From contig JAUYKG010000004.1 in the NCBI GenBank assembly GCA_030700105.1, forward strand, positions 1-44,774: a stretch of DNA of 44,774 nucleotides. Reading direction: 5' to 3'. Shown piece by piece: positions 1 through 44,774 of this stretch. The notes under the pieces were generated by a model, which was not told where the DNA came from, made no database searches, and worked only from the letters and a program-made list of their open reading frames with translations. Numbering within the stretch: the first letter of the stretch is position 1; each line of letters starts with the position of its first letter. This stretch comes from Candidatus Veblenbacteria bacterium. GTDB taxonomy: Bacteria > Patescibacteriota > Patescibacteriia > Veblenbacterales > UBA10138. A program made the translations under genes and the position numbers.

Positions 1-90
1 GCTCTACACTGAGCCTCCGACAGGGCGGCAAATACTAAGCTCATGGAACACTCTTAACCCAGCCCCCAAACAGTCTTGGTTCCTCAAGGG

Positions 91-119
91 TTGACAAATT
101 CAGAGTTTTGATGTATGTT
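91..119 (+). promoter_or_regulatory. sigma70-type promoter upstream of the structured RNA / ORF 371
   Basis: TTGACA (91-96), 17-nt spacer, TATGTT (114-119). Confidence 0.65.
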
Positions 120-155
120 TATATGATTTGAACATTAACAACTTGAAGAGCAGTG

Positions 156-320
156 CTTCGTTCCCACCACCCTATGGAGGGGAGAAGCGGTTGGCAGCAG
201 CTTACGGGTTGGTTCCCGCCAGAGGGGCGGACACTAACCTTAGGCTACGAGCCAATCGTCCGGTGTACTGGCCTTCGGGCAAAGGTACACCACTTCTCCT
301 TCAGGGTAGTGGGAATGAAG
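156..320 (+). ncRNA. candidate structured non-coding RNA (three-way junction), family unknown
   Basis: Closing stem 156-187/293-320, long hairpin 188-258, short hairpin 262-291 with a cUUCGg tetraloop; many G-U pairs only work on the + strand. Confidence 0.6.
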
Positions 321-370
321 GAATTAAATAAATTAAAAACAAAATATAAACAATCTTTGAGGAGTAAAAA

Positions 371-772
371 ATGAAAAAATCATTCAAGAAAGCGGGCGTT
401 TTTTCGCTTGATCTACTGGTCTTCTTGAGCCCTCTAGCTATAGCAGTTGTTGTAGGTTCTATACTTGCGGGTGGATATAACAAGTTCAATAGTACAACCC
501 AAATGTACATAGCCTATGACGCTGCAATTTTAGCTTTTATTCTGTGGGCGGTCGTTACCTACTTAATGACAAAACTCAGGCGGAGTTGGAGATACGCGAC
601 CGGCATGCTAGCAATCAGTTTTATATTAACTGCCTGCCTCTCACTCATTGAGAGATACGAGACTGGTACGGCAATAATATTTGGTATGCTGTTAATATTC
701 GCCATAGCCTCCTTAATAACTGGCTGGAGCGAGATTAAAAATTGGACCTACCACCGAATAAAAAAACAGTAA
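371..772 (+). CDS. hypothetical 4-TM membrane protein
   Basis: 133 aa ORF, GAGGAG RBS upstream, hydrophobic segments, AT-rich, terminator follows. Confidence 0.75.
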   Translation: MKKSFKKAGVFSLDLLVFLSPLAIAVVVGSILAGGYNKFNSTTQMYIAYDAAILAFILWAVVTYLMTKLRRSWRYATGMLAISFILTACLSLIERYETGTAIIFGMLLIFAIASLITGWSEIKNWTYHRIKKQ

Positions 773-780
773 AAAACTCT

Positions 781-818
781 AAAGGATTTCCAACTACCTT
801 GGCGGAAATCCTTTTTTT
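781..818 (+). terminator. intrinsic terminator (probably bidirectional)
   Basis: AAAGGATTTCC...GGAAATCCTTT stem followed by a T-run. Confidence 0.8.
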
Positions 819-853
819 AATTTTCACAAATTACCACTAAGCGGCCTTAACTC

Positions 854-881
854 TGTACTAACGTGTTAACACGTTAGTACA
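854..881. repeat. perfect 28-bp palindrome
   Basis: TGTACTAACGTGTT|AACACGTTAGTACA. Confidence 0.9.
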
Positions 882-921
882 AATGCCAGCCGAAAATATA
901 ACCTCTACTCTCTCAGCCAAT

Positions 922-1605
922 TTAGGTGCCAAACCTACGCTGGCGGTCGCTAAACCAGGCCAAAGCTTTATCCAACTCAACCTCGTTAAAATCAGGGAAC
1001 AACGTAGGCGTAAAATAGAGCTCGGAATAGGCCGATTCCCAGAGCAAAAAGTTGGACAAGCGCTGTTCGCCTGAGGTGCGAATAATAAGGTCGGCTGGCG
1101 GAAGCTCTGCCGTGCTCAGAGCGCTTTTTAATTTTTCAGCTGTAAGCTTTGATAAATCATTATCTGCTTGAGCGAGTTGCTGAACTGCCTCCACAATTTC
1201 CTGCTGACCGCCGTAGTTAATGCATGCCACTACCGTACCCTTGGTACCAGCTCTAGTTTCTTGCTCAGCCGTTACCATAAGCTTAAGTAAACGTGGCGAT
1301 AGCTTTTCCTTGCCGCCGGCAAACATTAAATGTATGGAATCGCGCTTAAAATCCGCTACATCATTGGCCAAGCCCTGTTCCAATAAAGCCATAAGATAAC
1401 TAACTTCCTCCGCGGACCTATTCCAGTTCTCGCGCGAGAATAGGTAAAAGCTCGCCCACCTAACCCCACGGTCGAACAGCCAGCGCGCTAATTCTTTGAC
1501 TCGGGCATAGCCAACCCGATGCCCCTCCAGGGTAGGCAAGCCCTGCCGCTTTGCCCAGCGGCGATTGCCGTCCACTATAACTCCCACGTGAACTGGTGCT
1601 GACAT
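922..1605 (-). CDS. uppS: undecaprenyl/polyprenyl diphosphate synthase (cis-prenyltransferase)
   Basis: HVGVIVDGNRRWA, FSRENWNR, DLIIRTSGEQRLSNFLLW, RRFG motifs. Confidence 0.95.
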   Translation of the reverse strand: MSAPVHVGVIVDGNRRWAKRQGLPTLEGHRVGYARVKELARWLFDRGVRWASFYLFSRENWNRSAEEVSYLMALLEQGLANDVADFKRDSIHLMFAGGKEKLSPRLLKLMVTAEQETRAGTKGTVVACINYGGQQEIVEAVQQLAQADNDLSKLTAEKLKSALSTAELPPADLIIRTSGEQRLSNFLLWESAYSELYFTPTLFPDFNEVELDKALAWFSDRQRRFGT

Positions 1606-1609
1606 AGAA

Positions 1610-2143
1610 TTAGAATGCTTCTACCGCCAGCCACCACCCAAGCGCCAGTAAACAAGCGCCTGAGAACAATAAGGTAATCTTAGCTACGCCGCGGCCAGGT
1701 GCATCCGCCTCGGTACGCACCAAAACAAACAAGGCCAACGCCACAGCGGCCAACGGCAGCAGTACATTCAAGACTACTACGAGAATAAAGGGCACTGCAG
1801 CTACCAGAACAAGCAGTAAACCCCGAAAGCCGGCCACATACAGAGCGGACGACAGCCAGAATACAACCGAGGGAACCGTCGCGGCCAGGGCCAGCCAAGC
1901 CACTCCGCCATACCCTTTCATACTTGTAGCGAGCGAAACTGGCGCAGTGAAAACCTCGGGCACGAACGCGGCAGGTTCGCTACTGGCATGAGTAGCTGTC
2001 GGCGGCGGAGCAGGTTCGGCTGCCAACACCGGGGCAGGCTCCACCCTTGACGGAGGGGCAGACTCGGTAACCACTGGAGCAGGCCCACTATTCATATCCT
2101 GCTGTAAGCGCCGGGTCACTTGGTTGTTGACGTTCTCAAACAT
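1610..2143 (-). CDS. hypothetical membrane protein with Pro-rich N-terminus
   Basis: 177 aa; three C-terminal hydrophobic helices; tightly packed with uppS. Confidence 0.7.
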   Translation of the reverse strand: MFENVNNQVTRRLQQDMNSGPAPVVTESAPPSRVEPAPVLAAEPAPPPTATHASSEPAAFVPEVFTAPVSLATSMKGYGGVAWLALAATVPSVVFWLSSALYVAGFRGLLLVLVAAVPFILVVVLNVLLPLAAVALALFVLVRTEADAPGRGVAKITLLFSGACLLALGWWLAVEAF

Positions 2144-2165
2144 AGAATTCCACCGTCACTGAAAG

Positions 2166-4112
2166 CTACGGTGCGTACCGCACCAGATAGATAAATCCGG
2201 CTGTGTCATCCGAGATGAGCAAACCACCCTGGTAGTTTACCACTCCCACGGGCCGGCCGCGCACCGTGCTACCCTGAAACCATCCAGTAACAAAATCCTC
2301 CACCGCACCGCTCTGACGATTGACCATAAAAACCTTATACCCGTCGGGTGGCTGACGGTTCCATGAACCGTGGGCCGCCACAAACACGTTACCTTGGTAC
2401 TGGGAAGGAAATTCGCTCCCCGTGTACACCGCTAAGCCCAAGGGCGCATTGTGGGCCGGCAGTTTAGCTAAGGGCGCCTGGCTGTCGGCGCAAGGATCAC
2501 GAATGTACACATTCTTATCGAAATCAGAATCGTGCACCCGGTCGCCGTAACAAATAGGCCAGCCATAATTGCCACCTTCTTGAATAACGTTCACCTCTTC
2601 AGGTGGAATAGCATTACCGAGCTCGTCGCGGCCATTATCCGTACCGTAAATAACGCCTTCATATTCCACAAAATCAACCGTGTTCCTGAGGCCCTTGGCA
2701 AAAGTGGCGCACGAGCTGCCGTCTAACTCACAGCGGGTTATGGCCGCTCGCCTTTCGTCTTGCTCGTGGCAGACGTTACAACTCGAGCCCACCGCTACGT
2801 ACAGCTTATCGCCAATCACCTTTACGGTCCTGGTCCAATGGCCGCCAGTGGGGAGTTGCACGATGCGCTGCACTGAACCATCATCGGCCACGTGGTCTTG
2901 ATTATCATCGCGCATACTCCACACGCCATCCTCGGCCGCCACAAAGGCGGTATTACCTTGGAATGCTATGTTGTGCGGCCGCTTGAGCCCGCTCACGAAC
3001 GTGGTAGCCAGGTCAGCACGCCCATCGGCATTGGTATCCCTCAGAACTGCTATCCTGCCTTCGCGCGGTACCCCGAGGTACACAGCCTCGCCGCGCACCG
3101 TCATAAGCCTGGGGCCAGTACCGGGACCAGGTGCGGACACGCGCTGGCTAGACCATTCATCGCTAAAAACGGTAATTACAAACCCTGGCGGAAGCTTAAG
3201 GAACGATAGCGCGGGGTCCGAGGTGGGTTGGGGTGCTGAGGACGAAGGCTCAGCAGGTTGTTCAGGTGTTTCCGCGGTTTCGCCGGGCGCTACAGGAACA
3301 AATGCCGGCGGCACCACAGGGCGCAAGCTCAGGTAGTGGTAACTGTAATACCCTGCGGCCAAAACAACAGCCACCACCACTATAAGCCAAAGCACCACCC
3401 GACCACCAAGTAAATGATGCGGGGAAGATTGGTTTGGTGCCTGAGCCTGGTTACGCTTACGCACAAACTGACTTATGATCATTGAACCACGCAAACCAAT
3501 AACACCCAAATCAATGGCCGATAGCACCAGTCTCCCCGGCGGTAGGCCGGTACCTTGCGCCAGCCAAGCCAACCACACTTCGTGCTCCATAAGATAAGCA
3601 CGAATAACGAACAACACCAAGGCTACGTACCCCAAACGCAAATATTGCCGCCAGCGCGCCGGCCCCAGGACTTGCATCATCTTGGTGTTCGAGATTATCG
3701 CCATGCCAGCCAGGATAGCCATGGCCGCCAACCCCAGAAGCACCTCCGGCTCGTTCCAGTACTGCCACAGGCCCCAGCTGTAACGCTCGGGGTACAAGAG
3801 CACGAGCGAAACCGAATACGCCAGCGCCCCATAAAAACCCACCAGCCCCAGGTACTTGCGGTAGCCAAGCTTGGTATCCAAAAAATCAAAGTAGTAGCAA
3901 AAGCCGGAGAGGACGAAAGAAGCGGCAATGAGTACGCCAGCCGTACTCGCCAACGCTTTGGAGAACATAAACCAGCTCACGGTATCGCCGACCCCGAGCT
4001 GATACAACCAGCTCAACACAAAAACCACTCCGGCCGCCAGGCAAGAATTGCGCCACAAGCGACGTTTTATACCAGAGGCGTGAATACCGACTGGTGCTAC
4101 TCCTAGTTCCAT
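2166..4112 (-). CDS. fusion: MsrQ/ferric-reductase-like TM domain + PQQ-dependent sugar/sorbosone dehydrogenase beta-propeller
   Basis: N-half RKYLGLVGF..., AIISN...LG..RW; C-half LPPGF, GSSCNVC, GLRN, DNGRD, NYGWP, HGSWNR, GRPVG. Start taken at ATG 4112, 7 nt after TGGTATACT. Confidence 0.8.
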   Translation of the reverse strand: MELGVAPVGIHASGIKRRLWRNSCLAAGVVFVLSWLYQLGVGDTVSWFMFSKALASTAGVLIAASFVLSGFCYYFDFLDTKLGYRKYLGLVGFYGALAYSVSLVLLYPERYSWGLWQYWNEPEVLLGLAAMAILAGMAIISNTKMMQVLGPARWRQYLRLGYVALVLFVIRAYLMEHEVWLAWLAQGTGLPPGRLVLSAIDLGVIGLRGSMIISQFVRKRNQAQAPNQSSPHHLLGGRVVLWLIVVVAVVLAAGYYSYHYLSLRPVVPPAFVPVAPGETAETPEQPAEPSSSAPQPTSDPALSFLKLPPGFVITVFSDEWSSQRVSAPGPGTGPRLMTVRGEAVYLGVPREGRIAVLRDTNADGRADLATTFVSGLKRPHNIAFQGNTAFVAAEDGVWSMRDDNQDHVADDGSVQRIVQLPTGGHWTRTVKVIGDKLYVAVGSSCNVCHEQDERRAAITRCELDGSSCATFAKGLRNTVDFVEYEGVIYGTDNGRDELGNAIPPEEVNVIQEGGNYGWPICYGDRVHDSDFDKNVYIRDPCADSQAPLAKLPAHNAPLGLAVYTGSEFPSQYQGNVFVAAHGSWNRQPPDGYKVFMVNRQSGAVEDFVTGWFQGSTVRGRPVGVVNYQGGLLISDDTAGFIYLVRYAP

Positions 4113-4149
4113 AAAGTTAAGTATACCACGCCAATTCCACACCTTACCG

Positions 4150-4178
4150 TTGTCAAAGCAGCTAGATTTTGCTAGGCT
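4150..4178 (+). promoter_or_regulatory. promoter for tRNA-Pro
   Basis: TTGTCA-17 nt-TAGGCT with TG extension. Confidence 0.55.
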
Positions 4179-4197
4179 AGCTGGTGCTCTGTTGCAT

Positions 4198-4274
4198 CGG
4201 GGTGTGGCGCAGTTGGCTAGCGCGCAGCGTTCGGGTCGCTGAGGCCGTGGGTTCGAGTCCCACCACCCCGACCA
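4198..4274 (+). tRNA. tRNA-Pro(CGG)
   Basis: CGGGGTG/CACCCCG acceptor stem, CAGCG-TT-CGG-GT-CGCTG anticodon arm, GGTTCGAGTCC T-arm, CCA end. Confidence 0.95.
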
Positions 4275-4441
4275 CGAAAGAATGTTTGACCTTTGTGGTC
4301 AAGCATTTTTTTGTTTGTTAACATGGGGTTTGAAGGGCAGGAGCGAAACAAACCACCCTGGGCGGAGCAGTTGAGCGACGCCGAAAGCGAGCGAGCGTAG
4401 CTTTCGGCGCTGCCCAGGACAGAGTCCCACCACCCCGACCA
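4255..4441 (+). mobile_element. 167-bp tRNA-Pro-anchored mini-islet flanked by 20-bp direct repeats of the tRNA 3' end
   Basis: GAGTCCCACCACCCCGACCA at 4255-4274 and 4422-4441; insert is non-coding and hairpin-rich. Confidence 0.7.
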
Positions 4442-4444
4442 GAC

Positions 4445-4474
4445 AAAAAGATTTCACCATGGTGGAATCTTTTT
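4445..4474. terminator. bidirectional intrinsic terminator
   Basis: AAAAAGATTTCACC-AT-GGTGGAATCTTTTT between convergent units. Confidence 0.75.
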
Positions 4475-4522
4475 ATATACTTGAATAAAACCGATTTAAC
4501 CTCCTTTAACAATATGGCACCT

Positions 4523-5506
4523 TTATTCTTTAAACAGCTCCCGCGCTGTTTGCCAATAGGCAGGTTCGCCCAAACTATCTTTGGCATAATACCACCATTC
4601 CACCCCCCACAAAAAACCTTCCTCAAAACCAGTACGCCGGAACACGGCTATGTTGTCGTTGAACCTTTCCAGGCTTAGTGAATTCTGAGCCTCTGCCAAA
4701 GAGAGTGAGAGTGGGCCGCGGGGGGCCCAGGGCTCAAGCTGTAACTCGCTCACAACGGTTTTTTTAACAAAAGGGGAAATAAGCGCCGCCTTTAAGCGAT
4801 AGTAGTAAGCTGGCCAAGGATAACTAAAATACCCAAAGACCGGGTTCCACGTTACCCGGTAAAAGGTTACGCCCTGCTCATCCGCCAAACGGCCCGTTTC
4901 CCACCACGAGGACAGCTCGCCTGAATCGGTGAGCATAATGGGTCGGGTTGGGTCCAAGCGACGCAGGAAGGCAATCTCCTGGCGTAGCCGATGCGTATTG
5001 GGTTGCAAACACGTGCCATAAGCAAAAAGCGGCTCGTTCTCCAATTGCCAGCGGGTAATAGCGGGCTCGACGCGGTAGTGCTCCACCACCGCCTCAACCA
5101 TTTTAAATTGCCTCTCGGTCATCTCGTCCGGCGTTAATTCTGCCAGCCACTTCGGGTCGTGGCACTCGGGCCAACGCGGCAACTTCCTACCCACCGCCAA
5201 GGTAACGGTTGCCCCGGCCGCGCGCGCGGCAGCTATGTACCCATCGAGTTCGCCAAAAGTAAATTCTCCTGGCGCGGGTTCGATTTCATTCCAGTTAGCT
5301 TGCAACCTCAGGTGGGAAGGGGAGAAATCGCGAATGATATTACTGAACAGCTCCCCCGGCTCCAGCCCCAGGTACCGTGCGTGCGCCGGCGAAAATGTTA
5401 TCACCCAGCGAGGGGAAGACGTAAACGGCAATTTCCGTTCTAGCACCGCGCCAATCAGCACAGTTACGGCAAGCGGCACCGCTACAATCCAAATCAGGTA
5501 CCGCAT
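4523..5506 (-). CDS. membrane-anchored clan GH-A glycoside hydrolase (GH5/GH35/GH42-like)
   Basis: N-terminal TM; WNEIEP..G.F.F; WQLENEP acid/base; SELQLEPW nucleophile. Confidence 0.8.
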   Translation of the reverse strand: MRYLIWIVAVPLAVTVLIGAVLERKLPFTSSPRWVITFSPAHARYLGLEPGELFSNIIRDFSPSHLRLQANWNEIEPAPGEFTFGELDGYIAAARAAGATVTLAVGRKLPRWPECHDPKWLAELTPDEMTERQFKMVEAVVEHYRVEPAITRWQLENEPLFAYGTCLQPNTHRLRQEIAFLRRLDPTRPIMLTDSGELSSWWETGRLADEQGVTFYRVTWNPVFGYFSYPWPAYYYRLKAALISPFVKKTVVSELQLEPWAPRGPLSLSLAEAQNSLSLERFNDNIAVFRRTGFEEGFLWGVEWWYYAKDSLGEPAYWQTARELFKE

Positions 5507-5510
5507 AATG

Positions 5511-6407
5511 CTACCAACTTAGCCACCACAGCCCACCTACGATTAATACCGTGCCCAGAACCTTACGCACGAGCGCCGCTCCCGAGAATTGCTCACGGAA
5601 TAAGGTGGGCCAGCGGTATGACACCAAGACTGCCAGCAAGAGGATAAAAACATACTGCATGCCTTGGAGCGCCTCCACTAATGTTACGCTCGCCAGCGAA
5701 ACGGCGTAACTATTTAGCACACCAGCCAAGGCCCCAGCTGCCTGCCCGCCCATAAAGCTAAACCTAAGCCCGTTCGAGGTCTTGCCCACCATATGACCAA
5801 ACGAGGACCAAGTGCCGGGAATGGCCAAGAGTGCCAAGCTGCTCACAAAACCACCCAAGCGTGTAACTACCAAACCAGTCACAAAACTCACCTCACCAAA
5901 GGCCAGCTTAAGGAACACGTAGGCCAAACCGAATAAGGCGCTCGAGGCTGTGGCCAACACGAGTGCCCGCACGCTCAGCCCGCCCGGGCCGCCTACCATT
6001 AAGAACCCACCCAGTACTAGTACCAAGAAGGCCGCTACCTGCGAAGGTTCCAAGCGCTCGCCAATGAGAAAGAACGAAGCCCCAAAAACAAAGAGTGGGT
6101 TCAAACTGCCAATGTAGGCCGGCACGCGCGAAGCCTCCCCTTGCTTGAGGACGGTGAACAAGGACCAAAGCGCGGCGGTGAAACAGGCACCAGAACCCAA
6201 ACCATACCACCAACCGAGCAAGGAGGGATTGTGCCAGCCAAAAGGCACCAGCACAAGCGCCAGGAGCCCGAGGCAGGAAATAGCAAACGTATAAACGGCC
6301 GGGTTGTCCAGGCGCTCACGCTTTAAAAGCGACTTGTCGACAATGGCGACAATCGCATTAAAGAAATATCCAATGGCAGCCCAACCAATCCAACCCATAA
6401 CGTTCAC
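5511..6407 (-). CDS. EamA/DMT family transporter
   Basis: ~10 TM; GEASRV..., IGERL motifs. Confidence 0.8.
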   Translation of the reverse strand: MNVMGWIGWAAIGYFFNAIVAIVDKSLLKRERLDNPAVYTFAISCLGLLALVLVPFGWHNPSLLGWWYGLGSGACFTAALWSLFTVLKQGEASRVPAYIGSLNPLFVFGASFFLIGERLEPSQVAAFLVLVLGGFLMVGGPGGLSVRALVLATASSALFGLAYVFLKLAFGEVSFVTGLVVTRLGGFVSSLALLAIPGTWSSFGHMVGKTSNGLRFSFMGGQAAGALAGVLNSYAVSLASVTLVEALQGMQYVFILLLAVLVSYRWPTLFREQFSGAALVRKVLGTVLIVGGLWWLSW

Positions 6408-6429
6408 AGATAGTTTACACCGTTGTAGC

Positions 6430-7665
6430 CTACACCTCTAGGCCCGCTCGCTTAAGCTTGTCTCGCCCACAGTAAGTAGCATACACCTCCGCTGCGGGGC
6501 GGGGCGTGCGGACAAAGCTCTGCCGATCAACTGCTACCAACCCGAACCTAGGGCTAAACCCCTTATCCCACTCAAAATTATCCATAAGCGACCAATAAAA
6601 ATAGCCGCGCACGTCCACACCCTGCTCCTTGACGCGCAACAACGCAGCCAGTGAACGTTCAAGAAAATTCGTACGTTGTGCTTCGCTCACCGGCGCTATA
6701 CCGTTCTCTGTAACGTAGAGTGGCAACCCATAGCGCTGCCAGGAGAACCTTAACAGATCATCTAAACCTTCGGGGTACACTTCCCACCCCAAGGCTGAAA
6801 CCTCATGCCCAAGCTTCTTGGGATCGGCGAACGATACCCACCCGCGTCTGGGGTTCAGGCTCAGCCGAGCGCGCTGGTGAAAGTAGTAATTCAGGCCAAT
6901 AAAATCGTGGCAACCGGCGGTTAAATTCATAAGCCACCGGTTCCAGAACCAATCGGCCCGCTCCGCCGCCCACTGATCCAGCACAAACCGGACTCTCAAG
7001 GGGGCAAGAGAGAGAAAGTTGTGCGCCAAGCCTACCTGAGCTTGGGACAACAATTCGTGAATAATACGGTAGGCAGCCCGGTGCGCCTCAGACAGACGTT
7101 CAACCACCTTGCGCATGCGCTGGCGAGAACGCACGGCTGGCGGCCAATGACCATAGAGGTAGGCCTCGGTAGCCAGCACCAACGGCTCGTTAATGGTAAG
7201 CCACAGATCAACCTGGTCGCCGAACTCAGTCACCACCCGGCGCACGTAACGTTCAAAATACGGCACAGCCTGCGCACACTCCCACCCTCCCTGCCGTGCC
7301 AACCAGGTGGGCAAGGTGAAGTGGTTCAGGGTTAAACATATTTTTAGCCCACACTCACGAAGCGAGTTAAATACCTGGTGGTAGTGGGCAATGGCTTCCT
7401 CACTCCAATTACCCGCCTCCGGCTCCAGCCTGCCCCACTCCAAGGATAAGCGGTGTGCGTTCTGCCCCAAGCTCTTGGCCAAGCGGAAATCTTCGGCAAA
7501 TCGTTCGTAGTGTTGCACGGCCTGGCCGCACTGCTCAAGCCCTTGTCTGTGCTCCCACTCGTACCAATCGCTCCAGACATTGCCGCCCTCCACTTGATAG
7601 GACGAGGTAGCCGCCCCCCACCAAAACGAAGGCTCTCCTCCACCAAACCTGGCTGGTCCCGGCAT
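6430..7665 (-). CDS. glycoside hydrolase family 1 (beta-glucosidase-like)
   Basis: FWWGAATSSYQVEG, TINEP, GLNYY, YVTENG, WSLMDNFEW motifs. Confidence 0.93.
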   Translation of the reverse strand: MPGPARFGGGEPSFWWGAATSSYQVEGGNVWSDWYEWEHRQGLEQCGQAVQHYERFAEDFRLAKSLGQNAHRLSLEWGRLEPEAGNWSEEAIAHYHQVFNSLRECGLKICLTLNHFTLPTWLARQGGWECAQAVPYFERYVRRVVTEFGDQVDLWLTINEPLVLATEAYLYGHWPPAVRSRQRMRKVVERLSEAHRAAYRIIHELLSQAQVGLAHNFLSLAPLRVRFVLDQWAAERADWFWNRWLMNLTAGCHDFIGLNYYFHQRARLSLNPRRGWVSFADPKKLGHEVSALGWEVYPEGLDDLLRFSWQRYGLPLYVTENGIAPVSEAQRTNFLERSLAALLRVKEQGVDVRGYFYWSLMDNFEWDKGFSPRFGLVAVDRQSFVRTPRPAAEVYATYCGRDKLKRAGLEV

Positions 7666-7668
7666 AGG

Positions 7669-8610
7669 CTACAACCACCTCAAACCAATCTCAGTAAACA
7701 AGAACAGAGCATAGAAACCTATCAACACCCAGCCTTCGCGAGGCGTAAGACGACGACCAGTATAGGCCAACAGCACAAAACTCACGAGTAGCCCCACCAA
7801 GACAGCAACAAAAACATAGTACGGTGCGCCCACCGCCAGCTGCATAGGTTTAATGAACGCTAGTAAGCCAACCACGAGTGAATTGGCAAAGGCGCTGCCG
7901 ATCAAATTGCCAAATGAGAGGTCCCGTGCGCCACCCCGCCAAGAACGAAAGGCCAAGGTGAGCTCTGGTAAATTGGTCCCCAGAGAAAAGAAGAGCAACC
8001 CTGCTAAAAATGGACGAATATTGAGCTGTTGAATAAGAGGCAACGACAAATCTAGAATGAACTTGGCCATTACCACCACCGCCACCAAGCCGAGCAAACT
8101 TAACCAGAGCACTTTAAGGTTAGAAGTACCACCCTCCAGTTTAAGCGCGGGATGAGAAGAAGTGTTTGTGCGTATGAGGTAGTACACACACAGGCCGTAG
8201 GTAAGCACTAGTACCAACCCCTCGAACGAGGTAAGCGCGCCGTCGAACATAAACCACAACGGCAGACTAATGTAAGTCACTATCAGTACCAGCTCACGGT
8301 GACGAAAACTCTCTGCCACATCGAGACCGCGATCCACTACAACGCTCACGCCAACAATAAGACCAAGCAACACCACTACCCCACCCATAAGGTTGCCGAA
8401 CGAGAGCTGCCCCACGTTCACAAGCGAAGCCTGCACACCCACAGTGAGCTCAGGCATGCTGGTGAGCACACCCAGTACCAAGCCGAGCCAGAACTGACGT
8501 ATACCTAGGTTAACGCCCAGAGTCTTTACGTTAACCATAACCACGTCAGCGGCCTTGCCGATGAGGTAAAACAACACCAGGAGGAGCGCTACGGTAGCTG
8601 TGACAGGCAT
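7669..8610 (-). CDS. CaCA family sodium:calcium antiporter
   Basis: Two alpha repeats, TSMPEL...GNLMG and GTNLPEL...GNLIGS; start ATG 8610. Confidence 0.88.
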   Translation of the reverse strand: MPVTATVALLLVLFYLIGKAADVVMVNVKTLGVNLGIRQFWLGLVLGVLTSMPELTVGVQASLVNVGQLSFGNLMGGVVVLLGLIVGVSVVVDRGLDVAESFRHRELVLIVTYISLPLWFMFDGALTSFEGLVLVLTYGLCVYYLIRTNTSSHPALKLEGGTSNLKVLWLSLLGLVAVVVMAKFILDLSLPLIQQLNIRPFLAGLLFFSLGTNLPELTLAFRSWRGGARDLSFGNLIGSAFANSLVVGLLAFIKPMQLAVGAPYYVFVAVLVGLLVSFVLLAYTGRRLTPREGWVLIGFYALFLFTEIGLRWL

Positions 8611-8631
8611 ATTAACCACAAGTATAACACA

Positions 8632-8656
8632 GCCCTCCGACGCATGATCGGAGGGC
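8632..8656 (-). terminator. GC-rich hairpin after hup, followed by TGTTATACT promoter (8621-8629) for the CaCA gene
   Basis: GCCCTCCGA-7 nt-TCGGAGGGC; no strong U-tract. Confidence 0.5.
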
Positions 8657-8703
8657 AGCAGAAGCTCAGACGAGGTAGTGGGCGACTACCCGACTGGTGT
8701 GTA

Positions 8704-8988
8704 CTAAAGGATTGCGTCCTTGGCAGCCTTGGCGACGCGGAACTTGACCACGGTCTTGGCCGGGATCTTGATCGCTTCACCAGTAGCAGGGTTGCGGCCC
8801 ATGCGGGCGGCCCGCTGCTTTTTGACGAGCTTACCAAGGCCTGGAATGGTGAACTCCCCTACTTTCTTGGCCTCGCTGTAGGCCAGGGAAACTAGCGTTT
8901 CCACCACCATCACCACATCCTTGCGGCTGTGGCCGGTCTTCTCCGCCAGAGCGGAGAGAACCTGAGACTTACTCATACCTTTGGCCAT
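8704..8988 (-). CDS. hup: HU family DNA-binding protein
   Basis: IPGLGKL...RAARMGRNPATGEAIKIPAK..VKF; GAGGAG RBS. Confidence 0.95.
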   Translation of the reverse strand: MAKGMSKSQVLSALAEKTGHSRKDVVMVVETLVSLAYSEAKKVGEFTIPGLGKLVKKQRAARMGRNPATGEAIKIPAKTVVKFRVAKAAKDAIL

Positions 8989-9094
8989 ATAGGCTCCTCT
9001 CGGTTAAATAATTAGCAACCGCTAGTATAGCAAACCCCCTAAAATAGGGGAAATCCACAGGGTCAAGAGTATGGCCTGGTTCCCTGCCTGATAA

Positions 9095-9631
9095 CTAGTT
9101 CAACTCTAAAAATATATCGTCGCAATCATAGGCGTTCACCCCTGCCTCATTAGGTCCAAAAGAGAACACCGCCGGAGATTCAGTGTGAGCCGTTTGACTG
9201 ACGCAGTTTTCGTACGCCCGGTAATCAGGATCAAAGTAGTACGGATTACCCCAGGGGTCGAGAACCCTATCAATGTACGGCCCCTTCCAACTATCTAGGT
9301 CCTCTTGCGCCCACTCGCAACCATCACCCTGGTCGCCAATAACCGGCGAGGGGATAAGGCCGGCTTGGGTGGTGCTCAAATTTACCTCGGGATTGGCCAC
9401 CTCTTCCGACGGGCAACCGTTCGGCCACTTATAGGTATCGGATTCCAATAGCGCTATGGCGTTACGCAGTGAACGCAAATCCGCTTGCGCTCGCGTGGTG
9501 TACGAACGTTGGCGAGCAACGTTCATGGCTACCACGCCCATGGTGGCTAAGACGCCAATGATGCCTATGACCACTAAAACCTCGATGAGCGTGAATCCTA
9601 CTCCGGTGCGTGGCCGTTTATTATTCGGCAT
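9095..9631 (-). CDS. type IV pilin / GspG-like prepilin (probably also expressed separately)
   Basis: MPNNKRPRTGV-G|FTLIEVLVVIGIIGVLA N-methylation motif; WKGPY, DPWGNPY, SFGPN. Confidence 0.85.
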   Translation of the reverse strand: MPNNKRPRTGVGFTLIEVLVVIGIIGVLATMGVVAMNVARQRSYTTRAQADLRSLRNAIALLESDTYKWPNGCPSEEVANPEVNLSTTQAGLIPSPVIGDQGDGCEWAQEDLDSWKGPYIDRVLDPWGNPYYFDPDYRAYENCVSQTAHTESPAVFSFGPNEAGVNAYDCDDIFLELN

Positions 9632-10180
9632 AGTTGCCTGTAGTGTACCGTGAGTCAAAGTTTCCGACAATCCACTACCCACACGGTACAGGTACAATTC
9701 CTGTTCATGCGCCTCGGCCCGCCAACCCGGCACATGAAAACCATTGGAAATAACCACCGCTCCGGCTTTAAGTTCGACAGCCAACTTGGCTGCCAGCCTG
9801 GGCATCATGGAACCAATACCGAACACCACTACCAGATCGACTTCCGCCAGGTTGGCGGACCAAAAATCCTTAAGCCGGACCGTGGACCAGCCAAGGCCCT
9901 GGCGCCACAAACGCCAGCGCGACCACCATACCAGTAAGGGGTTCACCTCGTACCCGGTAACCTCAAAACCTGCTTGCGCCAGGGCCGCCACTATCCTTCC
10001 GTCGCCCGAACCCAAGTCAACCGCCCGTGCCCCCGGAGCCAGGGCGGCTAACTTCAGTAGCGTGGCCAGCTTACGACGGGAGGTGGGCAAGAACGGCGCA
10101 CCGCCGAACACCGCCACAGGCAACACCAGGGCGAGAAATACCAAAATCCCCAACGTCGCCCAATGAACGGCGCTGAACAT
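9095..10180 (-). CDS. TM-anchored class I SAM-dependent methyltransferase reading in frame into a pilin
   Basis: GAPFLPT, VDLGSGDGRIV, GYEVNP, VISNGF; no stop codon before the pilin domain. Confidence 0.7.
   Translation of the reverse strand: MFSAVHWATLGILVFLALVLPVAVFGGAPFLPTSRRKLATLLKLAALAPGARAVDLGSGDGRIVAALAQAGFEVTGYEVNPLLVWWSRWRLWRQGLGWSTVRLKDFWSANLAEVDLVVVFGIGSMMPRLAAKLAVELKAGAVVISNGFHVPGWRAEAHEQELYLYRVGSGLSETLTHGTLQATMPNNKRPRTGVGFTLIEVLVVIGIIGVLATMGVVAMNVARQRSYTTRAQADLRSLRNAIALLESDTYKWPNGCPSEEVANPEVNLSTTQAGLIPSPVIGDQGDGCEWAQEDLDSWKGPYIDRVLDPWGNPYYFDPDYRAYENCVSQTAHTESPAVFSFGPNEAGVNAYDCDDIFLELN
9642..9670 (-). promoter_or_regulatory. internal sigma70 promoter for the pilin
   Basis: TTGTCG (9670-9665)-17 nt-TACACT (9647-9642), 10 nt before ATG 9631. 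Confidence 0.6.
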
Positions 10181-10209
10181 ATCACGCTCGGCGGCGAGGG
10201 CTTAGGCTG

Positions 10210-10818
10210 TTATGATTTAAATTTAAAACTTGCCACCACCTGCTCAAAAATATCCTCGGCGCTGGCACTCGCAGCTGGAGTTACCAAAATAAGCCGGAAC
10301 GTTTTACCCGCTGTACTGAACTGGTACTCAACAACCGCTTGCCCATCGCCGCCTGCGTTCTGGCGCTTCCCGGCGTACCGGCTGGCCGACTCTCCTCCCA
10401 CGGTAGCCACGGACTTTGTTAACCCACCCACGGCGTCAGCGTAATCAGCCAACGGCCGTTCCGATACCTCAATTACTATCTGCCCCAGATATTCGCTCCC
10501 CAGACCAGGTAGCGGCTTGGAATCGATAATAAAGTAATCAACAACACCCTCGTTACTCCCGGTAATCTCGTTCTTGATATAGTGACGCCAGTACCAATTG
10601 TCCGGCCGCAAGATGGTGTACCCCTGCACACGGTTCTCGTACGCTACGAATTTTACGCCCACTAAGTCTTCCCCCTCGCCCGAACCTGCCGCAGGCTCGT
10701 TCGTAGCAGGTGAGGTGGATTCTGGGTATACCGGAGCCACAGGTTCGGGCGCACAACGCCCGCCAACAAGAATAAGGGCCGCGCCCAAGGTAACCGCCAA
10801 CAAATAGTGTCGGGACAT
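10210..10818 (-). CDS. secreted/lipoprotein-like hypothetical protein (PsbP-like C-terminus)
   Basis: Signal peptide ending GGRC; Y.N...GY....P.NW; F.QVVASFKF. Confidence 0.7.
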   Translation of the reverse strand: MSRHYLLAVTLGAALILVGGRCAPEPVAPVYPESTSPATNEPAAGSGEGEDLVGVKFVAYENRVQGYTILRPDNWYWRHYIKNEITGSNEGVVDYFIIDSKPLPGLGSEYLGQIVIEVSERPLADYADAVGGLTKSVATVGGESASRYAGKRQNAGGDGQAVVEYQFSTAGKTFRLILVTPAASASAEDIFEQVVASFKFKS

Positions 10819-10902
10819 ATAGATGATTTCCTTTCTAATTTCCAGCATAGCAGAAAAACAGGGCTAAGGTAAACGGTGCCCCACTCTCCATGCTCACGGC
10901 AG

Positions 10903-13113
10903 CTATGTTAGCTTTACCCGACGCAAGCGCAAGGCGTTCACCACCACAGACACGCTCGAGAAGGCCATGGCCAGAGCGCTCACTTTCGGATTCAGGAAGC
11001 CGAGAGCCGCCACAGGAATTCCAACGGTGTTATACACAAAGGCCCAAAATAAATTCTGCTTAATGTTCGTGAGCGTGGCCCGAGACAGCATAATGGCTTC
11101 GCTGGCTTTATGGAGATCACCCTTCACGAGCACGATATCTCCGGATTCCATGGCAATGTCCGTGCCGGTACCAAGTGCTATGCCCACATCGGCCTGAGCC
11201 AAGGCTGGTGAATCATTAATACCATCCCCCACCATCGCCACCACTTCACCTTGCTCCTGCAGCGCTTTGATTACAGCTACCTTGTCAGCCGGCAGCACTT
11301 CCGCCCTAACCTCCTTAATACCAACCTGCCGCGCGATTTCCTTTGCCACTGGCAAAGTGTCGCCGGTTAACATTATGGTTGTAATACCCATCTTGGTACA
11401 GGCAGCCACCGCCGCGGCTGAGGAAGGCTTTAATTTATCTTGAATGGCAAAAAACCCAAGCAGTACCTCATCCTTGGCCGCCACAACCACAGTGTACCCA
11501 CGCCCGGCGTACTCCTGAATCTTGTCGTTTTGCACCCCCGCCACACCGGCGGCCTGCAAAAAACGCGCGCTGCCAACGCGATACGTGCTACCAGATGAAT
11601 AGCCAACGATGCCGCGACCAGGCTCTGCCTTCACTTCGCTTATCAAGACGCCCCGTGCCAAGCCCTCGCGCTTACCCCACGCCACAATAGCTCCTGCCAA
11701 AGGGTGTTCGCTCTGCGCCTCCAGCGAAATAATTTGCGCCAAGTGCTCCCGCGCCCTTGGCGTAAGCTCCACCCAGGCGGTAACTTCCGGCTCGCCGCGT
11801 GTGAGCGTGCCGGTCTTATCGAACACCATGGCAGTAACCCGCTTTAACTTCTCCAGTACTTCAGCACGCTTGATAAGCACCCCCGCCCGTGCCCCGCGCC
11901 CGGTACCCACCACCAACGAAATAGGCGTCGCCAACCCCAGGGCGCAGGGGCAGGCAATAATGAGCACTGCCACCGTGGCCACAAAAGCGGGCGGCAAAGC
12001 GCCGTCCTTTGCATACCAAACCAGGAAGGTTAGTGCCGCCACTGTGAGAACACCCCACACAAAGTACTGCGACACGCGATCTACCAACTTTTGAATGGGC
12101 GCTTTGGACATTTGCGCTTCCTGCACCAAGCGGACAATATGAGCCAGCATGGTGTCGGCCCCGATTTTCTGCGCCCGCATGACAAAGACGCTACTGCTGT
12201 TGATGGTACCACCAATAACAGCGCCTCCAACCGAACGATCTACCGGCATGCTCTCACCGGTAATCATAGATTCATTCAATGTGGCAGTACCCTCCACAAC
12301 CACTCCATCGGTAGGCACCTGCTCACCCGGCTTCACTACCAACAGATCACCGATGTGAACCTCGGCGGTGGGGATATCCTGCACCTCACCTTCCAAGCCA
12401 CGGCGGTGCGCTATCTTAGGAGCCAACTGCAAGAGCTCACGGATGGCGGACGAGGCCTTGCCTTTGGCTCGCGCTTCCAAGTACCTGCCTAAGAGAATAA
12501 AAGTGGTAATAATTCCGACATCCATGAAGTACTCATCGCCGCCAAGTAAAAACAGGATTACCGCGCCGGAGTACAAAAAGGCCGCACCGACCCCCAGGGC
12601 AACCAGGGTGTCCATATCCGGTCGGCCGCGCAACAAGGCGGGCAACCCAGCTTGAAAAAACTCGCGCCCGGCGTAGAGCACACCCAGGGCTAGGAGCAAC
12701 ATAAGCATATCTGCTGAGGGCACCTCCACCATACCCAGTGCCACGATTGCTAGCGTGAGCACCCCCGCCGCGAGCACTTTGTGAAAACGGCGCGTTATTG
12801 CGCTCTCCCCTTCGACCGCTACGTGAGCGGTATGGTCTGGAACGCCACCACCAGTATCGTGCTCATGTCGGTGTCCGGGATTGTTTACCTCGCTACCGAT
12901 TGGCTCCGCATGATAGCCAGCCTTGGCCACCGCGGCCGTGATGTTCTCCAAATTCAGGACTGTATCATCGTAGCTCACCCTACCTTGCTCTAGCACCAGG
13001 TTCACGCTTACCTCCTGAACCCCACGAAGCGCCTTAAGATCGTCCTCAATATGCGCCACACAGCTGGCACAGTTCATACCATGAATACGTAATTGCACAG
13101 TCTGGATAGCCAT
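10903..13113 (-). CDS. copA: Cu(+)-translocating P1B-type ATPase
   Basis: GMNCASC HMA domain, TGES, CPCALGLA, DKTGTLT, SEHPL, GDGIND, YN and MAFSS motifs. Confidence 0.95.
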   Translation of the reverse strand: MAIQTVQLRIHGMNCASCVAHIEDDLKALRGVQEVSVNLVLEQGRVSYDDTVLNLENITAAVAKAGYHAEPIGSEVNNPGHRHEHDTGGGVPDHTAHVAVEGESAITRRFHKVLAAGVLTLAIVALGMVEVPSADMLMLLLALGVLYAGREFFQAGLPALLRGRPDMDTLVALGVGAAFLYSGAVILFLLGGDEYFMDVGIITTFILLGRYLEARAKGKASSAIRELLQLAPKIAHRRGLEGEVQDIPTAEVHIGDLLVVKPGEQVPTDGVVVEGTATLNESMITGESMPVDRSVGGAVIGGTINSSSVFVMRAQKIGADTMLAHIVRLVQEAQMSKAPIQKLVDRVSQYFVWGVLTVAALTFLVWYAKDGALPPAFVATVAVLIIACPCALGLATPISLVVGTGRGARAGVLIKRAEVLEKLKRVTAMVFDKTGTLTRGEPEVTAWVELTPRAREHLAQIISLEAQSEHPLAGAIVAWGKREGLARGVLISEVKAEPGRGIVGYSSGSTYRVGSARFLQAAGVAGVQNDKIQEYAGRGYTVVVAAKDEVLLGFFAIQDKLKPSSAAAVAACTKMGITTIMLTGDTLPVAKEIARQVGIKEVRAEVLPADKVAVIKALQEQGEVVAMVGDGINDSPALAQADVGIALGTGTDIAMESGDIVLVKGDLHKASEAIMLSRATLTNIKQNLFWAFVYNTVGIPVAALGFLNPKVSALAMAFSSVSVVVNALRLRRVKLT

Positions 13114-13150
13114 AGGGTATTAGTTTAGGTAGAAATCAAAGAGTTAGCAG

Positions 13151-14548
13151 CTACGGCCCAACGACCGACACGGTAACCGGCGCCGCCCGCGCTTCACCCT
13201 CAGCTGGCAACACGGTAAAGCTACCGGTATACATGCCCATAGCGCAGTGAAAGGGAAGCTGACCAGCGCCTTGGGGTGTGAACTCAACCACGTTCAGGCC
13301 TGGTTTAATGTACTTGGTAAGATTGAGGGCTGGGAACTGTAAAACGCTCTGGCAGCCGTAGGTATTAACACCCTGAATCTCCCAGCGCACCGGCACACCA
13401 GCGCGAACAGTGAACCGATTGGGCGAATAGCCACGCGCCACCACATCCATCGCCACCACCTGTACGCCGTTCTCTAGGCGTACGTTAGGATCGGCAACCT
13501 CTACACCTTGCCGGCTTAGGGTAATTTTAAAGTTCTCCCGCACGGTGGCAGCCTTGGCCGAGAGCCCGGTTAAGGTAAGGCCAAAGCCCAGGTTCATGAA
13601 CCCGAGCGCTACCACGGCCGCACCCGCCACCATGGCCACTGCCTGTTGCCATCGTCCTTTCAGAAACGACGTCACAGCACCCAAACCAACCAAAGCCGGT
13701 AAGGTGCCGAGCGAAAACACCAGCATAGTTAAAGCTCCTGCCGCGGCATCCCCACGCGTTAACACGTAGAGCTGGAGCGCTTGGGTAAACCCGCAGGGTA
13801 GGAAGAATGTACCGGCTCCCAAGAGAAAAGGTGCCCACGGTCGGGGGTTACCGGCGGCATCATGCAAACGGTGCGCAATGAACTTGGGAGGACGCAAGGT
13901 AACGCGGGCCAAGCTGGGGAATAGATTGAGCAAGCGGAAACCAAGGAAGACCATGGCCAAGCTAGCCAGTAAGGTAATTGTGCCGCTCCACACTGGTGAG
14001 AGCGCCAAGGCCGAGCCCAAGAGCCCGACCGCCCCACCCAAAATACCATACGAAAATACGCGGCCGATATTAAAGAATACATGCGGTCTGAACTTTTGCC
14101 AGCCCGTAGCCTCGGGGTGAGCTTGCGCATGAGCGGTGGACAATGCCACCAGCAACCCGCCAGTTACGGCAATGCAACTTGAGACCGCGGCCACCAGGCC
14201 CATCACGAACACCACACCCAAGGAAAGGTCTTCGCCCGTGCTTATATTCGGCACCAGGCTGAACTTACGGAACAGTACATAGGTAGCCACGATAATAAGC
14301 GCGATACCACCCAAACGCCTCAAACTAAACTTGTTCGCGCCCAGACCGACCTGTACCCGATACCCGTGCGGGGCTAAGCGTTCATTAGCAGCTATGAGAT
14401 TGGGTTCATCTTGCCCCCACACCTCAACGTACCCCGACTGGTAGGCCTTCACGCGCGCCACCGATGGATCGTGCTTAAACGCCCGCTCCACCAGTACCTC
14501 GCAGGCCGCGCAATGCATGCCTTGAACTTGATATGTTCGTTTTGGCAT
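13151..14548 (-). CDS. HMA + DsbD_2/TauE-like membrane domain + cupredoxin-like domain protein
   Basis: GMHCAAC; SSCIAVTGG, FNIGR, FLPCGFTQ; GYSPNRF...GVPVRW...GC...F.CAMGMY. Confidence 0.85.
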   Translation of the reverse strand: MPKRTYQVQGMHCAACEVLVERAFKHDPSVARVKAYQSGYVEVWGQDEPNLIAANERLAPHGYRVQVGLGANKFSLRRLGGIALIIVATYVLFRKFSLVPNISTGEDLSLGVVFVMGLVAAVSSCIAVTGGLLVALSTAHAQAHPEATGWQKFRPHVFFNIGRVFSYGILGGAVGLLGSALALSPVWSGTITLLASLAMVFLGFRLLNLFPSLARVTLRPPKFIAHRLHDAAGNPRPWAPFLLGAGTFFLPCGFTQALQLYVLTRGDAAAGALTMLVFSLGTLPALVGLGAVTSFLKGRWQQAVAMVAGAAVVALGFMNLGFGLTLTGLSAKAATVRENFKITLSRQGVEVADPNVRLENGVQVVAMDVVARGYSPNRFTVRAGVPVRWEIQGVNTYGCQSVLQFPALNLTKYIKPGLNVVEFTPQGAGQLPFHCAMGMYTGSFTVLPAEGEARAAPVTVSVVGP

Positions 14549-14551
14549 AAG

Positions 14552-15004
14552 CTAGTGCTGGTGATTTTTAAATTCTCTGGCGCAACCCGTACCGCAAAAG
14601 TAGTACGTGCGCTTACCAACCTTGACATGGCCGGCGGCTGATACGGGTGTTAAGCGCATGCCGCACATCGGATCCTTCACCACGGTGAGTAGGGCTGTCG
14701 CGCGGGCGGCAGCGCCGCCCATGTTCTGAATTAATACCTCACGTATCGCGTCCGAAGCGCGCATGAAATTCGGGTGTGCCAAACGGTAGTACATCGCCTT
14801 CCCATTCCGCTCTGCTCGCACCACTCCGAACTTCCGCAACACCATAAGGTGTTGCGATAGGTTGGCCTGCCTAAGCCCCAACATACGCTCCATATCGGAA
14901 ACGGTTAGCCGCCCCTGGCGTAGTAGGTGAATAACCTCCAAACGCTTGGAGTTGGCTAGAGCTTTAAGTAACCCGGCATGCTTGCGGAAAACGACTTGAT
15001 ACAT
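14552..15004 (-). CDS. ArsR/SmtB family regulator with C-terminal YHS (TRASH) domain
   Basis: LKALANSKRLE...QANLSQHL..LR..G.V; DPMCGM...YYFCG.GC. Confidence 0.9.
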   Translation of the reverse strand: MYQVVFRKHAGLLKALANSKRLEVIHLLRQGRLTVSDMERMLGLRQANLSQHLMVLRKFGVVRAERNGKAMYYRLAHPNFMRASDAIREVLIQNMGGAAARATALLTVVKDPMCGMRLTPVSAAGHVKVGKRTYYFCGTGCAREFKNHQH

Positions 15005-15044
15005 ATTCAATCATCAGAATACATTGCCGAGCCGACAATGTCAA
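15001..15044 (-). promoter_or_regulatory. promoter-operator 1 of the metal locus
   Basis: TTGACA-17-TATTCT overlapping the imperfect palindrome ACATATTCAATCATCAGAATACATT. Confidence 0.75.
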
Positions 15045-15135
15045 GACTTGGTCCAAATTAATACTCGTCTTTATCTCACGAAAGAGTTGAGTTGGGGTGG
15101 GAGGTACACGAACTAGGTCGCAACCACCCTATGTA

Positions 15136-15399
15136 TCAGCTGCCCAAGCACTGCTGATATTGATCTGGGTGATGGCTCATATGTTCGCGCCATTCCTCAT
15201 CCGTGTAACCAGCAGGTGTAGCGCATGGATTTGATGGATCCTCGGCCTGCTTCGCCTGGGTATAGTTGAGCGGCTGACCACCAAGTGTACCGAGAGTGTT
15301 CAAATTCCCCCAATTCTGCCACCCCTGGAGTACCCAGACTGTTCCAAGTACGAGCACCAAACTCAGAAGTGAGAATAATATTTTTTCAACCTTTGACAT
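15136..15399 (-). CDS. small TM protein with C-terminal Cys/His/Met motif
   Basis: 87 aa; C.TP.GY....WREHMSHHP..Y..CL. Confidence 0.75.
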   Translation of the reverse strand: MSKVEKILFSLLSLVLVLGTVWVLQGWQNWGNLNTLGTLGGQPLNYTQAKQAEDPSNPCATPAGYTDEEWREHMSHHPDQYQQCLGS

Positions 15400-15404
15400 A
15401 TGAG

Positions 15405-16220
15405 TTAAGGAGATGATGTATTAGGTTGAGCTATTACCGCGCGCTGTAACTGTAGATCGTAGTAAGTACCCATCAACCTTACGCCATCACGCAGAATGTA
15501 CGTGCCGTCATCTTCCTTGCTACCCACCTGCGGCCATACTTCTTGTAACCCTGGGTAAACCCCTAGATCTCCTACTAAGATAATCGTAGGTAGGTAACGG
15601 ATCTTGTACTGCTGAATCAATTCTTGACCCTCAGAACTTTCAGCCGTTACTACCTTATCTTCTGTGACATTCACACCCAGGTTCTTAAGTGCTCCAGCGT
15701 TCCCCGTAACATCATAACAGCCACTGCAGTTTGAGCTAGCGAGGTAGGTAGCACGAAAGATCCCGCGTACCTTATCGCTGGTTACCTCATGGTAAGGGGC
15801 TGGCACAGCGTAGTTAAACTGGCTCTCACCCCGCGTACTGGTCTGCGTTAGGAATTGCTCAAGCCCGGAACTGCGTGAGGTTTCTCCACTTACCACTACT
15901 GCGGGGAAACGCTCCAACTTTTGCTCTGCTAAGTAGCGTTTACCCTCTTCTGTGGTACCGTCAATCTGTTTGATAGTACTAAATACCACCTGTTGCTTCT
16001 GCAATGCATCAAGGAAGGGCTGTGTACTGGTACAGGTGGGGCAGGTACCATCTGCTACCACAACCACGTCCAGCCGAGCGGGACGAACCGACTCTTGCTG
16101 CGTGCTCACACGTGCCACAACCGTAGGCACGTTATTTAGCAAAGTCGCCAACCGTACCCCCGCCAGTACAATAAGTCCGTCGAGCACTGCCACGAGAACT
16201 ACATTAGATAGCCACTTCAT
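15405..16220 (-). CDS. membrane-anchored tandem thioredoxin-like (2x CxxC) protein
   Basis: N-terminal TM; CPTC...FPAVV and CSGC...LPTII repeats; start ATG 16220. Confidence 0.7.
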   Translation of the reverse strand: MKWLSNVVLVAVLDGLIVLAGVRLATLLNNVPTVVARVSTQQESVRPARLDVVVVADGTCPTCTSTQPFLDALQKQQVVFSTIKQIDGTTEEGKRYLAEQKLERFPAVVVSGETSRSSGLEQFLTQTSTRGESQFNYAVPAPYHEVTSDKVRGIFRATYLASSNCSGCYDVTGNAGALKNLGVNVTEDKVVTAESSEGQELIQQYKIRYLPTIILVGDLGVYPGLQEVWPQVGSKEDDGTYILRDGVRLMGTYYDLQLQRAVIAQPNTSSP

Positions 16221-16231
16221 ACACGGCGTGT

Positions 16232-16543
16232 TTAACAACCACCCACCTGGGATGGCAGCTCTGTTCCGCCTGAGACTGGCGCTGGGGCGGCGACGGCAGT
16301 GGGAGCACCCGCAGCTGGTAGTGTCTGCCAAGTGCCCAAAGCCTGGTGGAGGCGTGTAAGTTCAATGGTTTCAAACACCGATATAACCAAGAGCATGGCG
16401 AGCGCAGATACGACGAGCGTCTGGCGGTTTACCTTAAATGAGATTACGCCGCTCTCGGCAGGTACCGAGATACTAACTTCTGATTCAACTGAGACCTCTG
16501 GCTGTGGCGTTTGGTCTTCGTGAGTATGGTGATGAGTAATCAT
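16232..16543 (-). CDS. hypothetical single-TM protein with His-rich N-terminus and C-terminal LPSQVGGC
   Basis: 103 aa ORF in the operon. Confidence 0.7.
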   Translation of the reverse strand: MITHHHTHEDQTPQPEVSVESEVSISVPAESGVISFKVNRQTLVVSALAMLLVISVFETIELTRLHQALGTWQTLPAAGAPTAVAAPAPVSGGTELPSQVGGC

Positions 16544-16581
16544 AGGTTTGGTAAATTTAGAGAAAAAGAATTAAGGAATTA

Positions 16582-17223
16582 CTAGCAACCACCTACCTGG
16601 GACGGGAGCGAACCTGATGCGCTGGCAGGCTGAGCGGAAACCGAGCCGCCCTTCTGCGCCGTAGGACCAGGGAAGAAGGCAGCTTTCCATCTATTCACCT
16701 CGCTGAGTATTTCAACATCGGTCATCTCGGGGTACTGCTGTAATAAATAGAGAGCTACCCCTCGCATGGCAGCTGAGTGTGCACAGCCACAAGCGGGTTT
16801 ACCATCTGGAAACACCAGCGTTGTCGCACCGCAGCAAAACTCACAGGAAGTCTGGCTAGCGATAGAAATGTAGCGCTGCTGGAGATCACCAGTTAAGGTG
16901 ATCGCTCCGGAACCACGGTCAAAGTTCTCTAAGATGGGCATGGCGGCGGCGGCATCATCGAAATTCACCCCGAGTTCTGCACCGTAGCGTTCTGGCATAC
17001 CGTGGGGAAGCATATCCGCACCAGCGGTAGTGCTCCCACTATAAGGTGATGCCACAGCGGTCGAACTACTATTTCCCGCGGCTACCGCCGCAGCTGGTAA
17101 TAAATTATGCATTGCTACCATGTGCCATTGATTCAGCAAGAGTAACCCACCGGCCACGAGCAAGAGGATTAGCTCCAGGCTCCGACCAACTGTGTGCTGT
17201 AATAAAGAATATTTCATGGACAT
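16582..17223 (-). CDS. exported Cys-rich protein (CEFCC / CGCAH) with C-terminal LPSQVGGC
   Basis: 213 aa; N-terminal TM, Ala/Ser linker, Cys cluster. Confidence 0.8.
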   Translation of the reverse strand: MSMKYSLLQHTVGRSLELILLLVAGGLLLLNQWHMVAMHNLLPAAAVAAGNSSSTAVASPYSGSTTAGADMLPHGMPERYGAELGVNFDDAAAAMPILENFDRGSGAITLTGDLQQRYISIASQTSCEFCCGATTLVFPDGKPACGCAHSAAMRGVALYLLQQYPEMTDVEILSEVNRWKAAFFPGPTAQKGGSVSAQPASASGSLPSQVGGC

Positions 17224-17247
17224 AAGTAAGGTAATTAACGATTAGAA

Positions 17248-17775
17248 TTACTCATTGCAGCAATCGACCAGTTTGCTGACAATGTCTTCTTTACTCCAAG
17301 GTATCGCTGTTTTACCAGCGTCATGGATATTGAGCTGCTGTACACCGACCTTTTTTACACCTGATAGATCAATGAGTTTCAAGCGCAAAGCCCAGAACAG
17401 CGAGTACACTTCATAAGCTCTATCGAACATGAGTTTAGCCTCGTCGGTTTTGCCATCCGAATGTAATTTGGTGCCAACCTCCATGAGGCGCATAGTGGCG
17501 GCCAAGAGGTGCTTGGCTATGCACCAGGTTTCGCCCTCATTTTGGGGCACCATGCGCGCCAAAAGTGATTTTCTGATTTCCCTGGTTTGACTAAGCAGAT
17601 CAAGGTAAGTTGGCTTATTTGTTTTCTGTGCCGTAAAGAAGAAATGCTCCTCCAGGCTCACCAGGTTCATGATAGCCAGGCTGAGGTCTTCTTCTGTAGA
17701 TAGATCTACGGTGCCAGAAGCTTTCAGTTTGTTAACTTTTTTGATTAGTTCGCTTTGATTAATAATAGTAGTCAT
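17248..17775 (-). CDS. conserved hypothetical helical protein ending DCCNE
   Basis: MNLVSLEEHFFFT, WCIAKHLL, LVDCC; start ATG 17775. Confidence 0.75.
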   Translation of the reverse strand: MTTIINQSELIKKVNKLKASGTVDLSTEEDLSLAIMNLVSLEEHFFFTAQKTNKPTYLDLLSQTREIRKSLLARMVPQNEGETWCIAKHLLAATMRLMEVGTKLHSDGKTDEAKLMFDRAYEVYSLFWALRLKLIDLSGVKKVGVQQLNIHDAGKTAIPWSKEDIVSKLVDCCNE

Positions 17776-17780
17776 AAGTT

Positions 17781-18569
17781 CTACATATAAAAGATAAACA
17801 GACCAAGCAGTACGGTAATTACTCCGCCCCATAGCCTGACCGCATTAAGATTATCTTGTTTCCAAGCCTGCAGTTTTTCCAGCACTGTACGCTGGCCAGC
17901 GAGCAGCAATACAACCACCAAGGGCGACACAAACAGTAAGTTGTACCACAGGAGGTAACCGATTCCGCGCAACTTAGTTTGAGCATCATGGAGCAATCCC
18001 AACACCATGAGGTACGGTCCGCCGGTGCATGGGAACTCGCACAAGCCTACGAGAATCCCGAGGAGGAATACGGCTGGAATCGACGTTTTATGCATCAGTT
18101 CGGCTATCTTGCTGTGGGCCGCACGCGGGATTTGGAGCTTCAATGGAAAGGCTGGGAAAAAGTAGTTAATCAGGTTAATGACGCCTAGACCGATGAGTAA
18201 CAGCGCGCCGAGCCTGCCCATGAAGTGCGGGGTATTGAAGAGGTGGAGAGCCTGTAGGATCCCCAAACCAATAGCAAGGTAAGCCGCGAAGATACCGAAC
18301 AAGTAGGTAGCGCCAATCTGCAGAATACGTACGCGGCTAAAGGTACCTAGGGAAAACAAGAAGGCTATGGTGAGAAGTAGGATGGAGAAGGCACACGGAT
18401 TGATGCTATCAATGAGCGCGGCCAACGAGACCAGGGGAAATAGCTTTGTTCCGCCGGCTGATAGGTTCCAAATAACGGCCGTAGCGCTGCTGGAAGACTT
18501 AAGGAACAGCAGAATGGCGAAGACGACGAGCGCGAGGGCTATGAATAGTGTGAGCTTTCGGTACTTCAT
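17781..18569 (-). CDS. CcdA/DsbD-like transmembrane electron-transfer protein
   Basis: DSINPCAF and EFPCTGGPY paired PC motifs; ~7 TM; start ATG 18569. Confidence 0.82.
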   Translation of the reverse strand: MKYRKLTLFIALALVVFAILLFLKSSSSATAVIWNLSAGGTKLFPLVSLAALIDSINPCAFSILLLTIAFLFSLGTFSRVRILQIGATYLFGIFAAYLAIGLGILQALHLFNTPHFMGRLGALLLIGLGVINLINYFFPAFPLKLQIPRAAHSKIAELMHKTSIPAVFLLGILVGLCEFPCTGGPYLMVLGLLHDAQTKLRGIGYLLWYNLLFVSPLVVVLLLAGQRTVLEKLQAWKQDNLNAVRLWGGVITVLLGLFIFYM

Positions 18570-18573
18570 ACCG

Positions 18574-19110
18574 CTACGGCGTAACCTGGGCTTTAATTTC
18601 GAAGACGAGCTTCTTGTCGTCCGTTGTTTCCACGAACACGTTGCGGGCGATAGACCCGACTCCCGCTGGGCCATGAGCCGCCGGGTCAAACGTTACTTCG
18701 ACTTGCGCTTCTTGGCCGGCAGCTAGCTCCTCGCTGATGGTTGGAATGGGACCCCCGTGGCCCTCCATACTGAACGGGCCAACACGCCTATCCCCCAAGA
18801 CCAACGTAGCGCTCGTGCACATACACGAGGTGTAGAACTTACGCACGGTGATAGAGGCTGGCGTAGAGTTATTGATCTTGAAGAATTTAGTTACTTTACC
18901 ATTCGCCATAGAGATGGTGCCAAAATCATACGACATCTCCGGCGCTACTAAGGCGCTGTCCGAAACTGTGGACTTCTGGCTTTGGGCAGAGGGTGGCGAA
19001 AAGGCTATAACCGCGCCCACTGCCAGGAGCATAACAGCGACTACGCCAACAACCATCCACGTTGTGCTCCTGTAATTACTCGCTGAGCGATGATGTGATC
19101 GATGCGTCAT
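18574..19110 (-). CDS. DUF1573-like Ig-fold exported protein
   Basis: YDFGTI...F.I.N...TSCMCT...V.FDPAAHGP.G.G...R. Confidence 0.75.
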   Translation of the reverse strand: MTHRSHHRSASNYRSTTWMVVGVVAVMLLAVGAVIAFSPPSAQSQKSTVSDSALVAPEMSYDFGTISMANGKVTKFFKINNSTPASITVRKFYTSCMCTSATLVLGDRRVGPFSMEGHGGPIPTISEELAAGQEAQVEVTFDPAAHGPAGVGSIARNVFVETTDDKKLVFEIKAQVTP

Positions 19111-19130
19111 AGGTTATTCTAATAAATACT

Positions 19131-19156
19131 AAAAAGCACCACCGTATCGTGGCGCT
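19131..19156 (-). terminator. internal hairpin + U-tract (possible attenuator)
   Basis: Minus strand AGCGCCAC-GATACG-GTGGTGCT-TTTT between ORFs 19191 and 18574. Confidence 0.5.
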
Positions 19157-19190
19157 GCGGGAACCTATGCCTCAAGCTAGGTACAGTAAC

Positions 19191-19661
19191 CTAGGTAATC
19201 GATACAGGTAAAACCCTCAGCACCACTAGGCCAATTGGTGCTGGGTCGCGCTTCTCATGAAGTATGAGCCACTGCCCTATCTTCTCGGGTAAAACATAAA
19301 GATGAGCCATGAACTTCTGCAATCGCAAACGGAGCCGGGACAGCGCATCAGGCTCGCTTCCTCTCCACTTAAACCTAAACCATAGTACGACCGCTACAAC
19401 GAGAAAGAGGAGTAACTGGCTAACGTACGTTGGAACGGCTTGTGAAATCGCCTGGAGTACTCCCATATGAACACGCAAGCACTCTGTAATATCAGCCAGA
19501 GCCAAGCAGGGCGGCGCGGCGGCGCTTAAGCCAACACAACCATGTCGTTCCGTAGTATTGTGGCCCATGTACCAGATACTTACTAAGCCAACGCCCAATA
19601 GCCCAACTAGGAGGACGATACCGATAATCGGCTTAAGCTTTGAAAAAACTCGTACGCTCAT
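19191..19661 (-). CDS. 2-TM Cys/His protein, candidate leader protein
   Basis: N-terminal TM, HGC...C...C..HM, second TM, WLILHEKRDPAP. Confidence 0.7.
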   Translation of the reverse strand: MSVRVFSKLKPIIGIVLLVGLLGVGLVSIWYMGHNTTERHGCVGLSAAAPPCLALADITECLRVHMGVLQAISQAVPTYVSQLLLFLVVAVVLWFRFKWRGSEPDALSRLRLRLQKFMAHLYVLPEKIGQWLILHEKRDPAPIGLVVLRVLPVSIT

Positions 19662-19673
19662 ATAAATACCATA

Positions 19674-20153
19674 TCACACGGTAAGTAGCTGGCCATGATC
19701 TACATTCGGTACGTGTTTTCTGAAACTAGCAAGCTGACTCACGAGATAAATGATGCCAACAAGATTAAACAGTATGCCTACCCAAGACAGCTGACGCTGG
19801 TACTGGCCAATAAAACTAACGACACCAACAATCCCCAGCAGCGACGCCACATTCGCCAAGTAATGGGCGCAGCAAGCGATCATAGCGGCAGTGGAAGTAG
19901 TGCCTGAGGTTACTACCACCCTACCATTGGTGTGCTGGGCGGCTATTCGCTGTTTAAGATAAGCATAAAGACCAACTTGAATGCCAAAACCTGCCGCCAG
20001 ACTGACTACAAAGTACCAAGTGGAGATAAATTGACGCTCGACAAACGTCCACCCCGATACGGCAACCACCACCACTGCATAGATAGTAAGCAGGGCAGTT
20101 GCGGCCAACAGGCCTAACACAGTAGCAATTAAGATTTGTTTTTTGTAAGACAT
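19674..20153 (-). CDS. hypothetical 4-TM protein with ACCAH motif
   Basis: GFGIQVGLY, MIACCAHYL. Confidence 0.75.
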   Translation of the reverse strand: MSYKKQILIATVLGLLAATALLTIYAVVVVAVSGWTFVERQFISTWYFVVSLAAGFGIQVGLYAYLKQRIAAQHTNGRVVVTSGTTSTAAMIACCAHYLANVASLLGIVGVVSFIGQYQRQLSWVGILFNLVGIIYLVSQLASFRKHVPNVDHGQLLTV

Positions 20154-20182
20154 GGCATTACCGTGCGAACGATAGGGTATTA

Positions 20183-20530
20183 CTAGCAGCAGCCGTGCTT
20201 ATGACCACCTTTCGTAGCGTCAGAATTTACCACAGGCTGCTGATTACTGGGATAAGCTTGACTGGCGGTAGAGGGAAACACTGGCTGATTGCCAGCCACA
20301 CCTGCGCCGGCGTTACCCTGATGCCCATAGCTACCGTGACCGCGCATAGCAAAAGCATGCATGCCTAACATGACCACCCCAGCGCCAAGTAGCCACCAAA
20401 CCGAATTATGACCCTCTCCTCCCCCACTGAACACCAAAAAAATAATGGGAACAAAACATGCCAGCATCATCATCCACATTATCTTGGAATCGTGACCGCC
20501 GGAACTAATGTTGTTGCCGTGATTGTGCAT
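20183..20530 (-). CDS. small His-rich membrane protein ending HKHGCC
   Basis: MWMMMLAC, 2 TM, His-rich termini. Confidence 0.7.
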   Translation of the reverse strand: MHNHGNNISSGGHDSKIMWMMMLACFVPIIFLVFSGGGEGHNSVWWLLGAGVVMLGMHAFAMRGHGSYGHQGNAGAGVAGNQPVFPSTASQAYPSNQQPVVNSDATKGGHKHGCC

Positions 20531-20553
20531 ATGAAAAATTTGAAGATGCCTGG

Positions 20554-20823
20554 CTACTGCTTTTCAGGCTTAATCAAGCTTGAGTTATGCATCCAAACCA
20601 TGTACGAACCGAACAACCACGCAAACACGAATACGTAGGAAGCGCCCAGGAACACGCTGCTGAGATTGATCCAGGTAAAACCTGGCAGCGTTTCCAAGAG
20701 GGCATGGTGGAGCTCAGTACCACGCGCACTCCGCCACGGCAGAAAACCGCCCAAAAGGCAGAGGACGTACAATACCTCACCACCAAGCACACACAACCAA
20801 CGGTATCGTTTAAGCAACAACAT
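20554..20823 (-). CDS. small membrane protein (DUF5676-like)
   Basis: LY.LC...HH...LPGF.W....F.G; first gene after promoter-operator 2. Confidence 0.7.
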   Translation of the reverse strand: MLLLKRYRWLCVLGGEVLYVLCLLGGFLPWRSARGTELHHALLETLPGFTWINLSSVFLGASYVFVFAWLFGSYMVWMHNSSLIKPEKQ

Positions 20824-20866
20824 AGTCAATCAAAATTAAGGGTTAACTTAGCAAATCTTTCTCTTA

Positions 20867-20910
20867 ACATATTCAATTATTAGAATATATTAATTCAAGC
20901 AGGCTGTCAA
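20867..20910 (-). promoter_or_regulatory. promoter-operator 2 of the metal locus
   Basis: TTGACA-17-TATTCT overlapping ACATATTCAATTATTAGAATATATT (22/25 identical to 15001-15025). Confidence 0.75.
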
Positions 20911-20933
20911 GGGGCTATGAACGATTCCCCACC

Positions 20934-22445
20934 CTAACCCAAGCTGTGCCGCAGAACACCTCCTTGGGCAATCAAGCGGCTCAGCTGGTGCGGATGCTTG
21001 AGGCTCGCAGCTACGCGCCGGGCAAGGATTGCGTGCTCCTGTTCTACTACCGTACGCGGCCCTAAAGTAATGTTTAGGAGACGTGCAGCATACTCAATCT
21101 CCCGTACTAAACGCTTAAGCGGTGCACAGCGCCGCGCCAGCATACTCACTGACTCGCGGCAGTAAAACCGGGCGGCGCAAGAAATATCGCGATGCAAATT
21201 GCCGTAGTAACGCTCCAGTGTTACGAGTTCAGCTGGGCTAAAAGATTGTAGTGCGCGCCCCAAACCAATGAACTCGGGAGGTAAACCCAAACTGTAACAA
21301 GCCGCAGCAAAGGTGATAGCGCGCGGCAAAGCCTTCTTACCTAACTGGCGGCTGTATGATAGTAAACCAACGTGTAGTCTGCGCTCACGCCGACTTGGCA
21401 CAGCAGCAAAAGCTGGCGCCAATAGGGGTAGTAAGGGCGCCAAAGAACTCACGTAAGCGCGGCTAGCCTTGTCCACAATTCTATCCAGGTGCGGCCGGTC
21501 TGCCGAGGCTATCGGCATGGCTTTGGTTTTTGGCAAAAGACGGACCAATTCTTGCAACGCGGCCCGCACGCGGGGCAGAGGAAAATCATACCTAAAAGCT
21601 GATTGAATTGTGACAGTATGAACACCGGCGTACTGAGTAGCAAATTGTGGCACGGTAAAAGGGGTAAGCCCACCACGGAACGGTAAGCTACCAACTCCGA
21701 TCATGGGATACACCGGGATGTGGTGTTCACGGGAAAATTTTGCTAGGTCAGCCAGCGCGACTCGCGTGGCCAACACCGAAGCCACGAGCCCTGAAACTAA
21801 AGCTGGGTCGCTCCGCGCCAAAAAGACTCGCAGGTATGGCGGAGGCTGTTTGAATAAACGAACGTGCCTGCGTATGTATTCACGGAGCAGTTCAGGAATG
21901 CGTAGTTGGTCTAATACGCCCTCCACCAGCGGAATTACCCCCAGATAAGGTATATTATGATGTTCGCGGTGCGTAAAGGTGCGACGTTTAAAGCTAACCA
22001 GGTCGCGGTAGGCATGTTGAATGTAAACCAACTGGTCAGCAGTGCGTGTCATGGGCAAGATCACCTCTATAACCGGCCGGGCGGCCAACCGCAAGTCCCG
22101 CGCCAAATCCTCCGCGGTAACAATAGCCATCATGGCGCGCAAAAGACTGTACCCCTTCTCCTCCCACACGTTCGGTATGCGAAAGGTCAAGAAAATATCG
22201 CGCCCCAACCGCCGACGACGAAACAGGTTATAAGTCCGCGTAAGCAGCTTATCTACCACCGCCTCGTCCGCATCCTTACCTTCCCAATCCCACATGAACT
22301 CATCCACCCCGAGGTCACGGAAAGCCGACACGCACTCGGTTACCTCCTCCTGTACGCTCACAAAACCATCGCCATCGCGCTCCCAATAAGGCGCACCGGC
22401 GTTATCCGGGTGCTGCGTAGCGGTAGTAACAGGGATGCGACGCAT
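20934..22445 (-). CDS. ppcA: archaeal-type phosphoenolpyruvate carboxylase
   Basis: ATQHPDNA, MWDWEGK, FLTFRIPN, FLARSDPAL, GSLPFRGG, TIQSAFRYD, LPRAITF, RHSLG. Confidence 0.92.
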   Translation of the reverse strand: MRRIPVTTATQHPDNAGAPYWERDGDGFVSVQEEVTECVSAFRDLGVDEFMWDWEGKDADEAVVDKLLTRTYNLFRRRRLGRDIFLTFRIPNVWEEKGYSLLRAMMAIVTAEDLARDLRLAARPVIEVILPMTRTADQLVYIQHAYRDLVSFKRRTFTHREHHNIPYLGVIPLVEGVLDQLRIPELLREYIRRHVRLFKQPPPYLRVFLARSDPALVSGLVASVLATRVALADLAKFSREHHIPVYPMIGVGSLPFRGGLTPFTVPQFATQYAGVHTVTIQSAFRYDFPLPRVRAALQELVRLLPKTKAMPIASADRPHLDRIVDKASRAYVSSLAPLLPLLAPAFAAVPSRRERRLHVGLLSYSRQLGKKALPRAITFAAACYSLGLPPEFIGLGRALQSFSPAELVTLERYYGNLHRDISCAARFYCRESVSMLARRCAPLKRLVREIEYAARLLNITLGPRTVVEQEHAILARRVAASLKHPHQLSRLIAQGGVLRHSLG

Positions 22446-22452
22446 GAATGTG

Positions 22453-23604
22453 TTAGACACGGTAGCTACGGATAAAACGTACCAAGCGCTTTGTGCCAAG
22501 CGAAAGCTGAATACGCGAAGCTGCTAAGGAGAGCCGCACACACCCAGGACTCCGGAAAGCCGAACCCGGCACCAGCATAACTCGCTCCGCCTGGATGAGG
22601 CGCCGGCAGAACCGCTCATCATCCTTATCGCACTTGGCAATGTTGAGAAAAAGGTAAAACGCACCCCGCGGCTGCACCCACGATACTTCCGGCAAGCCGG
22701 CCAAACCCTTAAGCACTAAGTTCAGACGGGCGGCCAATTCGGTACAAAAAGCCTGAGTGGGCTCGCCGCGTGCGAGGGCTGCCAAAGCCGCGTATTGCGC
22801 CGGCAAAGAAGTATTACCGCTCGTGTGGCCCTGGAGCTTGTCCAAGGCGGCAATGAGCTCAGGCTGGGCCAATACGTAACCTATGCGCCAGCCAGTGAGC
22901 GCTTGGCTTTTAGAAAACCCATTCACCACCACGGTTGAAGTCCCAAACAGTTTAACCGACGAGGGTAGCCTAACCCACCCGAACGTTAGTGAACGATACA
23001 CGTCGTCGGCTATCACCCGCACGTTTGTGCGCTTTAATCGCCGCGCCAACTGCCGCAACCTCGTAGTACTGAACACAGCACCTGTGGGATTGTGCGGAGA
23101 GTTTATAATAATGGCGCGCGTACGCGGGTGTATGGCACGGCCGATGGCTTCTACGTCCAGGTCATACCGGCTGTTGAGCGGAACGAATACCGGCTTGGCG
23201 CCAGCTAGGCGCACCATGTGCTCATACGAAACCCAGGCTGGCACGGGTATAATAACCTCGTCGCCTCGGCGAACCACAATGCGCAACATCTCGACCAAAC
23301 CAGATTTGCTACCGGCGGTTACGCCCACCTGCCCTGAGGTAAAAACCCTGCCGTACGTATGGCTGGCCGCCCGCGCAATCCTTTGCCTAAGCTTAAGTAA
23401 TCCGAGCGTGGGGGTGTATTGGTTCTCGCTCAAGTGCTTGGCTACCGCTGTGCGTATGTAGCTGGGCGTGGAAAAATCAAGCTCCCCCGCCGTTAAATTG
23501 ATCACATTAATGCCAGCGGCCTGCAGCCGCTTGGCCTCGGTGTTTACTCGTAGGGTAGCGCTCTCTTCTAACCTGGCGATTTCGGGGTTAATTACTACGC
23601 GCAT
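22453..23604 (-). CDS. class I PLP-dependent aminotransferase (aspartate aminotransferase-like)
   Basis: AGELDF, NSPHNPTG, DDVY, NGFSKSQALTGWRIGY, GAFY. Confidence 0.9.
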   Translation of the reverse strand: MRVVINPEIARLEESATLRVNTEAKRLQAAGINVINLTAGELDFSTPSYIRTAVAKHLSENQYTPTLGLLKLRQRIARAASHTYGRVFTSGQVGVTAGSKSGLVEMLRIVVRRGDEVIIPVPAWVSYEHMVRLAGAKPVFVPLNSRYDLDVEAIGRAIHPRTRAIIINSPHNPTGAVFSTTRLRQLARRLKRTNVRVIADDVYRSLTFGWVRLPSSVKLFGTSTVVVNGFSKSQALTGWRIGYVLAQPELIAALDKLQGHTSGNTSLPAQYAALAALARGEPTQAFCTELAARLNLVLKGLAGLPEVSWVQPRGAFYLFLNIAKCDKDDERFCRRLIQAERVMLVPGSAFRSPGCVRLSLAASRIQLSLGTKRLVRFIRSYRV

Positions 23605-23738
23605 ACTACATATTGTAAAACAGTTCGGCCGTAAGAGCTAAAACTACTACAGTCACCGGACAATCCCGTTGGTGGCATCAACCTCTACCGGGTATTTTAT
23701 TGGCAGGGGCTTAGTGGAGCCTGCCTCCCGCTCCCCTA

Positions 23739-24686
23739 TTAAATATTGCTATCCAAGGCAGGGGACCGACGCAGGGCATCGAGGAGAGTGGCCTTGGCGA
23801 TGCGTGCCCCGGCGAGTACCTTATCAGCCCCACCGTAATAGATGAAGTAGTCTGCACCAAGCTCAACCAAACCACACGTAAATACGACGTTTGGTACCAC
23901 CCCCACGCGCTCGTAGACTTCACGCGGCTCAAGCAGTGGCTCAGCTAGCCGTGCTACCACACGACGAGGATCATGGGCATCCACCACCAGGGCGCCCAAC
24001 CGGTACACACCCTGACTGTCACGCGCATGATACATGACCAGCCAACCTAGCTCTGTAAGTACCGGCGGGGCACCAATGCCAACGCGATCGTTCTGCCAGC
24101 CTGAATGAGCTGGCTCAAGTATTCGTCCCTCTTCTTGCCAATGCTGCAAATCGGTCGACGACGCCAACACCACAGCTAAATCGCGGCGGTGAAAAATATA
24201 GTACCTACCGTTTATCTGCTCAGGGAACAGCGCAGCATTTTTGTCGTCTATTTCGTCAGAAAAAACCAAACCATGACGTACGAACGTTTTAAAATCAACT
24301 GTGGTTAAGCGAGCCACCCTCGTGCGCCACGGGGCGGTGTACGAAATTTTCTTCGAATGGGAGTAGAGGGAGGCAGCTGTGTAGATAACGTGGTAGGTAC
24401 CGTCTAACAATGTAATACGGGGGTCCTCACATCCACACCACTCATACGGGTCATTGTAATCCGGCTCAACGGTTGGTACTAATGTCCGTTCATCAATGGT
24501 CACGCCGTCGCGGCTAACTGCCAGCCCGAACCGCGACGCGCCATCCTTGCCCACCGCTCGATACAGCAGATGCACCTTACCTTGATGCTGAGTTACTCCG
24601 GCATTAAAAACAGCTCGACACTCCCACCAATTTGTGGTGGGCATGAGGAGTGGATTGGTCGGAAAACGTTCTAATTGCACTACCAT
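23739..24686 (-). CDS. GH130-like glycosidase/phosphorylase
   Basis: VFNAG, LLYRA, GCEDPRI, KNAALFPE, VPNVVFTCG, YYGGAD. Confidence 0.88.
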   Translation of the reverse strand: MVVQLERFPTNPLLMPTTNWWECRAVFNAGVTQHQGKVHLLYRAVGKDGASRFGLAVSRDGVTIDERTLVPTVEPDYNDPYEWCGCEDPRITLLDGTYHVIYTAASLYSHSKKISYTAPWRTRVARLTTVDFKTFVRHGLVFSDEIDDKNAALFPEQINGRYYIFHRRDLAVVLASSTDLQHWQEEGRILEPAHSGWQNDRVGIGAPPVLTELGWLVMYHARDSQGVYRLGALVVDAHDPRRVVARLAEPLLEPREVYERVGVVPNVVFTCGLVELGADYFIYYGGADKVLAGARIAKATLLDALRRSPALDSNI

Positions 24687-26917
24687 AATTTACTACTTAT
24701 ATAGGTGAGTGCGGGGACACTTGCACTCTGCAACGAATAGAAAGCTAAATGGTGGCTCAAAACCGATTCAGCCCCTTGATTCTTGTTTCGACCCGAGGGC
24801 GTTAATCCGTCAAAAATACCACCTGATCGACTATCAATGAGCCTTTGGTGTAATATATTGTCTCCATCGTACCAGGCGAAGGCTTTTTCAGCTAGGCTAC
24901 GGTACTTTTCATCTTTCGTAACACGGTGCGCAGCTACGCAGGCTTCCACCACCGCATCAGCTTCCACTGGTTGCTGATCAAATATGGCCTTAAGTTTGCC
25001 ACGGAAATACCAACCATTACAGCCAATGAACGAGAAGCACCCTCGCTCTTGGTCGAAGAGCTCGTGCATTAGCCAATCTAAAGATTGCTGGCCTACGGCA
25101 CGCATATCACTATTATTACAAACGCGCGCGGCCGTTAAGAGAGCCTGCGGCAAGCGTGCACTGTCATAGGTAAGATAATTTTCAAACCACTGCCAATTAT
25201 TGTTAGCTACCGAGGTAAACATGGTAGTAAGCTTTTTAGCCATATCATCAACGATTGCCTTAAGGTTATGCCCTAAACCCGGCACCGCCACCTGATTTGC
25301 TTCCAACACACAGAGTCCAAGCAATGCATAACTCACTGTCCGGGGTGAACTCAGATTAAGCAAGTGTTGGTACATCTTGGTGAGTAGCTGAATGCCCCTC
25401 TTATATAGGAGCGGGCTAGGTCGGACAGCAACCAGGCAGCTTACTGCCCAAAAAGCTTTCCCCCACCAATCACCGGTACCCGGCTCCCCCTGCCAATCGC
25501 CGATGGCTGACCGATCATTGTACAAAAGTCCATTCTGCTCGGCTTGCAGAATGAATGTAAGGTAGCAGCGAACTAGAAAACGGTCCCCGCGACAGAGCGC
25601 TACAATGAGCGCTTTCGCGTTATCATCAACGGTATAGCCTTCGCTTTCCTGAGGAATTCTAAACGCACCGTGCTCAAGTATACCCCACCGGGTGGTTAAC
25701 GTTCGAACGTAATCGAGCGTAGGTGGAACAACGAATGAAATCGGAGAAGATGGAGGCTGCGCTAACACAGAGGTAAAGATCTCAAGGTAGTTAAGCGCCA
25801 CACGGTGCCAAGTCATAAGACGGCCCTGCGCGTACGCTCGTTGCTCAAGCAAATGCCTCTTCTCAGCCTGTCGCAAAAGTACGAGGAGTGCCTGGCTTAA
25901 GGCCGAGCTATTCCGGAAGGGCACCAAAATACCCCTGCCGCCTCGCAGCATTTCGCGCGCATAAAAATACGAAGTCGATATACAAACCTTACCAGCACCC
26001 ACTGCGTAGGCCAGTGAACCAGAGGCTGCCTGTTCAGGGTTTAAGTAGGGCGTAACGTAGTAATCACTGGCCTGAACATAGCGCACCAGCTCAGCTAGCG
26101 AGAGGTACCTATCAATAAACTGAACCGATGATTGCAGCCCGAGTTCTTGTACTAACCGTTCTAGTTTCGCACGGTAACGTTCCCCCTCCTCACGGCGTAC
26201 GTTGGGGTGGGTTTCACCAATTACCAAGTACAGAAAGTTCGGGAATTTTTCCACCACGGGAGGTAAAGCCGCAATGGCATATTCTATACCCTTAGATTCA
26301 CTTAACAGATTAATACTCGACATTACTATGTGCCCCTCAAGCTTAAGCTCTGGTTTTGCCACATCGGGAGATTGGCGCGGGAAATCTGGCACACCGTGGT
26401 GTATGACCGCCACCTTACTCGGGTCCACACCATACTCACGCCGCAAAAGATCCGCCGCCGCCCGCAGCATAACCACAACCGCACCGGCGCGCTGGCACAG
26501 GTAGTTCATAATTTCTCGCTGGTGCGTTGCAGGGTTAGATAGCACCGTGTGAAACACAACCACACACGGTTTTTTTAACTTTTCCAAAAATTTTACGACC
26601 AATTCACCGTCTTTCCCGCCCCATATGCCGAACTCGTGCTGCACGACGACCAAATCAACGTTGCTCCTGTTGAGGTAACGCAAAACACGGTCATAATCTG
26701 GCCACTCCTGCTGGCGAATACGGTACTTGACTTCCCATGGATACCCCAATTGCTCACCCTCGGAGTTATCCAGCGCAATTACCTCTGCCAGGTGTTCTGG
26801 ATTAAGCAGGTTAAGGGCGTTGGTTAGGTCCTTAGTGAAAGTTGCAATTCCACATTTGCGTGGGATGTATGTAGAAATGTAAACAACACGGGGACTTGTA
26901 AGTTTTACCCGAGCCAT
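24680..26917 (-). CDS. GT4 glycosyltransferase with C-terminal six-hairpin glycosidase-like domain
   Basis: PRKCGIATFT, QHEFGIWGG, GETHP, SGSLAYA; DDNAKAL, FDQQPVE, NQGAES. Confidence 0.88.
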   Translation of the reverse strand: MARVKLTSPRVVYISTYIPRKCGIATFTKDLTNALNLLNPEHLAEVIALDNSEGEQLGYPWEVKYRIRQQEWPDYDRVLRYLNRSNVDLVVVQHEFGIWGGKDGELVVKFLEKLKKPCVVVFHTVLSNPATHQREIMNYLCQRAGAVVVMLRAAADLLRREYGVDPSKVAVIHHGVPDFPRQSPDVAKPELKLEGHIVMSSINLLSESKGIEYAIAALPPVVEKFPNFLYLVIGETHPNVRREEGERYRAKLERLVQELGLQSSVQFIDRYLSLAELVRYVQASDYYVTPYLNPEQAASGSLAYAVGAGKVCISTSYFYAREMLRGGRGILVPFRNSSALSQALLVLLRQAEKRHLLEQRAYAQGRLMTWHRVALNYLEIFTSVLAQPPSSPISFVVPPTLDYVRTLTTRWGILEHGAFRIPQESEGYTVDDNAKALIVALCRGDRFLVRCYLTFILQAEQNGLLYNDRSAIGDWQGEPGTGDWWGKAFWAVSCLVAVRPSPLLYKRGIQLLTKMYQHLLNLSSPRTVSYALLGLCVLEANQVAVPGLGHNLKAIVDDMAKKLTTMFTSVANNNWQWFENYLTYDSARLPQALLTAARVCNNSDMRAVGQQSLDWLMHELFDQERGCFSFIGCNGWYFRGKLKAIFDQQPVEADAVVEACVAAHRVTKDEKYRSLAEKAFAWYDGDNILHQRLIDSRSGGIFDGLTPSGRNKNQGAESVLSHHLAFYSLQSASVPALTYISSKLW

Positions 26918-27001
26918 GGAGAAAATGGTTTACTGCAAACGGTTACTAATGCCATTGGATAAGTATAACAAAAATCTCTCAATAAATCACTGAGGGATTG
27001 T

Positions 27002-27040
27002 TGGCGGGCCTTGTGGAACGATGTTCGAACAATTGTTGAA
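27002..27040. repeat. att-like repeat D
   Basis: TGGCGGGCCTTGTGGAACGATGTTCGAACAATTGTTGAA; first 7 nt are the reverse complement of the tRNA-Trp 3' end; hairpin at 26973-26999 beside it. Confidence 0.85.
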
Positions 27041-27049
27041 TTCTATAAC

Positions 27050-27622
27050 TTACGAAACTTTGATACCAAATTCTCTTAACCTACGTGTAAGTGTATCAAG
27101 TGGCAACGCTCTCTCAGCGCCAGACTCTCCCTCAAATCTCTCAAGAAATTCTTGGCCTAATCCTTCTGGTCCCCACCCAATAGACATAGCGGTGGGATCA
27201 ACTTGACTTAGGTATCTCTCCACTAAGTCTTCACTATACTTTTTAAAAATAAAACGTGAGTGATTAAGGTCAACTGTCTGCCTACCTAATGTATGGTGTG
27301 TAACTACTAGAGCTGTGTAAAAATCTATAGGTTTACCAGCCATAGCAAGAAGCCATTCTCTGGCTTGCTCACGTGAAGCCGGCTTGCCATACTTTTTACC
27401 TTCAAAAAAACTATTTGAATCAGCCGTTATCACTACGGCATCTGGGTACTGCGGCGCCAACACGGCTGCCTTACCCTTAGCTGTTGCAACAACGAGATCT
27501 TTGACATCTTCCGCTTTCGTCTCTTCCTCATTAAAATTTGAATGTACTACCCGAAAAGGTATTCCTAAAGATTCCATAACTCTAAAACGCAGCTTTGAAG
27601 AAGTGCCGAGAATTATATCCAT
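27050..27622 (-). CDS. maf: Maf family nucleotide pyrophosphatase (divergent)
   Basis: IILGTSS..R, KGKA, VITADS, GKP; AT-rich. Confidence 0.8.
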   Translation of the reverse strand: MDIILGTSSKLRFRVMESLGIPFRVVHSNFNEEETKAEDVKDLVVATAKGKAAVLAPQYPDAVVITADSNSFFEGKKYGKPASREQAREWLLAMAGKPIDFYTALVVTHHTLGRQTVDLNHSRFIFKKYSEDLVERYLSQVDPTAMSIGWGPEGLGQEFLERFEGESGAERALPLDTLTRRLREFGIKVS

Positions 27623-27665
27623 GATTTTAGTATACCAAAAACTGTCCGAAAATGGACAGTTTCAG

Positions 27666-27704
27666 ATTCGGGTCTTATGGAACGATGTTCAAACAATATT
27701 AGAA
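27666..27704. repeat. att-like repeat C (degenerate)
   Basis: CGGGTCTTATGGAACGATGTTCAAACAAT, 26/29 identical to repeat D; hairpin at 27639-27662. Confidence 0.8.
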
Positions 27705-27734
27705 CACAATTTGGTTGAAGGTGGTGGAGGATGA

Positions 27735-28031
27735 TCAAATTCGCTTCACCAGTAATTGACCTCTAATTGCCTCGACCAAAAATTCCGCCGTAACCTTATA
27801 GGACTCTTGAAAATCAGCTGCTTGAATTACTTTTTTAAGCTGCTCTAACTTTACAATTAATTTATCTTTATCTTCAATTTGGTAGTTAGAAATAATATTA
27901 CTAATTTTATTTAACCTATCAACCACTTCATTATCATTTACTTCTTCCGCGGCTCTTATAATATTATCCAGTTCGTCTTCTAGATTATTAATTTTTTCTT
28001 CTTGAATTGGTATTTCGCTTTCATTAGTCAT
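27735..28031 (-). CDS. hypothetical acidic helical protein
   Basis: 98 aa, very AT-rich, lies between repeats C and B. Confidence 0.65.
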   Translation of the reverse strand: MTNESEIPIQEEKINNLEDELDNIIRAAEEVNDNEVVDRLNKISNIISNYQIEDKDKLIVKLEQLKKVIQAADFQESYKVTAEFLVEAIRGQLLVKRI

Positions 28032-28109
28032 AATTTGGAAGCTTTAATAATTATTTACTAAGATCAATTATATACCCAAAACCGCTCCTATGTGGAGCGG
28101 CTAAAATGC

Positions 28110-28148
28110 TGGCGGGCCCTGTGGAACGACGCTCGAACAATTGTTGAA
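28110..28148. repeat. att-like repeat B
   Basis: 36/39 identical to D; AAAATGCTGGCGGG and the CCGCTC/GAGCGG hairpin are shared with the tRNA-Trp 3' flank. Confidence 0.85.
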
Positions 28149-28218
28149 AGAAATTTTGCTAACTCTTGTAGAGGATGTTAGAACCATGATTATGGTGAAA
28201 TGTGTGACTCTAGTCTAA

Positions 28219-28854
28219 TTATTCCTCATCAAGCGGCTTGATCTCGTTTATGAATCGGAAATCTTCAGGAACGACACCCAACTTTGCAATCGGCCTCACG
28301 GCTGTTTCTGCCGCCCATTCGTCCACTAATTCTCCCTTATCATTAACGCCCTGCGCAAACGAGCTGTGGTCTAGAATGTAAACTGCGCCGCGTGTCCAGG
28401 GTTTTGCTTCAATCGCTTCTCGAGACATACGAAATTCATACTTGGCCTCCCCCGTTTCTGCATCGGCCTCATAACCACTTATAATCGCGCCGCGTATCTT
28501 AGTTCGGTCTCGAATGGCATAAAAAATGGGTAGCACAGAATCGGTTACCGCATACACAGCCTTTTTGTTTCCAAACTCCTTCGCGCCATCGTTCGTTTGT
28601 TGGGGTGCTAAAACCTCAAGGTTTTGATTTGAAGAACCGTGTAAGAGAAGGTGTTTTTCTTCAACCAAAAACTTTAGGAATTCTTCCTTAGGATAAGGAA
28701 GATTATAGTCAATAACAGCTATGGCTTCTTTGCTATGAGACTCGAAAAAATTCGAGTAGAGTTGGGCGAAATCGGCACGCCGCCTCACTTCCTCTTCTTG
28801 TCGTGCAGTTCCTTCCATACCCATGGCTTCTCTAGGATGCATAATAGCGTACAT
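28219..28854 (-). CDS. hypothetical protein (possible ADP-ribosyltransferase-like fold)
   Basis: 211 aa; LLHGS...L.P.Q...AVYA.....IF.AI...GAVY...EW. Confidence 0.7.
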   Translation of the reverse strand: MYAIMHPREAMGMEGTARQEEEVRRRADFAQLYSNFFESHSKEAIAVIDYNLPYPKEEFLKFLVEEKHLLLHGSSNQNLEVLAPQQTNDGAKEFGNKKAVYAVTDSVLPIFYAIRDRTKIRGAIISGYEADAETGEAKYEFRMSREAIEAKPWTRGAVYILDHSSFAQGVNDKGELVDEWAAETAVRPIAKLGVVPEDFRFINEIKPLDEE

Positions 28855-28928
28855 CGTGATCTAAACTTACAGGCTTAGCCTAACAGAATAAGCTAGTCTT
28901 TTCTATCTTATTTGTAAAGGGGTATACC

Positions 28929-28952
28929 AAAAGCCGCTCAGGTGAGCGGCTT
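28929..28952 (-). terminator. terminator after tRNA-Trp
   Basis: Minus strand AAGCCGCTC-ACCT-GAGCGGCTT-TT. Confidence 0.75.
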
Positions 28953-28960
28953 GAAAATGC

Positions 28961-29034
28961 TGGCGGGGGCGGTAGGAATCGAACCCACGTTACTGGTTTT
29001 GGAGACCAGAGTCCTACCACTGAACGACGCCCCC
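28961..29034 (-). tRNA. tRNA-Trp(CCA)
   Basis: GGGGGCG acceptor, CTGGT-CT-CCA-AA-ACCAG anticodon arm, GGTTCGATTCC, CCA end. Confidence 0.95.
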
Positions 29035-29058
29035 ACGCGCCAAGGCAACCAGACAAAA

Positions 29059-29214
29059 CTACTTGGTTTCCTTGTGCAGGGTGTGCTTTTTGCACCACTT
29101 GCAGTGCTTCTTTGTTTCCAACCGGTTCTTCACCTTTTTCTTATTCCGATAGGTGTGGTAGGTGATACGGTGGCACTCCGAGCACTCAAGCTTGACGAGG
29201 TTATCTTGTGACAT
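29059..29214 (-). CDS. rpmG: 50S ribosomal protein L33 (zinc-ribbon type)
   Basis: MSQDNLVKLECSECHRITYHTYRNKKKVKNRLETKKHCKWCKKHTLHKETK, translated by hand (below the ORF track cut-off). Confidence 0.95.
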   Translation of the reverse strand: MSQDNLVKLECSECHRITYHTYRNKKKVKNRLETKKHCKWCKKHTLHKETK

Positions 29215-29244
29215 AGGAAATATAAAATCAAAATAAAAAGATGC

Positions 29245-29319
29245 TGGAGCCAGCGGTCGGATTTGAACCGACGACCTACTGTTTACAAAACAGTTGCTCT
29301 ACCACTGAGCTACGCTGGC
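29245..29319 (-). tRNA. tRNA-Thr(TGT)
   Basis: ACTGT-TT-TGT-AA-ACAGT anticodon arm, CCA end. Confidence 0.95.
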
Positions 29320-29385
29320 GAGCATAGCTGGCTAAAAAATCCGACAGCTTCACAATGACCGACTTAACAATGAACTACTGTTACC

Positions 29386-29472
29386 TGGTGGGTGGGGAGG
29401 GATTCGAACCCCCGAAGCCACGAGGGCGACTGGTTTACAGCCAGTCCCGTTTGACCACTTCGGTACCCACCC
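29386..29472 (-). tRNA. tRNA-Tyr(GTA)
   Basis: ACTGG-CT-GTA-AA-CCAGT anticodon arm, long variable arm, CCA end. Confidence 0.95.
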
Positions 29473-29548
29473 TGGAGCCGTTGGCCGGAATTGAACCGGC
29501 GACCTACTCCTTACCATGGAGTTGCTCTACCAGCTGAGCTACAACGGC
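29473..29548 (-). tRNA. tRNA-Thr(GGT)
   Basis: ACTCC-AT-GGT-AA-GGAGT anticodon arm, CCA end. Confidence 0.95.
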
Positions 29549-29560
29549 AAGTTGTATTGG

Positions 29561-30502
29561 CTAACGCCTTCCGGTCGGCAAGTTAAAGCTGGTGCTCCCC
29601 TTACTACTCTTGGAGCGTTTTGGTTTTGTCTTGTGTTCAAGTTCGCGAATGGCGCGCGCGAACTCGGCTATCTTCTGATTCTCAGGATTTGCCTCCCGCA
29701 AGGCAGCCAAACCTTCCTGCGCCAGATTTGATTGCCCATTCAATATACTGACTTCTATGAAAAAGTCAAGAGTTTTGGGGTTCTGAGGCTCTATCTTCCT
29801 AGCCTCCTTAAGGTACTTGAGGGCGCTGGCCGCGTCCCCGAGCTCGCACAGTATATGTGCCAATTCCAACCTGGGCTGAGCCAGGCTGGTAAGCTGCATG
29901 GCGCCCAGATACTCATCACGCGCTTCTTCCAGCCTGCCCTGGCCCGAGGCCACCCGAGCCAAACCAAGACTGGAGGTGGCGGTGCGGCCTTGCTGCAATA
30001 GGTACTCGTATACCTCCCGGGCCGCTTCAAAATCACGCTGTTCCAGATACACCTCGCCCAGCCCTTGGTACGCTAGCAAATGGTGCGGATCCAAGCGCAA
30101 TACCTCAAGGTACGCCTCCTCGGCTGGGATGTACTTCTCCTGAGCCAACGCTTCTTCGGCGCGCCGAAGATAGTCGGCCATGGTGCGTTTGGGCGAAGTA
30201 CGCTCTAAAATACTTTGTTGCAGATGCTCCCCCAGTTCCCCCAGGCGCTGTGGTAAGGATCTGACTGTGCCTCTCTTACGCCCCGAGGACGAGCCGAAGA
30301 CGGCTACTACACGGCGGCCTAAAGTTACAAGTTGGCGCTTGAGGCGACCAGCCACTAGGTGCTGCTTCACCTCCTGCTCCCTGAACTTAACCACCTCAGA
30401 AGGATTAGTAAGCCGCAGTACCGGTAGCTTGCGTACCACCAAAGCGATAAGTCCTGCCAGACCGCCGAGAAAAAGGAGCCCCAGAACCGCGTCCAAAGCC
30501 AT
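29561..30502 (-). CDS. membrane-anchored tetratricopeptide repeat protein
   Basis: N-terminal TM; A...Y..VL.LDP....AY.GLG.VY repeats. Confidence 0.8.
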   Translation of the reverse strand: MALDAVLGLLFLGGLAGLIALVVRKLPVLRLTNPSEVVKFREQEVKQHLVAGRLKRQLVTLGRRVVAVFGSSSGRKRGTVRSLPQRLGELGEHLQQSILERTSPKRTMADYLRRAEEALAQEKYIPAEEAYLEVLRLDPHHLLAYQGLGEVYLEQRDFEAAREVYEYLLQQGRTATSSLGLARVASGQGRLEEARDEYLGAMQLTSLAQPRLELAHILCELGDAASALKYLKEARKIEPQNPKTLDFFIEVSILNGQSNLAQEGLAALREANPENQKIAEFARAIRELEHKTKPKRSKSSKGSTSFNLPTGRR

Positions 30503-30505
30503 AGC

Positions 30506-31360
30506 TTAACGCGCCAGGCGCCTGAGCTTTTGAACAGCCAAGGCTGTGAGGGCCGCCACCACTGGCCCAAACACCACCCGGGGGTCATATTCATTCCGCT
30601 GACGAGCAAGCTCACGCCGCATGGCCGCCAGATAGGCCAGCCTAAGCTCGGTATCAATGTTTACCACTGTTACCCCTAACTTGGCCGCCCGCTTGAGATC
30701 GGGCACAGGCACGCCCGAACCGCCATGCAGCACCAAAGGCACGCGCACGAATTCGTGAATGACTCGCAAGCGCTTAAAATCTATCTTGGGCAGTTTGCGG
30801 AACATCTTTATGGGCCCATGCAAAGTGCCTACTGCCACCCCCAGACTATCCACTCCGGTTAAACGCACGAACTCGCGCGCTTGTACTGGATCGGTCATAA
30901 GTTCGCTCGCCACCCGCAGGTGTGTGAGCCGGCGGCGTGGTACCAGCGCACCAACCTCGCCTTGCACCATCACGCGATGTCGTCGGGCAAAATCCACCAC
31001 CCGCTTCGTCAGCTGTACATTAGCCTTAAACGGGAGGGCTGAACCGTCTATCATCACCGAGGAAAAACCGGCACGAATAGCGCTGGCACACAATTTAAAA
31101 CTCCGGCCATGGTCCAGGTGAAGCCCCAGGGGCACACGGCCACCTGCTTCGTGGCTGGCCGCCCTTACCAGGGCTACCACCGTTTCCAAACCGAGGTACA
31201 CTATGGTCTTCTCGCTGATCTCGAACAACGTAGGGGCACCCACCTGGCGCGCGGCCCGCGCCACCGCCAACGTGGTCTCGGCGTTCATGGTGTTAAAAGC
31301 CACCACCAAGCGGTGCTGACGATAGGCTTGGGTGATAATTCGACGTACGGAGGTAAGCAT
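30506..31360 (-). CDS. fba: class II fructose-bisphosphate aldolase
   Basis: LHLDHG, GFSSVMIDGS, GTLHG, LVLHGGSG, NIDT. Confidence 0.92.
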   Translation of the reverse strand: MLTSVRRIITQAYRQHRLVVAFNTMNAETTLAVARAARQVGAPTLFEISEKTIVYLGLETVVALVRAASHEAGGRVPLGLHLDHGRSFKLCASAIRAGFSSVMIDGSALPFKANVQLTKRVVDFARRHRVMVQGEVGALVPRRRLTHLRVASELMTDPVQAREFVRLTGVDSLGVAVGTLHGPIKMFRKLPKIDFKRLRVIHEFVRVPLVLHGGSGVPVPDLKRAAKLGVTVVNIDTELRLAYLAAMRRELARQRNEYDPRVVFGPVVAALTALAVQKLRRLAR

Positions 31361-31365
31361 ACTAC

Positions 31366-32145
31366 TTAAAGTTTCTTCATCAAGTTGGTGAACCGCTTGG
31401 CCTCCAGACTGGCGCCGCCCACCAACACGCCGGCGAGCAGGCCTCGGCCCACGAAGTTACCGATGTTGACAGGGTCCACGCTACCACCGTAAATAATCCG
31501 TACCTGCCTCGCGATGGTGCTCTCCGAAAACACATCAAGCAAGGTGTGCCGAATGACAAGTGCTGTTTCCTGGGCCTCGTGAGTTTCCACCGCCTGCCCA
31601 GAACCTATCACCCACACTGGTTCATAGGCAATAACGAGCCCCAAACCGCTCGTGAGCGTAACACCCGCCAGGGCCGAAGCAACTTGACGCGCAATCACCA
31701 AATACTTCTGCCCGGTCTGACGCTCGGAAAAAGTTTCACCCACGCACAGCACCGGCGTAATCCCTTCAGCCAGGGTGGCTAGCACCTTCTGCTGCACCAT
31801 GGCGTCGGACTCTTTCAAAAATTGCCGCCGCTCCGAGTGGCCAATAATGACGTGCGTAACTCCCAGCTCTTTTAATACGCGTGCGCTCACCTCGCCAGTA
31901 TACGGCCCCACAGGCTTCCAAAATACGTCCTGCGCGCCCAAGCACACACTTTGGCGTTTAAGCACCTCCGCCACGGGCGCCAGCGCTGGAAAGGTGGGGC
32001 AAAGCACGAGTTCCAGATGTTCCTTGAGCTTAAGCTTACTGTAGGCCGCCGCCAGATTACGCGCCAAAACCACGCTCTCTTGCACCGAGAGATTCATCTT
32101 CCAATTGGCGAGTACCAGCGGCTTAGTGTGCGCCGTCGTGGGCAT
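31366..32145 (-). CDS. tpiA: triosephosphate isomerase
   Basis: ANWKMN, GHSERR, AYEPVW.IG, YGGSV, LVGGAS. Confidence 0.97.
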   Translation of the reverse strand: MPTTAHTKPLVLANWKMNLSVQESVVLARNLAAAYSKLKLKEHLELVLCPTFPALAPVAEVLKRQSVCLGAQDVFWKPVGPYTGEVSARVLKELGVTHVIIGHSERRQFLKESDAMVQQKVLATLAEGITPVLCVGETFSERQTGQKYLVIARQVASALAGVTLTSGLGLVIAYEPVWVIGSGQAVETHEAQETALVIRHTLLDVFSESTIARQVRIIYGGSVDPVNIGNFVGRGLLAGVLVGGASLEAKRFTNLMKKL

Positions 32146-32193
32146 AGAAAGAGTTCCTCCTCACTTAAGCTTAGGCGAATTCCAAGCTTCCAG

Positions 32194-32790
32194 CTAGCCC
32201 TTGGCCACGGGCTCGGTGGGAGCCGGCTCGCTAACTATCCCCACAATAGCCTGCCCCAAGTTCTCGTCGCGTGAGAGCGTATCATACTCCGGCAGCTCAC
32301 TGGTGGCGGACAAGCCTAGATAGCGAATAAAATCCACCGTCACCTGGTAGTGTGGTACTGGGCCATCCTCGCCCACCACCTCCACCAAACCGCGGATCAT
32401 GAGATTGCGCAGAATAAGGCTGCAGTTCACGCCCCGCACCTGCTCCAGTTCGGGCTTGCTCAAAGGGCCACGGTAAGCCAGTACAGACAAAGCTTCGAGC
32501 TGCGGGCGGGTAAGCTCCCCCAGCTCCTCGACTTTTAAGAACTGGCGCACGAGGTCGGAGTATTCCGGACGCGTGACCATAAGGGCCTCACCTTGGTGCA
32601 AAATAACCTCCAACCCGTGCCCGGCCTCGCGATATCGTTCATTAAGCTCTCGCGCCGCCGCTTCCACATCTCCCACGGTTACCCCGAGCATGTCGGCGAG
32701 CTTCTTAAGGGCGAGCGGCTTACCGGCGGCGAACAGGATACTCTCAAACTTGCCGCGCAGAGCTTCGGTTATTGGGGTGGGGGTCGACAT
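32194..32790 (-). CDS. scpB: SMC-Scp complex subunit ScpB
   Basis: ESILFAAG.P, LEAL...AY.GP....LEQVRGVN, F..YLGL....LP. Confidence 0.92.
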   Translation of the reverse strand: MSTPTPITEALRGKFESILFAAGKPLALKKLADMLGVTVGDVEAAARELNERYREAGHGLEVILHQGEALMVTRPEYSDLVRQFLKVEELGELTRPQLEALSVLAYRGPLSKPELEQVRGVNCSLILRNLMIRGLVEVVGEDGPVPHYQVTVDFIRYLGLSATSELPEYDTLSRDENLGQAIVGIVSEPAPTEPVAKG

Positions 32791-32792
32791 AG

Positions 32793-33497
32793 CTAGTTCT
32801 CTAGACGGGTAAGGTTAATATCTTGAAACAGCGCCGACTGTTCGGCAATGAGCTGTCGTTGTTTCACGAGCTCTAAGAGCGCCAGGAATGAAACTATGAT
32901 CTCGGTTTTGTCCTTAGCACCCTTAATCAAGCTCTGCCAGTTCAAGTGCGCCTTTTTTAGGATCATGGCCTTAAGGGCTTGTATTTTCTCCGTGATAGAA
33001 ATGACTTTTAGCAACGTAACTTGCGGAAGCTTAATAATTGGTTCAAGAGCGGCAATCACGCGCCCCAAAGCCTGCCGCAAACCATCGACACTCAAGTTCG
33101 GCGGTGGCCCTTCTGGTTCCTCGCGCTTTAGGATAAGGGGTTTTGGGCGCACCCAGGCCACGTGGCCCGCTCGCCACAACTTATCTATCGCCCGCCCGGC
33201 TGCTATAAAGCGCTGGTACAACCGTAACTGACGCTCAAGCTCCGAGGCCTCCTCTTCCCCGCCCAAATCAAGTGTAGGCAAGAGCAAGCGGGACTTAATC
33301 AGCAAAAGCTTGGCCGCCACCACCAGAAAGTCTGCCACCTCTTCCGGGTTCAGCTCTTCCACTTGCTTAAGGTATTCCAGGTACTGATCCGTTACCTGCG
33401 CCAGGGAAACCTCGGTAATATCAAGCTCCTCCTGTTCTATGAGCTGCAACAGGAGGTCTAGGGGCCCTTGAAACTTTTCTATCTTGATTTCGTACAT
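32793..33497 (-). CDS. scpA: segregation and condensation protein ScpA
   Basis: FQGPLDLLL.LI, FLVVAA.LL.IKSR.LLP, FLALLELVK. Confidence 0.94.
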   Translation of the reverse strand: MYEIKIEKFQGPLDLLLQLIEQEELDITEVSLAQVTDQYLEYLKQVEELNPEEVADFLVVAAKLLLIKSRLLLPTLDLGGEEEASELERQLRLYQRFIAAGRAIDKLWRAGHVAWVRPKPLILKREEPEGPPPNLSVDGLRQALGRVIAALEPIIKLPQVTLLKVISITEKIQALKAMILKKAHLNWQSLIKGAKDKTEIIVSFLALLELVKQRQLIAEQSALFQDINLTRLEN

Positions 33498-33510
33498 GAA
33501 GCCACCAAAC

Positions 33511-33990
33511 TCACTTCTTCTTGGAAAAATTCGCCAGTTTGCCCTCCACCGCTTTCAACAGGTCTTTGGTTTTCATATGCACCGACTCTTCAAAACTTCC
33601 GGCCTGCACCACTGCTTTCTGTGCTCGCATTACGGCCCTATCCACATACACCGGTAGCTTGTAGAGCGGTCCGTGGAAAGGCGAAAGCGCACCGGCTTTG
33701 ATCTTGAACAGCTTCACCATGGTGTTCTCGCGATCAATATCCACACTCTTGGCGCCAGTAACCTTCTTGAGAACCTTAAAATCCACCTGGCGCGAAGCAG
33801 GTAGTACTAGAATGGCATGGCCCTTGTCCACCTTAACCACCAGTGTTTTGGCAACCTCGCCGAGCTTGCGCCCCAGGGTTTGCGCCAGATCATAGGCCGT
33901 GTACACCGTACGGTGACCAATTATCTCATGCTTAATTTTGTTCTTTTTTAAAAAGTTCAAAACTTTGGCGGGTATTTTCATGTGGCGCAT
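33511..33990 (-). CDS. YbaK/EbsC (ProX-like) tRNA-editing domain protein
   Basis: H..VYTA..LA...AKTLVV, GALSPF. Confidence 0.85.
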   Translation of the reverse strand: MRHMKIPAKVLNFLKKNKIKHEIIGHRTVYTAYDLAQTLGRKLGEVAKTLVVKVDKGHAILVLPASRQVDFKVLKKVTGAKSVDIDRENTMVKLFKIKAGALSPFHGPLYKLPVYVDRAVMRAQKAVVQAGSFEESVHMKTKDLLKAVEGKLANFSKKK

Positions 33991-34011
33991 AAGCGTACGG
34001 GGGATTAATTA

Positions 34012-34278
34012 TTAGCTACCGATGTTGGCGATAATATCAAAAATAGGAACGTTGAAGGATTGCAGGATAATGAAGAAAATAATAATGAGCGCTAACCACA
34101 GAATAATCTTAAAAATAACGCTCGTTACCAATTTTAGTATGAAAGCCAGGATAACGGCCCCACCCAAGCCAATGGCCCAGGCCGGCAGGGTGCGCTCCAA
34201 ATCGGCCACAAATTCGGCTGGTAAGAACTTAATGACGAATCGACCAATAATCGTGAGCCAATTGAGTACGGTTTCCAT
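34012..34278 (-). CDS. small hypothetical membrane protein
   Basis: 88 aa, 2 TM, tightly packed in the operon. Confidence 0.65.
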   Translation of the reverse strand: METVLNWLTIIGRFVIKFLPAEFVADLERTLPAWAIGLGGAVILAFILKLVTSVIFKIILWLALIIIFFIILQSFNVPIFDIIANIGS

Positions 34279-34284
34279 AAGTGG

Positions 34285-34614
34285 TTAGTGGTTACTATTT
34301 ACTCTCTGCTTCTTAAGCCGCAACGGCAGCGCCTGTTGCTCGCCCAACAGCTTGCGCGCGATGCGCCGGCCGTCCGGCAGCAACCGCACCTCCTTAATGT
34401 ACCACTTCTCCCGCGTTCTGACACCGTAACCTACCATAAGCCCCTTATCTACGAGTGATTCCAAACTTTTGGTGATTATGCTCACCATATCACCTGCTTT
34501 AGGCTTTAACTTTTGCCCTTCGTAAAACCTGGCAAAGCCACCCCGCCCCACTACTTTAGCCGAAGAAGTGTAGCAAGCCCTTAGGAGATATTTTTGTAAC
34601 GGGGAGAGACGCAT
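34285..34614 (-). CDS. hypothetical basic protein (winged-helix-like)
   Basis: LSPLQKYLL, ITKSLESLVDKGL..GYG.RT..KW.I. Confidence 0.7.
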   Translation of the reverse strand: MRLSPLQKYLLRACYTSSAKVVGRGGFARFYEGQKLKPKAGDMVSIITKSLESLVDKGLMVGYGVRTREKWYIKEVRLLPDGRRIARKLLGEQQALPLRLKKQRVNSNH

Positions 34615-34618
34615 ACAG

Positions 34619-35173
34619 TTATATATAACCCTGTTTCTTAGCTACTTTAAACCAATCCTGTTTTAAAACCGCCAGAATAATGGAATCGTAAAACTTACCT
34701 TTCTTGCACAAGTTCTGGCGCAACAGCCCCTCTTTTTTGTACCCGCACTTTAGGCTGTAACGGGCGCTGCGCGGATTGTGCGGGAACACATGACTCACTA
34801 CCCTGTTGAGTTTGAGTTTTAGGAAAGCGTACTTCAGTAGCGCCATTTTCGCGTCCGAACCATACCCCTTGCCCCAGTACTTCTCATACGCGATGTAGGC
34901 TCCGGTAGTGGCCTTCTTGTTGTGGATATCAATGTGGTGCAGGCTCATCATGCCAATGGGTTCAGCCGTATCTTTCCGCTCAATAATGAAGTGCTTGGTG
35001 TATTTTATTTTGGTAACCATGTCGCGCACCTTCTTGCGCTCCTTAACCAAACTAATAGGAATTTCCACGCCCAGGAAACGGTTCAAACGTTTGTTGTTTA
35101 TCCAGCGATACAGCATCATGGTATCGCTCAGCCTTACCGGCCGCAGGCGCGTAGTTTTGCCTACCAGAACCAT
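34619..35173 (-). CDS. GNAT N-acetyltransferase (RimJ/RimL-like)
   Basis: YWGKGYG, N.RS.....KCGY..EGLLR. Confidence 0.88.
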   Translation of the reverse strand: MVLVGKTTRLRPVRLSDTMMLYRWINNKRLNRFLGVEIPISLVKERKKVRDMVTKIKYTKHFIIERKDTAEPIGMMSLHHIDIHNKKATTGAYIAYEKYWGKGYGSDAKMALLKYAFLKLKLNRVVSHVFPHNPRSARYSLKCGYKKEGLLRQNLCKKGKFYDSIILAVLKQDWFKVAKKQGYI

Positions 35174-35215
35174 ACTTTTCTCATAGTAACATTCGTACGA
35201 ACATTATAATGAAGA

Positions 35216-36631
35216 TTAACCTATATCTTTTATACCCAATTCTTTCAACTGCTCCTTGCTCACCTCCGCCGGCGCGCCCATAAGAGGATCGCGCACATCA
35301 CCAGTCAAAGGAAAGGCAATAACCTCGCGGATGTTCTTCTCGCCGCACAGAATTGAGACCAACCTATCCAAGCCAGGTGCAATACCACCGTGCGGCGGCA
35401 CGCCGTACTGGAAAGCCTCTATGAGGTGAGCGAACTGCTGTTTTTGCTCCGCGCTAAAGCCTATTAAATCCCAAATCTTTTCCTGAACTTTCGGATCGTG
35501 AATCCGGAGACTCCCCCCGCCTACCTCCAAACCATTCAGTACTAAATCGTGCTGGTACGAACGCGCCTTGCCCGGCTCGGTCTCTAGCAACGGCAAGTCC
35601 TCCTCTTTGGGGCGGGTGAACATGTGGTGCGATGGCGCCCATTTGCTAGCCCCAGAACCGTGAAAAAAATCCTCGTCCGACTGTTCAGTAAAGAGCGGGA
35701 AATCCACTACCCAGACAAAGGCCAGTTCATTAACATCATTCTTGTCCTGGCGCAGATCCGGCTTGTCGGTACCGTACTTTTCTACTACCTCGGCATGCTT
35801 TAGCCTGGGCCAGGGTTCGAAGGTGAGGTGCTTCTCCGGAAAAAGTTTTTTCACCATGGAAGTGAACATACTCTCCGTAATGACCAGGATATCGTCCTGG
35901 CTGACGAACGACATTTCCATATCAATCTGATAGAACTCCCCGGGGCTCCTATCGGCCCGGGCGTCCTCGTCCCGAAAGCAGGGCGCAATCTGGAAATAGC
36001 GCTCGAACCCAGCCACCATCAAGAGCTGTTTGTACTGCTGAGGCGACTGCGGCAAGGCGAAGAACTTGCCCTTATGAACACGAGAAGGTACCAGGTAATC
36101 GCGCGCGCCCTCGGGCGTGGATTTGGACAGCATGGGAGTCTGTATGTAAGTAAAGCCGTGATTCGTTAGGTAATCAATTACGTAACTAATTACGTTACTA
36201 CGTTGTTGTATATTCTTGGCCATACGCTCGTGCCGCAGGTCAAGGTAGCGGTACTTAAGCCTAAGCTCTTCCGAGGCTTGCCGGTCCTCGTTCTCTATTT
36301 CGAACGGCGGGGTTTTGGCGGTGTTTATTATTTCCAACTTCTCGGCTAATACCTCCACCTGGCCGGAGGGTAATTTATCGTTCTCACTGCCCGCCTTTCT
36401 GGCCTGCAGCTTGCCAGTAACCGCCACCACGTATTCGGGGCGAATTTCTTTAGCTGCTGCCAGCGTTTCCTCGCTTGCGGAGGGCAAAATAACTACCTGC
36501 ATTAAGCCTGTCCTGTCGCGCAGATCAAAAAATACCATTTTGCCGAGGTTTCGGCGCACATGCACCCAACCCTTAAGCAGGACTTCCTCGCCAACTTTTC
36601 CTATAGCTTCTGAAATAGAAATTCGCGACAT
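35216..36631 (-). CDS. aspS: aspartate--tRNA ligase (compact form lacking the GAD insertion)
   Basis: LRLKYRYLDLR, TPEGARDY, LPQSPQQYKQLLM, CFRDED, PPHGGIA.GLDR. Confidence 0.96.
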   Translation of the reverse strand: MSRISISEAIGKVGEEVLLKGWVHVRRNLGKMVFFDLRDRTGLMQVVILPSASEETLAAAKEIRPEYVVAVTGKLQARKAGSENDKLPSGQVEVLAEKLEIINTAKTPPFEIENEDRQASEELRLKYRYLDLRHERMAKNIQQRSNVISYVIDYLTNHGFTYIQTPMLSKSTPEGARDYLVPSRVHKGKFFALPQSPQQYKQLLMVAGFERYFQIAPCFRDEDARADRSPGEFYQIDMEMSFVSQDDILVITESMFTSMVKKLFPEKHLTFEPWPRLKHAEVVEKYGTDKPDLRQDKNDVNELAFVWVVDFPLFTEQSDEDFFHGSGASKWAPSHHMFTRPKEEDLPLLETEPGKARSYQHDLVLNGLEVGGGSLRIHDPKVQEKIWDLIGFSAEQKQQFAHLIEAFQYGVPPHGGIAPGLDRLVSILCGEKNIREVIAFPLTGDVRDPLMGAPAEVSKEQLKELGIKDIG

Positions 36632-36633
36632 AG

Positions 36634-37038
36634 TTATTTGGCGGTATGAAACTTACGTGAAACCAGCCATCCAATAATTACCAACAACACAACTGGAACG
36701 ACAATTCTGAACCAAAAGTAGTTAAAAGTATAGCTCGAGCCACTGTGTATAGGAAAAAGACAAAACAACTGCCAGTGGGGCTTCGTTTTATGTGCCAAAG
36801 AAACTTGCTGGTAACCTGCGGGACAACCACCCATAGTGCTCCCGTCACCAACCTCCTGGTATTTCCAGCCTGCCGGAATATCATAGGTAATTGTTGAACA
36901 TTCATCACCTCCGTTTAACACCGCACACTGTTGTGTTGCTTCATTAACAGCATAACTCCGCATCATGGGTGCCGCTCCTACGGGCAACGCGCTGCTTAGT
37001 AATAAATAGACTACTGTGCTAATCAATAATTGTCTCAT
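36634..37038 (-). CDS. hypothetical exported Cys-containing protein with C-terminal TM anchor
   Basis: Signal peptide, C...GDEC...P.GW...CPAGY...FC; AT-rich. Confidence 0.7.
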   Translation of the reverse strand: MRQLLISTVVYLLLSSALPVGAAPMMRSYAVNEATQQCAVLNGGDECSTITYDIPAGWKYQEVGDGSTMGGCPAGYQQVSLAHKTKPHWQLFCLFPIHSGSSYTFNYFWFRIVVPVVLLVIIGWLVSRKFHTAK

Positions 37039-38324
37039 GGCCTTAACCTATTAAGTAGCCTCGGGAACGGAATGCTCTCGCGCACGTGCTTCAATCCGCA
37101 AATCCAAGCCACCAGCCTTTCCAAACCAACGCCGAAACCTGAGTGCGGCACACTGCCGTACTTGCGCAAATCCAAGTACCACTGGAAATCGGCGATATTG
37201 AGCTTTTGCTCTTTCATGCGCTTAAGCAGTTCATCGTAATCGTCCTCGCGCTGCGAACCGCCAATTATCTCCCCATACCCTTCCGGCGCCAACAAATCCG
37301 CGTTCAGCACGCGCGTGGGGTCCGCCGGGTCGCGCTTCATATAGAACGCCTTCACCGCGGCCGGGTACTTTTCCACAAAAATCGGCTTGTCATAGAGTTC
37401 CGTAAGGAGCGTTTCGTCGTCCGCACCCAGGTCGTCCATATCGCCAATATCGCTCCCCCGTTCGCGCAATTTCTGAATAGCCTCGGTGTGGGTGAGGTGA
37501 TAAAACGGCGGTTTTACACGCTCCAAAATAGTGGTGTCGCGCTCAAGTAGTGAAAGCTCTACCTTGTTACGCTCCAACACCGCCGCCACGATATATGAAA
37601 TTAATGCTTCCTGAATTTGTAAGTTCTCCTCGTGCTCCACAAAAGCAGCTTCGGCATCCATCATCCAAAACTCAATAAGGTGGCGCCTCGTCTTGCTCTT
37701 TTCGGCGCGGAAGACCGGCCCAAAATCGAACACACGGCCGTGCGCGAAAATGGCCGCCTCAAGGTAAAGTTGTCCTGACTGCGTCAGGTAAGCTGGCTCA
37801 CCAAAGTAATCAACTTGAAACAAGGTTGTGGTGCCTTCGCAGGAAGTGGGTGTAAGAATAGGCGCGTCGATCTTTATGAATCCCTCGCGGTTCAGGTACT
37901 CGTACGTGGCGTTTATAATGGTGTTGCGAATACGCTGAATAGCCCACTGCCGCGAGCTCCTAAGCCACAGGTGCCGGTTATCCAGCAAAAAGTCGGGCCC
38001 GTGCTCTTTCTTGCCAATGGGGTACTCCGGAGAGGCTCCCACTAAGGCTACCGACTTAGCCTTAACCTCGTACTCATTCTTCTTGGGGTGCTTGGCCACC
38101 GTACCGGTAACCAGCGCCGAGCTCTCCAGGGTAAGCGCTTCCACCACCTTCAAGCTGGCAGCATCAACCGTGCCGGCATCCACTATTACCTGCGTAAAAC
38201 CCGTACCGTCGCGAAATTCCAAAAACCAAATCTTGCCCGAAGACCGTACATTGGCTGCCCAGCCTGCCAGGGCGACTTCCTTGCCCTCGTAACCGGATAG
38301 TTGGTTAATAAATACTTTAGACAT
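37035..38324 (-). CDS. asnS: asparagine--tRNA ligase
   Basis: RHLWLRS, YLTQSGQLY, FRAEKSKTRRHL.EFWM, KAFYM, YGSVPHSGFG.GLER; start ATG 38324. Confidence 0.96.
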   Translation of the reverse strand: MSKVFINQLSGYEGKEVALAGWAANVRSSGKIWFLEFRDGTGFTQVIVDAGTVDAASLKVVEALTLESSALVTGTVAKHPKKNEYEVKAKSVALVGASPEYPIGKKEHGPDFLLDNRHLWLRSSRQWAIQRIRNTIINATYEYLNREGFIKIDAPILTPTSCEGTTTLFQVDYFGEPAYLTQSGQLYLEAAIFAHGRVFDFGPVFRAEKSKTRRHLIEFWMMDAEAAFVEHEENLQIQEALISYIVAAVLERNKVELSLLERDTTILERVKPPFYHLTHTEAIQKLRERGSDIGDMDDLGADDETLLTELYDKPIFVEKYPAAVKAFYMKRDPADPTRVLNADLLAPEGYGEIIGGSQREDDYDELLKRMKEQKLNIADFQWYLDLRKYGSVPHSGFGVGLERLVAWICGLKHVRESIPFPRLLNRLRP

Positions 38325-38414
38325 AATAATGAACAAAATGTACCATTTTTGCCTTTGTTTGGCAAAAAACACCCGAACTTACCAAAGTACTCCGCGACGT
38401 GTTACCCTTACTGA

Positions 38415-38888
38415 ATGTCTATGCGCCTACTGCTTGAGCGTTTTAAGAAATTCTGTTGGAAAATATTCGAACCATTCTTCCCCACCGTACGCGACGCCTG
38501 GGTGGCGCTCGGGTTAATAAATCACAACCTTAGGCAGCCCTACCTCTACGGCGCACTAAAAGCCGAGTTTACCCATAACGATCTGCGGACGTACCTCAAG
38601 GCTGCTGGTTTTACCAACGACTACCTGGCCTGGGTGGACCCGGACGAGATTTTGAATATGAGAAAAGTAGTGGACGTAATCTACCAGTACCACGTCAGAC
38701 TATTTGTTGATGGCGAGGTACGAGGCCACCATGAATTCGCAGCCGAGAGCCACCCCTTTAAGCACCTGCACGACATTGGCTTAACGGACGGCTCCCCCTA
38801 TCTTACGCCGCTGTTGGCTGGTATGGTGGATGAATTACCTGCGCCCGAGGAATCTTTGCGCAGCACCACCCAGGGCGAAACATCCTGA
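38415..38888 (+). CDS. hypothetical protein
   Basis: 157 aa; RQPY..G, AWVDPDE, QYHVRLF.DGEVRGH.E...E.HP..H; divergent from asnS. Confidence 0.75.
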   Translation: MSMRLLLERFKKFCWKIFEPFFPTVRDAWVALGLINHNLRQPYLYGALKAEFTHNDLRTYLKAAGFTNDYLAWVDPDEILNMRKVVDVIYQYHVRLFVDGEVRGHHEFAAESHPFKHLHDIGLTDGSPYLTPLLAGMVDELPAPEESLRSTTQGETS

Positions 38889-39151
38889 GCCTGGTAAAAA
38901 GCCTTTACTAAATCGCTGCGCGTCACCACGCCACTGGTGGCATGCCGGCTGACGCCGCGATATAAGGGTTCTACTATAACGGGCGGACCGTAAGAATCGT
39001 AAAATTCAAGCGCTTTTTTTACCAGCATCATCCGCTGGCCACCCGCACGCGGGCGGCCCAATATGCGCCCCACGAAGCTTTGCAGCCAAAGCAGTATGTG
39101 CACCGGCATAGGCCGGCCGCACCGTGGGCATGTTCCCTTAAGCCGCCACAT
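38798..39151 (-). CDS. hypothetical protein with N-terminal CPRC
   Basis: Starts 1 nt after the dedA stop; overlaps the convergent ORF by 91 nt. Confidence 0.45.
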   Translation of the reverse strand: MWRLKGTCPRCGRPMPVHILLWLQSFVGRILGRPRAGGQRMMLVKKALEFYDSYGPPVIVEPLYRGVSRHATSGVVTRSDLVKAFYQAQDVSPWVVLRKDSSGAGNSSTIPANSGVR

Positions 39152-39152
39152 A

Positions 39153-39785
39153 CTACTTTCGCCTTTCCAAAGCCTCCTTAATACTGGTTTTCATACGCTC
39201 ACGATGATTACGATTGAAAGTTACTTTCCACAAACTAGGCAAGAGCGAAGCGATGACAATAAAACCCACCAACGGCAGTAAGTACTTGTCCACGCCAGGA
39301 ATGGTATTACCCAAAAAATACCCCAACGAGGTTAAGCCTACTGCCCAGAGCAGGCCGCCCAGGAGATTGTAAGCCAAAAAAGTAGGGTAGTGCATATCCC
39401 CTACACCGGCGAGAATTGGTGCCAATGTTCTAATGCCAGGTAGAAACCTGGCCAAAACTATGGCTTTGCCGCCGTGCTTGGCATAAAACGCCTGGGCCTT
39501 TGTTACATTCTCAGGGTGGAAAAAAATGGAACGTTCACGGGTGAAAAAGCGCTTGCCCACTCTCTTGCCAAAAGTATAGCCAACGCTATCGCCAGTAACG
39601 GCCGCGATAAAACAGACGGCGACTAAAGGCACAATACTGAAGAGGCCCTGGGCGCTCAAAAAGCCAGCGGTAAAGAGCAAGCTATCGCCCGGCAGAATTA
39701 TACCGAAGAGCAAGCCGGATTCGGCAAAAATAATAACAAAAATACCAATGTAACCGGCCGCCATAATGATACTTTGCAAATCCAT
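39153..39785 (-). CDS. dedA: DedA/VTT family membrane protein
   Basis: FAESGLL.G..LPGDSLLF.AG, GDSVGY..G, ARFLPG.RT. Confidence 0.92.
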   Translation of the reverse strand: MDLQSIIMAAGYIGIFVIIFAESGLLFGIILPGDSLLFTAGFLSAQGLFSIVPLVAVCFIAAVTGDSVGYTFGKRVGKRFFTRERSIFFHPENVTKAQAFYAKHGGKAIVLARFLPGIRTLAPILAGVGDMHYPTFLAYNLLGGLLWAVGLTSLGYFLGNTIPGVDKYLLPLVGFIVIASLLPSLWKVTFNRNHRERMKTSIKEALERRK

Positions 39786-39788
39786 AAG

Positions 39789-40715
39789 CTAGATCTTAAT
39801 GAGCTTGCGCGCTGCCAATCCGCTCAAGGGCAAAAATATGGTCCAAGGCACCACCGACAAAATCACTGGCACAGTCACGGCCGCCTGCGGGAAAAAAGTA
39901 TCTGCCAGGTAAATGGCCAGGAGAAAATTCATGTACGTGAGGCAGAGGGAAATTGTGAAGCGGTCGCGCACTGGCCGCCAAAAAATCGCCCAGTAACCTA
40001 AGACATGAAAAGCCGCGAACAGCAACATCAACCAACCAAGCCAACGTAATGTTTGGCCGCCGGACAAGGAACCTATAATAGCGGGCGCCTGCCGCGCTGA
40101 CACTGCGGCTATGATGGCTCCCAGCAGTACCACCGAAAGGGGCGAACTTACCAGAGAAACCTTCGTGCTTAAACGCGGCCAAATGTACTTAACCACTTCA
40201 GCCAAAGCAAAAGGCAGGAATATCACTTTGGCTAAGGAGATAAACATACTGCCGAAGGGCACTACAACTTGGGCACCAGCTAGCAACGAAAGCACGAACG
40301 GCACGGTGAGCGGTGCCAGCAAGGAAGTGGTAACGGTAGCCACCAGCGCTAGGCTTTGCCGACCGCCCAGCAACTCAGCAATCAAGGGCGCAGCCATGGC
40401 CGTAGGCATGGCTGCCAAAATGAGAAAAGGCAGGGCAAGCTCCGGTTTAGCTACCAGCATCACGTAATACACCACAGCTGGCAAAGCCACCAACATTAAG
40501 ACATTGGTCTCCAGCACCATGCGCCAATCGCGCAGGTAACTCGCCACCTCTTTAAAATCAACCTTGAGCGCGGTTAAAAAGAACACCACCGAAAGGAAAA
40601 ACGTGCTGTAAGGCGAAAGCAATCCAGCCACGCCCGGTACAGTCAGCCCAAATACCAGCGCCGCGAGCGCCACTAGCAGGTAAGACTGGCCTAAACGATG
40701 TACCACTTGGGACAT
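39789..40715 (-). CDS. bile acid:sodium symporter (BASS) family protein
   Basis: ~9-10 TM; AMPTA.A......LGG...AL...T.LLAP...P. Confidence 0.85.
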   Translation of the reverse strand: MSQVVHRLGQSYLLVALAALVFGLTVPGVAGLLSPYSTFFLSVVFFLTALKVDFKEVASYLRDWRMVLETNVLMLVALPAVVYYVMLVAKPELALPFLILAAMPTAMAAPLIAELLGGRQSLALVATVTTSLLAPLTVPFVLSLLAGAQVVVPFGSMFISLAKVIFLPFALAEVVKYIWPRLSTKVSLVSSPLSVVLLGAIIAAVSARQAPAIIGSLSGGQTLRWLGWLMLLFAAFHVLGYWAIFWRPVRDRFTISLCLTYMNFLLAIYLADTFFPQAAVTVPVILSVVPWTIFLPLSGLAARKLIKI

Positions 40716-40717
40716 AT

Positions 40718-41059
40718 CTACTTCAGCTCTCCTTTAACCCAGCGAGTAAAACTCGCTTCAACCTCAAGCTTAATACTTCCGATAAAAGGCAATGTATCGC
40801 TATGATTTGCTTTTACCAAACGTCTCAACTTAGCCACATGCGTCGGCATGGTTTCCAGCACCAACAGCGCCCCCTTAGCCTGCTCGGTCCGGCCCGACTT
40901 AGGCGGCCAGTAGTACATAGACCGCTCGCGTTTAAAAACGTCAAAGCAAGAGGATAACCGCGCTTTTAGACAAAGCCGGCCAATACGGCTGGCCTCGGTA
41001 ACACTATTACAATTCACCAATACCCAAAGCACTCGCGCCATAAATTTCATTTCTGCCAT
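40718..41059 (-). CDS. cutA: CutA-like divalent cation tolerance protein
   Basis: EA..IG...L..RL..C...S.Y.W...HS..LPFI...W. Confidence 0.8.
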   Translation of the reverse strand: MAEMKFMARVLWVLVNCNSVTEASRIGRLCLKARLSSCFDVFKRERSMYYWPPKSGRTEQAKGALLVLETMPTHVAKLRRLVKANHSDTLPFIGSIKLEVEASFTRWVKGELK

Positions 41060-41088
41060 TGTACTATTCTATAGAATAGTACAATGGC
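41055..41088. repeat. perfect 34-bp palindrome
   Basis: GCCATTGTACTATTCTA|TAGAATAGTACAATGGC. Confidence 0.92.
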
Positions 41089-41348
41089 TATATGAAAGGT
41101 AAAAGCCGATTAACTACACGCGGCAAACGGGCTGCTAAACGGTAAAAAACCAACAATCCCACCTTATCGGATTCAACTATCTCAGCGGCACTTAGACGTG
41201 CTAAATGATTTGAAGTCGCCTTGAATGATAATTTAACTTCGGCCGCAATATCACCAACGTTCGCCCGCTTAACGTGCTTGAGGTAGCGCACCATAGCCAA
41301 TCGGCGCCGATTGGCTAAAGCTTTCAACGTTCGTTCTAGTTCGTTCAT
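41088..41348 (-). CDS. ArsR family HTH regulator
   Basis: LKALANRRRL...VGDIA...LSFKATSNHL..L...IV; start ATG 41348. Confidence 0.85.
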   Translation of the reverse strand: MNELERTLKALANRRRLAMVRYLKHVKRANVGDIAAEVKLSFKATSNHLARLSAAEIVESDKVGLLVFYRLAARLPRVVNRLLPFI

Positions 41349-41371
41349 ACTTCCATGACACAATAATGACA

Positions 41372-41415
41372 CCTCCCTTATAGGACTATTCTATAGAATA
41401 GTCCTATAAGGGAGG
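41372..41415. repeat. perfect 44-bp palindrome
   Basis: CCTCCCTTATAGGACTATTCTA|TAGAATAGTCCTATAAGGGAGG. Confidence 0.92.
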
Positions 41416-41419
41416 GAAG

Positions 41420-41746
41420 TCAATTAGAACCGTTGCTTACCCCCAAACCGGACGCTTCCTGAGCCCAGACCACAAGTTCCACTTTATCCTCCAGTACTTC
41501 AGGTGGCACTTCATAGTAATTCTTGAGCACCTGGTCGGCGCTGGGCGCGAACGGTTTCATACCAGTAGCTTGGAACTTAGCGCGGGTATGGCTATTAGTC
41601 TTAAAGAAAAGCTGGCCCGAGGAAATAATACCGAAAAACCTCTCCCCTGAATAAAGGCCGTAGCCGGAGAACATTGGCCGCACCGTAAGTTGCGGCAAAC
41701 CAGCTAGCTGTTCGGTAACGTAGTCCCGAAATGAATCATGCTTCAT
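41420..41746 (-). CDS. TfoX/Sxy N-terminal domain protein
   Basis: RPMFSGYGLY....FG....LFFK...YYEVP.EVLED; start ATG 41746. Confidence 0.85.
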   Translation of the reverse strand: MKHDSFRDYVTEQLAGLPQLTVRPMFSGYGLYSGERFFGIISSGQLFFKTNSHTRAKFQATGMKPFAPSADQVLKNYYEVPPEVLEDKVELVVWAQEASGLGVSNGSN

Positions 41747-42140
41747 GAATAAAGCGCAAACAAGCGGAGTTGATGCAATACCGCTCGCCCGATTCTCCTG
41801 GCCCGTCGGAGAACACGTGCCCCAAGTGCGAGCCACAACGCTTACAGCGGACCTCGGTACGCTTCATGCCGTGGCTTACGTCATCCAATAACTCAACCTG
41901 TTCCAAATTCACCGGATCGGTAAAGCTCGGCCAGCCGGTGCCGGAATCAAATTTAGTAGCGGAAGAAAACAATTCTTGCCCACAGGCGCGGCAGGAGTAC
42001 CTACCTACCTCGTGATTATTCCAGTGCTCACCAGTAAAAGGAGTCTCGGTACCCTGCTCGCGCATAATCTTGAACTCTTCCGGCGCCAGTTCACGTTGCC
42101 ACTCTGCCTCGGTTTTTTGTAGCTGCTGTGGTTTGGCCAT
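41736..42140 (-). CDS. msrB: peptide-methionine (R)-S-oxide reductase
   Basis: GTE.PF, KFDSGTGWPSF, HLGHVF.DGP, RYCINS. Confidence 0.96.
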   Translation of the reverse strand: MAKPQQLQKTEAEWQRELAPEEFKIMREQGTETPFTGEHWNNHEVGRYSCRACGQELFSSATKFDSGTGWPSFTDPVNLEQVELLDDVSHGMKRTEVRCKRCGSHLGHVFSDGPGESGERYCINSACLRFIHEA

Positions 42141-42161
42141 ATCATCAGTATAATTAACACC

Positions 42162-43217
42162 CTACCCAAGAACCACCAGTTCCTCCCATGGTAATCCAGC
42201 TTTGCCGAAGTGACCGTAGGTGGCCGTGGCGCGGTAAAGGGGGCGCCGTAAACCCAAGCGCTCAATGATAGCCTGAGGGCGAAAATCAAATCGCTGGCGT
42301 ACGTAATCGCTCAAGCTTTCCTGCTTCTCGTTAACCGCTTCAACCATTAGTGGTTCGGCTCGGCCGATGGCATAAGCCACCGAGACTAGACATTCCTTGC
42401 CTAAACCAGCCGCTACCAGATTCTTGGCCACGAACCGACACATGTAGGCACCAGACCTATCCACTTTAGTTGGGTCCTTCCCTGAAAAACAACCCCCACC
42501 ATGTGGAATCAATCCGCCGTAAGTATCTACCATTATTTTGCGGCCGGTAAGTCCGGCGTCGGCCTCAAAACCGCCGGACGTAAATGTACCAGTCGGGTTT
42601 ACCAGCACTTCTATACCCCCCATATCTTGAACTAACGGGGCGATGAGTTTAGCTGTGAGCACCGACCGTAATTCATCCAAGCCAACCTCAGGTGTATGCT
42701 GGGCGCTCACTAAAACCGTGAGCGTGCGGCCATTCTCAGCTGTTACCTGAGTTTTACCGTCAGGCTTAAGCCAGATGATCTCCCCCACGGTGCGCAACTG
42801 CTCCAGCCGACGCGCTAAAGCATGAGCCAATACCACGCCCCGGGGCAAAAATTCCGGCGTTTCGCTCGTGGCATAGCCGTACATAATACCCTGGTCGCCC
42901 GCGCCACCCGTATCCACACCACGCGCTATCTCCGGAGCTTGCTCACTTACGTGCGCCTTAACTTCTATGACATTGCTATAGCCAACCTCAGTATGAATTT
43001 GGCGGGCAATAGCTTCGTAATCAACTTTAGCGCGAGTAGTCACCTCGCCGCCTATAACCACCAAACCATGACTACCCATTACCTCCACACCCACGCGTGA
43101 GGTGGGGTCCTGCCGCAAACATTCGTCCAATACCGCGTCTGAAATTTGGTCGCAGACCTTGTCCGGATGTCCTGAGGTAACGCTTTCCACGGTATATATT
43201 TTTGGCTCAAAACGCAT
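42162..43217 (-). CDS. metK: S-adenosylmethionine synthetase
   Basis: ESVTSGHPDK.CDQISD, GAGDQG, GLTGRK, GGG.FSGKDPTKVDRS; start ATG 43217. Confidence 0.97.
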   Translation of the reverse strand: MRFEPKIYTVESVTSGHPDKVCDQISDAVLDECLRQDPTSRVGVEVMGSHGLVVIGGEVTTRAKVDYEAIARQIHTEVGYSNVIEVKAHVSEQAPEIARGVDTGGAGDQGIMYGYATSETPEFLPRGVVLAHALARRLEQLRTVGEIIWLKPDGKTQVTAENGRTLTVLVSAQHTPEVGLDELRSVLTAKLIAPLVQDMGGIEVLVNPTGTFTSGGFEADAGLTGRKIMVDTYGGLIPHGGGCFSGKDPTKVDRSGAYMCRFVAKNLVAAGLGKECLVSVAYAIGRAEPLMVEAVNEKQESLSDYVRQRFDFRPQAIIERLGLRRPLYRATATYGHFGKAGLPWEELVVLG

Positions 43218-43225
43218 GTTATATA

Positions 43226-43250
43226 TAAAAAATCTTCCCTGGCGGGAAGA
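43226..43250 (-). terminator. riboswitch-controlled terminator
   Basis: TCTTCCC-GCCA-GGGAAGA-TTTTTT; its 5' arm can pair alternatively with GGGGAAGATAAT (antiterminator). Confidence 0.8.
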
Positions 43251-43261
43251 ATAATACATTA

Positions 43262-43373
43262 ATTATCTTCCCCGGGTAAACCTGGGGCTAGAGGGAGCAC
43301 CTTATCCGCCCAAGGCGAACAGGTTGCTGAAGCGCTCAAACGGGCTAGGTCCCTCGCGCCTACTCTTGATAAT
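43262..43373 (-). ncRNA. SAM-I (S-box) riboswitch
   Basis: ATTATCAAGAG...GAGGGAC..GCCC...GCAACC...GGTGC...GATAAT upstream of metK. Confidence 0.9.
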
Positions 43374-43394
43374 ATCCGATTGTTAAGCTTTTTC

Positions 43395-43422
43395 ACTATA
43401 GCACCCGCCGCTCCCGCGTCAA
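43395..43422 (-). promoter_or_regulatory. promoter for the SAM-I/metK transcript
   Basis: TTGACG-16 nt-TATAGT with TG extension. Confidence 0.65.
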
Positions 43423-43425
43423 TCC

Positions 43426-44166
43426 CTACTCAAGAAAACTCAATAGCACCATGAGCGCTACACCAGCCACGAGGAACAAAAGCTGTAAGGCCGATTTATC
43501 CAAACGCACTTCTTTGTGTAATTCGGGGATAAGGTCCACCGTGGCGATGTAGATGAACCCCCCGGCTGTAAGCGCTAAGAGTGCCGGCAAAGCACCTGCT
43601 ACCGCTTGGCTGAACCACAGCGCCAGCACCGCCCCCACTACGGCCACCATAGCCGAGAGAAAATTAAACAGCAGCGCCTGGCTGCGCTTAAAACCACTGT
43701 GTATTAAAATCGCATAATCACCGATCTCCTGTGGGATTTCGTGGAATATTACCGCCAAGGTGGTGGCAAAGCCCAACTTTATATCCACCAAGTACGAAGC
43801 GCCGATAATTAGCCCGTCGATCAGGTTGTGAAAACCATCACCAACCAGGTTAAGGGTTCCCACTGGGTGCCGGTCTTCCTCGGCTACGTGGTGGTAGTGG
43901 TGCCAATGAATACCGTTCTCGAGCACATAAAACAATATGAATGCGCCAAGCAGCCACAAGCTAAGCTTGAGTTCAAAACCAACCTCTTCCACGAGTTCGG
44001 GAAGAATATGTATGAAGGTATCACCAAGCAATGTGCCAGCGGCAAAGCTGATGAGTATGAACATCAGCCGTTTTAAGGTTGGCACCGAAAGCGAAAAAGC
44101 GAACACACCCACGAATGAGATGAGGCTGACCACCAGCACGCTCACTATGGTGGGAAACCAGGGCAT
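43426..44166 (-). CDS. ZIP family zinc/metal transporter
   Basis: FAAGTLLGD.FIHILPE, HWHH.HH, GDGFHN..DG, HEIPQEIGD; start ATG 44166. Confidence 0.92.
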   Translation of the reverse strand: MPWFPTIVSVLVVSLISFVGVFAFSLSVPTLKRLMFILISFAAGTLLGDTFIHILPELVEEVGFELKLSLWLLGAFILFYVLENGIHWHHYHHVAEEDRHPVGTLNLVGDGFHNLIDGLIIGASYLVDIKLGFATTLAVIFHEIPQEIGDYAILIHSGFKRSQALLFNFLSAMVAVVGAVLALWFSQAVAGALPALLALTAGGFIYIATVDLIPELHKEVRLDKSALQLLFLVAGVALMVLLSFLE

Positions 44167-44191
44167 AATGGGCTCAGTATAGCACAACCTT

Positions 44192-44773
44192 CTACTGCCC
44201 CAGAACCTGCATGCCAGCGAGTACCGCTTGGTATAAATTATCGGGCAGAGTAGGGTTCTTCGCTACCACATAGAACCTAGCGTAGTTCGGCCCGGTTTTA
44301 AAATCTGTCACCGTATGGCGTTGGTTGCGCCAGGAGGGTTGGTAAGCAAAATCGGCTACCCCCGGCTTCTTTTCAATATCATAACGGCGGGCCGGATAGT
44401 TGCCCTCGCCCACATTCATATCATCTTGCGAATGAATGGTAACTGTGGAGAGGGTTTGAAAGTCTACAGCGTCAAAGTAGCGAATGAATATTTGCGAGCG
44501 CTCCCGCGCCGTGCCTTCGCCTACCAATGTAAAAACATTCAGCGCTTGGATTTGTGGGACGTACTCCACCTCCATACCTCCCGGAACGGCAAAACGTATT
44601 GGAAAGACATTGCTCCCCAGGTCCGCCAGCACGTACGCACGCGAATAGTCTTCCAGCCCGGCACTATGTTCTTCAAAAAAATCCGTTGGATTTATCCAGT
44701 CGCGTACCTTAGCCGCATCTTTTTCGTAACCATTAAGCCTAAGCTCGTCACCTTTGTACAGGGCAAAATGCAG
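44192..44773 (-). CDS. C-terminal part of an M23 peptidase-like protein (5' end outside the window)
   Basis: Frame is open to the window edge: LHFALYKG...GY...WINPTDF (M23 HxH strand), then an extra domain. Confidence 0.7.
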   Translation of the reverse strand: MHFALYKGDELRLNGYEKDAAKVRDWINPTDFFEEHSAGLEDYSRAYVLADLGSNVFPIRFAVPGGMEVEYVPQIQALNVFTLVGEGTARERSQIFIRYFDAVDFQTLSTVTIHSQDDMNVGEGNYPARRYDIEKKPGVADFAYQPSWRNQRHTVTDFKTGPNYARFYVVAKNPTLPDNLYQAVLAGMQVLGQ

Positions 44774-44774
44774 G

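What the first reader, a model, noticed from the sequence alone, without database searches (positions are those of the whole stretch)
156..320. Highly structured 165-nt RNA with its own promoter, matching no family I recognise
Seen: nearly every base can pair. P1 is 156-173/303-320 plus 179-187/293-301. P2 is 188-195/251-258, 199-204/241-246, 206-213/233-240 and 216-220/226-230. P3 is 262-268/285-291, capped by GCC-UUCG-GGC. Many G-U wobbles and the cUUCGg loop point to selection on the + strand RNA. It is GC-rich within AT-rich flanks, starts about 30 nt after a TTGACA promoter, and precedes a 4-TM ORF and a terminator. It lacks the SRP GGAA loop, the hammerhead core and the large two-sided 6S bubble.
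Basis: partly seen in the sequence, partly recalled or inferred. Interest (0 to 1): 0.7.

Follow-up and report, generated by a model that had tools for sequence, protein, structure and literature searches.

The report
New Y-shaped RNA in tiny bacteria
The folded 165-base stretch is one copy of a Y-shaped RNA, matching no catalogued family, that nearly every sampled genome of one family of ultra-small groundwater bacteria keeps through compensating mutations; it is likely a stable RNA in its own right, with swappable membrane-protein genes riding behind it, and its expression and binding partner are untested.

Summary
The fold is real (z = -8.7) and has no Rfam match. A covariance model finds it in 20 of 21 genomes of the host family, 1-5 copies each, in 3 of 7 genomes of one other family, and in none of 144 other class or 150 phylum genomes sampled. 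On an unfitted alignment the top 12 of 8,968 covarying column pairs are all predicted base pairs. Helix lengths are fixed while P2 sequence drifts. Most copies sit behind a shared promoter and an rRNA-type boxA and are followed by unrelated orphan genes, mostly hydrophobic (30 clusters among 38). Four copies have no gene and a terminator-like hairpin instead, and two genomes carry tandem copies. Identity between alleles and paralogues repeatedly stops at the RNA's 3' end, where the cargo changes. It fails the tests for 6S, SRP RNA, Y RNA, Csr RNA and riboswitch. Best reading: a stable, processed ncRNA with hitch-hiking cargo (0.45); main rival: a cis-acting leader (0.33). No RNA run was listed. 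The scan's index holds no look-alike sequence, only similar-kind notes in other CPR lineages.

The parts
44..86 (.). Inverted pair of boxes (TGGAAC at 44-49, GTTCCTCA at 79-86) at fixed spacing, abutting the -35; likely a regulator site, protein unknown
   Evidence: Exact pattern has 18 matches (16 distinct sites) in 7 of 21 family genomes, 12 sites at copies of this RNA; reversed-pattern control 2 matches
91..119 (+). Sigma-70-type promoter, -35 TTGACA (91-96), -10 TATGTT (114-119); start site inferred near 126
   Evidence: same promoter type upstream of many homologues
130..140 (+). boxA-like motif (8 of 11 matches to the gamma-proteobacterial consensus; degenerate in this copy, perfect in many homologues)
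   Evidence: Loose motif within 40 nt upstream in 26 of 46 copies against 0 (reverse strand), 0 (downstream) and 1.8 expected (shuffles); same motif in 9 of 9 rRNA leaders of these genomes; consensus from PMC5725501 passages
156..320 (+). The structured RNA: three-way junction of P1, P2, P3
156..187 (+). P1 5' strand, with the purine run GGAGGGGAG; most sequence-conserved helix
   Evidence: A166 97%, C171 92%, across 36 sequences; covariation at 160/316, 162/314, 163/313, 164/312, 165/311, 167/309
187..259 (+). P2 arm: variable sequence, fixed length; conserved UGGU/ACUR helix at 210-213/233-236; 214-232 is an extension seen in few copies
262..291 (+). P3 arm: 8-bp stem, conserved A-rich bulge (281-283), 3-bp cap, UUCG loop (274-277)
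   Evidence: A282 92%, A283 97%; UUCG in 24 of 36; covariation 272/279, 265/288, 266/287
293..320 (+). P1 3' strand; C302, G304, U310 invariant
   Evidence: 36 of 36 sequences
321..370 (+). A/U-rich spacer with Shine-Dalgarno GAGGAG (359-364); point where related copies diverge
   Evidence: 16% GC; identity to the C44 copy falls from 98% to about 56% at position 326
371..772 (+). Cargo gene: orphan 133-aa protein with four hydrophobic segments
   Evidence: No Pfam family; only its own cluster in the protein search; Atlas best feature score 0.89, a lead only; 42% identical to the C44 cargo
782..818 (+). Intrinsic-terminator-like hairpin and U-run
   Evidence: similar GGATT..AATCC hairpins follow the C44, G009 and G018 copies

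Best explanation
This is a conserved Y-shaped RNA of one lineage of ultra-small CPR bacteria that likely works as a stable RNA in its own right: it is predicted to be transcribed rRNA-style by a boxA/Nus-loaded polymerase, trimmed back to its closing stem, and recognised by shape by a still unknown protein, while unrelated orphan genes ride on the same transcript and are likely swapped by recombination anchored in the RNA gene. Shown: the fold and its covariation, the fixed arm lengths, the multi-copy spread, the upstream promoter and boxA motif, gene-less and tandem copies, and cargo breakpoints at the 3' end of P1. Inferred: transcription; NusB-S10 binding to boxA helping the two P1 strands pair, as for the rRNA leader-trailer helix; 5' trimming by RNase J and 3' cutting in the A/U-rich spacer by RNase Y then PNPase; protein binding through the conserved P1 sequence, the G-U helix about 20 bp up P2 and the A-bulge of P3 (predicted A-minor docking).
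For: Covariation: 23 of 45 pairs change on both sides in a plain MAFFT alignment, 0 of 500 shuffles reach it; top 12 of 8,968 MI-APC pairs are predicted pairs in an unfitted alignment of 36 sequences; + strand more stable in 39 of 41 copies. Shape: P1 19-26 bp, P2 arm mostly 52-63 nt, P3 arm mostly 28-35 nt in 45 folds. Independence from cargo: four copies (L042, L032, L057, L049) are followed directly by a hairpin and no ORF; both copies found in G013 are of this kind; the gene-less orthologues L049/L057 are 86% identical with compensatory swaps; tandem copies without a gene between them in G170 (22 nt apart) and G106. No switch: the cargo SD pairs with the RNA core in 0 of 33 folds. boxA matches the genomes' own rRNA leaders; NusB and RNase III in 5 of 5 genomes tested; Rho RNA-binding domain in 0 of 21, so a folding-chaperone role fits better than anti-Rho (PMC8632103 passages; PMC10250234 abstract). 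Cargo: 38 ORFs in 30 clusters, none of the first downstream ORFs scanned has a Pfam family. Identity ends at P1's 3' end in C24/C44, L023/L042, L051/L052, L035/L036, L060/L039.
Against: Most copies (38 of the 47 entries, as used) run straight into a gene with no terminator between, as a leader would. Cargo is enriched for hydrophobic proteins (21 of 30 clusters against 160 of 580 roughly called small ORFs of G000; the control includes spurious ORFs), which hints at a link between RNA and cargo. boxA also heads about a dozen other G000 promoters of ordinary or orphan genes that lack this RNA, so it does not mark a stable RNA by itself, and it is degenerate in this copy. A second structured module in the same operons also heads small ORFs, suggesting that each cargo gene gets a 5' structure. 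No partner protein was identified; RNase J, RNase Y and PNPase were seen only by short recalled motifs. Gene-less copies could be recent cargo losses.
Confidence: 0.45

Rival explanations
1. It is a cis-acting 5' leader that controls the cargo mRNA: the closed P1 stem protects the 5' end from RNase J, or, as in the lambda N leader, boxA-bound Nus factors hold down translation until RNase III cuts P1.
For: 38 of 47 entries have a gene 24-170 nt downstream, median offset 45 nt in the 33 folded. Order promoter-boxA-structured spacer-SD is that of the lambda N and suhB leaders, where boxA represses translation (PMC5725501 passages). RNase III present. P1 3' strand resembles the 16S anti-SD of these genomes and would be freed by cutting. 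Other stems precede later genes in the same operons.
Against: Gene-less copies keep the fold with compensatory changes; tandem copies; a plain hairpin would suffice for protection, yet arm lengths, the P2 G-U helix and the P3 bulge are conserved; no conserved pairing with the SD.
Confidence: 0.33
2. It is a highly diverged 6S-like RNA that binds RNA polymerase.
For: Length 138-195 nt, closing stem plus a long internal stem plus a 3'-side hairpin resemble B. subtilis 6S-1, which has a 3' central-bubble hairpin (PMC8876501 passages); no Rfam 6S in 0 of 21 family genomes, so the role is vacant.
Against: No central bubble: the longest unpaired junction strand is at most 9 nt in 45 folds and 0-7 nt in three-way forms, and 13 of 45 carry a fourth helix there. 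No 6S match at E up to 10 for the window or 20 homologues. The strand that would template a product RNA is an unbroken purine run, giving an all-pyrimidine product (inference).
Confidence: 0.08
3. It is a new self-cleaving ribozyme or other processing element that splits these operons.
For: Variable three- or four-way junction with conserved helices and bulges; copies punctuate operons of small variable genes; a hammerhead-like core lies just upstream of the G155 copy (seen by eye).
Against: Few conserved unpaired bases (C171, A282, A283), junction strands vary in length and sequence, no pseudoknot among top covarying pairs, no ribozyme family hit.
Confidence: 0.06
4. It is mainly a DNA element (REP/MITE/attC-like or a recombination anchor) and the RNA fold is secondary.
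For: More than ten different chromosomal sites; 98-99% identical copies at different sites of one genome with diverged flanks (L023/L042); cargo switches at its 3' edge; an empty rpmF-gyrA site in G000.
Against: Strand bias, G-U pairs (194 G-U against 40 A-C cells; the structure was chosen allowing G-U) and UUCG loops point to RNA; one site (murB-murC) is occupied in about 18 of 21 genomes, i.e. vertically kept; no integrase, transposase or reverse transcriptase is linked (one rve fragment beside one copy; RT in 12 of 21 genomes, none in G000).
Confidence: 0.08

Closest known systems
Pre-rRNA leader: boxA plus leader-trailer helix (PMC10250234 abstract; PMC8632103 passages)
   Same: Promoter, then boxA, then the 5' strand of a long helix that closes over a folded RNA; same boxA variants as the genomes' own 16S and 23S leaders
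   Different: The enclosed RNA is about 100 nt and not rRNA; multi-copy at unrelated sites; usually followed by a protein gene
Lambda N leader (nutL boxA, structured spacer, N Shine-Dalgarno) and suhB boxA leader (PMC5725501 passages; RNase III relief of N repression is recalled, not read)
   Same: boxA, structured RNA, then an SD and gene on one transcript
   Different: No N-like protein or boxB identified, no Rho in the family, gene-less copies exist, three-way conserved fold
6S RNA (Rfam RF00013)
   Same: Size, closing stem, long internal stem, 3'-side hairpin as in B. subtilis 6S-1; several paralogues possible
   Different: No central bubble, no model match, up to five copies, variable genes downstream
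Orphan structured RNA motifs from comparative genomics (raiA, OLE, ROOL, GOLLD; recalled, all in Rfam)
   Same: Covariation-supported fold of unknown function
   Different: No match to any of 4,227 Rfam families; restricted to two CPR families; heads hypervariable cargo
Integron Pc-attI platform (recalled)
   Same: A fixed promoter platform followed by exchangeable orphan genes
   Different: No integrase or attC-type sites identified; the platform is a structured RNA; breakpoints fit homologous recombination

Membership tests
6S RNA | Match to RF00013 | tested here: not met
   No hit at E up to 10 for the window or 20 homologues; 0 of 21 family genomes have any 6S hit
6S RNA | Rod with large unpaired central bubble | tested here: not met
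   Junction strands at most 9 nt in 45 folds; definition from PMC8876501 passages
6S RNA | Binds sigma-70 holoenzyme and templates product RNA | not testable with these tools
   Needs in vitro assay
SRP RNA | Helix 8 with GNRA loop and Ffh-binding symmetric loop; RF00169 match | tested here: not met
   No hit in G000 at E up to 1 or on homologues; P3 loop is UUCG in 24 of 36
SRP RNA | Ffh/FtsY encoded | tested here: not met
   PF00448 absent from G000, 96% complete; other genomes not searched
Known self-cleaving ribozymes | Family catalytic core / Rfam match | tested here: not met
   conserved unpaired bases are few
Known self-cleaving ribozymes | Self-cleavage | not testable with these tools
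   Needs in vitro transcript
Riboswitch or attenuator | Consistent downstream gene function | tested here: not met
   30 unrelated clusters among 38 ORFs; four gene-less copies
Riboswitch or attenuator | Expression platform: SD or terminator in alternative pairing with the motif | tested here: not met
   SD pairs with the core in 0 of 33 ensemble folds; MFE equals centroid; equilibrium folding only
Bacterial Y RNA | Ro60/TROVE gene present, tRNA-like module | tested here: not met
   PF05731 in 0 of 5 genomes; ARAGORN and Rfam give no tRNA-like call at 156-320
Csr/Rsm sponge RNA | CsrA encoded and GGA motifs in loops | tested here: not met
   PF02599 in 0 of 4 host-family genomes, 1 of 1 in the second family; the GGA run is paired in P1
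boxA-headed, rRNA-style transcript | boxA motif upstream of a closing helix; NusB encoded | tested here: met
   26 of 46 within 40 nt against 0, 0 and 1.8 in controls (motif was loosened to fit the nine rRNA leaders); NusB 5 of 5
boxA-headed, rRNA-style transcript | NusB-S10 binding and RNase III processing of the helix | not testable with these tools
   RNase III gene present; cleavage untested
Integron cassette system or retroelement | Linked integrase or reverse transcriptase | tested here: not met
   Flanking genes within about 1.5 kb are housekeeping (138 of 203 called ORFs scanned); RT absent from G000 and 8 other family genomes

The most novel reading that the evidence does not exclude
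An integrase-free cassette platform built on an RNA: a portable operator-promoter-boxA-RNA module that both anchors recombination of new membrane and lipoprotein genes behind it and, as RNA, delivers their transcripts to the membrane or to a dedicated protein, in cells that lack SRP, 6S RNA and Rho.
Probability: 0.15. Interest if true: 0.9.

Novelty: new variant of a known kind. Interest (0 to 1): 0.62.

Why it matters
CPR bacteria have stripped genomes and, in this family, no detectable 6S RNA or Rho, and in G000 no SRP; an RNA kept in nearly every genome, often in several copies, is likely to do something they cannot lose. It gives a concrete, synthesisable handle on gene control in an uncultured lineage, makes testable what boxA does in a bacterium without Rho, and marks the spots where these genomes exchange orphan surface genes. 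The limit is its narrow range (two families) and the lack of expression data.

Tried and rejected
No RNA holder was listed for 60-800, so expression was not examined and read laying was not used. Pattern scan of viral contigs gave 3 chance matches. The metagenome scan with a strict pattern returned one locus, L250, not analysed. A second-generation model from the wider alignment could not be built, so the range outside the host family rests on R1, trained on 10 sequences from 6 genomes; class and phylum searches used stricter filters, and R1 missed two weaker murB-site copies (21-24 bits) found later by targeted search, so more distant homologues may exist. Alignment A3 used held one antisense hit and two partial hits and was fitted to the model; searches are the cleaner tests. 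The 98% identity of the C24 and C44 copies was rejected as evidence of selection, because upstream non-coding DNA is equally identical. An ORF from the internal GGAGG was rejected: a start codon follows in only 17 of 47. LexA, DnaA and ParB were considered for the inverted boxes from memory; none was established (listing only). Literature: nine full-text searches returned no description of this RNA; listings only except where passages are cited. In the bioRxiv survey 10.64898/2026.10.21.760802 only term passages were read; its supplements are closed and could hold this family among unannotated clusters. Candidate sets outside Rfam were not compared.

Full report
Observation. The + strand of 156-320 folds into a three-way junction at -96.2 kcal/mol with z = -8.71 and identical MFE and centroid; the - strand is weaker. 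Rfam gives nothing at the gathering threshold, four chance-level hits at E up to 10 around the element, and one chance hit over 20 homologues.

Host. The window is contig C24 of G000, an 811-kb, 96% complete genome of the small-genome CPR type; a scan note calls it Candidatus Veblenbacteria (not checked here). G000 shows no 6S RNA, SRP RNA or Ffh/FtsY. No 6S was found in 21 of 21 family genomes and no Rho RNA-binding domain in 21 of 21; NusB, RNase III and RNase P RNA are present in 5 of 5 tested.

Family. BLAST and motif searches gave 11 copies. A covariance model from 10 of them (R1) finds 4 copies in G000 and 44 sense-strand places in 20 of 21 family genomes (two places are pieces of one site; 14 of the 15 genomes outside the training set are positive). 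The negative genome's contig ends just after the promoter at the usual site. Two more, weaker copies were found by targeted search. Outside the family: 3 of 7 genomes of one other family, none of the other 144 class genomes or 150 phylum genomes searched, and 0 of 83 control loci.

Structure is under selection as RNA. In the plain MAFFT alignment 23 of 45 pairs change on both sides, beyond all 500 shuffles and all slid registers. In an unfitted alignment of 36 sequences the 12 strongest of 8,968 MI-APC column pairs are predicted pairs of P1, P3 and distal P2; this test does not model the tree. The + strand is more stable in 39 of 41 copies and z is -4.0 to -9.4 in the 20 tested. Of 45 folds, 32 are three-way and 13 four-way; P1 has 19-26 pairs, the P2 arm mostly 52-63 nt, the P3 arm mostly 28-35 nt, and no junction strand exceeds 9 nt. 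Sequence conservation sits in P1 (C302, G304, U310 invariant; A166 97%), the P3 bulge (A282 92%, A283 97%) and a UGGU/ACUR helix near the P2 tip. In this copy 214-232 is an extension beyond that helix.

Context. Upstream, most copies share a promoter with an inverted pair of boxes at fixed spacing and a boxA motif like that in the genomes' own 16S and 23S leaders: 26 of 46 within 40 nt against 0, 0 and 1.8 in controls, seven more behind an inserted hairpin. boxA also heads about a dozen G000 promoters without the RNA. Copies lie at more than ten sites: murB-murC (about 18 of 21 genomes, one inferred from shared flanks), lemA-prfA, rpmF-gyrA, topA-relA, mgsA-uppS, groEL and others; rpmF-gyrA is empty in G000. 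Downstream lie an A/U-rich spacer, an SD and an orphan ORF: 38 ORFs form 30 clusters, 21 of 30 hydrophobic against about 28% in a rough control. The SD never pairs with the RNA core (0 of 33), though it pairs with something at over 0.5 in 14 of 33, including this copy. Four copies have a hairpin and no gene after them; two genomes of the second family carry tandem copies.

Cargo exchange. C24 and C44 are 98-99% identical up to position 325, about 58% in the cargo, 76% in the uppS end, and converge at the end of C44; mgsA is on C44 only. They are most likely two alleles of one locus, or a local duplication, so G000 has three sites rather than four. The same break at the RNA's 3' end appears in four other pairs; in G009 two copies at different sites are 98% identical across the RNA with 62% upstream and 50% downstream. 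This fits recombination or gene conversion anchored in the RNA gene (inference); no linked integrase or reverse transcriptase was found.

Mechanism. The gene-less and tandem copies, the compensatory changes between gene-less orthologues and the fixed geometry favour an RNA that works by itself (0.45). With no Rho, boxA is more likely to serve co-transcriptional folding, as described for the rRNA complex and the leader-trailer helix (PMC8632103 passages; PMC10250234 abstract). Trimming to P1 by RNase J, RNase Y and PNPase is inferred; these genes were seen only by recalled motifs. The partner is unknown: not Ffh, Ro60 or CsrA. The main rival (0.33) is a cis leader that stabilises or, like the lambda N and suhB leaders, represses the cargo through boxA (PMC5725501 passages); both may hold. 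6S-like (0.08; PMC8876501 passages), ribozyme (0.06) and DNA-element (0.08) readings are weaker.

Verdict. A real, uncatalogued RNA family of narrow range, with an unusual role as the fixed head of exchangeable orphan genes. No description was found in nine literature searches, and closed preprint supplements may bear on that. Interest 0.62.

Noticed in passing
G000:C14:19179-19320 (-) = L021:2050-2191; also L046, L032, L050, L056, L055, L059, L038, L045, L054, L257, L258, L259, L035: A second uncatalogued structured RNA, 140-250 nt, right after the promoter at the murB-murC site in 14 loci: 5' hairpin whose GUGCUU loop can pair with an internal AAGCAC (one compensatory variant in L035), a ~22-bp closing stem ending in a U-run, and a GCAGUYGAA core. 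No Rfam hit in the loci scanned. It occurs with or without the Y-shaped RNA; in G013 the two form a gene-less operon.
   Followed up: partly
G000, about a dozen promoters (e.g. C5:9016+, C7:5884+, C20:20096-, C35:3576+, C42:1262-): boxA motifs directly after sigma-70 promoters of mostly unrecognised genes in a genome with no Rho; some have a small hairpin before the SD.
   Followed up: partly
L064:1700-1765 (-), G155: Hammerhead-like core (CUGAUGAG..CGAAA with three stems) immediately upstream of the RNA copy; seen by eye, not reported by the Rfam scan.
   Followed up: no
L044, L047, L035, L023, L033, L019 (spacers before cargo start codons): A recurring small G/C-rich motif just before the SD of first or second cargo genes that could form an H-type pseudoknot (by eye).
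   Followed up: no
window 854-881: Perfect 28-bp palindrome with related copies on contigs C19, C22 and C35; REP-like.
   Followed up: no
window 1-32 and G000:C44:7810-7983: The contig starts inside a ~170-bp dispersed repeat with 74-77% identical copies on at least seven contigs.
   Followed up: no
window 43260-43375 (-): SAM-I riboswitch (46.1 bits) directly upstream of the SAM synthetase gene 42162-43259; ordinary but uncommon to see in so reduced a genome.
   Followed up: no
G000 whole genome: ARAGORN finds 42 tRNAs and no tmRNA; may be an assembly gap. 16S and 23S genes are on different contigs with separate promoters.
   Followed up: no
L052:499-1496 (-), G012: Cargo here is a P-loop protein followed by a Csx3-like ORF (PF09620, E 1.5e-6); L048 and L039 cargo resemble HicB-type small proteins by eye only.
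   Followed up: no
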